Source of the DNA: Escherichia coli
GTDB lineage: Bacteria > Pseudomonadota > Gammaproteobacteria > Enterobacterales > Enterobacteriaceae
Assembly: GCF_030013205.1 (NCBI RefSeq)
Contig: NZ_CP122648.1
Length of the DNA stretch: 64,000 nucleotides
Direction: 5' to 3' (one strand)
The position numbers were made by a program, and so were the translations under genes. The notes under the pieces are model-generated. The model ran no database searches. It was given only the letters and a program-made list of their open reading frames with translations, and was not told where the DNA came from. Positions 1 through 64,000 of the stretch are shown here, one piece after another; within the stretch, counting starts at the first letter, position 1, and every line of letters begins with the position of its first letter.

Positions 1-414
1 GGCGGTGTTGCTGCGCCGTGGCTGCTGCCGATGCTCTCTGCTGCTGTACCTCTGCCGCTGGAGCCTGCTAACACCACCGTTTCTCAACCCATGATCACGT
101 TACTGCTGATTGCCTGCCCGCTGCTGCCATTCATCATTATGGCGATTTGCAAAGGCGATCGTTTGCCGTCGCGTTCCCGCGGCGCGGCCTGGGTGTGCGG
201 CTACGACCATGAAAAATCAATGGTGATTACTGCTCACGGTTTTGCCATGCCGGTGAAACAGGCGTTTGCGCCGGTGCTGAAACTGCGCAAATGGCTGAAT
301 CCGGTGTCGCTGGTACCAGGCTGGCAGTGCGAGGGGAGTGCGTTGCTGTTCCGCCGGATGGCGCTGGTTGAACTGGCGGTGCTGGTGGTGATTATTGTTT
401 CACGAGGAGCCTGA
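1..414 (+). CDS. hycC: Formate hydrogenlyase subunit 3 HycC, C-terminal part (gene starts upstream of window)
   Basis: Open frame runs from window start to stop at 414; hydrophobic membrane-like sequence directly upstream of hycD in conserved hyc order. Confidence 0.8.
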   Translation, partial: GGVAAPWLLPMLSAAVPLPLEPANTTVSQPMITLLLIACPLLPFIIMAICKGDRLPSRSRGAAWVCGYDHEKSMVITAHGFAMPVKQAFAPVLKLRKWLNPVSLVPGWQCEGSALLFRRMALVELAVLVVIIVSRGA

Positions 415-416
415 GA

Positions 417-1340
417 ATGAGTGTTTTATATCCGTTAATTCAGGCGCTGGTGTTATTTGCCGTTGCGCCGCTGCTCTCCGGTATAACCCGCGTGGCGCGC
501 GCCCGCTTGCATAACCGTCGCGGGCCGGGCGTGTTGCAGGAGTATCGCGACATTATCAAACTGCTGGGTCGCCAGAGCGTTGGCCCGGATGCCTCCGGCT
601 GGGTGTTCCGCCTGACGCCGTATGTGATGGTGGGCGTCATGCTGACTATCGCTACTGCGCTGCCGGTGGTGACCGTTGGTTCTCCGCTGCCGCAGCTGGG
701 CGATTTGATCACTTTACTGTATCTCTTTGCCATCGCGCGTTTCTTCTTTGCCATTTCTGGTCTGGATACCGGTAGCCCGTTTACCGCTATCGGCGCGAGC
801 CGTGAAGCGATGCTTGGCGTGCTGGTCGAACCGATGCTGCTGCTTGGTCTGTGGGTTGCGGCGCAGGTTGCCGGTTCCACCAACATCAGCAACATCACCG
901 ACACCGTTTATCACTGGCCGCTGAGCCAGAGCATCCCGCTGGTGCTGGCGCTTTGTGCCTGTGCATTCGCCACCTTTATCGAAATGGGCAAACTGCCGTT
1001 CGACCTGGCGGAAGCCGAGCAGGAGTTGCAGGAAGGTCCGCTCTCTGAGTATAGCGGCAGCGGCTTTGGCGTCATGAAATGGGGTATCAGCCTGAAACAG
1101 CTGGTGGTGTTGCAGATGTTCGTCGGGGTGTTTATTCCGTGGGGACAAATGGAAACCTTCACCGTCGGTGGGCTGCTGCTGGCGCTGGTGATTGCCATCG
1201 TCAAACTGGTGGTCGGCGTCCTGGTTATCGCGCTGTTCGAAAACAGCATGGCCCGTCTGCGTCTTGATATTACTCCGCGCATTACCTGGGCTGGGTTTGG
1301 CTTTGCATTTTTAGCGTTCGTCTCCTTGCTGGCGGCGTGA
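417..1340 (+). CDS. hycD: Formate hydrogenlyase membrane subunit HycD (NuoH-like)
   Basis: 307 aa polytopic membrane ORF; position and length match HycD. Confidence 0.9.
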   Translation: MSVLYPLIQALVLFAVAPLLSGITRVARARLHNRRGPGVLQEYRDIIKLLGRQSVGPDASGWVFRLTPYVMVGVMLTIATALPVVTVGSPLPQLGDLITLLYLFAIARFFFAISGLDTGSPFTAIGASREAMLGVLVEPMLLLGLWVAAQVAGSTNISNITDTVYHWPLSQSIPLVLALCACAFATFIEMGKLPFDLAEAEQELQEGPLSEYSGSGFGVMKWGISLKQLVVLQMFVGVFIPWGQMETFTVGGLLLALVIAIVKLVVGVLVIALFENSMARLRLDITPRITWAGFGFAFLAFVSLLAA

Positions 1341-1357
1341 TTAAAGAGAGTTTGAGC

Positions 1358-3067
1358 ATGTCTGAAGAAAAATTAGGTCAACATTATCTCGCCGCGCTGA
1401 ATGAGGCATTTCCGGGCGTCGTGCTGGACCACGCCTGGCAGACCAAAGATCAGCTGACTGTCACCGTAAAGGTGAACTATCTGCCGGAAGTAGTGGAGTA
1501 TCTCTATTACAAGCAGGGTGGCTGGCTGTCGGTGCTGTTTGGTAACGACGAACGCAAACTGAATGGTCATTACGCCGTTTATTACGTGCTGTCGATGGAG
1601 AAGGGCACTAAGTGCTGGATCACGGTTCGCGTCGAAGTTGACGCCAACAAACCGGAATATCCGTCCGTGACACCGCGCGTTCCGGCGGCGGTGTGGGGCG
1701 AGCGCGAAGTGCGCGATATGTACGGTTTGATTCCGGTTGGTCTGCCAGATGAACGCCGTCTGGTGCTGCCGGATGACTGGCCGGATGAACTTTATCCGCT
1801 GCGTAAAGACAGCATGGATTATCGTCAGCGTCCGGCACCGACTACCGATGCTGAAACCTACGAGTTCATCAACGAACTGGGCGACAAGAAAAACAATGTC
1901 GTGCCGATTGGTCCGCTGCACGTCACTTCCGACGAACCGGGTCACTTCCGTCTGTTCGTCGATGGCGAAAACATTATCGACGCCGACTACCGCCTGTTCT
2001 ATGTCCATCGCGGCATGGAAAAACTGGCGGAAACCCGCATGGGTTACAACGAAGTGACCTTCCTCTCTGACCGTGTGTGCGGGATCTGCGGATTTGCTCA
2101 CAGCACCGCCTACACCACGTCGGTGGAAAACGCGATGGGTATTCAGGTGCCAGAACGTGCGCAGATGATCCGCGCCATTCTGCTGGAGGTAGAACGCCTG
2201 CACTCGCATCTGCTCAACCTCGGCCTCGCCTGTCACTTTACCGGCTTCGACTCCGGCTTTATGCAGTTCTTCCGCGTGCGTGAAACCTCCATGAAAATGG
2301 CAGAGATCCTTACCGGTGCGCGTAAAACCTACGGCCTGAACCTGATCGGCGGGATTCGTCGCGATCTGCTGAAAGACGACATGATCCAGACCCGCCAACT
2401 GGCACAACAGATGCGTCGTGAAGTGCAGGAGCTGGTGGATGTGCTGCTGAGCACACCGAACATGGAACAACGCACCGTCGGCATTGGTCGTCTGGACCCG
2501 GAAATCGCCCGCGATTTCAGTAATGTCGGCCCGATGGTCCGTGCCAGCGGTCACGCCCGTGATACCCGTGCCGATCACCCGTTTGTTGGTTATGGCCTGC
2601 TGCCAATGGAAGTCCACAGCGAGCAGGGCTGCGACGTGATTTCGCGCCTGAAAGTGCGTATCAACGAAGTTTATACCGCGCTGAACATGATCGACTACGG
2701 TCTGGATAACCTGCCGGGCGGTCCGTTGATGGTAGAAGGTTTTACCTACATTCCGCACCGTTTTGCGCTGGGCTTTGCCGAAGCGCCGCGCGGCGACGAT
2801 ATCCACTGGAGCATGACCGGCGACAACCAGAAGCTGTACCGCTGGCGCTGCCGTGCCGCGACCTACGCGAACTGGCCGACCCTGCGCTACATGCTGCGCG
2901 GCAACACCGTTTCCGATGCGCCGCAGATTATCGGTAGCCTGGACCCTTGCTACTCCTGTACCGACCGCATGACCGTGGTCGATGTGCGTAAGAAGAAGAG
3001 CAAAGTGGTGCCGTACAAAGAACTCGAGCGTTACAGCATTGAGCGTAAAAACTCGCCGCTGAAATAA
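1358..3067 (+). CDS. hycE: Hydrogenase 3 large subunit HycE ([NiFe] hydrogenase)
   Basis: Protein from MSEEKLGQHYLAALNEAF matches remembered HycE N-terminus; ORF-track start at 1337 is a 7-codon upstream extension overlapping hycD. Confidence 0.9.
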   Translation: MSEEKLGQHYLAALNEAFPGVVLDHAWQTKDQLTVTVKVNYLPEVVEYLYYKQGGWLSVLFGNDERKLNGHYAVYYVLSMEKGTKCWITVRVEVDANKPEYPSVTPRVPAAVWGEREVRDMYGLIPVGLPDERRLVLPDDWPDELYPLRKDSMDYRQRPAPTTDAETYEFINELGDKKNNVVPIGPLHVTSDEPGHFRLFVDGENIIDADYRLFYVHRGMEKLAETRMGYNEVTFLSDRVCGICGFAHSTAYTTSVENAMGIQVPERAQMIRAILLEVERLHSHLLNLGLACHFTGFDSGFMQFFRVRETSMKMAEILTGARKTYGLNLIGGIRRDLLKDDMIQTRQLAQQMRREVQELVDVLLSTPNMEQRTVGIGRLDPEIARDFSNVGPMVRASGHARDTRADHPFVGYGLLPMEVHSEQGCDVISRLKVRINEVYTALNMIDYGLDNLPGGPLMVEGFTYIPHRFALGFAEAPRGDDIHWSMTGDNQKLYRWRCRAATYANWPTLRYMLRGNTVSDAPQIIGSLDPCYSCTDRMTVVDVRKKKSKVVPYKELERYSIERKNSPLK

Positions 3068-3076
3068 GGAATCGCC

Positions 3077-3619
3077 ATGTTTACCTTTATCAAAAAAGTT
3101 ATCAAAACCGGCACGGCGACCTCGTCTTATCCGCTGGAGCCGATTGCGGTTGATAAAAACTTCCGTGGTAAGCCAGAGCAGAACCCGCAGCAGTGCATCG
3201 GCTGCGCGGCCTGCGTCAATGCCTGCCCGTCAAACGCCTTAACGGTTGAAACTGACCTCGCCACAGGAGAGCTTGCCTGGGAGTTTAATCTCGGGCGCTG
3301 CATCTTCTGTGGACGCTGCGAAGAAGTTTGCCCGACGGCGGCGATTAAGCTGTCGCAAGAGTACGAACTGGCGGTGTGGAAGAAAGAAGACTTCCTGCAA
3401 CAGTCCCGCTTCGCGCTGTGCAACTGTCGCGTCTGCAATCGTCCTTTCGCCGTCCAGAAAGAGATCGACTACGCCATTGCGCTGCTCAAGCACAACGGCG
3501 ACAGCCGCGCGGAAAACCACCGCGAAAGCTTTGAGACTTGCCCGGAATGTAAGCGCCAGAAATGCCTGGTGCCGTCCGACCGTATTGAACTGACTCGCCA
3601 TATGAAAGAGGCCATCTGA
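3077..3619 (+). CDS. hycF: Formate hydrogenlyase 4Fe-4S ferredoxin subunit HycF
   Basis: 180 aa with two CxxCxxCxxxCP ferredoxin motifs. Confidence 0.9.
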
Positions 3620-4386
3620 TGAGCAATTTATTAGGCCCCCGTGACGCCAACGGCATTCCGGTCCCGATGACGGTGGATGAATCCATCGCCAGCATGAAGG
3701 CGTCGTTACTGAAAAAAATCAAACGTTCTGCCTACGTTTACCGCGTGGACTGCGGCGGCTGCAACGGCTGCGAAATCGAAATTTTCGCCACGCTTTCGCC
3801 GCTGTTTGATGCAGAACGCTTCGGCATTAAAGTCGTTCCTTCACCGCGTCATGCGGATATTTTACTGTTTACCGGCGCGGTCACCCGTGCAATGCGATCC
3901 CCTGCGCTGCGTGCGTGGCAGTCCGCGCCGGACCCGAAAATTTGTATCTCCTACGGTGCCTGCGGTAACAGCGGCGGGATCTTCCACGATCTCTACTGCG
4001 TGTGGGGCGGTACGGATAAAATCGTCCCGGTGGATGTTTATATCCCTGGCTGCCCGCCAACGCCTGCCGCCACGCTGTACGGCTTTGCAATGGCGCTCGG
4101 CCTGCTGGAGCAGAAAATTCACGCCCGTGGGCCGGGTGAGCAGGATGAACAACCGGCGGAGATCCTGCATGGCGATATGGTGCAGCCGCTGCGCGTGAAA
4201 GTGGATCGCGAAGCTCGCCGCCTGGCGGGTTACCGTTACGGTCGCCAGATTGCCGATGACTTCCTGACACAGTTAGGGCAGGGCGAAGAGCAGGTTGCAC
4301 GCTGGCTGGAAGCGGAAAACGATCCGCGTCTGAACGAGATTGTCAGCCATCTGAATCATGTTGTTGAAGAGGCGCGTATCCGATGA
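3619..4386 (+). CDS. hycG: Hydrogenase 3 small subunit HycG
   Basis: 255 aa, NuoB-like Cys motifs (CGGCNGC, GCPP). Confidence 0.9.
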
Positions 4387-4793
4387 GTGAAAAGGTGGTG
4401 TTCAGTCAACTGAGCCGTAAATTTATTGATGAGAACGATGCCACGCCCGCCGAGGCGCAGCAGGTGGTCTATTACAGCCTGGCGATTGGTCACCACCTTG
4501 GGGTTATCGATTGCCTGGAAGCGGCGCTCACCTGCCCGTGGGATGAATATCTGGCATGGATTGCCACTCTGGAGGCGGGCAGCGAAGCCCGCCGCAAAAT
4601 GGAAGGCGTACCGAAGTACGGTGAGATCGTCATCGACATTAACCATGTGCCGATGCTGGCCAATGCATTCGATAAAGCCCGGGCAGCGCAAACTTCGCAG
4701 CAGCAGGAATGGAGTACAATGCTGTTAAGTATGCTGCATGATATTCATCAGGAAAACGCCATCTATTTGATGGTGAGGAGATTGCGTGACTGA
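4383..4793 (+). CDS. hycH: Formate hydrogenlyase maturation protein HycH
   Basis: 136 aa, 4-nt overlap with hycG, conserved position. Confidence 0.88.
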
Positions 4794-5256
4794 CGTTTTA
4801 CTCTGTGTTGGCAATAGCATGATGGGCGATGATGGCGCAGGTCCGCTGCTGGCGGAAAAGTGCGCCGCCGCGCCGAAAGGTAACTGGGTGGTGATTGACG
4901 GCGGTAGTGCACCGGAAAACGACATTGTCGCTATTCGCGAACTGCGCCCGACACGACTGCTGATTGTCGACGCCACGGATATGGGGCTAAACCCCGGCGA
5001 GATCCGCATCATCGATCCGGATGATATCGCCGAGATGTTTATGATGACTACCCATAACATGCCGTTGAACTACCTTATCGACCAGTTAAAAGAAGACATT
5101 GGCGAAGTGATTTTCCTCGGCATCCAGCCGGATATCGTCGGCTTTTACTACCCGATGACCCAGCCGATTAAAGACGCCGTAGAAACCGTTTATCAACGGC
5201 TGGAAGGCTGGGAAGGGAACGGCGGATTCGCGCAGTTAGCGGTGGAAGAAGAGTAG
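4786..5256 (+). CDS. hycI: Hydrogenase 3 maturation endopeptidase HycI
   Basis: 156 aa, overlaps hycH stop, last gene of hyc operon. Confidence 0.9.
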   Translation: MTDVLLCVGNSMMGDDGAGPLLAEKCAAAPKGNWVVIDGGSAPENDIVAIRELRPTRLLIVDATDMGLNPGEIRIIDPDDIAEMFMMTTHNMPLNYLIDQLKEDIGEVIFLGIQPDIVGFYYPMTQPIKDAVETVYQRLEGWEGNGGFAQLAVEEE

Positions 5257-5327
5257 TTCGTAGACAAACATGTTCACGTTTTGGAATTTGGACGTGCTAT
5301 TGTGACGTGTAGACGGGTGTTTACATA

Positions 5328-5356
5328 TTGTGAACACCCGTGTGATCAACTACTAT
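5328..5356 (+). promoter_or_regulatory. Candidate sigma70 promoter (TTGTGA-N17-TACTAT) overlapping a perfect-arm palindrome CGGGTGTTtACA-tat-TGTgAACACCCG (5314-5340); putative HigA operator
   Basis: Direct reading of sequence about 70 nt upstream of the higB-like ATG; palindromic operators overlapping the promoter are typical of type II TA autoregulation. Confidence 0.4.
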
Positions 5357-5422
5357 AGAAAAATAAATCCGAAGGAATGGTAGTCCAGGTATAGTCATTC
5401 AGGCGCTAATAAGGAAGTTAAA

Positions 5423-5734
5423 ATGCACATCATTTCGAAAGCGCCATTTGAAGAGTGTGCGCGCAAATATCCTAACGACGCTCTGGCTCTACACTCATTG
5501 TATCGGGTTATTAAGGAAACGGATTTTTCTACGCCAGAAGAAATGCGAACGGCGTTTCCCAACCTCGACAATTTTAAATATCGCAATAAATGGTACGTTC
5601 TGGATGTCGGCGGGAACAATCTTAGGGTTATTGCCTACATAAACTTTGTTAATAAGCGGTTCTTTGTGAAGCACATAACTAATCACGCCGAGTATGACAA
5701 ACTGACACGTTACTACAGAGAGAACAAAGAATGA
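5423..5734 (+). CDS. HigB-like toxin (RelE/ParE superfamily mRNA interferase), paralog of K-12 HigB
   Basis: 103 aa; shares MH..KA...KYP, FPxLDNFKY, VGGNxLRV and HxEYD blocks with remembered E. coli HigB (YgjN); good SD (AAGGAAG) upstream; AT-richer than flanks. Confidence 0.8.
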   Translation: MHIISKAPFEECARKYPNDALALHSLYRVIKETDFSTPEEMRTAFPNLDNFKYRNKWYVLDVGGNNLRVIAYINFVNKRFFVKHITNHAEYDKLTRYYRENKE

Positions 5735-6150
5735 CTGCTAATGCTGCACGCGCTGTTAAAGCAACAAGAGAACTGGTCAATGCAGTCCCCTTTCTGGGAG
5801 GCAGTGACTCAGAAGATGATTATCGTGAAGCACTGGAACTGGTCGAATATTTGATTGAAGAAGATGATACTAATCCACTTATCGACTTTCTGGCGAGCCG
5901 CATTGCAGAATATGAAAACAATAACGAAAAGTTTGCAGAGTTCGACAAAGCCGTTGCAGCAATGCCGGTTGGCGTGGCGTTACTTCGTACGCTGATTGAT
6001 CAACATAATTTGACCTATGCGGATTTGAAGAACGAAATCGGCTCTAAATCTCTGGTCAGTCAGATTTTGTCTGGGCAACGATCCCTGACGATATCCCACA
6101 TTAAGGCACTTTCAGCCCGATTTGGCGTTAAGCCGGAATGGTTTCTTTGA
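5731..6150 (+). CDS. HigA-like antitoxin (XRE-type HTH DNA-binding protein)
   Basis: 139 aa; ATGA start/stop overlap with toxin; C-terminal EIGSKSLVSQILSGQRSLT helix-turn-helix; overall similarity to remembered HigA (YgjM). Confidence 0.8.
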   Translation: MTANAARAVKATRELVNAVPFLGGSDSEDDYREALELVEYLIEEDDTNPLIDFLASRIAEYENNNEKFAEFDKAVAAMPVGVALLRTLIDQHNLTYADLKNEIGSKSLVSQILSGQRSLTISHIKALSARFGVKPEWFL

Positions 6151-6176
6151 TTTTGACTGATGCCAAACCCAAGATT

Positions 6177-6201
6177 GCCCGATGCGCAACGCTTATCGGG
6201 C
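6177..6201. terminator. Hairpin GCCCGAT-N11-ATCGGGC between convergent higA-like and ascB
   Basis: Inverted repeat seen in sequence, located between two convergent stop codons. Confidence 0.4.
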
Positions 6202-6228
6202 TTTCCTGGTTCGTGCGACGGTAGTTAC

Positions 6229-9119
<2,891 letters not shown>

Positions 9120-9378
9120 CGGATTTTATCCTGTTATCAGTAGGGTAGATGTAGTTGTTATCAGTCGACGTGACGGAAAAATGCCGATGCTGAAACGGAA
9201 TTAAGAAACCGGTTTCACAAAATCATGAATAGTTGTCACTAAATAAGCAAGAGAGTTAATTGTTCATTTTTTATATTTGTGAAACCGGTCACCTGAATAT
9301 TTTTCCCGCCGATTGCGCAAGGACAATCGGCAAACGGTGCAGTACACTGCGTTGATTGCGTGTAAAGGGATGAAAATG

Positions 9379-10389
9379 ATGACGACGATGCTGGAAGTGG
9401 CGAAGCGCGCCGGGGTTTCAAAAGCGACCGTTTCCCGCGTGCTTTCAGGTAATGGCTACGTCAGCCAGGAGACTAAAGATCGCGTGTTTCAGGCGGTAGA
9501 AGAGAGCGGTTACCGCCCAAACTTGCTGGCGCGCAATCTGTCGGCGAAGAGTACTCAGACGCTGGGGCTGGTCGTGACCAACACGCTTTACCACGGCATT
9601 TATTTTAGTGAATTACTCTTTCATGCCGCGCGAATGGCGGAAGAGAAAGGGCGACAGTTGCTATTGGCAGATGGTAAACACAGCGCCGAAGAAGAGCGCC
9701 AGGCGATTCAGTATCTGCTGGATTTGCGCTGCGACGCCATTATGATTTACCCGCGTTTTTTAAGCGTGGATGAGATTGATGACATCATTGACGCACACAG
9801 TCAGCCGATAATGGTGCTTAATCGCCGCCTGCGCAAAAACAGCAGCCATAGCGTCTGGTGCGATCATAAACAGACCAGCTTTAACGCCGTGGCAGAGTTG
9901 ATAAACGCCGGACATCAGGAGATTGCTTTCCTTACCGGCTCGATGGATTCTCCCACCAGCATTGAACGTCTTGCCGGGTATAAAGACGCGCTGGCGCAGC
10001 ATAGTATTGCGCTCAATGAAAAACTTATCGCTAACGGTAAATGGACGCCCGCCAGCGGGGCCGAAGGGGTAGAAACGTTGCTCGAACGTGGGGCTAAATT
10101 TAGCGCGTTAGTTGCCAGTAACGACGATATGGCGATAGGTGCGATGAAAGCGTTACACGAGCGCGGCGTAGCGGTGCCAGAGCAGGTGTCAGTTATCGGA
10201 TTCGATGATATCGCCATTGCCCCCTATATCGTTCCGGCGCTCTCCAGCGTAAAAATTCCGGTGACTGAGATGATTCAGGAAATTATTGGACGGCTGATTT
10301 TTATGCTCGATGGTGGGGATTTCTCACCGCCGAAAACCTTCAGCGGAAAACTGATCCGCCGCGGCTCCCTCATTGCTCTTTCGCAATAA
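9379..10389 (+). CDS. ascG: LacI/GalR-family repressor AscG
   Basis: HTH MTTMLEVAKRAGVSKATVSRVLSG; divergent from ascFB. Start is ambiguous (ATGs at 9370/9376/9379; ORF track begins at a TTG at 9313). Confidence 0.85.
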   Translation: MTTMLEVAKRAGVSKATVSRVLSGNGYVSQETKDRVFQAVEESGYRPNLLARNLSAKSTQTLGLVVTNTLYHGIYFSELLFHAARMAEEKGRQLLLADGKHSAEEERQAIQYLLDLRCDAIMIYPRFLSVDEIDDIIDAHSQPIMVLNRRLRKNSSHSVWCDHKQTSFNAVAELINAGHQEIAFLTGSMDSPTSIERLAGYKDALAQHSIALNEKLIANGKWTPASGAEGVETLLERGAKFSALVASNDDMAIGAMKALHERGVAVPEQVSVIGFDDIAIAPYIVPALSSVKIPVTEMIQEIIGRLIFMLDGGDFSPPKTFSGKLIRRGSLIALSQ

Positions 10390-10537
10390 ACATTGTCATC
10401 ACATGTCATCGTCACTAGTGTCGATGACATCGTTTTTCCTGCATTACATAATTTAATTTCTTTAAATAACAGTAAATTAAAAACTGGCATGATTTGTGAA
10501 TGTATCGGCGCATTAACTGTCATTGCTGGAGAATTTG

Positions 10538-11065
10538 ATGAACCGTTTCATCATTGCTGACGCGAGTAAATGTATTGGTTGCCGTACCTGTGAAGTGGCG
10601 TGCGTGGTTTCTCATCAGGAGAATCAGGACTGTGCATCGCTGACCCCGGAAACTTTTTTACCGCGAATCCATGTCATTAAAGGTGTGAACATTTCTACGG
10701 CAACAGTCTGCCGTCAGTGTGAAGATGCACCGTGCGCTAACGTCTGCCCAAATGGTGCTATCAGCCGTGATAAAGGGTTTGTTCATGTGATGCAGGAACG
10801 TTGTATTGGTTGCAAAACCTGCGTTGTGGCTTGCCCGTATGGCGCGATGGAAGTGGTGGTACGTCCAGTGATTCGCAACAGCGGCGCAGGGCTTAACGTA
10901 CGGGCTGACAAAGCCGAAGCCAATAAATGCGACCTGTGCAACCATCGTGAAGACGGCCCGGCGTGTATGGCGGCTTGCCCGACCCATGCGCTGATTTGTG
11001 TCGATCGTAATAAACTTGAACAACTGAGCGCAGAAAAACGTCGCCGTACGGCGCTGATGTTCTAA
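10538..11065 (+). CDS. hydN: Electron-transport ferredoxin-like protein HydN
   Basis: Multiple CxxCxxCxxxCP 4Fe-4S motifs; [15 protein letters not shown] start; precedes hypF. Confidence 0.88.
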
Positions 11066-11217
11066 AAATCTTACAGAACTGTTCTGGCATCAAAGGAATT
11101 CCCGGAAATATTCGTAGAATACGGAGCGGGCGGTATCGCCGACCTGTGACTGCCGGATACGACGCTGTCGTGTCCGGCTGGGCGGGTTACGCAATTCATG
11201 ATGGCGGGAATAACTCA

Positions 11218-13458
11218 ATGGCAAAAAACATATCTTGCGGTGTCCAACTGCGTATTCGTGGCAAAGTGCAGGGCGTCGGTTTTCGTCCGTTTGTCTGGCA
11301 GCTGTCACAGCAATTAAATCTTCACGGCGATGTCTGTAATGACGGCGATGGCGTAGAAGTCCGGCTGCTGGAAGACCCGGAAACGTTTCTTGTGCAGTTG
11401 CATCAGCACTGCCCGCCGCTGGCGCGTATTGATAGCGTCGAGCGTGAGCCGTTTATCTGGTCACAACTGCCCACCGAGTTCACTATCCGTCAGAGCACAG
11501 GCGGAGTCATGAATACGCAAATTGTTCCCGATGCCGCGACTTGTCCTGCCTGTCTTGCTGAAATGAATACCCCGGGCGAGCGGCGTTATCGTTATCCGTT
11601 TATCAACTGTACCCACTGCGGCCCACGTTTCACCATTATTCGCGCGATGCCTTACGACCGCCCGTTTACCGTGATGGCGGCGTTTCCGCTGTGTCCGGCC
11701 TGTGACAAAGAATATCGCGACCCGCTCGATCGTCGCTTCCACGCCCAGCCGGTGGCCTGCCCGGAGTGTGGCCCCCATCTTGAATGGGTAAGTCATGGTG
11801 AACATGCAGAACAAGAGGCGGCATTACAGGCAGCTATCGCACAGTTAAAAATGGGCAACATTGTCGCCATCAAAGGGATTGGCGGATTTCATCTCGCCTG
11901 CGATGCGCGTAACAGTAACGCGGTGGCGACACTGCGGGCGCGCAAACATCGCCCGGCGAAACCGCTGGCGGTTATGTTGCCAGTGGCAGAAGGTTTACCA
12001 GACGCTGCCCGTCAGTTGCTTACCACACCCGCCGCGCCGATTGTGCTGGTGGATAAAAAATATGTACCTGAGCTTTGTGATGATATCGCCCCTGGCCTTA
12101 ACGAAGTCGGGGTAATGTTGCCTGCGAACCCGCTCCAGCATTTGCTGTTACAGGAACTGCAATGCCCGCTGGTGATGACCTCCGGTAACCTGAGCGGTAA
12201 ACCACCGGCTATCAGCAACGAACAGGCGCTGGCGGATTTGCAGGGCATTGCCGACGGATTCTTGATACATAACCGCGACATCGTGCAGCGGATGGATGAT
12301 TCGGTGGTGCGCGAAAGCGGCGAAATGCTGCGCCGTTCGCGGGGGTATGTGCCGGATGCGCTGGCTTTGCCTCCGGGTTTTAAAAATGTTCCGCCTGTGC
12401 TGTGTCTCGGCGCGGATCTGAAAAACACCTTCTGCCTGGTGCGCGGCGAACAAGCGGTGTTGAGTCAGCATCTGGGCGATTTAAGTGACGATGGCATCCA
12501 GATGCAGTGGCGCGAAGCGTTACGCCTGATGCAAAACATCTACGATTTTACCCCGCAATACGTTGTGCATGACGTGCATCCGGGCTATGTCTCCAGCCAG
12601 TGGGCGCGCGAAATGAATCTGCCGACGCAAACGGTGCTGCATCATCATGCTCATGCGGCGGCGTGTCTGGCAGAACATCACTGGCCACTGGATGGCGGTG
12701 ATGTCATTGCGTTGACGCTCGACGGTATCGGTATGGGGGAGAACGGCACTTTATGGGGCGGCGAGTGCCTGCGGGTGAACTATCGCGAATGCCAGCACCT
12801 GGGCGGCTTGCCTGCAGTGGCGCTTGCTGGGGGCGATTTGGCGGCGAAGCAGCCGTGGCGTAACCTGCTGGCGCAGTGCCTGCGCTTTGTGCCGGAGTGG
12901 CAGAATTACCCTGAAACGGCAAGTGTGCAACAGCAAAACTGGAGCGTGCTGGCGCGGGCCATTGAGCGTGGAATTAACGCGCCGCTGGCGTCATCGTGTG
13001 GGCGTTTGTTCGATGCTGTGGCGGCGGCACTGGGCTGTGCGCCAGCCACGTTAAGCTATGAAGGTGAAGCGGCTTGTGCTCTGGAGGCGCTCGCAGCTTC
13101 ATGCGACGGAGTGACGCATCCGGTGACGATACCGCTGGTGGACAATCAACTGGATCTCGCCACTTTCTGGCAGCAGTGGCTGAACTGGCAGGCACCGGTT
13201 AATCAACGCGCGTGGGCGTTTCATGATGCGCTGGCGCAGGGGTTTGCCGCGTTGATGCGTGAGCAGGCCACGATGCGCGGTATCACTACGCTGGTATTTA
13301 GCGGTGGGGTTATTCATAACCGATTGCTGCGTACACGCCTGGCGCATTATCTCGCTGATTTCACATTACTCTTTCCGCAGAGTTTACCGGCGGGTGATGG
13401 CGGCTTGTCTCTGGGGCAGGGGGTTATTGCTGCGGCGCGCATCCTGCATGCTGCATAG
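11218..13458 (+). CDS. hypF: Carbamoyltransferase HypF ([NiFe] hydrogenase maturation)
   Basis: Acylphosphatase domain, two CxxC-x18-CxxC zinc fingers, YrdC and Kae1-like regions; start MAKNISCGV; ORF-track start 11146 is an extension. Confidence 0.9.
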
Positions 13459-13490
13459 TGGCGGATGTGGCGTAACTAAGCGTAAAAAGA

Positions 13491-13523
13491 GCGCGGACAG
13501 TCCCCTCGCCCTTTGGGCGAGGG
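13491..13523. repeat. Small palindromic repeat (GCGGACAGTCCCCTCGCCC..GGGCGAGGG), same family as the repeat at 57096-57115
   Basis: Inverted repeat seen in hypF/norW convergent intergenic; near-identical core in reverse orientation near gabP. Confidence 0.5.
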
Positions 13524-13535
13524 AGAAAACCATGC

Positions 13536-14669
13536 CTACACCGGCAACGTTTTCAACAATCCAAACGCCTCTTTCATCCGATCCTCACTGACCACAAAGG
13601 CGCGAAGCTGGTCGGCATCATCAACACCGCGCGCCACCATTCCCTGGCGTTCGGTATTAATTTGCCAGCGTAAATCCTGACGCTGGGTTTCGCCTGCCAG
13701 ATGCAGCGGTAATTCTGGCGTTTTGATTTTCACCAGCATCGCAGGGAGTTTCAGCGGCGTGTTATTGCCGAGAAGATTTTTTGCCAGCACCATCGCGCTA
13801 AGTTGAATCGGCTGGAGGAACGGCAATACCTGACCGTTAATTTCCGTGCAATCGCCCAGCGCATAAATATCGGCATTACTGGTTTGCAGATAACTATCGA
13901 CGCAAACGCCGCGATTAATCGTCAGCCCGGCGCGTCGTGCCAGGGCGGTTTCCGGGCGCAGTCCGGTGGCGGCAATTACCGCATCCACTTCGATGCTGCG
14001 CTGGCGGTCCAGCGTTGCCAGAATGCTAGAATCCGTTTTTTCCAGCCCCTGCAACTGAGATTTTAACAGCAGATGAACGCCCATCTCCGTCAACCGATGC
14101 TGCAAGCGGCTGCTTACTTCCGGTGGCATTAACGATGCCAGAATACTGGCAGCGTTGTCGATTAGCGTGACCGCTTTGCCTGCACGACAAAAATCCATCG
14201 CCAGTTCGCTACCAATCAAGCCACCGCCAACAATCAACACGCGTCGGGCATCCCGCAGTTGCGTTTCACAGGCGCGATACTCTTGCTGACTATTTAACGT
14301 CAGCATTAACTCACGCCCAGGCACAGGCGGGACAAAGGCGCTGGCACCAGTTGCCAGCACTAGCTTGTCGTATCGCCACTGATTATTCTGGCTTTTCACT
14401 ACATGGGCTTCGGCATCGATATCCGTCACCCAGGTTTGCGGAAACAGGCGCAGATTAAACTGCTCGGCAAATTCACCCGCCGTCTGGCGGGTAAGGTCAT
14501 CGGCTCGTTGCCCCTGACTGATAACATGGCTGAGGTCAGGTTTGTTGTACTCATCCATGCTGTCGGCGGCAATCAGGGTTAATGGAATACTGGCGTCCTG
14601 TTTGCGAATATTTTTCACCAGTTGGCGGGCGGCAAAGCCCGAACCAATGATCACAATGCCGTTGCTCAT
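13536..14669 (-). CDS. norW: NADH:flavorubredoxin reductase NorW
   Basis: 377 aa, FAD/NAD Rossmann GxGxxG motifs; downstream of norV. Confidence 0.9.
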
Positions 14670-16105
14670 TTTGCCTCCGATGCCAGTTCGTCAAAGACGT
14701 CTTTGCCAAGGGAGCATTCCGGGCAGAGGAAGTTATCCGGAACTTCACTCCACGGCGTTCCTGGCGCAACGTCCTGCATTGGCTCGCCTTTTGCCGGATC
14801 GTAAATCCACTGGCAGACGCTGCACTGCATCCGTGGGCCGAGGTCAGCCGTCGTGTTGGCAGAGGTTTCTTCTTTAACCACCGTATTCACCGTGCTCTGC
14901 GGCAGCGGCGCGAGCGCCCACTGACGGGCGATTTCGCGACCGTGTTTACGACATAACTCCAGAGCGTCCTGGTCCGGTCGCCATTTGGCTTTCAGGCTAA
15001 GCGACATTTCGAAACCTGCATCCTGCAGGCGTGTGGAAAGACGATCCACCGCACCGCCGCTCCAGCCGTGAGAGCCGAAAGCACTGGCGCGTTTGTTACG
15101 GAAGCGTAAACCAGTCATCTCCTCCACCAGCCCGGCGATTTTCGGCATCATCACATTATTCATCGTAGAAGTGCCGACCAGCACGCCTTTTGAGCGGAAG
15201 ACATTGGTCAGGATTTCGTTTTTATCGCTTCGGGCGACGTTGAAAATTTTCACCGCCACGCGTGGGTCGGTTTCCGCAATACCCTGGGCGATAGCATCGG
15301 CCATCATGCGGGTATTATTCGACATGGTGTCGTAGAAAATGGTGATTCTGTCTTCCTGATAATCCGCCGCCCATTTCAGGTACAGCTCGACAATTTGCGT
15401 CGGGTTATCGCGCCATACCACGCCGTGAGAGGTCGCTATCATATCGACTGGTAAGTTAAAGCCCAGGATCTCGGTAATTTTCGGCGTTACCAGGCGGCTG
15501 AACGGCGTCAGGATATTGGCGTAATAACGCTGGCACTGCTCGAAAAGCTCCGTCTGATCCACTTCATCGTTGAACAGATGCTCGTCGCAGTAGTGCTGAC
15601 CGAAAGCATCGTTACTGAACAGTACCGCGTCGCCTGTCAGGTAAGTCATCATGCTGTCCGGCCAGTGCAGCATTGGCGTTTCGACAAAAATGAGCTGTTT
15701 GCCGTTGCCGATATCCAGCGTGTCGCCAGTTTTCACCACATTAAAATTCCACTCCGGATGATGGTGATGACCATTTATCGAGTCGATAGCGTTAGCAGTA
15801 CAGTAGATCGGCGTATCGGGAATTTGCGCCATCAGTTCGGTCAGCGCCCCGGCGTGGTCCTCTTCTGCATGGTTAATCACGATGTAATCGATATCCGCCA
15901 GATCGATTTCATTACGCAGGTTCTGCACAAATTCGCGGCTGAATTTATGGTCAACGGTGTCGATCAGCACGTTTTTTTCTTCGCGGATGAGGTAGCTGTT
16001 GTAGCTGCTGCCGCGCAGCGTTTTATATTCTGTGCCGTGAAAATCACGCACTTCCCAGTCACGTTGACCAACCCAATGAATGTTATTTTTCACCACAATA
16101 GACAT
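14666..16105 (-). CDS. norV: Anaerobic nitric oxide reductase flavorubredoxin NorV
   Basis: 479 aa, metallo-beta-lactamase/flavodoxin core with C-terminal rubredoxin CxxC...CxxC. Confidence 0.9.
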
Positions 16106-16152
16106 AGCAACCTCAATTTATTCAGCGTGTTCTAAAAAGATGTCTTGCTAAT

Positions 16153-16168
16153 TGCAGATTGCGCGCCA
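16153..16168 (-). promoter_or_regulatory. Sigma54 (-24/-12) promoter of norVW: TGGCGCGCAATCTGCA on minus strand
   Basis: Matches TGGCAC-N5-TTGCA architecture, correctly placed between NorR sites and norV. Confidence 0.6.
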
Positions 16169-16223
16169 GTTTTTTATCTAATTGATTTTTATGTATAAAT
16201 TAATTCATGCTCATTAATGAGTA

Positions 16224-16279
16224 GTCAAAATGACTATCAATCAAATGGTCGATATGACAATATCTATAGTCAAATTGAC
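16224..16279. promoter_or_regulatory. Three NorR enhancer sites (GTCAAAATGAC, GTCGATATGAC, GTCAAATTGAC; GT-N7-AC)
   Basis: Three evenly spaced GT-N7-AC inverted repeats in norR-norV intergenic; established NorR binding pattern. Confidence 0.75.
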
Positions 16280-16291
16280 AGTGAGGCAAAG

Positions 16292-17806
16292 ATGAGTTTT
16301 TCCGTTGATGTGCTGGCGAATATCGCCATCGAATTGCAGCGTGGGATTGGTCATCAGGATCGTTTTCAGCGCCTGATCACCACGCTGCGTCAGGTGCTGG
16401 AGTGCGATGCGTCTGCATTGCTGCGTTACGACTCGCGGCAGTTTATTCCGCTTGCCATCGACGGGCTGGCAAAGGATGTACTCGGTAGACGCTTTGCGCT
16501 GGAAGGGCATCCACGGCTGGAAGCGATTGCCCGCGCCGGGGACGTGGTGCGCTTTCCCGCAGACAGCGAATTGCCCGATCCTTATGACGGTTTGATTCCC
16601 GGGCAGGAGAGTCTGAAGGTTCACGCCTGCGTTGGTCTGCCATTGTTTGCCGGGCAAAACCTGATCGGCGCATTGACGCTCGACGGGATGCAGCCCGATC
16701 AGTTCGATGTTTTCAGCGACGAAGAGTTACGCCTGATTGCCGCGCTGGCGGCGGGAGCGTTAAGCAATGCGTTGCTGATTGAGCAACTGGAAAGCCAGAA
16801 TATGCTGCCGGGCGATGCCGCGCCGTTTGAAGCGGTGAAACAGACGCAGATGATCGGTCTGTCGCCAGGTATGACGCAATTAAAAAAAGAGATTGAGATT
16901 GTGGCGGCGTCCGATCTCAACGTCTTAATCAGCGGTGAGACGGGAACCGGTAAGGAGCTGGTGGCGAAAGCGATTCATGAAGCCTCGCCAAGGGCGGTGA
17001 ATCCGCTGGTCTATCTCAACTGTGCCGCACTGCCGGAAAGTGTGGCGGAAAGTGAACTGTTCGGGCATGTGAAAGGGGCGTTTACTGGTGCTATCAGTAA
17101 CCGCAGCGGGAAGTTTGAAATGGCGGATAACGGCACACTGTTTCTCGATGAGATCGGCGAGTTGTCGTTGGCATTGCAGGCCAAGCTGCTGAGGGTGTTG
17201 CAGTATGGCGATATTCAGCGCGTTGGCGATGACCGCAGTTTGCGGGTCGATGTGCGCGTGCTGGCGGCGACTAACCGCGATTTACGCGAAGAGGTGCTGG
17301 CAGGGCGATTCCGCGCCGATTTGTTTCATCGCCTGAGCGTGTTTCCACTTTCGGTGCCGCCGCTGCGTGAGCGGGGCGATGATGTCATTCTGCTGGCGGG
17401 GTATTTCTGCGAGCAGTGTCGTTTGCGGCTGGGGCTCTCCCGCGTGGTATTAAGTGCCGGGGCGCGAAATTTACTGCAACACTACAGTTTTCCGGGAAAC
17501 GTGCGCGAACTGGAACATGCTATTCATCGGGCGGTAGTACTGTCGAGAGCCACTCGCAGCGGCGATGAAGTGATTCTTGAGGCGCAACATTTTGCTTTTC
17601 CTGAGGTGACGTTGCCGCCGCCAGAAGCGGCGGCGGTGCCCGTTGTTAAGCAAAACCTGCGTGAAGCGACAGAAGCGTTCCAGCGTGAAACTATTCGTCA
17701 GGCACTGGCACAAAATCATCACAACTGGGCTGCCTGTGCGCGGATGCTGGAAACCGACGTCGCCAACCTGCATCGGCTGGCGAAACGTCTGGGATTGAAG
17801 GATTAA
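16292..17806 (+). CDS. norR: Sigma54-dependent NO-responsive activator NorR
   Basis: GAF domain, AAA+ sigma54 activation domain ([14 protein letters not shown]), C-terminal HTH; start [16 protein letters not shown] after GAGG SD; ORF-track start 16217 would read through the NorR sites. Confidence 0.9.
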
Positions 17807-18768
17807 ATAATCCCGGCCTGATAGAAATCCTGCAAGTTAATTGCGCCGGTGAGTTTGCCGTTTTCATCCACCACCGGTGCGGCAGTGATTTTGCGCTTCA
17901 TCAGGATCTCTTTGGCGTCGATGGCACGGCTTTGCGCCTGTAATGTGGTGCCGCCTGTCGTCATCGCTTCATTAACTGGCGTGGTGAGTGCGCCGCCGCC
18001 AACCAGCCAGCGACGTAAATCGCCGTCGGTAAAGACGCCTTGTACCTGTTGTTGAGCGTCACATACCGCCACCAGCCCCAGACCAGTGCGGCTGAGTTCC
18101 AGCATCGCATCCATCACGCTGGCGGTTAACGCTACCTGCGGGATAGCGTCATCACGGCGCATCAGATGATGCACTTTATTCAGCAAGCGAGCACCCAATG
18201 CTCCAGCAGGGTGGGAGCGGGCAAAATCTTCTTCATTAAATCCGCGCGCCTGCATGACCGCCATCGCCAGCGCGTCACCCATCATCAGGGTATTCACGGT
18301 GCTGGAGGTCGGCGCAAGGTGCATCGGACAGGCTTCGCGTTCTACGGAGATATCCAGCACCGCTTTCGCCGCCAGGCCCAGCGGTGACGTCGGTTTGCCG
18401 GTCATCGCCAGCAGTGCGATAGATTTATCTTCCAGACGCGGAATAATCAGATCCAGTTCCTTCGCGCCACCGGAGTAAGAGATAAACAGCATCACATCGC
18501 GGCTTTCGATCATCCCCAGATCGCCGTGCAGTGCCTCTGCCGGATGGACAAAAAAAGCCGGTGTGCCGGTACTGGCAAGCGTTGCGGCGATTTTCTTACC
18601 AATGTGGCCCGATTTGCCAATTCCCGAAACCACCACTTTGCCTTCGCAGTGCAGGATGATATTGGCGGCGCGAACAAAATCATCGCCCAGACGTTCCGGT
18701 AAACGGCTTGCTTCCTGCAACTCCAGCATTAAAGTCTGACGTCCCGCGTTCAGTAGTGCTTCACTCAT
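17803..18768 (-). CDS. gutQ: D-arabinose 5-phosphate isomerase GutQ (SIS + CBS domains)
   Basis: 321 aa, SIS domain GKSGHIGKK, tandem CBS. Confidence 0.9.
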
Positions 18769-19534
18769 TGCTCTCTCCGGTTATGATCACATCGATCCCT
18801 TTCTTTTCCAGCGCCTGACGAAACGCTGGATCGATACCTGCGTCGGTAATTAGCTTATCGACGCTTTCAAGACTGCAAACTACGTTGGGGCTTTTACGGC
18901 CAAACTTTGATGAGTCTGCCATCAAAATCACTTCGCGCGCGGCATTGCACATTGCCTTACTGACGGTATAAACCTCGTTGAACGTGGTTACGCCCGCATT
19001 GAGATCGATGCCGTCGGTGCCCATAAACAATTTATCGAAGGTGAAATGCTCGAAGGCATTCTCTGCCAGTTGCCCGTGAAATGAGGCCGATTTTTTACGA
19101 AATGTTCCGCCTGGCATCAGGATAGTTTGTTCGTTATCCAGTTCGGATAGCGCATTGACGATATGCAGGCTGTTGGTCATCACTGTGATGTTATTAAAGC
19201 GCGAGAGCAGGGGGACCATCTGCAAAACGGTACTGCCAGCATCAAGAATGATCGAATCGCCATCATGGATAAAACTAACGGCAGCTTCTGCAATCAGCTC
19301 TTTCTTGTGGGTGTTGATGAGTGTTTTATGATCGATAGGCGGATCGGATTCCTCTTTATTCAACACCACTCCGCCATAAGTACGAATGACGGTTCCGGCA
19401 TGTTCCAGAATGACCAGATCTTTGCGAATGGTTGTGCCTGTGGTGTCAAAGTATTGCGCCAATTCTTCAACCGAGCATTTACCCTGCTTTTGCAGATACT
19501 CCAGAATGGCGGCCTGACGCTGACGAGGTTTCAT
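18761..19534 (-). CDS. srlR: DeoR-family glucitol operon repressor SrlR
   Basis: 257 aa, N-terminal DeoR HTH. Confidence 0.9.
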
Positions 19535-19600
19535 GGGCGTGATTACCTGATTTAGGTTTCAAAATGATAACTTCGCAAGCAAGTAACATTCACAACGAAA

Positions 19601-19960
19601 TTATCCACGTTTCAGTTTAAGCGCCAATGATAGAGCATTCTGTGATAGTGGATCATGGGGAAAGATCACATCGGGCTGTAAATCACCCGCATACATACCG
19701 GTAATTGCGGGAATTTTTTGCGGTCGGGCGAAGACGGTCAGTCCTTTCATAAACAAGGTGTCGACGATGCGTTGCTGATCGTCCAGGGCGATGGCGACCA
19801 CGACCCGCGGTTTAAAGCGCCCGCTGGAACGGCCCACGCCAACCCGCCCTTGCTGGCATAGTGTGTCGAAGGCACGGTTAAAACGAGAAATTTGCCAACC
19901 GCCTAAGGCCAGTTGCGCACACCAGGCGATAACGGCGACGGTGATGAGTGCGGATACCAT
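19601..19960 (-). CDS. srlM: Glucitol operon activator GutM
   Basis: 119 aa, conserved position between srlD and srlR. Confidence 0.85.
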   Translation of the reverse strand: MVSALITVAVIAWCAQLALGGWQISRFNRAFDTLCQQGRVGVGRSSGRFKPRVVVAIALDDQQRIVDTLFMKGLTVFARPQKIPAITGMYAGDLQPDVIFPHDPLSQNALSLALKLKRG

Positions 19961-19997
19961 AACTTCTCCGTAATGTAGTGGCGGAAGTCTTGTAGGC

Positions 19998-20022
19998 CTG
20001 ATAAGCGTAGCGCATCAGGCAT
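19998..20022. repeat. REP-like palindrome GCCTGATAAGCGTAGCGCATCAGGC
   Basis: Matches the classical REP core pattern; intergenic srlD-gutM. Confidence 0.6.
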
Positions 20023-20065
20023 TCTATTAGTCGCGCGGAGATCCTTAAAAGATCTCCGCTGTTGA

Positions 20066-21220
<1,155 letters not shown>

Positions 21221-21230
21221 GTTTCAGCCT

Positions 21231-22768
<1,538 letters not shown>

Positions 22769-23005
22769 TTATTGTTTTATTACCAAACGGCAACCTAATC
22801 TAATCAGGTTGAAAGATTTAAAAGTGTTATTTTGATCGCAAAATGAAAGATAAATATTTTAACTTGAAAGTTTCAATAAAAGGATAGCGAGGAGAATGAG
22901 TTGAGTTATGTAAAGTCCGTATCGGGCAGTGACTACCGCTTCCTTGTGCGGGGCGTGATGCTTTACCATACTTGCCCCTGGTTGAATCTGTTAAATGGAC
23001 CCCTC

Positions 23006-24091
23006 ATGTTCAAGCGTCGTTATGTAACATTGCTTCCCCTTTTTGTGTTGCTTGCCGCCTGTAGCAGCAAGCCAAAACCTACTGAGACTGAAACGACCAC
23101 CGGAACGCCGTCTGGCGGCTTCCTGCTTGAGCCGCAGCACAATGTGATGCAGATGGGCGGCGATTTCGCTAATAACCCGAATGCCCAGCAGTTCATCGAC
23201 AAAATGGTGAACAAACACGGTTTCGATCGTCAGCAGTTGCAGGAAATTCTCTCCCAGGCGAAACGTCTGGATTCGGTACTGCGGCTGATGGATAACCAGG
23301 CACCAACCACATCGGTGAAACCGCCATCAGGTCCGAACGGCGCATGGCTGCGTTATCGCAAAAAATTTATTACGCCGGACAACGTGCAGAACGGTGTGGT
23401 TTTCTGGAATCAGTATGAAGATGCGTTGAATCGCGCGTGGCAGGTGTATGGTGTACCGCCGGAAATTATCGTCGGGATTATCGGCGTTGAAACCCGCTGG
23501 GGGCGCGTGATGGGGAAAACTCGCATCCTCGATGCGCTGGCAACGCTGTCATTTAACTACCCACGCCGCGCGGAGTATTTTTCTGGCGAGCTGGAAACCT
23601 TCCTGCTGATGGCGCGCGACGAGCAGGACGATCCGCTCAATCTGAAAGGTTCCTTTGCCGGGGCGATGGGCTACGGACAGTTTATGCCGTCGTCTTACAA
23701 ACAATACGCGGTAGATTTCAGCGGCGACGGGCATATCAACCTGTGGGATCCGGTTGATGCCATTGGTAGTGTGGCGAACTATTTCAAAGCGCACGGCTGG
23801 GTGAAAGGCGATCAGGTCGCGGTAATGGCAAACGGTCAGGCTCCAGGCTTGCCAAATGGCTTCAAAACCAAGTACAGCATTTCGCAGCTTGCCGCGGCAG
23901 GTTTAACGCCACAGCAGCCGCTGGGCAACCATCAACAAGCCAGCCTGCTGCGTCTGGATGTTGGAACAGGTTACCAGTACTGGTACGGTCTGCCGAACTT
24001 CTACACCATTACCCGTTATAACCACAGCACCCATTACGCAATGGCGGTCTGGCAGTTAGGACAAGCCGTGGCGCTGGCGCGCGTGCAGTAA
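23006..24091 (+). CDS. mltB: Membrane-bound lytic murein transglycosylase B (lipoprotein)
   Basis: Start MFKRRYVTLLPLFVLLAAC with lipobox LAAC; ORF-track start 22901 is an extension. Confidence 0.88.
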   Translation: MFKRRYVTLLPLFVLLAACSSKPKPTETETTTGTPSGGFLLEPQHNVMQMGGDFANNPNAQQFIDKMVNKHGFDRQQLQEILSQAKRLDSVLRLMDNQAPTTSVKPPSGPNGAWLRYRKKFITPDNVQNGVVFWNQYEDALNRAWQVYGVPPEIIVGIIGVETRWGRVMGKTRILDALATLSFNYPRRAEYFSGELETFLLMARDEQDDPLNLKGSFAGAMGYGQFMPSSYKQYAVDFSGDGHINLWDPVDAIGSVANYFKAHGWVKGDQVAVMANGQAPGLPNGFKTKYSISQLAAAGLTPQQPLGNHQQASLLRLDVGTGYQYWYGLPNFYTITRYNHSTHYAMAVWQLGQAVALARVQ

Positions 24092-24235
24092 CTATTTGCA
24101 AGAGGGGAGCGTGAGCTTCCCTCTGGCTAATCAGCTTTTTTCTGAATCCTCCTCGTAAAATTGCAACGCCAACACCATCTTCCTGACGAAAGTGCTATCT
24201 TGTCCGGCATAAATTTTTGACTGACAGAGGTTGTG

Positions 24236-24733
24236 ATGACTGACAGTGAACTGATGCAGTTAAGCGAACAGGTTGGGCAGGCGCTGAAAGCCCGTGGCGC
24301 AACCGTAACAACTGCTGAGTCTTGTACCGGCGGTTGGGTAGCGAAAGTGATTACCGATATTGCCGGCAGTTCCGCCTGGTTTGAACGCGGATTTGTCACC
24401 TACAGTAACGAAGCCAAAGCGCAAATGATCGGCGTACGTGAAGAGACGCTGGCGCAGCATGGCGCGGTGAGCGAGCCTGTCGTGGTGGAAATGGCGATAG
24501 GCGCACTGAAAGCGGCTCGTGCTGATTATGCTGTGTCTATTAGTGGTATCGCCGGGCCGGATGGCGGCAGTGAAGAGAAGCCTGTCGGCACCGTCTGGTT
24601 TGCTTTTGCCACTGCCCGTGGTGAAGGCATTACCCGGCGGGAATGCTTCAGCGGTGACCGTGATGCGGTACGTCGTCAGGCTACTGCGTATGCATTGCAG
24701 ACCTTGTGGCAACAATTTCTACAAAACACTTGA
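24236..24733 (+). CDS. pncC: NMN amidohydrolase PncC (CinA-like)
   Basis: 165 aa from MTDSELMQLSEQVGQ; immediately upstream of recA. Confidence 0.88.
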   Translation: MTDSELMQLSEQVGQALKARGATVTTAESCTGGWVAKVITDIAGSSAWFERGFVTYSNEAKAQMIGVREETLAQHGAVSEPVVVEMAIGALKAARADYAVSISGIAGPDGGSEEKPVGTVWFAFATARGEGITRRECFSGDRDAVRRQATAYALQTLWQQFLQNT

Positions 24734-25874
<1,141 letters not shown>

Positions 25875-25933
25875 TCGTCTTGTTTGATACACAAGGGTCG
25901 CATCTGCGGCCCTTTTGCTTTTAAGGATATGCC

Positions 25934-26434
25934 ATGACAGAATCAACGTCCCGTCGCCCGGCATATGCTCGCCTGTTGGATCGTGCGGTACGCATTCTGG
26001 CGGTGCGCGATCACAGTGAGCAAGAACTGCGACGTAAACTCGCGGCACCGATTATGGGCAAAAATGGCCCGGAAGAGATTGATGCCACGGCAGAAGATTA
26101 CGAGCGCGTTATTGCCTGGTGCCATGAACATGGCTATCTCGATGACAGCCGATTTGTGGCGCGCTTTATCGCCAGCCGTAGCCGCAAAGGTTATGGACCT
26201 GCGCGTATTCGTCAGGAACTGAATCAGAAAGGTATTTCCCGCGAAGCGACAGAAAAAGCGATGCGTGAATGTGACATCGACTGGTGCGCACTGGCGCGCG
26301 ATCAGGCGACGCGAAAATATGGCGAACCTTTGCCAACTGTCTTTTCAGAAAAAGTTAAGATCCAGCGTTTTCTGCTCTATCGTGGCTATCTGATGGAAGA
26401 TATCCAGGATATTTGGCGAAATTTTGCCGACTGA
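25934..26434 (+). CDS. recX: RecA regulator RecX
   Basis: 166 aa, conserved position after recA. Confidence 0.9.
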
Positions 26435-26561
26435 ACGCATACGGTATTTTACTTCCCAGTCAAGAAAACTTATCTTATTCCCACTTTTCAGTTACCAGCC
26501 CGGCGGTTAAGACACGCTGGAGCTGGTGGCGATATTTCGTTAGCTTGATTTCAGGATAATT

Positions 26562-29192
26562 ATGAGCAAGAGCACCGCTGAGATCCGTCAGGCGTTTCTC
26601 GACTTTTTCCATAGTAAGGGACATCAGGTAGTTGCCAGCAGCTCCCTGGTACCCCATAACGACCCAACTTTGTTGTTTACCAACGCCGGGATGAACCAGT
26701 TCAAGGATGTGTTCCTTGGGCTCGACAAGCGTAATTATTCCCGCGCTACCACTTCCCAACGCTGCGTGCGTGCGGGTGGTAAACACAACGACCTGGAAAA
26801 CGTCGGTTACACCGCGCGTCACCATACCTTCTTCGAAATGCTGGGCAACTTCAGCTTCGGCGACTATTTCAAACACGATGCCATTCAGTTTGCATGGGAA
26901 CTGCTGACCAGCGAAAAATGGTTTGCCCTGCCGAAAGAGCGTCTGTGGGTTACCGTCTATGAAAGCGACGACGAAGCCTACGAAATCTGGGAAAAAGAAG
27001 TAGGGATCCCGCGCGAACGTATTATTCGCATCGGCGATAACAAAGGTGCGCCATACGCATCTGACAACTTCTGGCAGATGGGTGACACTGGTCCGTGCGG
27101 CCCGTGCACCGAAATCTTCTACGATCACGGCGACCACATTTGGGGTGGCCCTCCGGGAAGTCCGGAAGAAGACGGCGATCGCTACATTGAGATCTGGAAC
27201 ATCGTCTTCATGCAGTTCAACCGCCAGGCAGATGGCACGATGGAACCGCTGCCGAAGCCGTCTGTAGATACCGGTATGGGTCTGGAGCGTATTGCTGCGG
27301 TGCTGCAACACGTTAACTCTAACTATGACATCGACCTGTTCCGCACGCTGATCCAGGCGGTAGCGAAAGTCACTGGCGCGACCGATCTGAGCAATAAATC
27401 GCTGCGCGTAATCGCTGACCACATTCGTTCTTGTGCGTTCCTGATCGCGGATGGCGTAATGCCGTCCAATGAAAACCGTGGTTATGTACTGCGTCGTATC
27501 ATTCGTCGCGCAGTGCGTCACGGCAATATGCTGGGCGCGAAAGAAACCTTCTTCTACAAACTGGTTGGTCCGCTGATCGACGTAATGGGCTCTGCGGGTG
27601 AAGACCTGAAACGCCAGCAGGCGCAGGTTGAGCAGGTGCTGAAGACTGAAGAAGAGCAGTTTGCCCGTACTCTGGAGCGCGGTCTGGCGCTGCTGGATGA
27701 AGAGCTGGCAAAACTTTCTGGTGATACGCTGGATGGTGAAACGGCTTTCCGTCTGTACGACACCTATGGCTTCCCGGTTGACCTGACGGCTGATGTTTGT
27801 CGTGAGCGCAACATCAAAGTTGACGAAGCTGGTTTCGAAGCAGCAATGGAAGAGCAGCGTTGTCGCGCGCGCGAAGCCAGCGGCTTTGGTGCCGATTACA
27901 ACGCAATGATCCGTGTTGACAGTGCATCTGAATTTAAAGGCTATGACCATCTGGAACTGAACGGCAAAGTGACCGCGCTGTTTGTTGATGGTAAAGCGGT
28001 TGATGCCATCAATGCAGGCCAGGAAGCTGTGGTCGTGCTGGATCAAACGCCATTCTATGCGGAATCCGGCGGTCAGGTTGGTGATAAAGGCGAACTGAAA
28101 GGCACTAACTTCTCCTTTGCGGTGGAAGATACGCAGAAATACGGCCAGGCGATTGGTCACATCGGTAAACTTGCTGCGGGTTCTCTGAAAGTGGGCGACG
28201 CGGTGCAGGCTGATGTTGATGAAGCTCGTCGCGCCCGTATTCGTCTGAATCACTCCGCAACGCACCTGATGCACGCTGCGCTGCGCCAGGTTCTGGGTAC
28301 TCATGTATCGCAGAAAGGTTCACTGGTTAACGACAAAGTGCTGCGCTTCGACTTCTCACACAACGAAGCGATGAAACCAGAAGAGATTCGTGCGGTCGAA
28401 GACCTGGTGAACGCACAGATTCGCCGTAACTTGCCGATTGAAACCAACATCATGGATCTCGAAGCGGCGAAAGCGAAAGGTGCGATGGCGCTGTTCGGCG
28501 AGAAGTATGATGAGCGCGTACGCGTGCTGAGCATGGGCGATTTCTCCACCGAGCTGTGTGGCGGTACTCACGCAAGCCGCACCGGTGATATTGGTCTGTT
28601 CCGCATCATCTCTGAATCGGGTACTGCTGCAGGCGTTCGTCGTATCGAAGCGGTAACCGGAGAAGGCGCTATCGCCACCGTTCATGCAGACAGCGATCGC
28701 TTAAGCGAAGTCGCGCATCTGCTGAAAGGCGATAGCAATAATCTGGCTGATAAAGTGCGCTCAGTACTGGAACGTACGCGTCAGCTGGAAAAAGAGTTAC
28801 AACAGCTTAAAGAACAAGCTGCCGCACAGGAGAGCGCAAATCTTTCCAGTAAGGCAATTGATGTTAATGGTGTTAAGCTGTTGGTTAGCGAGCTTAGCGG
28901 TGTTGAGCCGAAAATGTTGCGTACCATGGTTGACGATTTAAAAAATCAGCTGGGGTCGACAATTATCGTGCTGGCAACGGTAGTCGAAGGTAAGGTTTCT
29001 CTGATTGCAGGCGTATCTAAGGACGTCACAGATCGTGTGAAAGCAGGGGAACTGATTGGTATGGTCGCTCAGCAGGTGGGCGGCAAGGGTGGTGGACGTC
29101 CTGACATGGCGCAAGCCGGTGGTACGGATGCTGCGGCCTTACCTGCAGCGTTAGCCAGTGTGAAAGGCTGGGTCAGCGCGAAATTGCAATAA
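26562..29192 (+). CDS. alaS: Alanine--tRNA ligase AlaS
   Basis: 876 aa, class II aaRS motifs, C-terminal editing and DHHA1 domains. Confidence 0.95.
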
Positions 29193-29426
29193 TATAAGCG
29201 TCAGGCAATGCCGTGGACTCGCTTCACGGCATTCGCATTAACGCTATCGACAACGATAAAGTCAGGTTGAAGTTGTGTATATCGGCTAAACTTAGGTTTA
29301 ACAGAATGTAATGCCATGACTGCTTACATGTAATGTGTTTGTCATTGCTTACTTTTTGGCGTTATATGATGGATAATGCCGGGATACAGAGAGACCCGAC
29401 TCTTTTAATCTTTCAAGGAGCAAAGA

Positions 29427-29612
29427 ATGCTGATTCTGACTCGTCGAGTTGGTGAGACCCTCATGATTGGGGATGAGGTCACCGTGACAGTTTTAGGGGT
29501 AAAGGGCAACCAGGTACGTATTGGCGTAAATGCCCCGAAGGAAGTTTCTGTTCACCGTGAAGAGATCTACCAGCGTATCCAGGCTGAAAAATCCCAGCAG
29601 TCCAGTTACTAA
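29427..29612 (+). CDS. csrA: Carbon storage regulator CsrA
   Basis: 61 aa [48 protein letters not shown]. Confidence 0.95.
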
Positions 29613-29927
29613 TCTTTCCGCGTCTCATCTTTATCGGTGAGACGCACCCTCAAAATTTCTTCTTCACTCCATTGTCTTTTCGCTTTACTCCCGTTCATTC
29701 AACTTAAGTCTCCATTTTTTTGCATTACTGCTATCTGACAGACCTCCGTTTTTTTGTTGATAAAACACTCTTTTTGACGTTTTTACAGACTAATTGAGCG
29801 TGAAGTGTGCAAACGATAAAAGTGTGGGAAAAATTGTTTGACTTATAAGTCTCAGAAAGTAATATGTGCGCCACGCAGCGACGATGAGCGATAAACAAGT
29901 TCTTCGAAGCACTCGTAAGAGGCGTGT

Positions 29928-30020
29928 GGTGAGGTGGCCGAGAGGCTGAAGGCGCTCCCCTGCTAAGGGAGTATGCGGTCAAAAGCTGCATCCGGGGTTC
30001 GAATCCCCGCCTCACCGCCA
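29928..30020 (+). tRNA. serV: tRNA-Ser (anticodon GCU)
   Basis: 93 nt; acceptor stem GGTGAGG/CCTCACC, anticodon loop CUGCUAA, long variable arm, CCA end. Confidence 0.9.
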
Positions 30021-30023
30021 TTT

Positions 30024-30100
30024 GCATCCGTAGCTCAGCTGGATAGAGTACTCGGCTACGAACCGAGCGGTCGGAGGTTCGAATCCTCCCGGATGCACCA
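30024..30100 (+). tRNA. argV: tRNA-Arg (anticodon ACG), copy 1
   Basis: 77 nt; GCATCCG/CGGATGC acceptor stem, anticodon loop CUACGAA, CCA end. Confidence 0.9.
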
Positions 30101-30164
30101 TCTCTTACTTGATACAGCTTTAGTAGCGGTATCAAAAAATCTGCAGTAAAGTAAGTTTCCCGAT

Positions 30165-30241
30165 GCATCCGTAGCTCAGCTGGATAGAGTACTCGGCTAC
30201 GAACCGAGCGGTCGGAGGTTCGAATCCTCCCGGATGCACCA
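30165..30241 (+). tRNA. tRNA-Arg (anticodon ACG), copy 2
   Basis: Identical 77-nt sequence. Confidence 0.9.
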
Positions 30242-30376
30242 TATTCTCCGAAATCTTCAGCAATGAAGATATCGAAGAGGTAGCGGAATTAACCGCAGGC
30301 ACCAGGAAGGATAACGTTGCTTTAGCAACGGCCCGAAGGGCGAGCCGCAAGGCGAGTAATCCTCCCGGATGCACCA
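30242..30376 (+). repeat. ~135-nt spacer repeat ending in a degenerate tRNA-Arg 3' fragment (AATCCTCCCGGATGCACCA)
   Basis: Direct repeat of 30517-30649 with scattered substitutions; terminal 19 nt equal the tRNA-Arg T-arm/acceptor 3' end. Confidence 0.7.
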
Positions 30377-30439
30377 TCTCCTAATTGATATGGCTTTAGT
30401 AGCGGTATCAATATCAGCAGTAAAATAAGTTTTCCCGAT

Positions 30440-30516
30440 GCATCCGTAGCTCAGCTGGATAGAGTACTCGGCTACGAACCGAGCGGTCGGAGGTTCGAAT
30501 CCTCCCGGATGCACCA
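30440..30516 (+). tRNA. tRNA-Arg (anticodon ACG), copy 3
   Basis: Identical 77-nt sequence. Confidence 0.9.
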
Positions 30517-30649
30517 TATTCTCCGTAATCTTCAGTAATGAAGGTATCGAAGAGGTAGCGGTATTAACCGCAGGCACTAGGGAGGATAACGTTGCGCCAG
30601 CAACGGCCCGAAGGGCGAACGCCAGTGAGTCATCCTCCCGGATGCACCA
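30517..30649 (+). repeat. Second copy of ~135-nt spacer repeat with degenerate tRNA-Arg 3' fragment (CATCCTCCCGGATGCACCA)
   Basis: See 30242-30376. Confidence 0.7.
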
Positions 30650-30796
30650 TCTTCTCCCACAAATTTCCTTCAAAAATATCTCATTTCTAAATAACTACTT
30701 TATCCATTTCCTGAATTTTCTTCTCCTTCGCCATCAGCGACAAAATCAAGCAATTACGCTAAAGTAGCGTCATATTTTTCGACTTGCGAGAAGACC

Positions 30797-31363
30797 ATGT
30801 ACGAGCGTTATGCAGGTTTAATTTTTGATATGGATGGCACAATCCTGGATACGGAGCCTACGCACCGTAAAGCGTGGCGCGAAGTATTAGGGCACTACGG
30901 TCTTCAGTACGATGTTCAGGCGATGATTGTGCTTAATGGCTCGCCCACCTGGCGTATTGCTCAGGCGATTATTGAGCTGAATCAGGCCGATCTCGACCCG
31001 CATGCGTTAGCGCGTGAAAAAACAGAAGCAGTAAGAAGTATGCTGCTGGATAGTGTCGAGCCGCTTCCTCTTGTTGAAGTGGTGAAAAGTTGGCATGGTC
31101 GTCGCCCAATGGCTGTAGGAACGGGGAGTGAAAGCGCCATCGCTGAGGCATTGCTGGCGCACCTGGGATTACGCCGTTATTTTGACGCTGTCGTCGCTGC
31201 TGATCACGTCAAACACCATAAACCCGCGCCAGACACATTTTTGTTGTGCGCGCAGCGTATGGGCGTGCAACCGACACAGTGTGTGGTCTTTGAAGATGCC
31301 GATTTCGGTATTCAGGCGGCCCGTGCAGCAGGCATGGACGCTGTGGATGTTCGCTTGCTGTGA
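30797..31363 (+). CDS. yqaB: HAD-family sugar phosphatase YqaB
   Basis: 188 aa, HAD motif I FDMDGT. Confidence 0.88.
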   Translation: MYERYAGLIFDMDGTILDTEPTHRKAWREVLGHYGLQYDVQAMIVLNGSPTWRIAQAIIELNQADLDPHALAREKTEAVRSMLLDSVEPLPLVEVVKSWHGRRPMAVGTGSESAIAEALLAHLGLRRYFDAVVAADHVKHHKPAPDTFLLCAQRMGVQPTQCVVFEDADFGIQAARAAGMDAVDVRLL

Positions 31364-31788
31364 GTGAAGCGTTATCGCTTTTCTCGTTGTTTGCCAGTAG
31401 TTTTCTCAGCGCTACACTATTACCCGGCAACTCCGAAGTCGTGCTGGTGGCAATGTTGCTTTCCGGGATCAGTCATCCCTGGGTTTTAGTTTTAACAGCA
31501 ACAATGGGTAATAGCCTTGGAGGGTTAACTAACGTTATCCTTGGGCGTTTCTTTCCATTGCGTAAAACATCGCGCTGGCAAGAGAAAGCTACCGGCTGGC
31601 TGAAACGCTATGGTGCAGTCACGCTATTATTAAGCTGGATGCCCGTGGTTGGCGATTTACTGTGTCTGTTAGCGGGATGGATGCGCATCTCCTGGGGGCC
31701 GGTAATCTTTTTTTTGTGCCTTGGTAAAGCGTTACGCTATGTTGCAGTTGCAGCAGCGACCGTTCAGGGCATGATGTGGTGGCACTAA
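31360..31788 (+). CDS. yqaA: DedA/SNARE-associated family inner membrane protein YqaA
   Basis: 142 aa hydrophobic, overlaps yqaB stop. Confidence 0.85.
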   Translation: MSEALSLFSLFASSFLSATLLPGNSEVVLVAMLLSGISHPWVLVLTATMGNSLGGLTNVILGRFFPLRKTSRWQEKATGWLKRYGAVTLLLSWMPVVGDLLCLLAGWMRISWGPVIFFLCLGKALRYVAVAAATVQGMMWWH

Positions 31789-31833
31789 TTGTAGGCCTGC
31801 ACATATGGTCACCATTACAGTTATGCTAATTAA

Positions 31834-33417
<1,584 letters not shown>

Positions 33418-33424
33418 CAGAAAA

Positions 33425-33497
33425 GAAAAAGGCCACTCGTGAGTGGCCAAAATTTCATCTCTGAATTCAGGGATGATGATAACAAATGCGCGTCTTT
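33425..33497 (-). ncRNA. micA: MicA (SraD) Hfq-dependent sRNA
   Basis: Reverse complement reads GAAAGACGCGCATTTGTTATCATCATCCCTGAATTCAGAGATGAAATTTTGGCCACTCACGAGTGGCCTTTTT, matching remembered MicA incl. terminator hairpin. Confidence 0.85.
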
Positions 33498-33566
33498 CAT
33501 ATACTCAGACTCGCATGGGAAGAAAGAGTTCAGAAAATTTTTAAAAAAATTACCGGAGGTGGCTAA

Positions 33567-34082
33567 ATGCCGTTGTTAGATAGCTTCACAGTCGATCATA
33601 CCCGGATGGAAGCGCCTGCAGTTCGGGTGGCGAAAACAATGAACACCCCGCATGGCGACGCAATCACCGTGTTCGATCTGCGCTTCTGCGTGCCGAACAA
33701 AGAAGTGATGCCAGAAAGAGGGATCCATACCCTGGAGCACCTGTTTGCTGGTTTTATGCGTAACCATCTTAACGGTAATGGTGTAGAGATTATCGATATC
33801 TCGCCAATGGGCTGCCGCACCGGTTTTTATATGAGTCTGATTGGTACGCCAGATGAGCAGCGTGTTGCTGATGCCTGGAAAGCGGCAATGGAAGACGTGC
33901 TGAAAGTGCAGGATCAGAATCAGATCCCGGAACTGAACGTCTACCAGTGTGGCACTTACCAGATGCACTCGTTGCAGGAAGCGCAGGATATTGCGCGTAG
34001 CATTCTGGAACGTGACGTGCGCATCAACAGCAACGAAGAACTGGCGCTGCCGAAAGAGAAGTTGCAGGAACTGCACATCTAG
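33567..34082 (+). CDS. luxS: S-ribosylhomocysteine lyase LuxS
   Basis: 171 aa, HTLEH metal-binding motif. Confidence 0.95.
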
Positions 34083-34139
34083 TCAGTAAACTATCTTCAC
34101 AATTAATTGAAAAAAGCCAGTTCAAATGAACTGGCTTAG

Positions 34140-34820
34140 TTGTGCACAGAAAACCCCCAGCTAGGCTGGGGGTTCCGGAAAGCTTTCAGCTTTGAGCCAG
34201 TTATTAAAACCCCTTTTGATTTGTTAAAACACCTTGCGGTCTGGCAACTGCAAGTGTCAAACAAGAAATCAAAAGGGGGTCCCAATGGGGAACGAAAAGA
34301 GCTTAGCGCACACCCGATGGAACTGTAAATATCACATAGTTTTTGCGCCAAAATACCGAAGACAAGTGTTCTACAGAGAGAAGCGTAGAGCAATAGGCAG
34401 TATTTTGAGAAAGCTGTGTGAGTGGAAAAGCGTACGGATTCTGGAAGCTGAATGCTGTGCAGATCATATCCATATGCTTGTGGAGATCCCGCCCAAAATG
34501 AGCGTATCCGGCTTTATGGGATATCTGAAAGGGAAAAGCAGTCTGATGCTTTACGAGCAGTTTGGTGATTTGAAATTCAAATACAGGAACAGAGAGTTCT
34601 GGTGCAGAGGGTACTACGTCGATACGGTGGGTAAGAACACGGCGAAGATACAGGATTACATAAAGCACCAGCTTGAAGAGGATAAAATGGGAGAGCAGTT
34701 ATCGATTCCCTATCCGGGCAGCCCGTTTACGGGCCGTAAGTAACGAAGTTGGATGCAAATGTCAGATCGTGTGCGCCTGTTAGGGCGCGGCTGGTAAGAG
34801 AGCCTTATAGGCGCATTTGA
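34140..34820 (+). mobile_element. IS200-type insertion sequence (IS200/IS605 family); boundaries approximate (+/-30 nt)
   Basis: Left-end hairpin CCCCCAGC-TAG-GCTGGGGG (34154-34172), RBS-occluding region AAAAGGGGGTCCCAATG, single Y1 transposase ORF; ~0.7 kb. Confidence 0.8.
34285..34743 (+). CDS. tnpA: IS200 TnpA (HUH Y1 transposase)
   Basis: 152 aa from MGNEKSLAHTRWNCKYHIVF; HxH motif (HIHML) and catalytic Y region; near-identical to remembered Salmonella IS200 TnpA. Confidence 0.9.
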   Translation: MGNEKSLAHTRWNCKYHIVFAPKYRRQVFYREKRRAIGSILRKLCEWKSVRILEAECCADHIHMLVEIPPKMSVSGFMGYLKGKSSLMLYEQFGDLKFKYRNREFWCRGYYVDTVGKNTAKIQDYIKHQLEEDKMGEQLSIPYPGSPFTGRK

Positions 34821-34827
34821 AAAACCT

Positions 34828-34846
34828 CCGGCTATGCCGGAGGATA
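34828..34846 (-). terminator. Probable emrB rho-independent terminator (CCTCCGGCATAGCCGGAGG followed by TTTTT on minus strand)
   Basis: GC-rich hairpin plus U-tract immediately after emrB stop. Confidence 0.55.
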
Positions 34847-34857
34847 TTTATTTGTAC

Positions 34858-36396
34858 TTAGTGCGCACCACCTCCGCCGCCACCTGCGCCAAATGGCGGT
34901 TTAGCAAACCACACCAGCCCCAGCAAGACGAGGAATATCCCGGCTGACATCCAGAAGATCTCATTGGCGGAAATAATCAGCCCCTGATTGGTGATCTGCT
35001 GGGCAATCCAGCCTGATGCCTGCTGTTGCGTCATTCCCAGTCCTTCCAGTTGACTGTACATCGCCTGGGCATTCGGGTTGAACGGGTTTACCGACTCGGT
35101 TAACTGTGCGTGGTGCATCGACTCGCGGTTGGTCCACATGGTAGTGGTGATGGATGTGCCGATAGACCCCGCCAGCGTACGCGTAAAGTTGGAGAGGCTC
35201 GATGCCGCCGCCAGTCGTTCCGGTGGCAAACCAGACAGCGTAATGGTGGTCAGCGGCATAAAGAAGCAGGCCACTGCGAAGCCCTGGATAAACTGCGGCC
35301 AGGCCGACGCACCAAAATCCATACCAGGTTCAAAGGTATAGGCACGCCAGTAAAAGCAGACGGCATACATAATAAAGCTGAAGGTTACCAGCCGCCGCAT
35401 ATCCAGTTTATGCGCGAAGCGGCCGATAATCGGCGACAGGATCACCGGAATAATCCCTACCGGCGCAGAGGCCAAACCTGCCCACGTTGCCGTGTAACCG
35501 TAGACCTCCTGCAACAACTGCGGCAGCAGAACAATCGCGCCGAAGTAGAGCATATACGCGAGGCTGATACACAAGCAGCCGATGGTGAAGTTGCGCGACT
35601 TAAACAACGACAGATCGACTATCGGGTTATCGTCGGTCAGCTCCCAGACAATCAGGAAGCAGATAGCCACCACTGCCACCACGGTAAGGATGATAATTTC
35701 CTGTGATGAAAACCAGTCCAGCTCTTTACCGCGGTCGAGCATAATCTGCAGGCTACCGATACCAATAACCAGCAGTGCCAGCCCCACGGCATCAATCCGC
35801 CGCCGTTCGGTGCGGGTTTCACGTCCGCGCAGGGTTTGCAGTGTCATCAACACCACCGCCACGCCAATCGGTACGTTGATGAAGAATATCCAGCCCCAGT
35901 GGTAATTGTCACTGATATACCCGCCGAGGATCGGGCCGCAAATTGGCGCGACAATCACCGTCATCGACCATAACGCCAGCGCGATCGAGCGTTTGGCTGG
36001 CGGGTAGTTATTCAGCAATAGACTTTGCGAAAGCGGAATTAACGGCCCGGCGACAATCCCCTGAATCACGCGGAAGAAGATCAGCATATTCAGGCTGCTG
36101 GAGACACCACACGCCCACGACGCAATAGCAAAGGCGATGGTGGACCAGAGGAACAGTTTCACTTCCCCGACGCGCTTTGCCAGCCAGCCGGTAAGCGGGA
36201 TCGAGATGGCATTCGCCACCCCGAAAGAAGTGATTACCCACGTTCCCTGGCTGAGCGATGAGCCCAGATTCCCGGCGATAGTGGGGATCGCCACGTTAGC
36301 AATGGTGGAGTCCAGCACCTGCATGAATGTCGCCAGTGACAGCGCAATCGTCATAATGACCAGTTGCGCGCCTTCCAGCGGTTTTTGCTGTTGCAT
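34858..36396 (-). CDS. emrB: Multidrug efflux MFS permease EmrB
   Basis: 512 aa from MQQQKPLEGAQLVIMTIAL; 14-TMS DHA2 family. Confidence 0.93.
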   Translation of the reverse strand: MQQQKPLEGAQLVIMTIALSLATFMQVLDSTIANVAIPTIAGNLGSSLSQGTWVITSFGVANAISIPLTGWLAKRVGEVKLFLWSTIAFAIASWACGVSSSLNMLIFFRVIQGIVAGPLIPLSQSLLLNNYPPAKRSIALALWSMTVIVAPICGPILGGYISDNYHWGWIFFINVPIGVAVVLMTLQTLRGRETRTERRRIDAVGLALLVIGIGSLQIMLDRGKELDWFSSQEIIILTVVAVVAICFLIVWELTDDNPIVDLSLFKSRNFTIGCLCISLAYMLYFGAIVLLPQLLQEVYGYTATWAGLASAPVGIIPVILSPIIGRFAHKLDMRRLVTFSFIMYAVCFYWRAYTFEPGMDFGASAWPQFIQGFAVACFFMPLTTITLSGLPPERLAAASSLSNFTRTLAGSIGTSITTTMWTNRESMHHAQLTESVNPFNPNAQAMYSQLEGLGMTQQQASGWIAQQITNQGLIISANEIFWMSAGIFLVLLGLVWFAKPPFGAGGGGGGAH

Positions 36397-36412
36397 CACA
36401 CGCACCTCTGGA

Positions 36413-37585
36413 TTAGCCAGCGTTAGCTTTTACGATATCGTCGATCAGTTTATTGACAGGTGCCAGGCTGATTTCACGCGCGGTGCTTACCGCTACCGGT
36501 GTGGAACGTACTTTATTTGCCAGTACCTGACCGTCACGGTTAGTGGTATTGACGCTCACCAGCGTGGACAAACCGATACGCAGCGGGTATTGCTCGAGCT
36601 GTTTCTGGTCCAGTTCAATACGAACAGGCAGACGCTGAACGACTTTGATCCAGTTACCGGTCGCATTTTGCGCCGGAAGCAGTGAGAACGCGCTACCTGT
36701 GCCCATATCCAGACCAACCACTTTACCGGTGTATTTCACATCATCGCCGTAAATATCCGTGGTGATAGTGACCGGCTGACCGATACGCATATTGGCAATC
36801 TGCGTCTCTTTAAAGTTGGCATCCACCCACATATTGGTGGCTGGAACGACCGCCATCAGCGGCGTCGTTGGGCTAATTTGTGCCCCAGGCTGTACCGCGC
36901 GGCGGGAGACATAACCGGTCATCGGACTGACAATACGAGTACGCTCCAGCGCCAGCCAGGCGTTACGTACTTCGGTGGCAGCCTGTTGCACGGCAGGCTG
37001 ATCTTCCAGTTTAGTCCCCAGAATCATCGCCTGATTGGCATTGTATTGTTGAATAGCGACGTCCAGTTGTGCCTGGGCACTGGTGACGGCGTCGCGGGCG
37101 TGTTGCAGCTCTTCGCGACCAATCAGGTTGGCATTGCCCAGCGGCACACGGCGGTTGTAGTCGCTTTGTGCTTTCGCGAGGGCGATTTTTTGCACCTCAA
37201 TATTCGCCTGCAACTGTTTGCTGTTAATCATCAGCTGGTGGGTTTGGCGAACGCTTGAAGCCAGTGCAGTTTTGGCTTTTTCAAACGCCTGGCGAGCATC
37301 TGTCGGGTCGAGAGTGACCAGCACGTCGCCTTCTTTTACAAAATCGGTGTTATCGGCCCAGACTTTCGTCACGCTGCCAGACACCTGAGACATAATTTGA
37401 ATCTGATTCCCTGCCACGTATGCGTCATCGGTTTCTTCGAAATGACGCAGTACTAAAAACCAATAAATCCCTATCGCTACGGCAATAATTATAAAGAGCA
37501 AGGTGAGAAGGAGGAGCAGACGCTTACGTTTGCCGCTCTTCTTTACCGGTTGCTGCGGGGTTTGAGTCTCCGCATTTGCGCTCAT
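36413..37585 (-). CDS. emrA: Multidrug efflux membrane fusion protein EmrA
   Basis: 390 aa from MSANAETQTPQQPVKKSGKRKR. Confidence 0.93.
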   Translation of the reverse strand: MSANAETQTPQQPVKKSGKRKRLLLLLTLLFIIIAVAIGIYWFLVLRHFEETDDAYVAGNQIQIMSQVSGSVTKVWADNTDFVKEGDVLVTLDPTDARQAFEKAKTALASSVRQTHQLMINSKQLQANIEVQKIALAKAQSDYNRRVPLGNANLIGREELQHARDAVTSAQAQLDVAIQQYNANQAMILGTKLEDQPAVQQAATEVRNAWLALERTRIVSPMTGYVSRRAVQPGAQISPTTPLMAVVPATNMWVDANFKETQIANMRIGQPVTITTDIYGDDVKYTGKVVGLDMGTGSAFSLLPAQNATGNWIKVVQRLPVRIELDQKQLEQYPLRIGLSTLVSVNTTNRDGQVLANKVRSTPVAVSTAREISLAPVNKLIDDIVKANAG

Positions 37586-37712
37586 ATTGTTCTCCACGAT
37601 CTTCTTAACTCATCGGCTGAGCCGACCTGCTTGCCAAAAAAGGCCAGCATGTTGCGATGCTGGCCAGTCATTTTTTCTTTTATAAATCTGGATTTTTGAG
37701 CGAGATGACGCG

Positions 37713-38243
37713 TTAGCTCATCGCTTCGAGAACCACACCGTCTTGTTCCATCTGGTCGAGACGGGAGAGCAATTTGCGGGTGATTTGCTCGAGCTGATCT
37801 TTTTCTGTTGTGCTGAGCGCGGACCAGAGTTGATGCAGGCAGTTATGCTGCGGTGGTAAAACCTCGCGCAAAAACTCGTGACCTTTTTCCGTTAATTGCA
37901 GATGCAGGCAGCGGCGATCGTTATCGCTTTCACGACGTTCGATCCAACCGCGTTTTTCCAGTTCATCGGCAATACGCGTCGCGTTGGTACGGGATGATCC
38001 AAGAGCACAACTCAATTCAGAAGGCTGAATACTGTGGTTTTCCTGAGACTCCAGCGTAATCAACGCCATAAACAACGTCTCGTTAATCCCCTGAGCCTTC
38101 AGCATTTTATTGCGGTTCTCCAGCAGCTTGCTTTGCATGTGCATGCAAAGACGAGTCAGAAGGATCTCCTGATAAGGAAAATCTTCGTGGCGGCTGGCGC
38201 GAAATTTTAGCATTTGTTCAATGGGCGTAAACGAACTATCCAT
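37713..38243 (-). CDS. mprA: MarR-family repressor MprA (EmrR)
   Basis: 176 aa, winged-helix MarR domain; upstream of emrAB. Confidence 0.92.
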
Positions 38244-38333
38244 TTGGGTATGACCTCATTAATTTCAGCCGATATAGTAACGACAGTGACAAATAAAGTA
38301 AATGTATTGTTTTAGAAAAATGATTCTTGTGGG

Positions 38334-38669
38334 TTATATAATCGCCATCACTTTCCAGGCGAGCCCGTAGGCCAGCGCACTAAGCAGTGTTGGGATGATA
38401 ATGCTGCGTGTTTTATAGAAACTGGCACCCAGTACCGCGAAGCCGACCAGCGTGGGCACGAAACGGCGTGTATCGTGCATCACTTCTGGTGCGGTAGAGA
38501 CAACCAGCAGAGCGCATATCGAGGCGATGCCAATGGTGTCGAGCAAAATACCTACCGCGCCACGTTTGGTTGGGCGGGCATTACCCACACGCAGGCGCAG
38601 CGGCAAATAGCGGAAGCAATAATTCGCCGCGCCAACCAGTAACCCAAGCAGCAGAACCTCATAGCTCAT
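38334..38669 (-). CDS. ygaH: L-valine exporter small subunit YgaH (AzlD-like)
   Basis: 111 aa hydrophobic, overlaps ygaZ stop. Confidence 0.85.
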
Positions 38670-39396
38670 CGGGCGCTCCTTGCCAGAATGCCTGGATTAA
38701 CGCAGTGAGGCAGCCACAGACAATGCCTGCCAGAATGGCGACGGGAATAGAAAATAGCGTTACGCCTGCAAGGGCACCAACTAACGCTGCGGTAACGCAA
38801 AGAGATTGTTTGCGCTGGAAAGAGGCGAGCAGGAAACTCATAAAGAGTGCCGGAAGCATAAAACCTAATGCTGCTTCAACGGCGGGATATCCTTGCAGCA
38901 AGCCGCTGCCGGAGAATGCCCCTATTACCGTACCAAATACCCACGATGACCATGAACTGAAGGCAATGCCGATCATCCAGTTCTCGCTCCAGCGGCGATT
39001 ATTGCGTACCAGTTTTGCGGTTGCGGCGGCAAAAACCTCATCCGTCAGGCCAAATGCCCACAGGGCGGTTTTCGATTTTTGCAGACGCTGAATAATACGG
39101 CTACGCAGTGACGGGCCATACAAAACATGGCGAACATCCATTGCCATGACGGTCAGTGCAGCAACCCACAAACTACTCCCGGCTGCCAGCATCGCGGTAA
39201 TGACGAACTGGCTCGCGCCTGCATAAATGATGCAGGAGAAAAAAACGCTTTCGAGAGGAGAGAATCCCAGACGGGTCGCATTCAGACCGAACGCAAAGGC
39301 CACCGGAATATAACTAATAACAATCGGTAAACTGTCTTTGCATCCTTCCATGAAGGTCGCCGAACCAGGAGCAGGCTGTGGAGTAGGGCTTTCCAT
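38659..39396 (-). CDS. ygaZ: L-valine exporter large subunit YgaZ (AzlC-like)
   Basis: 245 aa membrane protein. Confidence 0.85.
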
Positions 39397-39519
39397 AGAG
39401 TGTACGCTTAACGATTGTTAATATTATAAATAGACTGAATGAATATCTTAACCTTATCAGACTGATGGGCTTCTTAACACCCTTATAAGTGTAAAGCCAC
39501 GAAAACGGTTGCTGATTGC

Positions 39520-40704
39520 TTAATTTGCGGCTTCCTGACGATGAAAACCTCGCCACCAGACCAGTAAGTTAACCAGGGCAATCGTCGCGCCAGCCAGACA
39601 AACGCCAGCCCAACCGCCATGTTGCCAGGCTGAGGCTGAAATTAGCGAACCGGCGGCACCGCCAATAAAGTAGCTGGTCATGTAACCTGCGGTCAGGCGA
39701 TTACGCGCATCAGGATGTATTCGATAAATTACCGTCTGGTTAGTGATATGCACGCCCTGCACGGTGAGGTCCAGCACCAGGATGCCGATAATCAGCGCCA
39801 GTACGGAAGTGTGACCAAACCAGATTGCCAGCCATGAAAGTAACAGCAGAAGCAGACCGAAAGTTGTTGTGTGGTGCGATTTGCCCTTGTCGGCAAAACC
39901 GCCCGCCGGACGAGCGCCCAACGCTCCGGCAGCTCCCGCAAGTCCAAACAGACCAATTACACCATCGCTGTAGTTAAAAGGTGGAGCGGCAAGCAAAAAG
40001 GCCATTGAGGTCCAGAGAATGCTGAAGTTGGCAAAGGTCAGGCAGCCCAGCAACGCGCGGGTGCGCAGAATTTTATCGCTGATAAACATGCTGAAAACGG
40101 AACCAAGCAACTGTGGGTAGTTGAGGTGGGTTTCTGATTTCATTTGTGGCAGACCACGCCATAATGCCAGCGCCATCAGTGCCATTAACACCGAGGCAAC
40201 CCAAAAGACGGTGCGCCAGCCGCCGAGGTTTGCCAGCAACCCGGCAACGGTTCGTGCCAGCAAGATCCCCAACAGCAGCCCGCTCATAATGGTGCCGACC
40301 ACTTTGCCGCGTTTGTCTGGTGAAGCCAGCGTCGCTGCCAGCGGAACCAGAATTTGTGCCACGACCGAGAATAAACCGGTCAATGCCGTACCGAGGATCA
40401 TCATCGCCAGCGACTGACTGCTGGCAGTAATTAACATGCCGCCTGCCGCCAGTAAGGTCATCGAGACAATCAGGCGGCGACGTTCAAACATATCACCGAG
40501 GGGAACAAGAAACAGCAGACCTGCGGCATAGCCCAACTGTGCGGCGGTAACAATAAAGCCTGCCGAACTGGCGGAAAGGGAAAAGTTACGCGCGATGGTG
40601 TCGAGCAATGGCTGGGCGTAATAGTTACTGGCTACCGCCAGACCGGTGGCGATAGACATCAGCACGATCAGCGCCGGGCTAAGCTCATGATTAGGTTTAG
40701 TCAT
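39520..40704 (-). CDS. ygaY: MFS transporter YgaY, apparently intact (394 aa)
   Basis: Continuous 12-TMS-like ORF; position matches the ygaX/ygaY locus between ygaZ and proX. Confidence 0.8.
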   Translation of the reverse strand: MTKPNHELSPALIVLMSIATGLAVASNYYAQPLLDTIARNFSLSASSAGFIVTAAQLGYAAGLLFLVPLGDMFERRRLIVSMTLLAAGGMLITASSQSLAMMILGTALTGLFSVVAQILVPLAATLASPDKRGKVVGTIMSGLLLGILLARTVAGLLANLGGWRTVFWVASVLMALMALALWRGLPQMKSETHLNYPQLLGSVFSMFISDKILRTRALLGCLTFANFSILWTSMAFLLAAPPFNYSDGVIGLFGLAGAAGALGARPAGGFADKGKSHHTTTFGLLLLLLSWLAIWFGHTSVLALIIGILVLDLTVQGVHITNQTVIYRIHPDARNRLTAGYMTSYFIGGAAGSLISASAWQHGGWAGVCLAGATIALVNLLVWWRGFHRQEAAN

Positions 40705-41156
40705 TATTTTTGTTCATCAGGTGATGATTAAGCTGGAAATCAATAATAGCGGATGTTGATGAATGTGGGGCGAAAGATAGATTGTTAAAATGTGCGGGTA
40801 ATGGGGAGAGGGTATTTGAAGGTGAAATATGCCACTAAGGCAAATGTTACGTTCACTTCCAGACTATAGCTACTTTGTCACTATTTTGCTGGTGAACGTG
40901 CCAGGGTGGCTCAGTCGCCACCACCCTGGCGACCCAGGCTTTTGGCACAAAATCGCCGCTACGCGGTACATTCGACTTATTTCTTACGGCTATCGGGTAC
41001 GGGCGCGAGGTAACATCCCTGTAAGACGCGCCCTCGCCGCGCATCCCTGCGCGTCGCCCCGGCCTTCAGAAAACGTCTCATCGATTTTCAGCCGGATTAA
41101 AACCATCGCTGCAATTGTTTTACTCACATGAGCATTATCTGCGCGGTTATCAATAT

Positions 41157-42149
41157 TTACTTCTGCGCTGCCAGCGCCTCATTCACCCAGCCATCGAACT
41201 GCTGCTGGTGGGCTTTGATCCAACCATCAACGTGGCCCTGAATATCGCCTTCTGAGGCTTTGCCTTCATGCATAATGGCGTTCTGGGCGTTAATATCTGC
41301 CACTGGCAACTGCATAATGGCAAACAGTTTGGCTGCCGCCGGATTTTTCTCGGCCCAGGCTTTGTTGGCAACGATATGCATGGTACTGACCGGGAAGCCG
41401 TAATTCGCGCCATTCGGCAGTTTGGTATCGGCATTTTTATCGCCCGGCAGTGCGGAGAACGGCACCTGCAACCAGACCACATCTTTCCCCGGTTTCAGTT
41501 CGTTACTCACCCAGTACGGCGTCCAGGTGTAGTAAAACACCGGCTTACCCTCTTTGTAACGACTGATGGTGTCAGCCATCATCGCTGCGTAGTTCCCCTG
41601 ATTATGCGTCACGGTATTGGTCAGTCCATACGCGGCAAGCTGGTGGTTGATCGCACCTTCGCAGCCCCAGCCTGGGTTACAGCCGGTTAAATCCGCTTTA
41701 CCGTCGCCGTTGGTATCGAACAGTTTGGCGATCTTCGGATCTTTAAGTTGCGCGATGTTGGTGATTTTGTACTGGTCGGCGGTTTTCTTATCGATCAGGT
41801 AACCCTGTGCCGCGCCGTTAACGAATACCCCTTCACGATAAAATTTCTTATCGCCACCGGCAGCTTCGTACATGTTGTCATGCAGCGGCGTCCAGTTCAC
41901 GGCGGTGAAGGTTGCATCGCCGGAAGCAAGCGAGGTGTAGCCAACGTTGTAATCCACTTCGCTGGGTTTATTGACGGTATAACCTAATTTCTCCAGTGCA
42001 CGACTGACCAGCAGCGTCTGGAAGGTTTCTTCAGTGATGGTGCTCTGAACTGGATTAACAGTAATGCCTTTGCCCGGCAGATCGGCAGCAAAAGTTTGTG
42101 TAGAGATAAGCGTGGCAAACGCTGTCGCAAAAAGTACGCTATGTCGCAT
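41157..42149 (-). CDS. proX: Glycine betaine/proline ABC transporter periplasmic binding protein ProX
   Basis: Start [21 protein letters not shown] (signal peptide); ORF-track start 42191 is an extension. Confidence 0.92.
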
Positions 42150-42206
42150 TGTTATTCCTTTTTTTGGCAGGGTGATAATGCCCGGCGTCACCGGGCAAGT
42201 GCAGAG

Positions 42207-43271
42207 TTACTTAATGAATGGGCGGGTCAGCAGACCGACAGGGCCAGTGGTGTACCAGCGACGGTTGCCGCGACTGCGTGAGTCGCGCCCAACGGCCTGC
42301 GTCAGACGGTCGAGGATAATGGCGAGGATCACAATCCCGACGCCGCCAACGGTGGCAAGCCCCATATCCAGACGACCGATACCGCGAAGTACCATCTGAC
42401 CCAGCCCGCCGACGGCAATCATCGAGGCGATGACCACCATAGAAAGGGCCAGCATCAGCGTCTGGTTAACGCCCGCCATAATGGTTGGCATCGCCAGCGG
42501 TAACTGAACTTTGAACAGCATCTGGCGCGGGCTGGCACCGAATGAGCGCGAGGCTTCAATCAGATCCGCCGGAACCTGGTTAATTCCCAGAATCGTCAGA
42601 CGGATAATCGGCGGCAGCGCAAAGATGATCGTCACCACCACGCCCGGCACGTTGCCGATACCAAACAGCATGACGATTGGCACCAGATAAACAAACGCGG
42701 GCGTGGTCTGCATGGCATCAAGTAGTGGACGAATAATTTTCGCCGCTCGCGGACTTCTCGCTAGCCAGATCCCCAACGGCAAACCTATGACGATACAGAA
42801 CAGCAGGGCTGTTAACACCAGCGCCAGGGTAACCATTGCCTGTGACCAGGCACCGATTGCGCCGATGGCAATCAGCGAAACCAGCGTCGCCACGCCCATT
42901 CCGACCCCGGAAATCTGCCAGGCGATGAGAGCGAAAACGATAATCGCCACTGGCGCTGGCATACCCAGCAGCAATTGCTGGAAACCGTTGAGGATATAAT
43001 CAACCGGAACGCGCACGCCCTGGAAGACGGGACGGAAATGGGTAACGACCCAGTCGATCCCTTCAGTGACCCAACTGTCGAGCGGGATCAGCGTTTTATG
43101 GAACGGATCGAGAATATTAAAATGCTCGACGTTTGGCGCAGGCGTACTGGTCAGCCAGTCAGCACCACCGCCGTCAGTCGGTGCAGCAGCCGGTGTACCC
43201 CAGGCGTCTGCGGACTGTGCGGCACTGTCCGCCGCTGGCGTGGTATCCCACGGATTATTTTGATCAGCCAT
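42207..43271 (-). CDS. proW: Glycine betaine/proline ABC transporter permease ProW
   Basis: 354 aa, ABC permease. Confidence 0.92.
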
Positions 43272-44466
43272 TATTTACCCCCTCACGATCTAAAGCGCGC
43301 AGCAGCATTCCTTTCGAAATGATGCCGACATACTGTTGGTCCTCATCGACCACGGGCACCGCACAGGGGGCCTGTCCGACATGAGAGAGCAACTCGCTAA
43401 GAGGCGTTTGTGCATCGACCGCTAACGGCGCATCAATCAGCGCCGCATCAAGACCTTGCTGCTGCGTTAACGCGGCTTTAAGCGAATCGATAGACACAGC
43501 GCCGACAAACTTATTACCGCGTTCGATGACGTAGCCATATTCGCGATCTTCATCCTGCAATAATTTCAGTGCCGAACGCGGGCCGAAGCCGGGGGTTTTA
43601 CGAATTAAGCCGTTCGGTGTACGACGGGCAATATCTTTCGCACTGAACACCTGGCTAATATCGACGCCACGGAAGAAGGTACGGACATAATCATTCGCCG
43701 GATTATTGAGAATTTCATCCGGTGTGCCGACCTGTACCACTTCACCATTTTGCATAATGGCAATTCGGTCGCCAATACGCATGGCTTCATCGAGATCGTG
43801 GGAAATAAAGACAATGGTGCGCTGATGTTTCGCCTGTAATTTTACCAGCTCATCCTGCATCTCGGTGCGAATTAATGGATCGAGTGCTGAGAAGGCTTCG
43901 TCCATTAATAATATATCCGGATTAATCGCTAACGCGCGGGCTAATCCCACACGTTGACGCATCCCGCCAGAGAGTTCATCCGGGTAGCTGTGGGCATAAT
44001 TTTCCAGCCCGACCTGACGCAGTGCATCAAGGGCTTTTTCCCGGCGTTCTTCGGCATTAATTCCGGCCAATTCCATACCGAATGCAGTATTGTCCAGCAC
44101 GGTCATATGCGGCATTAAGGCAAAGGACTGGAAGACCATCGCAATCTTTTTTCTGCGCACCTCACGGAGTTCGGCGTCGGATATTTTGGCAATATCCACA
44201 CCATCAATCAGCACTTGCCCGCGGGTGGGTTCAATCAGGCGATTGAGAAGGCGTACCATTGTGGATTTACCCGAACCGGATAATCCCATGATGACAAATA
44301 TCTCGCCTTCTTCAATGGCCAGACTGGCGTCTTTTACGCCAAGCGATAGCCCAGTTTTTTCCAGAATTTGTTCTTTTGAAAGTCCTTGTTCGATATATTT
44401 GAAAGCTCGCTGTGGATGCTCACCAAATATTTTATAAAGATTTTTAATTTCTAATTTAATTGCCAT
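43264..44466 (-). CDS. proV: Glycine betaine/proline ABC transporter ATPase ProV (with tandem CBS)
   Basis: 400 aa, Walker [18 protein letters not shown] signature. Confidence 0.93.
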
Positions 44467-44822
44467 GCAATAGAAAGATTCCTGTTATTTGTTTATGTCG
44501 ATACATTACCCAATGGAAATAGTCACTTTTTTCTACCCTAACATACTGAGAATCTGAGGCAACCCCTGATGGCAAATGTGGCATGAATATTGATGTGAGC
44601 AAATCGCCGGAATTTCCCATGATATAAGGGCTGAGAGCAAATCGAGAAAAGTTGATATTTTTTGTCAAAGATAGCAAAAAAACGCCTGAATATTGTGGTT
44701 TCAGGCGAATAATGCAACAGAGTGTCAGTGTAGATCACCACAAAATATTTGCGTGATAAAAAGCTATTTGGCGGGAATTATTTCCCTGCTGCGGGTAGTG
44801 ATATTTTTGAAAAATAACACCC

Positions 44823-45791
<969 letters not shown>

Positions 45792-47936
45792 TTAAAGTGC
45801 ACACGAGACGCAGCCTTCAATTTCAGTGCCTTCCAGCGCCATCTGACGCAGGCGGATGTAATAGAGCGTTTTGATACCTTTGCGCCAGGCGTAAATCTGC
45901 GCTTTGTTGATATCGCGAGTGGTGGCGGTATCGGGGAAAAACAGCGTCAGCGACAGCCCCTGATCGACATGGCGAGTCGCTTCCGCGTAAGTGTCGATGA
46001 TCTTTTCTGCGCCAATTTCGTAAGCGTCCTGATACAGCGCCAGATTCTCGTTAGTCATAAACGGGGCAGGGTAGTAAACGCGTCCTGTTTTGCCCTCTTT
46101 GCGTATCTCTACTTTCGCCACAATCGGATGAATACTCGACGTAGCATGGTTGATATAAGAGATAGAACCGGTTGGCGGCACCGCCTGAAGATTCTGGTTG
46201 TAAATGCCGTAGCGCATCACGTCGTCGCGCAGCTGCGCCCACATCTCACGGGTAGGTAACGTAATACCGCTACGGGTAAACAGTTCGCCAACTTTCGCCG
46301 TTTTCGGCTGCCAGTTCCCTTGCAGATATTGGCTAAAATATTCACCACTGGCATAGCGTGACTGTTTGAACCCGGCGAAGGTTTCACCGCGTTCGCGCGC
46401 CAGCAACATCGAGGTACGCAGTGCGTGCCAGGTGATGGTATAGAAATAGAGATTGGTGAAATCCAGTGCTTCCGGCGACCCATAAGCGATGCCTTCTCGC
46501 GCCAGATAGCCGTGTAAATTCATCTGCCCCAGTCCGATGGCGTGTGAGGCGGCATTTCCGGCTTCGATGGACGGCACGCTGCGGATATGACTCATATCTG
46601 ATACTGCCGTTAAACCGCGCACGGCAGTCTCTACCGTGCGGGCAAAGTCGGGGGAATCCATGGTGTGGGCAATATTCAACGAACCTAAATTGCAGGAAAT
46701 ATCATGGCCTGTGCGGGCATAGTCGAGATTCTCGTCATACTCTGAGGCGCTGTTAACCTGCAAAATTTCTGAGCAGAGATTGCTCATATTTATGCGCCCG
46801 GCGATAGGGTTAGCACGGTTAACCGTGTCTTCATACATGATGTAGGGATAGCCGGACTCAAACTGGATTTCTGCCAGTCGCTGGAAGAAATCACGGGCGT
46901 TGATGTATTTTTTGCGGATGCGTTCATTGGCAACCAGTTCGGCATAGTGTTCACTGATGGCGATATCAGCAAACGGCTTGCCATAAACCCGCTCAACGTC
47001 ATAAGGCGAAAACAGTGCCATCTGCGCATTCTCTTTTGCCAGATGGAAAGTGATATCCGGGATCACCACGCCCAGCGACAGTGTTTTAATGCGGATTTTC
47101 TCGTCGGCATTTTCCCGTTTCGTATCGAGAAAACGCAGAATATCGGGATGATGGGCATGTAAATAGACTGCCCCAGCCCCCTGACGCGCGCCGAGCTGGT
47201 TGGCATAGGAAAATGCGTCTTCCAGCATTTTCATCACCGGAATCACGCCAGATGATTGATTTTCAATACGTTTAATTGGCGCGCCCGCTTCTCGCAGATT
47301 CGACAGCAAAAATGCCACGCCGCCGCCGCGTTTCGACAGTTGCAGTGCGGAATTTACCGCCCGGCCAATCGACTCCATGTTGTCTTCAATACGCAGCAAA
47401 AAACAGGAAACCAGTTCGCCGCGCTGCTGCTTACCACAGTTGAGGAATGTCGGTGTTGCAGGCTGAAAGCGTCCTGACAGCATCTCATCGGTCAGTTGCG
47501 TCGCCAGTGTTTCATCGCCTTGTGCCAGCATCAGCGCCATCATCGTGACTCGATCGGCAAAATCTTCCAGATAACGCTTACCGTCGAATGTCTTCAACGT
47601 ATAGCTGGTGTAAAACTTCCATGCTCCGAGGAATGTCTGAAAACGAAAACCGCTGGCGTGTGCGTGGGCAAACAGCGTAATGACAAAATCGCGAGAGTAG
47701 CGGTTGAGGACGTTTTCATCATAGTAACCTTCGTTGACTAGCCAGTTCAGGCGCTGCTGCTGGCTACTGAAGGTCACACTGTTCGGACGCACATGTGTCG
47801 CCATAAAGGCGTCAACGGCCTGGCGATCTTTATCGAACTGAATGCGACCTGCGCTATCGTAAAGGTTAAGCATCGCATTCAGCGCGTGGTAATCCATCGT
47901 TTCCTGCGTCAGGCGTTCTGCGGTTGTCGTTGCCAA
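45792..47936 (-). CDS. nrdE: Class Ib ribonucleotide reductase alpha subunit NrdE
   Basis: 714 aa, C-terminal CxxC...CVSCAL. Confidence 0.93.
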
Positions 47937-48319
47937 AATTCGGTTACTCCTTTACGAACGTTTTCGATATCGCTTTGCGTACCCATGAGTTCAAAGCGGT
48001 ACAACCACGGCACGCCGCATTTCCGGGCTATCACATCTCCGGCGCGGCCATACGCCTCACCAAAGTTGCGATTACCCGAAGCAATAACGCCGCGCAGCAA
48101 CGCCCGGTTGTGCTCGTCGTTTAAAAAGCGAATGACCTGTCGTGGCACCGCGCCAGCCGTACCGCCGCCGCCGTAAGAGGGCACGATCAGGATGTAAGGC
48201 TCGTCTACCTGAATCCGTTCCCGCTCATTGAGCGGGATGCGCACCGCGGGCAGCCCTAAACGTTCGATAAAACGCTGCGTATTTTCGGAGCTGCTGGAAA
48301 AGTAGACGAGCTGGCTCAT
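47909..48319 (-). CDS. nrdI: Flavodoxin-like NrdI
   Basis: 136 aa, [14 protein letters not shown] start. Confidence 0.92.
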
Positions 48320-48561
48320 GCACTGGCAGCGTGTGGCGCTGGATGCAGACGATTGATCATGTCCGGGCGGAAACCAGACCAGCTAAGATCGCCTGCAATC
48401 ACAACCGGCAACTGACGAAAGCCCTGAGCACGCAGCGCTTCCGCCGCTTCAGGAACGCGATCGACATTAATCATTTCAAAATCAAAGCCCCGGTTTTCCA
48501 TCGCCCGTTTGGTGGCGTGGCACTGAACGCAATCGTTACGAGTGTAAATGGTAATGCGCAT
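48316..48561 (-). CDS. nrdH: Glutaredoxin-like NrdH
   Basis: 81 aa, CVQC redox motif. Confidence 0.92.
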
Positions 48562-48730
48562 GATTCGTATTTCCGTTTAAAATGAAGATACGGCGCGATG
48601 ATACGCGTCGGGTTGTCTCTCTGTTGATACAGAGATACTATATGTAGTTGAAAAAAGATTCAACCATACAAGATATGGGAATTTTAGATTGATTACGCCA
48701 CCGATGAATGGCTCAACGGGGTAGGGGATT

Positions 48731-48748
48731 TTGTGTTTTTTTGCCGGG
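48731..48748 (-). terminator. Rho-independent terminator (GCCGGGTATTCACCCGGC + A/T-rich tail on minus strand) downstream of the CMD-family gene
   Basis: Hairpin followed by AAAAAAACACAAAA on minus strand, just past the stop at 48770. Confidence 0.6.
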
Positions 48749-48769
48749 TGAATACCCGGCATCAAGAAG

Positions 48770-49201
48770 TTACATCCGCATGGAAACGGCCAGACGGTTA
48801 AAACAATTCATCAGCCCGATGGCAAACGTTAAGTCGCTGATCTCTGCTGCGCTGAAATGCTCAAGCAAAGGCTGATAAACCTCGTCTTCCGCATGGGTTC
48901 TGGCAATTTCGGTTACCGATTCCGCCCATGCCAGCGCCGCCCGCTCGCGTTCATCAAAATGATGGCTTACGCGCCAACCTGCCAGGGCATCCAGTTTGTG
49001 CTGTGGCACGCCGGATTTGCGCAATGCTTTGCTGTGCATCTCCAGACAAAATGCGCAGCCGTTGATTTGCGAGACGCGCAAATAAACTAACTCCATCAAC
49101 GTGGTATCCAGCGTGCTATTTTCCAGTGCCGTTTTGGCCTGCACTAGTGCGTTATACACTGCCGGGCTAAGTTCGTAGTAAGGCTGACGTAATGTAGTCA
49201 T
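48770..49201 (-). CDS. Carboxymuconolactone decarboxylase (CMD)/AhpD-like family protein
   Basis: 143 aa with NGCAFCLEMH (CxxC...H) signature typical of CMD/AhpD-like peroxidase-type proteins. Confidence 0.7.
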   Translation of the reverse strand: MTTLRQPYYELSPAVYNALVQAKTALENSTLDTTLMELVYLRVSQINGCAFCLEMHSKALRKSGVPQHKLDALAGWRVSHHFDERERAALAWAESVTEIARTHAEDEVYQPLLEHFSAAEISDLTFAIGLMNCFNRLAVSMRM

Positions 49202-49288
49202 ACAGTTTCTCCTCTTATTAACGCCCGCAATGTAGCACTATAATGGACTGCTAAAGAGAGCCATAAATTACCTAAAAAAGCAGACCAT

Positions 49289-50623
49289 ATGCCGCGCTAT
49301 CAGGATATCGCCCGTCAGTTAAAAACGGCTATTGAGCAAGGGGAACTGAAACCCGGCGCAAGGCTGCCTTCAAGTCGTACCTGGTCGCAGGAGCTGGGGG
49401 TGTCTCGATCCACTGTCGAAAATGCGTATGCTGAGCTGGTGGCGCAAGGATGGCTGATCAGGCGGGGACAGGCTGGCACATTTGTCAGTGAGCGGATATA
49501 TCCGCAACAATCTACTGTACAAGTTGTAGCTTTTGCCGGTGAAAGTCAGCAACCGTTGCCATTTCAAATGGGATTACCCGCACTCGATCTCTTTCCGCGA
49601 GAGCTGTGGGCGCGGGTGATGGGGCGTCGCCTTCGTACCCAGACGCGCTTTGATTTGGCGTTAGGCGATGTCTGCGGTGAGGTGGCGTTGCGCGAGGCAA
49701 TAGTTGATTACTTACGCGTTTCACGTGGGATTGATTGTCAGCCAGAGCAGGTCTTTATCACTCACGGTTATGCGGCCTCAATAGCTTTAATTCTGCACGC
49801 GCTGGCGAAACCGGGAAACGGGATGTGGATAGAAGATCCCGGCTTTCCACTGATTCGCCCGATTGTCACTCGCCATGATGTGGAAATTTTGCCTGTGCCG
49901 GTTGATGACAATGGACTGGATATCACAAGCGGAATACAAAATTATCCTGATGCGCGTTTTGCCCTGATAACACCAGCACACCAAAGTCCGCTGGGTGTGG
50001 CGCTCTCTTTAGCGCGCAGGCATCAGATACTGGAATGGGCAGATCGTAGTCAGGCATGGATTATTGAAGATGATTATGACAGTGAGTTTCGCTATCACGG
50101 TAAGCCGTTACCGGCGTTAAAAAGTCTCGACGCACCGCAGCGGGTAATTTATGCCGGAACATTCAGCAAAGCGCTATTTCCTGCATTGCGCTGTGCGTGG
50201 CTGGTGTTGCCAGTGAAGCAAATTGCACAATTCCGCCACCAGGCGTCACTGGCTCCATGTGCGGTACCTGTTCTATGGCAGAACACACTGGCAGACTTTC
50301 TTCGCGAGGGGCATTTCTGGCGGCATCTGAAGAAAATGCGTCAGCATTATGCTCAACGTCGGCAATGGATTGAGCAAGCGTTGACGCAGCAAGGATTTCA
50401 GGTTGTGCCGCAGAAAGGTGGTATCCAGATGGTGATCAGAATGATAGGCGATGATATTGCCCATGCGCGTAAAGCCAATGCTGCAGGCCTTGCGGTGCAG
50501 GCACTTAGCGACTGGCGTATCCGTTCAAGTGGGGAAGGTGGATTACTGCTCTCGTTTACTAATATCGTTAACGAAGGTATGGCGCGACAGGTAGCACAAC
50601 AATTACGTAAAGCCTTAAGCTAA
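49289..50623 (+). CDS. MocR/GabR-type transcriptional regulator (GntR HTH fused to PLP aminotransferase-like domain)
   Basis: 444 aa; N-terminal GntR-like HTH (LPSSRTWSQELGVSRSTVENAYAELVAQGWL), C-terminal fold-type I domain with SK PLP-lysine context (TFSKALFPALR); divergent from CMD gene. Confidence 0.75.
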   Translation: MPRYQDIARQLKTAIEQGELKPGARLPSSRTWSQELGVSRSTVENAYAELVAQGWLIRRGQAGTFVSERIYPQQSTVQVVAFAGESQQPLPFQMGLPALDLFPRELWARVMGRRLRTQTRFDLALGDVCGEVALREAIVDYLRVSRGIDCQPEQVFITHGYAASIALILHALAKPGNGMWIEDPGFPLIRPIVTRHDVEILPVPVDDNGLDITSGIQNYPDARFALITPAHQSPLGVALSLARRHQILEWADRSQAWIIEDDYDSEFRYHGKPLPALKSLDAPQRVIYAGTFSKALFPALRCAWLVLPVKQIAQFRHQASLAPCAVPVLWQNTLADFLREGHFWRHLKKMRQHYAQRRQWIEQALTQQGFQVVPQKGGIQMVIRMIGDDIAHARKANAAGLAVQALSDWRIRSSGEGGLLLSFTNIVNEGMARQVAQQLRKALS

Positions 50624-50626
50624 AAA

Positions 50627-50650
50627 ACCCCGAAGCCAGGCTTCGGGGTC
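50627..50650. terminator. Bidirectional terminator hairpin CCCCGAAGCC-N-GGCTTCGGGG between convergent MocR-like gene and ygaM
   Basis: Perfect GC-rich inverted repeat flanked by A/T runs. Confidence 0.65.
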
Positions 50651-50679
50651 AAAGACGCGTATTTATTATCATTATTGCA

Positions 50680-51021
50680 CTACGATTTGCGCATGCTTAA
50701 CAGTGCGCCGATAAAAATACCAACCGCAGCTGCTGTACCCACGCTACACCAGGGTCTTTCACGAACAAAAGAATCCGCGCAGCCAACGGCATCGCGCGCG
50801 GCTTGCTGGACGCGAGTACGACCATGCATTCGCGCTCTGGTTTCTTTCAGTAGAGCCTGCGCTTTACTACGAGCGGCTTCGGCTTCCCCTTTGGCGTCGC
50901 TGCCCCAGGACTTCAATACAGATTCGAGGCTGTCAGCTAATTGATTGACATCATTCTGGATATCCTGCACGCCATCATCGACGTCGTTGCGGTTCGGTCG
51001 GTTAAACATATGATCCCCCAT
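50680..51021 (-). CDS. ygaM: DUF883 (ElaB/YqjD-like) ribosome-associated membrane-anchored protein YgaM
   Basis: C-terminal TM anchor AAAVGIFIGALL; real start may be the internal MFNRPNRND (51009). Confidence 0.85.
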   Translation of the reverse strand: MGDHMFNRPNRNDVDDGVQDIQNDVNQLADSLESVLKSWGSDAKGEAEAARSKAQALLKETRARMHGRTRVQQAARDAVGCADSFVRERPWCSVGTAAAVGIFIGALLSMRKS

Positions 51022-51160
51022 TAGAATTCGATGTAATTTTCAGTGTAGACCATAATTTTCTTAACTGAGGTTCATCGCGGCTTTATGGACTTTTCTGAAA
51101 GCGTTGTGAATGCGCAATCAGGTAAGGTAGGCCCGCGGTTGATAATAACGAGGATCAAAT

Positions 51161-51505
51161 ATGTATTTACGACCAGACGAGGTGGCGCGCGTACTTGAAA
51201 AAGTCGGTTTTACTGTCGATGTGGTAACCCAGAAAGCGTATGGTTACCGCCGTGGGGAAAATTATGTCTATGTTAATCGTGAAGCACGAATGGGACGTAC
51301 CGCCCTGGTAATTCATCCAACATTAAAAGAACGTAGTTCGACACTGGCTGAACCCGCTTCCGATATTAAAACTTGCGATCATTACCAGCAATTTCCGCTC
51401 TATTTAGCGGGTGAACGTCATGAGCATTACGGTATCCCCCATGGCTTTAGTTCGCGTGTTGCGCTTGAACGTTATTTGAATGGTTTATTTGGCGAAGCCA
51501 GTTAA
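51161..51505 (+). CDS. ygaC: Uncharacterized protein YgaC
   Basis: 114 aa, conserved position. Confidence 0.8.
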
Positions 51506-51541
51506 AGACGCGACTGGCGATGCCAGTCGCGAAAAGAAGGC

Positions 51542-51991
51542 TCAGGCTTTTACCTGCTGGTAACGGCTGACTTTAAACAGTCGGCGGCAATAATCGAGGA
51601 AGTAGCCATAAACCGCCCCCATCAACATCGAAACAACGATGTTTGAACTGACCGCCGCCATAATCTGATGCCAGTCTGCGCCCACCACTAACAAGATCGC
51701 CACATACACCGGTGACTGGAACGTCACATAAGCCATGATATCCGCCAGATTTTTTATCCAGCCCGACGGGCTAACTTTGCGTGCTGCGCGCATAAACAGA
51801 TCGCGGTACATACCGTATGGCCATGCAATTAAGATGTTCACCGGAATCGCTACCAATCTGGAATAAAAAGACTGTTCGAAGCTCATTCCGGAGAGGAAAA
51901 CTTCAATACACATGTTCACGACAGAACAGTAAACAACCATCGCGAACGTATCTGCAACTGCATGACGCAAGCGTGACTGCGGTGAGAACAT
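51542..51991 (-). CDS. alaE: L-alanine exporter AlaE
   Basis: 149 aa from [18 protein letters not shown]; ORF-track start 52102 is an extension. Confidence 0.85.
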
Positions 51992-52659
51992 GCTAATGCT
52001 CCTTAATAAAAGCGTAATGGGATGTGAATGGAGATGAAAGCAGTGGATCTCATTGCCATCTGCATTTTCGCATAGCGTATATCGCTGGCTATGACTAATC
52101 AATTAGTGAAAAATTTTTATTTAAACTGTTTTTGTAGATAAAATATTCCGTAACGGCGCGTTTTTTGTACATTGTGGATTTTTACATGCCGATATGGTTT
52201 ATTTTTAATTAAATCAATTAGATATGATTCTGCCTTTAATTACACTAATGAAAGTTTGGGGGTGAGGTAACGCTATAAGCGTAGAGAATTCGGTGTATGT
52301 CGTGACCGGGTCATTTTCAGCATTTTTTATGCCAGAAAATGTACATTGACAGCAGAAAGCACCAGTGAGGGGGGGGTTCCATTTATTCGGTTAAATTGCA
52401 TTTTTATTCATTTTTGTTTTGTCAGGCTTGCGGAATTAGCGAGCAGAGAGCGCCGCTCTGCTCACAAATAACCTAAATTACTCATCAAAATGGCTAATAT
52501 ATAATCTTGAAATTATTCTGAGAGTTTCAGAAAATAACAGCTGAAATAATCTCGCGCAGGACTGTAAATAGATTAAATTTTGTGGAAATATAATAAGTGA
52601 TCGCTTACACTACGCGACGAAATACTTTTTTGTTTTGGCGTTAAAAGGTTTTCTTTATT

Positions 52660-53064
52660 ATGTCCGTAATGTTACAAAGTTTAAATAACATTCGCACCCT
52701 CCGTGCGATGGCTCGCGAATTCTCCATTGACGTTCTTGAAGAAATGCTCGAAAAATTCAGGGTTGTCACTAAAGAAAGACGTGAAGAAGAAGAACAGCAG
52801 CAGCGTGAACTGGCTGAGCGTCAGGAAAAAATTAGCACCTGGCTGGAGCTGATGAAAGCTGACGGAATTAACCCGGAAGAGTTATTGGGTAATAGCTCTG
52901 CTGCTGCACCACGCGCTGGTAAAAAACGCCAGCCGCGTCCGGCGAAATATAAATTCACCGATGTTAACGGTGAAACTAAAACCTGGACCGGTCAGGGTCG
53001 TACACCGAAGCCAATCGCTCAGGCGCTGGCAGAAGGTAAATCTCTCGACGATTTCCTGATCTAA
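52660..53064 (+). CDS. stpA: H-NS paralog nucleoid protein StpA
   Basis: 134 aa; C-terminal DNA-binding TWTGQGRTP. Confidence 0.93.
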
Positions 53065-53110
53065 TTACTGAGGCCGGATGCCGCCGCTATGGCGCGTCCG
53101 GCGTCGCTTC

Positions 53111-53635
53111 TCAAGCTCGTTGGTTCCACGGCATCTTACCTAACAACCTTGCCATCCCACAAAAACCGCTAATTCCTGCAAACAGTAACCCGGCACCAAC
53201 AAAGCCGCTTAATAAGAAGAAACCGCTATTTACGGTATAACCTAGTATAACTCCGATTAATATTAAACCACCCGCAGCGATCTGCACCTGGCGCATTAAC
53301 GGCAAGGGTTGAGATTTATTTACCGCTACTGGTAATCCTGCTTTTTTCCAGCCATCAATCCCATCTTCGAGTAAAAAGATTTCTGCGGGGGCGGCAATCG
53401 CTGCTAATTTATCGGCGTTATTACTGGTGCGTTTACCTGCCTGGCAGTGGAATATAATTTGCTCGTGACGTAATTTAGCCGGAAGACCTGACTGTTCCAG
53501 CACGGATAATGGAGCCAGATCTGCTTCAGGAATATGCTCACGAAGATATTCATCAGCGTCACGAATATCGATTAACTTTGCGCCGCGTGCGATTAATTCT
53601 TGTGCATCATGCGGCGAAATGGTTGTCAAAGCCAT
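53111..53635 (-). CDS. ygaP: Membrane-anchored rhodanese (thiosulfate sulfurtransferase) YgaP
   Basis: 174 aa, rhodanese active-site CQAGKR and C-terminal TM helices. Confidence 0.85.

Positions 53636-64000: not shown

Follow-up and report, generated by a model that had tools for sequence, protein, structure and literature searches.

The 64,000-nt stretch of Escherichia coli DNA analysed here (the window) carries, between proX and ygaY, a 272-nt structured element (40843–41114, minus strand) that is a member of a dispersed repeat family and is related to the TwoAYGGAY motif of Rfam. The sense strand of the element is the strand of both proX and ygaY. Taking the evidence as a whole, we favor the reading, to which we assign a probability of roughly 0.55, that this repeat of the TwoAYGGAY branch acts as RNA in the 3′ untranslated region (UTR) of proVWX and may bind a CsrA dimer there.

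On the minus strand, the genes are arranged in the order proV, proW, proX (stop codon at 41157), the spacer (40705–41156), and ygaY (39520–40704). The original prediction, a note made from the sequence alone, had described the spacer as unusually long at about 450 nt, and this is the case: it measures 452 nt here versus 191 nt in K-12. We searched 5,426 complete E. coli genomes with the spacer by megablast, and 5,417 of them matched some part of it; only 543 of these matching genomes (approximately 10%) held at least 80% of its length. Most E. coli genomes matched positions 1 to 92/93 of the query only, at approximately 95% identity, which is the part adjacent to ygaY. Alignments with K-12 and LF82 revealed that a REP/BIME occupies the place of window positions 40798–41156 in these two strains, and the K-12 alignment showed its sequence to be unrelated to the element. 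The proX-ygaY alleles of the window and of K-12 and LF82 differ by an exchange of the whole distal spacer, with no clean insertion. The spacer is long, therefore, because about 10% of E. coli genomes, including this strain with one intact copy, carry the structured element at this place, where K-12 and the majority of other strains carry a REP/BIME. Three shorter segments of the same strand complete the spacer. A 42-nt linker (41115–41156) leads from the proX stop codon to the element and is free of any hairpin or terminator, and a 45-nt linker (40798–40842) follows the element on its 3′ side; both are allele-specific, the latter as judged by the alignments with K-12 and LF82. The ygaY-proximal segment (40705–40797, 93 nt) lies outside the element and is common to nearly all E. 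coli. The ygaY 5′ UTR and promoter are presumably located in it; a promoter scan of 40705–40797 detected no sigma70 consensus.

The middle of the spacer also matched other places in the same genomes at 78–84% identity (blast), and the number of copies per E. coli genome has a median of 3 and a range of 1–10 (blast). Five loci are occupied in E. coli: proX-ygaY, asmA-yegH, yohP-dusC, aqpZ-lysO, and mmuM-tauA, the last of which was found as a whole locus in 18 genomes only. K-12 carries the element at three places (aqpZ-lysO, yohP-dusC, and asmA-yegH), and these three core copies keep their loci in nearly all E. coli; for example, 5,382 of the 5,426 genomes have the aqpZ-lysO copy. Element boundaries were taken from two alignments (A2 and A3), and a covariance model, R1, was built from 14 copies. 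The window copy scores 273.6 bits against R1 (E = 4e-83), and neither blastn nor R1 detected a second copy in the 64-kb window. A 156-bp core (query positions 74–229) was aligned between subfamilies by blastn.

Homologues were found in taxa that include Enterobacter, Lelliottia, Pluralibacter, Kluyvera, Pseudescherichia, E. albertii, Klebsiella, and Citrobacter. Pluralibacter has at least 11 copies, a number of which lie at the ends of contigs, and a single Klebsiella chromosome has 11 places. Conservation across the Enterobacteriaceae had been named as a check in the original prediction, and the family is present in several genera with its fold kept. Beyond this family of bacteria, R1 matched two inverted loci in Pseudomonas fluorescens (approximately 43 bits, E ~1e-11). 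A pattern scan of representative genomes proved too loose: among the matches listed (at least 120 loci), most are chance occurrences in GC-rich genomes, and the loci from gut Firmicutes and Bacteroidales contained no TwoAYGGAY. Homologues in E. albertii, Enterobacter, Lelliottia, Kluyvera, Pseudescherichia, and Pluralibacter were nevertheless recovered by it. The element had no match in phages, and the apparent plasmid matches were set aside, being mostly chromosome-sized records. No annotation of the element was seen in the RefSeq records examined, including that of K-12 at the yohP-dusC copy, and it is absent from the annotated ncRNAs of K-12. Neither the membership in a dispersed repeat family nor the presence and absence between strains had been noticed in the original prediction.

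The 14 full-length copies share 62–79% identity with the window copy. RNAalifold applied to them gave a structure of 57 pairs, 25 of which have compensatory changes; the structure was then slightly extended to 71 pairs, which is the basis of the pairing counts given here. Read along the minus strand from its 5′ side, the element has first a closing stem whose 5′ strands lie at 41082–41095 (P0, 41091–41095; P1, 41082–41089, GAAAAUCG) and whose 3′ strands lie at 40942–40955 (P1, 40948–40955, CGAUUUUG; P0, 40942–40946). P1, also recorded as inverted-repeat pair I7, is paired in 97% of cells across copies with two compensatory pairs; P0 is weakened in the window copy, where, as read from the sequence, three of its five pairs are kept. 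The 5′ strand of the long arm P2 (41058–41081) includes the invariant GGCCGGGGC, by which the three-way junction is formed, and pairs with its 3′ strand at 40970–40997 (ACCCGAUAGCC...); helices 3–6 of this arm are 92–100% paired, with seven compensatory pairs. Two hairpins stand within the arm. Hairpin A (41038–41053) presents the loop motif CAGGGAUG at 41042–41049 on a stem that is paired in 100% of cells, with compensatory changes in four of its six pairs, and hairpin B (41001–41033) presents UACAGGGAUGU at 41013–41023 on a stem that likewise has compensatory changes. A small hairpin, CCGC-GUA-GCGG (40956–40966, helix 9), is 100% paired with one compensatory change (UCGC/GCGA in copy L050).

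The 3′ domain includes the inverted repeat singled out in the original prediction. That repeat is real, and its true site, with arms at 40900–40909 and 40921–40930, is displaced rightward by a few bases from the approximate position first given (about 40893–40927). On the minus strand, the hairpin at 40900–40930 (GCCAGGGUGG-loop-CCACCCUGGC, the loop of which contains an invariant GGCG) has an 11-bp stem and a folding energy of −24.2 kcal/mol (z = −3.4), and none of 200 shuffles folded as well; the corresponding values on the plus strand are −21.3 kcal/mol and z = −2.8. Its helices 10–11 are 93–100% paired across the 14 copies, with compensatory changes in 7 of 11 pairs and in 6 of the 9 core pairs, so that the repeat exceeds what chance would give. 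As judged from the aligned sequences, this hairpin is one conserved helix of the larger fold and is no separate signal. Beyond it lies a terminal hairpin (ACGUUCAC ... GUGAACG(U), 40850–40898; z = −3.1; inverted-repeat pair I9), followed by the conserved 3′ end AAC; its helix 12 is 100% paired and has three compensatory pairs (GCGCUCC/GGAGCGC in the aqpZ and yohP subfamily).

We compared this structure with slid controls and with shuffles. With 71 pairs and 14 copies, 92.2% of cells are paired in the structure versus 38–41% in the slid controls, 29 of the 71 pairs have changes on both sides versus 4–12 in the slid controls, and the covariation score is 0.305 versus at most 0.085. On four of five measures, the observed value was reached by none of 500 shuffles; on the fifth, the count of further pair types, it was not above the 500 shuffles. 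When 29 copies were used, 51 of the 71 pairs were compensatory, a count that is biased toward R1 since the alignment was fitted to that model. The fixation of the core loci, together with a structure kept by compensatory changes at 62–79% identity, argues for selection on each copy and not for recent spread.

The covariation data also bear on the strand. On the minus strand of the window, we counted 27 G-U cells versus 10 A-C cells, which favors a single-stranded role on that strand, and the Rfam TwoAYGGAY matches fall on the minus strand only. The element thus probably acts as single-stranded RNA on the minus strand, as far as sequence comparison can tell. G-T wobbles also arise in single-stranded DNA hairpins, and a DNA-level role is compatible with the same counts.

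The only open reading frame noted in the spacer (40829–41131, plus strand, 100 codons) had been considered non-coding in the original prediction, and we reached the same view. The frame runs antisense to the structured element, has no Pfam hit, and is not conserved among copies; its start lies in the flank, a stretch that is not conserved between loci, and stop codons occur in all three antisense frames of the element in 5 of 14 copies. Given the lack of a Pfam match, the unconserved start, the antisense position, and these stops, we regard the 100-aa frame as non-coding and spurious. The alignment further showed that copies of the element are separated by 1- and 2-base indels, which also speaks against coding. 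In one RefSeq record (H17), the match to the spacer has a 'hypothetical protein' listed under it. Together with the position of the spacer upstream of ygaY on the same strand, the 100-codon frame and this entry are what would recommend an explanation in which the region controls ygaY in cis, as a leader or promoter, or codes for the frame itself. That explanation is highly improbable. The ygaY promoter, which the original prediction had placed among the possible contents of the region, does not account for the element: the genes downstream of the other copies are unrelated or not co-oriented, and the 93 nt next to ygaY, the only widely shared part of the spacer, are intact without the element in most E. 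coli.

We then asked which known RNA the element resembles by scanning the spacer against Rfam at E ≤ 10, a check likewise named in the original prediction. No family reached its own threshold, and the one meaningful match was sub-threshold: TwoAYGGAY (RF01731) aligned over its full length to the minus strand of the window copy with 28.2 bits (E = 0.065; threshold 43). Matches to snoRNA, miRNA, and frameshift families in the same scan were discarded as noise. The other E. coli copies score 29.1–31.5 bits against TwoAYGGAY and likewise fall short of the gathering score (43). The cmscan alignment covers the closing stem and the two hairpins of the motif on one strand, with hairpin A aligned to the first AYGGAY hairpin of the Rfam model. 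The two P. fluorescens loci matched by R1 score 43.0 bits against TwoAYGGAY, which equals the Rfam threshold; being matched by R1 and reaching that threshold, they link the enterobacterial family to the Rfam motif. On these alignments, the core of the element appears to be a gamma-proteobacterial branch of TwoAYGGAY.

TwoAYGGAY was described as probably an RNA and not cis-regulatory, from human gut samples, Clostridiales, and gamma-proteobacteria, with a closing stem that is often very long (Weinberg et al. 2010, PMC2864571); its P1 stems reach up to 24 bp (Weinberg et al. 2010, PMC2864571). The element shares with it the three-way junction, a closing stem that may be very long (in the Pluralibacter copies, a perfect stem of approximately 21 bp), a pair of neighboring hairpins whose loops contain A-N-GGAU, and a multi-copy distribution with no conserved gene association. 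Several copies from Psychromonas ingrahamii were part of the original TwoAYGGAY alignment (PMC2864571), and in our reading of that alignment their flanks are arranged like the 5′ and 3′ domains of the enterobacterial element. The two differ in extent: the Rfam model has 168 positions, whereas the conserved unit here is approximately 270 nt, with P0/P1, the small CCGC hairpin, the hairpin at 40900–40930, and the terminal hairpin lying outside the model.

The loops of the two adjacent hairpins are the least variable part of the fold. The sequence CA-N-GGAUG is invariant in both hairpins in all 14 copies while the stems beneath vary; the window loops read AGGGAU (N = G, where AYGGAY needs Y), whereas other copies read AUGGAU. 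The two loop motifs are spaced 28 nt apart (start to start) in every copy, those of Pseudomonas included, except L060 (29 nt). In Pseudescherichia vulneris, an insertion of approximately 75 nt adds a third such hairpin, CCCCAGGGAUGGGG. The SELEX consensus of CsrA is RUACARGGAUGU, and UACAGGGAUGU of hairpin B fits 11 of its 12 positions; the pattern TACARGGATGT has a single match in the window, against 0.04 expected. For a single CsrA dimer that binds two sites, the reported range of spacings includes 28 nt. In Rfam, TwoAYGGAY and CsrB are placed together in clan CL00106, and CsrB/CsrC and RsmX/Y/Z resemble the element in showing their GGA motifs in hairpin loops. CsrB has approximately 20 GGA sites, far more than the two loop motifs here that fit the CsrA consensus or the three in P. 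vulneris. Unlike the Csr/Rsm sRNAs, the element is dispersed and multi-copy, sits next to gene 3′ ends, carries a large amount of further conserved structure, and comes without a promoter or terminator of its own that we could find.

Binding of CsrA by TwoAYGGAY was proposed independently of this analysis by the authors of RMfam (PMC4333381), and we found no experiment on the proposed binding in the literature. In a CLIP-seq study of CsrA in K-12, no peak is listed for dusC, asmA, or ybjE (PMC5694010), and none of the peak coordinates falls in the yohP-dusC copy or in the searched part of the aqpZ-lysO copy. The half-life of dusC decreased from 3.25 to 1.74 min in a csrA mutant in the same study, a change flagged as not significant (PMC5694010). 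We consider the CLIP-seq data to be weak negative evidence, as multi-mapping reads over repeats may have been lost. From its loop sequences, CsrA is a tentative candidate for the partner of the element, and we hold this part of our reading to be doubtful.

The genes around the copies were also examined. At 17 of 21 loci (16 of 19 independent ones), the element and the gene on its 5′ side have the same orientation, with a gap of approximately 40–130 nt. This bias has a P value of 0.002 under a 50:50 null and of 0.049 when corrected for a simple preference for gene 3′ ends, so that after correction it is borderline. At proX-ygaY, only 42 nt without a hairpin separate the proX stop codon from the element, and proVWX transcripts should therefore read into it. 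The hairpin at 40900–40930 is no proX terminator, another of the possibilities raised in the original prediction: on the transcribed strand, it is followed by ACGUUCACCAGC with no U-tract, and a scan of 40500–41400 detected no minus-strand terminator. The aqpZ-lysO and mmuM-tauA copies are antisense to both of their neighbors, and read-through from these genes thus cannot give the sense RNA.

The last two copies could be expressed only from a promoter of their own, which, along with the conservation of a structured intergenic sequence, is the argument for an independent sRNA gene with its own promoter and terminator that would act by base-pairing with mRNAs. The original prediction had mentioned an unannotated small RNA, which comes nearest of its three suggestions, and part of it stands, in that the structure is conserved, supported by covariation, and unannotated. 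The independent gene does not: scans detected no promoter- or terminator-like site beside either the window copy or any of the three K-12-type copies, neither a sigma70-like promoter on the 5′ side nor an intrinsic terminator on the 3′ side, and for this reason an independent sRNA gene is unsupported. Moreover, the 5′ flanks are unrelated between loci in the alignments, no conserved single-stranded seed is evident besides the GGA loops, and the annotated ncRNAs of K-12 do not include the element. We therefore judge this explanation improbable.

Since the element occupies the exact position held by a REP/BIME in K-12 and LF82, we also weighed a 3′-UTR module of the REP/BIME kind that is independent of CsrA. 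Such a module would block 3′-to-5′ exonucleases, or pause or terminate transcription, thereby stabilizing the proVWX mRNA and insulating ygaY. REP/BIME and the element are alike in being intergenic, mostly just downstream of genes, GC-rich, palindromic, and strain-variable. The co-oriented 5′ neighbor at 16 of 19 loci, with the element 40–130 nt past its stop codon, fits this explanation, as do very stable helices such as that at 40900–40930 (−24.2 kcal/mol) and the location of the asmA-yegH copy among REPs. The differences are of size and design. A REP/BIME palindrome is approximately 35–40 nt long and occurs in hundreds of copies, whereas the element is seven times longer, forms several helices with invariant loops, and occurs in 3–10 copies; a length of approximately 270 nt, a three-way junction, invariant loops, and a fixed 28-nt spacing are needless for a simple protective hairpin. 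The lack of a U-tract or terminator-like site and the two loci antisense to both neighbors also count against it, and we regard a CsrA-independent module as plausible but unlikely. A model of the REP-derived naRNA4 found nothing in window positions 40300–41600, and it matched the spacers of loci L002–L004.

The dispersal of the family raises a further explanation, namely that the element is a non-autonomous mobile or recombination-prone piece of DNA whose hairpins act on single-stranded DNA, as in REP/RAYT, the ends of IS200/IS605, or attC, with transcription being incidental. This would agree with copy numbers of 1–10 in E. coli, at least 11 in Pluralibacter, and 11 in one Klebsiella chromosome; with presence and absence at proX-ygaY; with the asmA-yegH copy, whose orientation is inverted between strains; with head-to-head pairs of elements in P. 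vulneris and P. fluorescens; and with the multi-copy TwoAYGGAY of Psychromonas. The hallmarks of a MITE or insertion sequence were not seen in the alignments: the ends, CAGCG... and ...GUGAACGGAAC, do not form inverted repeats, and no target-site duplication is visible in the flanks. Since the 5′ hairpins bear no relation to the 3′ ones, IS200/IS605-like ends were dropped as a candidate. Genes for a transposase or integrase lie beside none of the copies examined (neighbor genes, Pfam), phages lack the element, and the 'plasmid' matches are mostly chromosome-sized. At proX-ygaY, the spacer is replaced as a whole, and the inversion at asmA-yegH is explained by the inverted REPs that flank that copy. 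The three core copies, fixed in place with a structure maintained by compensatory changes at 62–79% identity, point away from mobility as well. A mobile DNA element is accordingly quite unlikely in our estimate.

The element may possibly be one that was seen before as DNA. The RSA ('BEE95') repeats are described as dispersed intergenic elements of enterobacteria (Bachellier & Hofnung 1996, cited in PMC3751351) and as having a length of 150/151 bp, and the original annotation of K-12 contained 6 of them (PMC5172473). That length is close to the 156-bp blastn core and to the P1-closed domain of the element; the 6 annotated copies stand against 3 element places per K-12 genome. On this basis, the element may equal the old RSA repeat.

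Returning to the reading we favor, a TwoAYGGAY-branch RNA in the proVWX 3′ UTR, its mechanism would run as follows. The element would act as RNA on the proX strand; with no terminator before it, proVWX transcription would read through, and the element would join the 3′ UTR of these genes. On the conserved multi-helix fold, a CsrA dimer would then be offered two invariant GGA loops with a spacing of 28 nt. One outcome might be that CsrA is titrated in proportion to transcription of the host operon; another might be that CsrA and the GC-rich helices protect the 3′ end of the mRNA. What is observed directly is the fold and its conservation; we infer transcription, CsrA binding, and any effect.

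The element accounts for the strain-variable spacer downstream of proU, and it is probably behind the 'polymorphism' calls that resequencing studies have repeatedly made at ybjE/aqpZ and yohP/dusC. K-12 itself carries three copies of this element of approximately 270 nt, whose fold is backed by dozens of compensatory changes and which is unannotated in the records examined and below the Rfam threshold. The enterobacterial family, which was possibly recorded as a DNA repeat decades ago, extends the TwoAYGGAY motif to approximately 270 nt, and through its link to TwoAYGGAY and to the Csr/Rsm clan an orphan motif acquires a host that is genetically tractable. Should the CsrA hypothesis fail, the family remains a well-defined structured repeat. 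A broader, speculative idea, which we think unlikely, is that of a portable CsrA-binding cassette: an RNA module of approximately 270 nt, placed in the 3′ UTRs of unrelated operons across the Enterobacteriaceae and relatives, that would couple host-operon transcription (in this case of proVWX, which is induced osmotically) to how much CsrA is available. If this were true, the TwoAYGGAY motif would gain a function, and the cassettes would form a distributed, strain-variable layer of the Csr network that has been overlooked even in K-12.

Published K-12 data touch two copies of the element. An evolution experiment (PMC11510482) listed intermediate-frequency "mutations" at K-12 position 915,226 (ybjE/aqpZ), and the same kind at 2,229,177 and 2,229,205 (yohP/dusC; locus L127:420-692, one of the loci that we extracted from other genomes). 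These positions fall within the two most mutually similar K-12 copies of the element, and the calls are probably the product of cross-mapping or gene conversion among element paralogues. In K-12 dusC mRNA, a copy of the element lies shortly after the dusC stop codon; the half-life of this mRNA is listed as 1.74 min in a csrA mutant and 3.25 min in the wild type, a difference flagged as not significant (PMC5694010 Supplementary Data 2).

The copy in the asmA-yegH spacer lies in opposite orientations in two E. coli strains (L002:2362-2725 and L003:1890-2244). The inverted segment is 90% identical between the two and is flanked on both sides by inverted REP sequences, an arrangement suggesting that the flip arose by REP-mediated inversion. 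The first of these loci also carries a JUMPstart element upstream of wza (L002:4832-4870, +; 53.8 bits), as expected at the colanic acid cluster.

Outside E. coli, five Pluralibacter gergoviae contigs (L069, L070, L072, L073, and L074) stop at one identical point, which is the loop of the helix equivalent to the hairpin of the original prediction (...GGCGGCGGCT). The short-read assembly of P. gergoviae was evidently broken by the element repeat, and therefore the real copy number in this species is probably greater than 11. Pseudescherichia vulneris has two copies arranged head-to-head, 44 nt apart (L060:3191-3538, −, and L060:3582-3854, +). One P. vulneris copy has gained a third GGA-loop hairpin (CCCCAGGGAUGGGG) from an insertion of about 75 nt; the other is degenerate (88.5 bits), with the GGA missing from one loop. 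An inverted pair, spaced about 330 nt apart, was also present in Pseudomonas fluorescens PS662 (L124:8973-9056, −, and L124:9390-9620, +). Both copies scored 43.0 bits against the Rfam model TwoAYGGAY, exactly its gathering threshold, and both were also matched by R1, the covariance model built from enterobacterial copies. A Twister-sister ribozyme match in a Bacillota MAG (L086:2296-2378, +; 52.7 bits, threshold 34) lies at a chance-match locus and is unrelated to the element.

At the proX-ygaY spacer, the adjoining MFS transporter gene ygaY is intact in the window (39520-40704, −; 394 aa), in contrast to K-12 MG1655, where the annotation lists ygaY as a pseudogene. In E. coli Z1324SEC0014 (L129:925-1460), the ygaY-proximal spacer runs for its first 60 nt and is then followed, where proX would stand, by a tyrosine recombinase/integrase gene, which suggests that an island inserted at this junction. 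The mmuM-tauA copy of E. coli 0H26 (L004) is near-identical to the element copy of Lelliottia nimipressuralis (L107), and the entire mmuM-tauA locus occurs in just 18 E. coli genomes; this near-identity and narrow distribution suggest that the segment was acquired horizontally.

Follow-up and report, generated by a model that had tools for sequence, protein, structure and literature searches.

Between nrdH and ygaM, the Escherichia coli DNA analysed here (a stretch of 64,000 nucleotides, called the window below) carries two divergently oriented genes. This raises the questions of what the two proteins are, whether one controls the gene of the other, and how the pair came to occupy this site. 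An earlier note, made from the letters alone, had described a 143-aa protein of the carboxymuconolactone decarboxylase (CMD)/AhpD family and a 444-aa MocR-type regulator. Both open reading frames were confirmed, with 87 bp between the start codons (Table 1). The neighbours of the regulator in the window are the CMD gene, nrdHIEF and ygaM. Purifying selection acts on both genes (dN/dS 0.03–0.11), and no Rfam match to a non-coding RNA was found in the spacers within 44000–54000. The regulator and the AhpD-like protein form a real but ordinary two-gene unit.

Table 1. Sequence features of the nrdH–ygaM interval (positions in the window).
Feature	Position	Strand	Basis
CMD/AhpD-like CDS, COG2128 type, 143 aa	48770..49201	minus	ORF list, Pfam CMD
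MocR-type regulator CDS, 444 aa	49289..50623	plus	ORF list, profile searches
Divergent intergenic region, 87 bp, with both putative promoters and the predicted operator	49202..49288		sequence reading, alignment
Shine-Dalgarno GGAGAA, 5 nt upstream of the CMD ATG	49207..49212	minus	sequence reading
Putative -10-like hexamer TATAGT, CMD gene	49236-49241	minus	alignment of 25 loci
Putative -10-like hexamer TATAAT, regulator gene	49239-49244	plus	alignment of 25 loci
Predicted operator box 1, ATGGACTGC, inverted copy of box 3	49243..49251	plus	alignment, pattern scan
Predicted operator box 2, AGAGCCAT, direct partial copy of box 3	49257..49264	plus	alignment
Predicted operator box 3, GCAGACCAT, abuts the regulator start codon	49280..49288	plus	alignment
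Hairpin GCCGGGT-GAAT-ACCCGGC downstream of CMD	48731..48748		folding, terminator scan
Intrinsic terminator of ygaM, directly 3' of the regulator gene	50626..50650	minus	folding, terminator scan
Segment of ~1.88 kb missing from K-12-type genomes	48739..50621		K-12 spacer aligned to window

Searches with Pfam, NCBIfam and solved-structure profiles agree with both family assignments. The 444-aa protein contains a GntR winged helix-turn-helix (PF00392, E=1.4e-17, residues 4–66) and a fold-type-I aminotransferase-like domain (Aminotran_1_2, PF00155, E=1.8e-25), in which K294 is the predicted pyridoxal phosphate (PLP) lysine. All 79 homologs compared have D261, D262, Y263, S293 and K294, and R301 is found in 75 of these; N425 is invariant in the regulator's homolog group. 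The best solved relatives are PdxR from Bacillus clausii (7pq9, 1e-62) and GabR from B. subtilis (6e-55). FSK294 is aligned to FSK(312) of GabR, and the EDDYD motif is identical in GabR and PdxR. By its domains, its cofactor residues and the repeated motifs of its predicted operator, the protein is a MocR-subfamily transcription factor, for which PLP binding is predicted. A GabR-like function was rejected. The score with the GabR HMM, 264 bits, is below the cutoff of 600, there is no gabT or gabD near the window regulator, and in place of GabR Arg207 and Arg430, which we take to be the arginines that bind the GABA carboxylate, the alignment has L188 and D408.

The 143-aa protein matches Pfam CMD (PF02627, E=5e-21) and scores 54.9 bits with the AhpD core-domain model TIGR00778 (cutoff 27.8). 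The motif NGCAFCLEMH, to which attention had been drawn before, spans residues 47–56. The catalytic-type residues are E37, C49, F51, C52 and H56, and among 65 MocR-linked homologs R42, Q45, N47, G48, C49, C52, H56 and W76 are invariant. The CMD fold, the CxxC...H motif and the acidic residue upstream of it place the protein in the AhpD-like/CMD superfamily. An identity as PcaC (gamma-carboxymuconolactone decarboxylase) was considered and rejected: the protein has a redox CxxC site, none of its six NCBIfam matches is a PcaC model, and no pca genes lie nearby. The AhpD-type CxxC...H site and the missing pca genes also leave the earlier suggestion of an aromatic lactone as ligand unsupported.

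The association of the two genes extends well beyond the window. Neighbours were counted by targeted tblastn at 80 loci with a homologous MocR gene from Enterobacterales, Pseudomonas, and beta- and alpha-proteobacteria. At 66 of them, the flank includes a CMD homolog. The other conserved neighbours are an AzoR-like flavoprotein (32/80) and a GNAT acetyltransferase (23/80), each often in one operon with CMD, and a cupin. Most likely, the regulator controls the adjacent AhpD-like gene. This had been proposed in the earlier note from the habits of MocR proteins, and the proposal is now backed by the linkage, by a conserved intergenic operator predicted from the sequence and by a published regulon. 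The regulator–target link is already known as an in-silico regulon (PMC5320631). In the searchable literature we found no experimental study, in any organism, of a MocR regulator paired with an AhpD/CMD gene or of the orthologous locus tags.

The predicted operator (49243-49288, 46 bp) consists of three boxes at fixed spacing next to the presumably regulated gene, the kind of repeated motif that marks MocR sites; binding is predicted from its sequence. Across 25 Enterobacterales loci the boxes are invariant and the spacers variable, with ATGG and CT retained in every box 1, GCCAT in every box 2 and AG.CCAT in every box 3. A run of AAAAAA separates boxes 2 and 3. In 24 Enterobacterales loci the exact pattern was found once each, without exception between the two genes. 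Nothing else on the plus strand of the window matches it without a mismatch; by chance, 0.23 matches with three or fewer mismatches would be expected there. In a position-scored scan, 53 of the 80 MocR loci retained at least 12 of the 14 core positions, and the 46-bp architecture is recognisable across Proteobacteria. In other taxa the CCATG of box 3 is often found ~90 bp upstream of the start of the tblastn match, and an in-frame ATG at this position could be the start codon.

The promoters are less distinct. The two -10-like hexamers overlap within 49236..49244, in a block, GCACTATAAT, that Enterobacterales have kept. Relative to TATAGT, box 2 takes the place of the -35 element in the putative CMD promoter. 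A consensus scan of the 87-bp region called no sigma-70 promoter, and the -35 hexamers are weak. The candidate promoter elements are weaker matches, then, picked out by conservation alone. Since the scan calls neither promoter, the start sites and the logic of activation versus repression are predictions.

Taken together, we consider it probable that the locus is a conserved regulator–target pair, made up of a MocR regulator, a three-box operator, an AhpD-like thiol-redox target and a switch that follows the state of PLP. DNA binding and the direction of regulation are what we infer here. A dimer of the regulator would bind the 46-bp operator, with which both divergent promoters overlap. Every box is located either at the predicted start site of the regulator gene or downstream of this site; consequently, binding should repress this gene. 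Because the weak CMD promoter has box 2 at its -35 position and box 3 farther upstream, the regulator on these two direct boxes should switch the CMD gene on. On the inverted boxes 1 and 3 it would wrap and close the region. Presumably, the chemical state of PLP in the sensor pocket sets this switch, as it does in PdxR from B. clausii and GabR from B. subtilis. The AhpD-like 143-aa protein may carry out a thiol-dependent reduction by means of its C49-x-x-C52 dithiol, together with E37 and H56; the reaction might be peroxidase-like or act on disulfides or electrophiles.

The additional neighbours in other taxa allow a bolder reading, which we regard as possible but rather doubtful. Instead of sensing a nutrient, the regulator would use its PLP as a chemical trap for toxicants and would switch on a detoxification set, so that the locus would represent a new and widespread stress regulon. 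The trapped compounds, carbonyl-reactive or redox-active, may be arylamines, hydroxylamines, hydrazines, quinone-imines or oxidants. The full set would comprise the GNAT acetyltransferase, an FMN-dependent azo/quinone reductase and the CxxC AhpD-like reductase, of which the Enterobacteriaceae would retain only the last. A comparable trap is the proposed sensing of cyanide by Pseudomonas MpaR through a PLP-cyanohydrin. If this reading is true, the sensor chemistry of the stress regulon would be covalent modification of a cofactor.

Returning to the regulator–target pair, a rival assignment is that of a true PdxR that senses PLP and controls B6 synthesis or salvage, with CMD as an incidental neighbour. 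Newer RefSeq annotation uses this name, and one record (H4) has the gene as pdxR, B. clausii PdxR is the best solved relative, and the exchange of the two GabR carboxylate arginines for L188 and D408 would fit PLP itself as the ligand. Furthermore, the NCBIfam PdxR equivalog model NF052282 gives the regulator 408 bits with a cutoff of 320. However, every CMD-linked MocR tested passes this model as well (416–423 bits), so its cutoff is permissive and not diagnostic, and for the CMD-linked MocR from Pseudomonas the rhizopine MocR model even gives the better score. No B6 gene adjoins the regulator in any locus inspected, and neither pdxST nor another B6 gene is adjacent at the window locus; the conserved neighbours are CMD, the AzoR-like protein and GNAT. 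PLP synthesis in E. coli follows the PdxA/PdxJ route, and the species is not known to have pdxST. The published grouping sets the probable orthologs of our regulator in a function-unassigned group apart from PdxR, PdxQ and PdxW (PMC5320631). A PdxR function is therefore improbable, and the RefSeq name "PdxR" for regulators of this type is probably an over-call.

The pair was found in 1276 of 5426 complete E. coli genomes. It is absent from BL21 and from a K-12-type genome (L001), in which nrdH and ygaM adjoin at a distance of 247 bp, as the earlier note had given for K-12. One identical deletion junction is common to 4015 of the 5426 genomes (74%). Given this clean deletion and the truncation of some alleles, the module is dispensable. 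An internal deletion of 570 bp was seen in one genome (H8), protein clusters are truncated at 359 aa (P0046) and ~413 aa (P0017/P0018), and one Enterobacter regulator (L081) is split over two reading frames. These lesions, together with a loss from most genomes that has no known consequence, might suggest that the pair in E. coli is a decaying remnant without current function. This is unlikely, since both reading frames are intact in the window with all catalytic and PLP residues present, the operator is perfect there, and dN/dS is 0.06–0.11 even among E. coli alleles.

The distribution also bears on the origin of the pair and speaks against an extra insertion at the nrdH–ygaM junction. Its position and orientation between these genes are kept in E. 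albertii, three Citrobacter species, Pseudocitrobacter and Cedecea, and also in Pseudescherichia, Shimwellia, Pluralibacter and Rahnella. Because the same site is occupied in other enteric genera, the pair is ancestral at nrdH–ygaM in enteric bacteria and was deleted, in a single event, in K-12-like E. coli. A horizontally acquired islet in some E. coli lineages would account for its absence from K-12, BL21 and three quarters of the complete genomes, and for an unusually high divergence of its alleles within the species (comparing the window with O157:H7, dS is 0.41 for the regulator and 0.10 for nrdI). Such an acquisition is nevertheless highly improbable in view of the shared synteny and the single junction in 4015 genomes. 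Moreover, the GC content of the pair (0.51–0.54) is similar to that of the flanks, and neither direct repeats nor mobile-element remnants were found around it. Insertion by a mobile element was rejected in view of the synteny, the GC content and the missing repeats.

Both genes had further been described as bounded by clean terminator hairpins. The two hairpins do fold where they had been placed, with energies of -15 kcal/mol downstream of CMD and about -19 to -22 kcal/mol next to the regulator, but terminator scan and folding led us to reject them as canonical terminators of CMD and the regulator. In the CMD-sense RNA the first hairpin is followed by AAAAAAA instead of a U-run, and the scan called it on neither strand. 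The second has a T-run on the minus strand only; hence, it is the terminator of ygaM. It is kept in K-12, where the regulator is absent. That CMD works with nrdHIEF, for example as redox partner of NrdH or of the class Ib ribonucleotide reductase, is very unlikely: although in at least 20 enterobacterial loci its gene is the next one upstream of nrdH in the same orientation, no canonical terminator separates the two genes, and both products are CxxC redox proteins, nrdHIEF has its own promoter within the 208-bp spacer and persists without the module in K-12, and the CMD–MocR pair is never near nrd genes outside Enterobacterales.

The practical value of these results is modest. They correct a spreading annotation, as the "PdxR" names on these proteins stem from a permissive model cutoff. 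They also show that the nrdH–ygaM difference between K-12 and strains of the APEC O1 type or O157:H7 is a single old deletion rather than a pathogen-specific gain. The precise 46-bp predicted operator and the box-by-box model are directly testable. For work on the signal and the AhpD-like substrate of the very widespread MocR–AhpD-like regulon, with or without AzoR-like and GNAT members, E. coli would be a convenient host, as some of its strains carry the module and others do not.

Among known systems, GabR from B. subtilis shares with our regulator the MocR architecture and the PLP lysine motif FSK. GabR represses its own gene and activates the divergent gabTD operon in an effector-dependent manner, and its binding site overlaps the -35 region of the target promoter. 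The pdxR–pdxST locus of B. clausii resembles the window in its divergent layout, its operator of ~48 bp and the A-tract between motifs. It differs in the box sequences and in the target, which is PLP synthase instead of CMD; its ligand is PLP. Within the 48-bp PdxR operator, which lies between the divergent genes, two motifs are direct and one is inverted; the holo (PLP-bound) protein prefers the inverted pair (PMC10450172).

For the 143-aa protein, the closest solved structures are PA0269 from Pseudomonas aeruginosa (2ijc/2o4d/7xw1) and Atu0492 from Agrobacterium (2gmy), with E values of ~1e-30 to 1e-31. Both are about equal in length to it and align end to end (E ~1e-31). PA0269 is 41% identical and has the same E...CxxC...H relay: its E36/C48/C51/H55 align with E37/C49/C52/H56, whereas its Tyr50 is replaced by Phe51. 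A weak, NEM-sensitive peroxidase activity with reduction of H2O2 in vitro was reported for PA0269 (PMC3141380); its physiological reaction may be another. With AhpD from Mycobacterium tuberculosis the protein shares the CxxC...H catalytic core domain, but the full-length model TIGR00777 gives it 30.9 bits against a cutoff of 191.95. Since, in addition, no ahpC partner gene is present in the neighbourhood of the pair, a bona fide AhpD was rejected. Proteins of the PA0269 type have their catalytic hairpin in the N-terminal part, whereas true AhpD has it in the C-terminal part (PMC3141380).

PA0269 is likewise MocR-linked. In the work of Suvorova and Rodionov (2016), it is the predicted target of PA0268, which belongs to a MocR ortholog group other than that of our regulator (PMC5320631). 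The same study gives COG2128, AcpD and GNAT as predicted targets of PFL_2191 from Pseudomonas, matching the neighbour set counted here (PMC5320631). The probable counterpart described there is the in-silico regulog Spro_3719 - Enterobacteriales with the target COG2128, whose members are STM2803, CKO_04020, a gene of Klebsiella pneumoniae MGH 78578, Spro_3719 and ECA2654 (PMC5320631). Our regulator has full-length matches of 75–78% identity among the proteins of Citrobacter koseri, C. amalonaticus and Salmonella, and the nrdH synteny of the pair holds in Citrobacter. For Salmonella, nrdH is presumably STM2805, which puts STM2803 two locus-tag numbers below it. The regulog lists no E. coli member because K-12, which is without the pair, was the strain analysed; in regulator subfamily, COG2128 target class and taxon it corresponds to the pair in the window.

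The earlier note had described a 143-aa CMD/AhpD-like protein and a divergently transcribed 444-aa MocR-type regulator between nrdH and ygaM. The ORF list and the sequence agree with this description: the two start codons are 87 bp apart, and the motif NGCAFCLEMH is found at residues 47–56 of the small protein. The adjacency of nrdH and ygaM given for K-12 also holds, as both are 247 bp apart, without either gene, in the K-12-type genome locus (L001). The two bounding hairpins do fold, but they are not clean terminators of the CMD and regulator genes as had been claimed. In CMD-sense RNA the first is followed by AAAAAAA, and the terminator scan left it uncalled on both strands. The second carries its T-run on the minus strand and is therefore the terminator of ygaM, which is kept in K-12.

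Features of the CMD–regulator region (window positions)
Feature	Position	Strand	Basis or remark
nrdH	48316-48561	minus	left neighbour of the pair
Hairpin downstream of CMD gene	48731-48748		folding
CMD/AhpD-like protein ORF, 143 aa	48770-49201	minus	ORF list and sequence
TATAGT	49236-49241	minus	overlaps TATAAT
TATAAT	49239-49244	plus	inside GCACTATAAT block
Box 1, ATGGACTGC	49243-49251		inverted copy of box 3
Box 2, AGAGCCAT	49257-49264		partial direct copy of box 3
Box 3, GCAGACCAT	49280-49288		abuts regulator ATG
MocR-type regulator ORF, 444 aa	49289-50623	plus	ORF list and sequence
ygaM terminator hairpin	50626-50650		folding and terminator scan
ygaM	50680-51021	minus	right neighbour of the pair

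Profile searches placed both proteins in the families originally assigned. The CMD protein matches Pfam CMD (5e-21) and, with 54.9 bits, clears the cutoff of 27.8 set for the AhpD core-domain model TIGR00778; it fails the full AhpD model (30.9, cutoff 191.95) and matches no PcaC model. Its nearest solved structures, PA0269 from P. aeruginosa (41% identity) and Atu0492 from Agrobacterium, align end to end (E ~1e-31). The proton relay of PA0269, whose H2O2 reduction is weak and NEM-sensitive, consists of Glu36, Cys48, Tyr50, Cys51 and His55 (PMC3141380); the CMD protein has E37, C49, F51, C52 and H56. Residues R42, Q45, N47, G48, C49, C52, H56 and W76 are invariant in 65 MocR-adjacent CMD homologs. 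For the regulator, Pfam matched a GntR domain (residues 4–66) and an aminotransferase class I/II domain. Among solved structures it comes closest to B. clausii PdxR (1e-62) and B. subtilis GabR (6e-55), and its FSK lysine and EDDYD motifs line up with theirs. D261, D262, Y263, S293 and K294 are invariant in 79 homologs, and R301 is kept in 75 of them. In GabR, Arg207 and Arg430 grip the GABA carboxylate; the aligned residues of the regulator are L188 and D408, the latter variable.

The 2.1-kb query is covered to 80% or more in 1276 of 5426 complete E. coli genomes, including APEC O1 (99.5% identical) and O157:H7 (92%), while K-12 and BL21 match in the flanks only. The K-12 spacer aligns to 48562-48738 and 50622-50679, hence ~1.88 kb are missing. 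Since a 66-bp probe over this junction is present in 4015 of the complete genomes, a single deletion allele accounts for most module-negative genomes. In a tblastn synteny survey with one genome per species, the pair lies between nrdH-nrdI and ygaM in E. albertii, Pseudocitrobacter, Cedecea, Pseudescherichia, Shimwellia, Pluralibacter, several Enterobacteriaceae and Rahnella; in three Citrobacter species it adjoins nrdH-nrdI, and ygaM was undetected there. The GC content resembles that of the flanks and no bounding repeats were found around the module. Thus, the module is ancestral and the K-12 state is a loss, not a strain-specific gain elsewhere. Both genes are under purifying selection (dN/dS 0.03–0.11, seven pairwise comparisons).

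Several side observations were also made. At the K-12 junction (L001:3176-3191), 15 of the 16 nt ATTCACCAGGCAAAAA equal the reverse complement of a hairpin half plus T-run in the window (48724-48748), which hints at deletion through template switching at the palindrome. Distal upstream of nrdH, module-positive and K-12-type alleles differ strongly at 48673-48715, within near-identical flanks. Presumably the nrdHIEF promoter has its distal NrdR box here, and the two allele types might then regulate the operon differently. Compared with O157:H7 (L002), the regulator and ygaM show synonymous divergences of 0.41 and 0.33, unusually high for alleles of one species, versus 0.10 for nrdI and the CMD gene; this suggests an old polymorphism or recombination import from some diverged lineage of Escherichia. 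O157:H7 also has ~95 additional bp (L002:5089-5185) between the shared hairpin and ygaM, absent from the window and K-12, that look like a REP/BIME-type repeat. Decay was seen as a ~570-bp internal deletion in E. coli T309.Ta3, an Enterobacter regulator split over two reading frames (L081:5001-6306) and truncated regulator clusters of 359–414 aa (P0046, P0017, P0018). Upstream of stpA, 51750-52750 is AT-rich (GC 0.37–0.39 vs ~0.51 around).

The regulator is now called PdxR in some RefSeq records, because it passes the NCBIfam PdxR equivalog NF052282 (408 bits, cutoff 320). CMD-linked regulators of Pseudomonas, Bradyrhizobium and Citrobacter pass as well (416–423 bits), and for that of Pseudomonas a rhizopine MocR model outscores the PdxR model. 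Since, in addition, no conserved B6-gene neighbour was found across the loci inspected, the name is probably an over-call, although PLP itself is a possible ligand. With so low a cutoff, all CMD-linked MocRs tested would be named PdxR (408–423 bits), which probably leads to systematic over-annotation.

At 66 of the 80 homologous MocR loci, the fetched flank includes a CMD homolog, which is either a divergently transcribed direct neighbour or a downstream gene of the same orientation. The divergent operon of Pseudomonas and many beta-proteobacteria reads GNAT acetyltransferase, AzoR-like FMN-dependent NADH oxidoreductase, CMD; among all 80 loci an AzoR-like gene accompanies 32, GNAT 23 and a cupin 8. 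Because an azo/quinone reductase and an acetyltransferase co-occur, one may speculate that the signal or substrate is not a nutrient but a toxic amine, quinone or oxidant. Suvorova and Rodionov (2016) reconstructed MocR regulons in ~250 genomes (PMC5320631). Their group 'Spro_3719 - Enterobacteriales' (Citrobacter koseri CKO_04020, Salmonella STM2803, a Klebsiella pneumoniae MGH 78578 gene, Serratia Spro_3719, Pectobacterium ECA2654) has COG2128, the alkylhydroperoxidase AhpD family/CMD, as its only target. Pseudomonas PFL_2191 targets COG2128, COG1182 (AcpD) and PF00583 (GNAT), and a separate group, PA0268, targets COG2128, here taken to be the PA0269 family; the function given is nothing beyond 'reduction/oxidation processes' (PMC5320631). 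The E. coli copy is not among the group members, and our literature search found no experimental study of the pair. As a prediction, the regulator–target idea has thus been published before. The interpretation in the earlier note, a regulator that would control the divergent gene, is essentially right, and the pair belongs to a predicted, widespread regulon, which will not surprise the specialist.

The locus tags z3974 and STM2804 may both stand for the CMD gene. Salicylidene-acylhydrazide beads captured the z3974 protein from an O157 lysate, along with Tpx and WrbA, but its Far-Western signal was absent or very weak (PMC3191033). Salmonella competitions in mice used STM2804::cat, near stpA, as a linked marker (PMC3723669).

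Alignment of the intergenic regions revealed three invariant boxes with fixed spacing within 46 bp, immediately preceded by the conserved block GCACTATAAT. Each of 24 Enterobacterales loci has one exact copy of the pattern, invariably in this intergenic region, and the 64-kb window contains no other match. By position-scored scan, the architecture (rough consensus ATGGCCTA-N9-GGCCAA-N17-TAGGCCAT) was also detected in most loci of Pseudomonas and of beta- and alpha-proteobacteria, as well as in one MAG of the Bacillota. Given a 17-bp spacer, box 2 takes the -35 position of the putative minus-strand CMD promoter. None of the three boxes precedes the predicted plus-strand start. A consensus promoter scan called neither intergenic promoter because the -35 hexamers are weak; this would fit an activator-dependent CMD promoter.

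The three-box site has the same layout as the B. clausii PdxR operator, including the A-tract between boxes 2 and 3. There, 48 bp of the pdxR-pdxST intergenic region contain one inverted and two direct motifs; apo PdxR, without PLP, binds all motifs with similar affinity, and holo PdxR, with PLP bound, favours the inverted pair and bends the DNA round the dimer, so that activation stops (PMC10450172). From this likeness we propose that the regulator represses its own gene, would activate the CMD gene when bound to boxes 2 and 3, and would close the region when bound to boxes 1 and 3, with the state of its PLP pocket deciding between the two.

Follow-up and report, generated by a model that had tools for sequence, protein, structure and literature searches.

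The two A/T-rich repeats upstream of nrdH in the 64,000-nucleotide stretch of Escherichia coli DNA analysed here (the window) are very probably the NrdR operator of the promoter of nrdHIEF, the operon for class Ib ribonucleotide reductase. That NrdR controls nrdHIEF is textbook knowledge for E. coli, and the site is already known from biochemical, structural and mutational characterisation. The gain for annotation is that both boxes are fixed to the base and that the window allele is a natural variant with all of the critical positions; mildly new are natural alleles of the promoter, linked with an insertion of two genes, and a rare single-nucleotide polymorphism (SNP) in the proximal box.

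Anatomy of the operator and its K-12 counterpart

The interval 48562-48769 fills precisely the space from nrdH to the next open reading frame upstream (Table 1), and it matches 5421 of 5426 complete E. coli genomes, with 100% identity in several swine isolates. The nrdR gene itself lies outside the window. Both of the strings to which a sequence-only reading had drawn attention are found on the plus strand, ACTATATGTAGTTG at 48637-48650 and ACAAGATATGGGAAT at 48668-48682, and they sit within two 16-mers, the boxes of Table 1, whose starts are 31 bp apart. Read on the gene strand, the operator is ...AAAAT TTCCCATATCTTGTAT GGTTGAATCTTTTTT CAACTACATATAGTAT CTCTG..., and it is located 74-120 bp upstream of the nrdH start codon, over the putative -35 and -10 hexamers. 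The proposal that the repeats resemble tandem NrdR boxes was right to within 2 bp, as judged by the base-for-base alignment with K-12, the six critical positions, the 15-bp linker and the 54/54 orthologous loci described below. Compared as direct repeats, the boxes are identical at 9/16 positions, and they are absent from the output of the repeat search; a better description is that each is an imperfect palindrome of the same motif.

Table 1. Features of the nrdHIEF promoter region and its surroundings, in window positions
Feature	Position	Strand	Remarks
Distal (upstream) NrdR box, TTCCCATATCTTGTAT	48666-48681	-	Ends 2 bp upstream of the putative -35 hexamer
Linker, 15 bp, GGTTGAATCTTTTTT	48651-48665	-	Includes the putative -35 hexamer TTGAAT
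Proximal NrdR box, CAACTACATATAGTAT	48635-48650	-	Includes the putative -10 hexamer TAGTAT
Putative transcription start region	48628-48630	-	5-7 nt past the -10 hexamer
Weak Fur-like hexamer cluster, over the nrdH Shine-Dalgarno sequence and start codon	48544-48574	.	11/19 three times; ChIP-exo peaks
Flank upstream of the distal box, equivalent of P87	48679-48714	.	Strongly diverged from K-12; Fur 10/19 and 8/14, noise level
nrdH, first gene of the regulated nrdHIEF operon	48316-48561	-	ORF and RefSeq annotation of identical DNA
nrdI	47909-48319		ORF and RefSeq annotation of identical DNA
nrdE	45792-47936		ORF and RefSeq annotation of identical DNA
nrdF	44823-45782		ORF and RefSeq annotation of identical DNA
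Carboxymuconolactone decarboxylase-family gene, 143 aa	48770-49201	-	RefSeq annotation of identical DNA
MocR-like PLP-dependent aminotransferase-family regulator gene, divergent	49289-50623	+	RefSeq annotation of identical DNA

The K-12 operator has been studied as a 57-bp probe, ACTAT-TTGCTATATATTGTGT-GGTTGAATCTTTTTT-CAACTACATCTAGTAT-CTCTG, in which the two 16-bp boxes, joined by a linker of 15 bp, have a flank of 5 nt on either side (Rozman Grinberg et al. 2025, PMC12176259). Purified EcoNrdR with ATP and dATP binds this probe with a KD of 138 ± 32 nM, and the same site is present in the cryo-EM complex (PMC12176259). Mutation of either box of the K-12 allele lowers the affinity for NrdR 530- to 1000-fold (Shahid et al. 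2025, PMC12051234). A single K-12 box, whichever one, is not bound by NrdR, and with ATP alone NrdR forms oligomers that are incapable of binding this allele. The conserved positions of an NrdR box are C4, A6, A8, T9, T11 and G13, and changes at positions 3, 5, 7, 10 and 14 have little or no effect (bioRxiv 10.64898/2026.05.11.724285). NrdR operators require a linker of 15-16 bp, which places the box centres 31-32 bp, or three helical turns, apart.

Alignment of the window with this characterised promoter bears out the NrdR reading: 42 of the 47 operator positions are identical and 5 differ, the linker is the same, and none of the six critical positions is altered, all of them being present in both window boxes. 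The distal box (TTCCCATATCTTGTAT in the window, TTGCTATATATTGTGT in K-12) differs at positions 3, 5, 10 and 15, and the proximal box by one change, C to A at position 10 (48641). With a 15-bp linker between 16-bp boxes, the box centres in the window lie three turns of the helix from each other. The window is identical to K-12 from GGTTGAATC across the start codon and on into nrdH, the SNP in the proximal box excepted; upstream of the distal box the flank, which comes after the two-gene insertion missing from K-12, has strongly diverged. Since every position of known importance is intact in the window allele, this allele should be bound and regulated by NrdR like that of K-12.

The core pair CNANATNTNG-N21-CNANATNTNG occurs once in the 64-kb window (both strands), against 0.00 occurrences expected from 100 shuffles; the single NrdR core is not unusual in the window, with 13 found and 17 expected. 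We also trained a position weight matrix (PWM) on the K-12 nrdAB and nrdDG boxes only, leaving out the nrdHIEF boxes to avoid circularity. Among 63,985 positions this leave-one-operon-out PWM ranks the proximal box 1st and the distal box 27th (6.9 bits). Scored as a pair, the boxes reach 22.4 bits, which is the window maximum and lies above all 100 shuffle maxima (mean 13.7, sd 2.3, largest 20.5), in keeping with the earlier suggestion of NrdR boxes. By the same PWM, the distal box of the window scores below the K-12 box.

Conservation among Enterobacteriaceae

A degenerate pattern covering nothing but the nrdH coding sequence, run over species-representative genomes, gave 56 Enterobacteriaceae loci; as the loci were chosen by a coding pattern, the selection is blind to the promoter. 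The strict core pair with a 15-bp linker is present in every locus that has enough upstream DNA (54/54), and the six critical positions are invariant in 51 distinct orthologous sites. Across genera, the variable positions of the distal box are 1-3, 5, 10 and 15, which cover all four of the differences between the window and K-12. Positions 4-16 of the proximal box are nearly invariant in the 51 sites; in the linker of the orthologues, GGTTGA is nearly invariant and the 3' part varies. Phylogenetic footprinting resolves three conserved blocks: one takes in the distal box and GGTTGA, another the proximal box and TAGTAT, and the third is the stretch of ~25 nt immediately ahead of the ATG. Because the proximal box contains the putative -10 hexamer, its conservation could partly reflect promoter function and not NrdR binding.

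The distal 16-mer of the window is also that of E. albertii, of Salmonella enterica subsp. arizonae and diarizonae, and of several Citrobacter species. From this shared occurrence in E. albertii, Salmonella and Citrobacter, the distal box of the window is probably a widespread, older form rather than a degraded box.

The first box begins 118-122 bp before the ATG in orthologues other than those of Buttiauxella and Cedecea; in these two genera the box pair begins 78-79 bp before the nrdH ATG, and the leader is ~42 nt shorter (loci L012, L016, L019, L020, L026, L028, L038, L042 and L043). Further upstream, a block at 48717-48726 (CCCTACCCCG), ~160 bp upstream of the nrdH ATG, is conserved between the two promoter types of E. 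coli and in E. albertii and Salmonella, with CCCATTCCCG as its Citrobacter counterpart; its flanks are unconserved. One contig labelled Chryseobacterium sp. 18061 (L017) carries an enterobacterial nrdH and an operator identical to that of Citrobacter sp. 18056 (L051), which suggests that the Chryseobacterium assembly is mislabelled or contaminated.

Core promoter, Fur contacts and competing readings of the repeats

The hexamers TTGAAT (48663-48658) and TAGTAT (48640-48635), with a 17-bp spacing, are nearly invariant in the orthologues, and we take them as the probable -35 and -10 elements of nrdHIEF; counted from the putative start region, the leader would be ~67-69 nt long. Together they make 8/12 promoter consensus matches and were not listed by a generic scan for promoters and terminators. 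That scan returned one promoter-like match (9/12, inside the leader) and one terminator-like match, both at chance rates, and these were set aside as neither fits the real elements. We also rejected a riboswitch or attenuator reading of the leader, as the fold of 48550-48630 has z = 0.01 against shuffles and no Rfam match was found at E <= 1. An imperfect 10-bp palindrome with a 4-bp gap lies at 48615-48638 (GTCTCTCTGT / ACAGAGATAC); it is identical in K-12 and unconserved in other genera. Since it spans the -10 hexamer and the putative start, it would not form fully in the transcript.

When bound, an NrdR tetramer would cover the core promoter, with the distal box adjoining the -35 hexamer and the proximal box holding the -10. 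Because the boxes cover the core promoter, NrdR bound there would be expected to exclude RNA polymerase, and the operon would hence be repressed when dATP is plentiful. In Salmonella, mutation of the NrdR2 box has no effect on nrdHIEF expression (PMC2892513), from which the weight of the two boxes in vivo may be unequal.

With a putative -10 hexamer inside the proximal box, a putative -35 inside the linker, and a lone NrdR core that is as common in the window as given above, the repeats might be read as core promoter sequence only (-10, -35 and A/T-rich spacer), their likeness to NrdR boxes being incidental. We regard this as highly improbable: upstream of the -35, in the place of the distal box, C4, A6, A8, T9, T11 and G13 are not needed for promoter function, yet precisely these positions are invariant among the orthologous sites, with the linker fixed at 15 bp; the paired core has no expected occurrences in the window; and the near-identical K-12 site binds NrdR directly, with both boxes needed. 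An activator, IscR, has also been considered for the distal repeat. Type II IscR sites have the skeleton AxxxCCxxAxxxxxxxTAxGGxxxT, which fits with 2 mismatches at 48658-48682 and at 48660-48684; the pattern is unspecific, with 152 hits in the window against 130 expected, and at this chance-level match rate the site cannot be placed by pattern. According to the Kiley laboratory (PMC8561392), nrdHIEF is among the promoters activated from a type II IscR site whose right half has the -35 hexamer embedded in it. We give next to no weight to the idea that the distal repeat is mainly part of such an activator site over the -35 hexamer and not an NrdR box. The fit at 48660-48684 is uninformative by the count just given, and on inspection the spacing of its half-sites departs from a clean CCxYA-N7-TRxGG; IscR and NrdR sites can overlap, which makes IscR an additional input and no alternative; and the distal box is required for direct NrdR binding (PMC12051234).

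The sequence-only reading had placed nrdHIEF under both NrdR and Fur, which agrees with published work (PMC12051234, PMC10164565), and had called the repeats NrdR/Fur operator repeats, a label of which the NrdR part stands and the Fur part does not. In 48562-48769 no Fur consensus match rises above noise: the best are 10-11/19 (GATAATGATAATCATTATC, 19-bp consensus) and 8/14 (7-1-7 motif), and 0.6% to 1.7% of window positions reach these scores. The repeats, or one of them, might be taken as Fur boxes for Fe2+-Fur repression of nrdHIEF from an 11/19 consensus match at 48626-48644 that overlaps the proximal box. We consider this very unlikely, since 11/19 is attained by 0.56% of all window positions, and this match is unconserved in the orthologues (at -83; mean 7.8, range 4-11). 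In the published ChIP-exo data, Fur peaks are placed over the start codon and, for K-12, additionally on the upstream side of the distal box; none falls on the boxes. Moreover, an oligonucleotide with the originally predicted Fur box bound Fur extremely weakly, the model giving it 1.4 or -3.4 bits (PMC2189734); that box is ~600 bp upstream of ygaC and so inside the ygaM-nrdH intergenic region (PMC2189734). The flagged repeats are not Fur boxes, and the idea of a Fur function in them is hereby corrected; Fur and IscR act on the nrdHIEF promoter, but not via these repeats, which we assign to NrdR.

The evidence on where Fur does act points to the nrdH start codon. The operon is in the core Fur regulon of all nine E. 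coli strains of Gao et al. (2023, PMC10164565), with a log2 derepression of nrdH of 3.1-7.9 in fur deletion. In MG1655, the ChIP-exo peaks P88 and P89 (2798743-2798772 and 2798753-2798761) correspond to nrdH nt -2..+28 and +9..+17, a placement that assumes the older U00096.2 numbering and an offset of 1978 that we infer (PMC10164565). The CFT073 peak is at 3081261-3081273, with the nrdH start at 3081260 (nt +2..+14), and that of 042 at 3062850-3062862, with the start at 3062852 (nt -2..+11) (PMC10164565). Transferred to the window, the start-codon peaks correspond to about 48545-48563, at the edge of the interval or outside it. The three 11/19 Fur matches of this region begin at 48544, 48550 and 48556 and are thus phased by 6 bp. 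The sole positionally conserved Fur-like signal in the 56 orthologues is at -13 (mean 11.4/19 against a background of 5.3 ± 2.2), in a region that is also constrained by translation and coding. An information-theory model gives a 10.1-bit Fur site 728 bp upstream of ygaC in K-12 (Chen et al., PMC2189734), a position that coincides with the nrdH start. We therefore name the cluster of Table 1 as the best-supported Fur contact; Fur at the start codon would fit a roadblock or a clash with the open complex, rather than classical occlusion of the -35 and -10.

Several further observations concern Fur. The 25 nt up to and including the nrdH start codon (48559-48583, CATTTTAAACGGAAATACGAATCATG) are almost invariant in the 56 Enterobacteriaceae loci; this invariance exceeds what a Shine-Dalgarno sequence needs and is in the same place as the Fur ChIP-exo peak. 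A further MG1655 peak, P87, spans -152..-118 relative to the ATG and touches the distal box from its upstream side (PMC10164565). In E2348/69 the 8-mer CGTAATCA, which lies at 48690-48697 within the P87-equivalent flank of the window, was called a Fur box on bioinformatic grounds (Cendra et al.). Near the operon, the highest Fur-like score (14/19, AATAATGATAATAAATACG) belongs to a box on the minus strand at 50658-50676, just 3' of the ygaM stop codon; its K-12 version (13/19) is 244 bp upstream of the nrdH ATG, and the insertion shifts that of the window to 2.1 kb. The MG1655 ChIP-exo tables contain no Fur peak at this box.

Natural promoter alleles and comparison with Salmonella

Upstream of the interval, two accessory genes are inserted between ygaM and nrdH (48770-50623), with ygaM and ygaC beyond them in the RefSeq annotation of identical DNA. 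CFT073, 042, Sakai and E. albertii have this insertion, K-12 and Salmonella arizonae do not; lacking the two genes, K-12 MG1655 has ygaM directly upstream of nrdH. Just past the stop codon of the nearer inserted gene, a perfect 8-bp G+C-rich hairpin with a 4-nt loop lies at 48742-48761 (TGCCGGGT / ACCCGGCA). On the strand of that gene an A run, not a T run, comes next, so the hairpin is no canonical intrinsic terminator in either direction. Its GCCGGG/CCCGGC stem recurs, though the loops differ, in E. albertii and a cryptic Escherichia clade.

The upstream flank of the window type is found in 1388 of 5420 complete E. coli genomes (~26%), the remainder being of the K-12 type. The two promoter types are identical from the -35 downstream and diverge sharply over ~50 bp upstream (48666-48716 in the window, 2072-2119 in L002), until similarity returns in a short block farther upstream; the breakpoint is located within the distal NrdR box. 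The window-type flank is nearer to Salmonella and Citrobacter than to K-12. The exact 57-bp operator of the window is much rarer, occurring in 18 of the 5420 genomes, the examples listed being swine isolates; it is so rare because of the C-to-A change at 48641. This change gives the proximal box an ATAT centre and makes it more palindromic; it further gives rise to TATAGT, which agrees with the -10 consensus at 5/6 positions and is spaced 15 bp from the -35.

Nearly all experiments on the nrdHIEF promoter have been done on the K-12 type. Within the diverged segment fall the distal NrdR box, the IscR site that has been reported and the upstream Fur peak of K-12, and hence the two natural alleles might weight control by NrdR, Fur and IscR differently; likewise, the change at 48641 could alter basal expression in a swine-associated lineage. 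We hold both of these to be unlikely. The dimorphism could nevertheless matter when Fur and IscR data from the K-12 promoter are extrapolated to pathogenic lineages. In the published nine-strain data Fur repression is kept in both promoter types (PMC10164565): 042, CFT073 and Sakai, which have the insertion and promoter type of the window, are derepressed 9- to 240-fold in fur deletion, and the ChIP-exo peaks in the strains of that study are at the nrdH start codon, away from the flagged repeats. We discarded a relation between promoter type and the size of Fur derepression. Sakai (3.1) and CFT073 (3.5) have the lowest log2 values but 042, of the same type, has the highest (7.9), and with window-type strains both highest and lowest of the nine there is no simple effect of the allele.

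Outside Escherichia, the closest characterised system is nrdHIEF of Salmonella, for which repression by NrdR and by Fur have both been shown genetically (Panosa et al. 2010, PMC2892513). The functional Fur box there was assigned to a position 309 bp upstream of the start site (PMC2892513), and the 208-bp intergenic region of the window has none comparable. The setting of the promoter also differs, with ygaM and REP-like repeats directly upstream in Salmonella and the two inserted genes in that place in the window. The operator itself is shared: in Salmonella enterica subsp. arizonae and diarizonae, the distal box of the nrdHIEF promoter is identical to that of the window and the linker is nearly identical.

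Follow-up and report, generated by a model that had tools for sequence, protein, structure and literature searches.

The alaE-stpA intergenic spacer of Escherichia coli as a probable native bidirectional control region with conserved ends and a fast-evolving center

Promoter regions of core genes that are AT-rich, curved, and silenced by H-NS are well described, with those of proV, hns, and bgl as examples, and the repression of these genes is relieved in hns mutants. The proU locus is known for the high-affinity sites at which H-NS nucleates. Homopolymeric tracts also underlie phase-variable promoters, as at opc and porA of Neisseria (poly-G/C) and hif of Haemophilus. The spacer analyzed here separates alaE and stpA in a stretch of 64,000 nucleotides of Escherichia coli DNA (the window), which we take to contain proV as well. 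It resembles the proV, hns, and bgl regions in being AT-rich, with phased A/T tracts and predicted curvature. It differs from them in having an activator, Lrp, on the same platform; according to the K-12 literature, Lrp bridges it to a site inside the downstream gene ygaP.

The closest described system is the stpA-alaE region of E. coli K-12, which occupies the same locus between the same flanking genes. The K-12 spacer is 669 bp long, compared with 668 bp in the window, and in the two promoter-proximal modules the sequences agree fully or almost fully. The spacer in the window differs from the assayed K-12 sequence by 5% overall and by about 12% in the central ∼330 bp, where a poly-G tract stands in place of the K-12 TGGATGT. 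Shimada 2014 (PMC3946193) lists the K-12 spacer among those bound by the RNA polymerase sigma-70 holoenzyme and marks a genomic-SELEX site for H-NS in it. Three later reports (PMC2814080, PMC4668568, PMC9765446), which cite Sonden & Uhlin 1996, Free & Dorman 1997, and Wolf 2006 as primary sources, state that stpA is repressed by H-NS, that H-NS and StpA regulate themselves and each other, and that the stpA promoter is Lrp-dependent in minimal medium. Derepression of stpA in an hns mutant is described for K-12 and for the uropathogenic strain UPEC 536 (PMC2814080, PMC4668568). The main text of Kahramanoglou 2011 makes no mention of stpA, and the alaE promoter is not treated in PMC13392391.

The alaE-stpA region also served as a model for Ziegler & Freddolino 2023, who found a double Lrp ChIP peak in K-12 and Lrp-dependent expression of both alaE and stpA (PMC10127797). 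In that study, alaE underwent slight repression in minimal medium but strong activation when leucine, isoleucine, and valine were present. The second Lrp peak lies at a distance of more than 1 kb, within ygaP, and its removal lowers Lrp activation of stpA more than 5-fold; by atomic force microscopy, Lrp bridges the alaE-stpA fragment, and the bridging is abolished by leucine (PMC10127797).

Control of the alaE-stpA spacer by H-NS, StpA, and Lrp is, then, already known. The first-pass annotation of this DNA, which was made from the sequence alone, had proposed a silenced promoter region bound by H-NS/StpA; given the K-12 SELEX site, the H-NS repression, and the Lrp literature, this interpretation is correct and already published. 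Binding and silencing are supported by the predicted curvature described below, the SELEX site, and the published repression, whereas the notion of a purely silenced region does not hold, because Lrp activates. A lack of predicted curvature or of H-NS occupancy had been named as the refutation of the first-pass annotation, and this test does not refute it. What is added here to the earlier view is that Lrp shares the platform with the silencers. The K-12 record supports Lrp, an activator, as the best-documented occupant of the spacer, so the region is probably both activated and silenced. As stpA-alaE is textbook nucleoid-protein cross-regulation and a recent model for Lrp-mediated DNA bridging, the finding itself matters little.

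The window is E. coli chromosomal DNA, and its positions 50491 to 54159 are identical in sequence to porcine ETEC4069 (NZ_CP122679). The RefSeq annotation of that genome and of K-12 DH1 bears out the divergent alaE and stpA flanks named in the first-pass annotation (Table 1). The left edge of the spacer had been set at 52103 because a TTG-extended frame that ends at 52102 continues from alaE; with the RefSeq start of alaE at 51991, the true spacer begins at 51992 and is 111 bp longer. The part from 52103 to 52659 had been described as ORF-free and does contain no ORF of ≥60 amino acids, with four of 25 to 41 amino acids, three of them TTG-started. Across 50 kb of annotated ETEC genome, the spacer is the longest unannotated gap (the runner-up is 452 bp). 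It was found in 5,419 of 5,426 complete E. coli genomes, as a single copy in each and never on a plasmid.

Table 1. Features of the alaE-stpA region (positions are those of the window)
Feature	Coordinates	Strand	Basis
alaE (ygaW) CDS, L-alanine exporter	51542..51991	-	RefSeq on identical ETEC4069 sequence and on K-12 DH1; ORF list
stpA CDS, H-NS paralogue	52660..53064	+	ORF list; RefSeq (ETEC4069, K-12 DH1)
Complete alaE-stpA intergenic spacer, 668 bp, 35% GC	51992..52659	.	Annotated flanks, composition
Putative alaE ribosome-binding site AAGGAGC	51998..52004	-	GCTCCTT near-invariant in the alignment of 27 sequences across genera
Candidate alaE core promoter TTGATT-17-TACGCT (-35, 52097-52102; -10, 52074-52079)	52074..52102	-	Conservation only
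Strongest conserved upstream block, AATTTTTATTT ... TTTTGTnGAtAAAAT	52112..52149	.	Cross-genus alignment
Promoter-like TTTACA-17-TTTAAT	52181-52209	+	Shimada 2014 prediction, PMC3946193 Table 1
Promoter-like GTGATA-17-TCTAAT of K-12 (GTGTAA in the window allele)	52217-52245	-	Shimada 2014 prediction, PMC3946193 Table 1
Central spacer, AT-rich, curvature predicted, sequence-unconstrained (∼330 bp)	52150..52480	.	Diversity, divergence from K-12
Lineage-specific poly-G tract, G8 in the window assembly	52369..52376	.	Sequence
Inverted repeat GAGCAGAG-AGCGCCG-CTCTGCTC, 8-bp stem	52441..52463	+	Folding compared with shuffles
stpA-proximal conserved module with putative -10 TATAAT (52589-52594), ATTACnCT (∼52604-52612), and Shine-Dalgarno AAAAGGTTTT (52643-52652)	52481..52659	+	

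The composition of the spacer sets it apart from the rest of the window. The GC content of positions 52103 to 52659 is 34.1%, against 52.1% for the whole window, and is the lowest among all 557-bp windows in the 64 kb. The A/T tracts reported in the first-pass annotation are likewise real, with 20 runs of A4+/T4+ in this part compared to 8.8 ± 2.6 expected from composition-matched shuffles. Curvature, which had been suggested as a check, was predicted with the Bolshoy-Trifonov wedge model, whose values here are best read relative to internal controls. On this scale, the spacer reaches 8.5 to 8.7 degrees per turn against a window mean of 5.9, within the top 0.25% of 668-bp windows. Six of its curvature peaks exceed the 95th percentile of the window, and two are within the eight highest of the 64 kb; peaks lie at 52305-52347 and 52466-52493. 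Shuffling the spacer with its dinucleotide content preserved gives 7.4 ± 0.7 degrees per turn, and 3% of the shuffles attain the value of the spacer (P of about 0.03), a modest excess; AA/TT power near 10 bp is 2.7-fold the mean power in the spacer. The model suggests that the predicted curvature comes mostly from composition and that phasing adds modestly to it. The sole other stretch of the window with a GC content of ≤36%, at ∼63270-63970, lies upstream of glaH (csiD) and beside an alpha-amylase pseudogene, with a curvature peak at 63507.

To place the locus in a wider context, a degenerate pattern for the N terminus of StpA was used to collect 34 loci in species-representative genomes, of which 26 had both genes on the fetched DNA. 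In all 26 species, which represent at least 7 genera, alaE and stpA are divergent neighbors separated by a spacer of 489 to 696 bp with a GC content of 33 to 40%. The arrangement occurs in Escherichia, Salmonella, Citrobacter, Enterobacter, Lelliottia, Leclercia, and Huaxiibacter and in unnamed Enterobacteriaceae. Within a 27-sequence cross-genus alignment, conserved blocks are confined to the two promoter-proximal ends of the spacer, and the center (52150-52480) cannot be aligned outside Escherichia. This comparative picture, with a conserved alaE-stpA arrangement, conserved ends, and what appears to be a fast-evolving center, is new here.

On the alaE side, the blocks ATAGNGTAT and CAAYTAG are conserved across genera. 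Read on the minus strand, they yield TTGATT-17-TACGCT, the -10 element of which keeps TAnnCT in all genera. This pair, which a consensus promoter scan missed, is a candidate weak promoter of alaE. Farther upstream, the block AATTTTTATTT ... TTTTGTnGAtAAAAT is near-invariant in each of the seven genera named above and sits roughly at -45 to -85 relative to the candidate start of alaE, which is predicted near 52067. Such a position would suit an activator such as Lrp, and we infer from the K-12 work (PMC10127797) that the block may be an Lrp site.

The module on the stpA side (52481-52659) is 100% identical to K-12 apart from one T in a T-run, with a nucleotide diversity (pi) of 0.012. Its blocks that are conserved across genera are TGGAAATAT, TGGAAATATAAT (which includes the TATAAT), ATTACnCT, and AAAAGGTTTT just 5′ of the ATG. 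The stpA start probably lies near 52601; the positions of the promoter elements of both genes, read from the sequence, are putative. Between the two modules, the promoter-like sites predicted by Shimada 2014 stand back-to-back (Table 1).

Motif scans added little to this picture. A consensus promoter and terminator scan gave counts not above those of shuffles, and the sole terminator-like site in the scan was within stpA, on the wrong strand. Unlike proU, the spacer (51992-52659) has no match to the H-NS high-affinity nucleation motif TCGWTWAATT at ≤1 mismatch; at two mismatches, there are ten matches in 52135-52578, as the AT-rich composition would give. The Lrp SELEX consensus YAGHAWATTWTDCTR has two three-mismatch matches (at 52073 and 52506), a density not above that in the rest of the window.

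The center of the spacer evolves differently from its ends. Among 12 E. coli alleles, pairwise pi is about 0.01 in both genes and in both promoter-proximal modules, compared to 0.07 to 0.10 over 52121-52480, a central value that is inflated because the alleles were picked by the spread of their central identity. In the same 12 alleles, and with the same inflation, pi is 0.09 in the center versus 0.04 at the 4-fold sites of alaE and stpA, that is, about twice as high. The comparison with K-12, which is independent of the choice of alleles, agrees with high central divergence: the 200 bp from 52221 are 12.5% diverged, the second highest value in the 48 kb aligned (mean, 2.45%). The most diverged 200-bp window relative to K-12 (14%) is at ∼13441-13640, near the hypF/norW junction. 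Haplotype blocks in the center look mosaic among the E. coli alleles. Judged from these comparisons, the center changes at a rate no lower than that of synonymous sites. On the simplest reading, it works, if at all, through its length and AT-richness and not through its sequence; the retention of length class and AT-richness across genera while the sequence drifts fits a platform that is read by composition and shape.

Taken together, it is highly probable that alaE and stpA share this DNA as their native bidirectional control region, a long, AT-rich, curved spacer activated by Lrp and repressed by H-NS/StpA, with one conserved promoter module per end, an unconstrained middle of ∼330 bp, and a G8 run without a demonstrable role. 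The alaE-side module would cover about 51992-52150, and the stpA-side module would cover about 52481-52659. Oligomers of Lrp would occupy the spacer as well as the second site, within ygaP, and would bridge the DNA; Lrp would activate stpA in minimal medium, and alaE in the presence of leucine or alanine. H-NS and StpA would nucleate on the AT-rich curved DNA, spread, and repress stpA, which would result in both cross-repression and autorepression. What would count in the central DNA is composition and length; nucleoid-protein filaments or loops would use it as a platform irrespective of its exact sequence. For the allele in the window, this mechanism is carried over from the K-12 literature by orthology. 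Because the locus is the same and the modules are near-identical, the double Lrp peak and bridging, the H-NS SELEX site, the H-NS repression, and the StpA autorepression of K-12 very probably carry over.

The G8 run is the one unusual detail of the spacer. It had been placed within GAGGGGGGGG at 52367-52376 in the first-pass annotation and is found there. It is the sole run of G or C of ≥7 in the 64 kb and, as called, is long enough for frequent slippage (7-8 or more). Other alleles read TGGATGT (K-12), TAGATGT, TGGGTGT, or GATATAC at this site, and the closest alleles read GGGGTGT. A pure G run is present in about 7 of the 5,426 complete E. coli genomes, all of them porcine ETEC (from Belgium, the Netherlands, and Korea), and its length is called as G7 in K_EC180, G8 in ETEC4069 and 4079, G9 in 4070 and 4071, and G10 in 1748 and 4067. 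Six of these seven assemblies, the Belgian and Dutch ones, are nanopore-only and medaka-polished (PMC10151945). Nanopore-only assemblies resolve long G runs poorly, so the exact length of the tract, including the G8 in the window, is uncertain. A perfect TTGACA at 52346-52351 is followed by 17 nucleotides and then by GGGGGG in place of a -10 hexamer. On neither strand does the tract fall between paired -35 and -10 elements, and it is outside any credible ORF.

Several features of the tract are those expected of a slippage-prone contingency switch, in which changes between G7 and G10 would shift the spacing or helical phase of nucleoid-protein sites relative to the stpA and alaE promoters and thereby cause heritable, reversible variation of StpA or AlaE expression in the ETEC lineage. 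As at opc and porA of Neisseria and hif of Haemophilus, a G tract of ≥7 is found in an intergenic regulatory region, with lengths called differently in close relatives. The seven tract-bearing assemblies differ over about 940 bp by tract length alone, and both near-clonal pairs are concordant. Moreover, 5 of 6 comparisons disagree on the length of the tract, whereas for the other homopolymers of ≥6 in the same 50 kb the figure is 5 of 204, and no other G/C run of its length exists in the window. The pattern from G7 to G10 thus resembles slipped-strand variation but is inseparable from homopolymer miscalls in nanopore-only data. Sister assemblies also show single-base length differences in T8, T7, A6, and A6 runs at 31708, 29715, 30134, and 37636, respectively, and a T8>T7 call frameshifts yqaA in ETEC1748; such run-length differences are probably long-read homopolymer errors, and they calibrate the trust to be placed in the G run. 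Unlike the Neisseria and Haemophilus tracts, this one is neither between -35 and -10 elements nor in a reading frame, and it occurs in a handful of genomes with lengths taken from nanopore-only assemblies. It is missing from about 99.9% of E. coli genomes, none of the metagenome contigs scanned contained the poly-G allele, and the tract is about 225 bp from the probable stpA start, in the unconstrained part of the spacer. A contingency switch is therefore highly unlikely. Its more elaborate form, a newborn switch on a nucleoid-protein gene, is extremely improbable: two T>G changes (GGGGTGT to poly-G) would have made a slippage-prone tract amid the Lrp/H-NS platform, and a heritable length of 7 to 10 would tune the phase or continuity of filaments or loops and thus the level of StpA or AlaE. 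Given the miscall-prone data and the lack of promoter or ORF context, the G run is treated as a recent, lineage-specific mutation, that is, a change from GGGGTGT to poly-G in unconstrained DNA of one porcine ETEC lineage. It lies outside the conserved regulatory architecture and is without a demonstrable regulatory role. The tract matters only if the length variation is real and expression is affected.

Two further accounts concern the spacer as a whole. An unannotated gene might be hidden in it, either a small RNA that ends at or contains the hairpin at 52441-52463 or a small protein or leader peptide, and the unusual length of 668 bp and the promoter-like sites in mid-spacer are compatible with this possibility. 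The hairpin folds at -13.8 kcal/mol (shuffles, -5.5 ± 2.5 kcal/mol), and each of the 12 E. coli alleles has it; among them, a C>T change retains G·U pairing on the plus strand. However, the hairpin is absent from the cross-genus alignment outside E. coli, including E. albertii and E. whittamii, where the whole center is unconserved as well, and it is not followed by a terminator-like T-run. A scan against Rfam 15 at a permissive E-value gave a single hit, to rli43, with a score of 16.9 bits where the gathering score is 100 (E = 0.43). The hairpin was rejected as a terminator or small-RNA element on the grounds of the missing T-run and the lack of conservation outside E. coli. The short ORFs fare no better, being TTG-started, located in the hypervariable part, and struck by indels; the sole ATG ORF (52095-52172, minus strand) is without a start codon in other genera. 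Since their starts and frames vary among alleles and genera, they were rejected as leader peptides or small proteins. With no gene annotated in the spacer in any of 13 RefSeq records either, a hidden gene is very improbable. The other account holds that the AT-rich spacer is what remains of xenogeneic DNA gained by horizontal transfer and is silenced by H-NS for that reason. A GC content 18 points below that of the surroundings would fit such an origin, as would the high within-species divergence of the center with its mosaic-looking haplotypes. Yet the spacer occupies the same position in the 5,419 E. coli genomes, once in each and never plasmid-borne, and neither sequence nor annotation reveals mobile-element features. 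The divergent pair, moreover, has an equally AT-rich spacer across at least 7 genera. Because alaE-stpA synteny is conserved across genera, foreign origin was rejected and is the least probable of all the accounts weighed here. A native control region shared by alaE and stpA remains the preferred reading.

Other differences from K-12 and among the sister assemblies were observed elsewhere in the window. The segment at ∼48677-50621, between nrdH and ygaM, is absent from K-12 and carries a carboxymuconolactone decarboxylase family gene and, divergent from it, a gene of the PLP-dependent aminotransferase family (MocR-like, 444 amino acids). At ∼34143-34848, an IS200C-family transposase that is not in K-12 DH1 lies between luxS and emrB, and five clustered single-nucleotide polymorphisms (34209-34626) set the window apart from four sister ETEC assemblies. 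A 273-bp indel at 30354-30626 falls in the array of tandem tRNA-Arg repeats downstream of csrA: one repeat is missing in ETEC4079, and the array of K-12 DH1 is one tRNA-Arg longer than that of ETEC4070.
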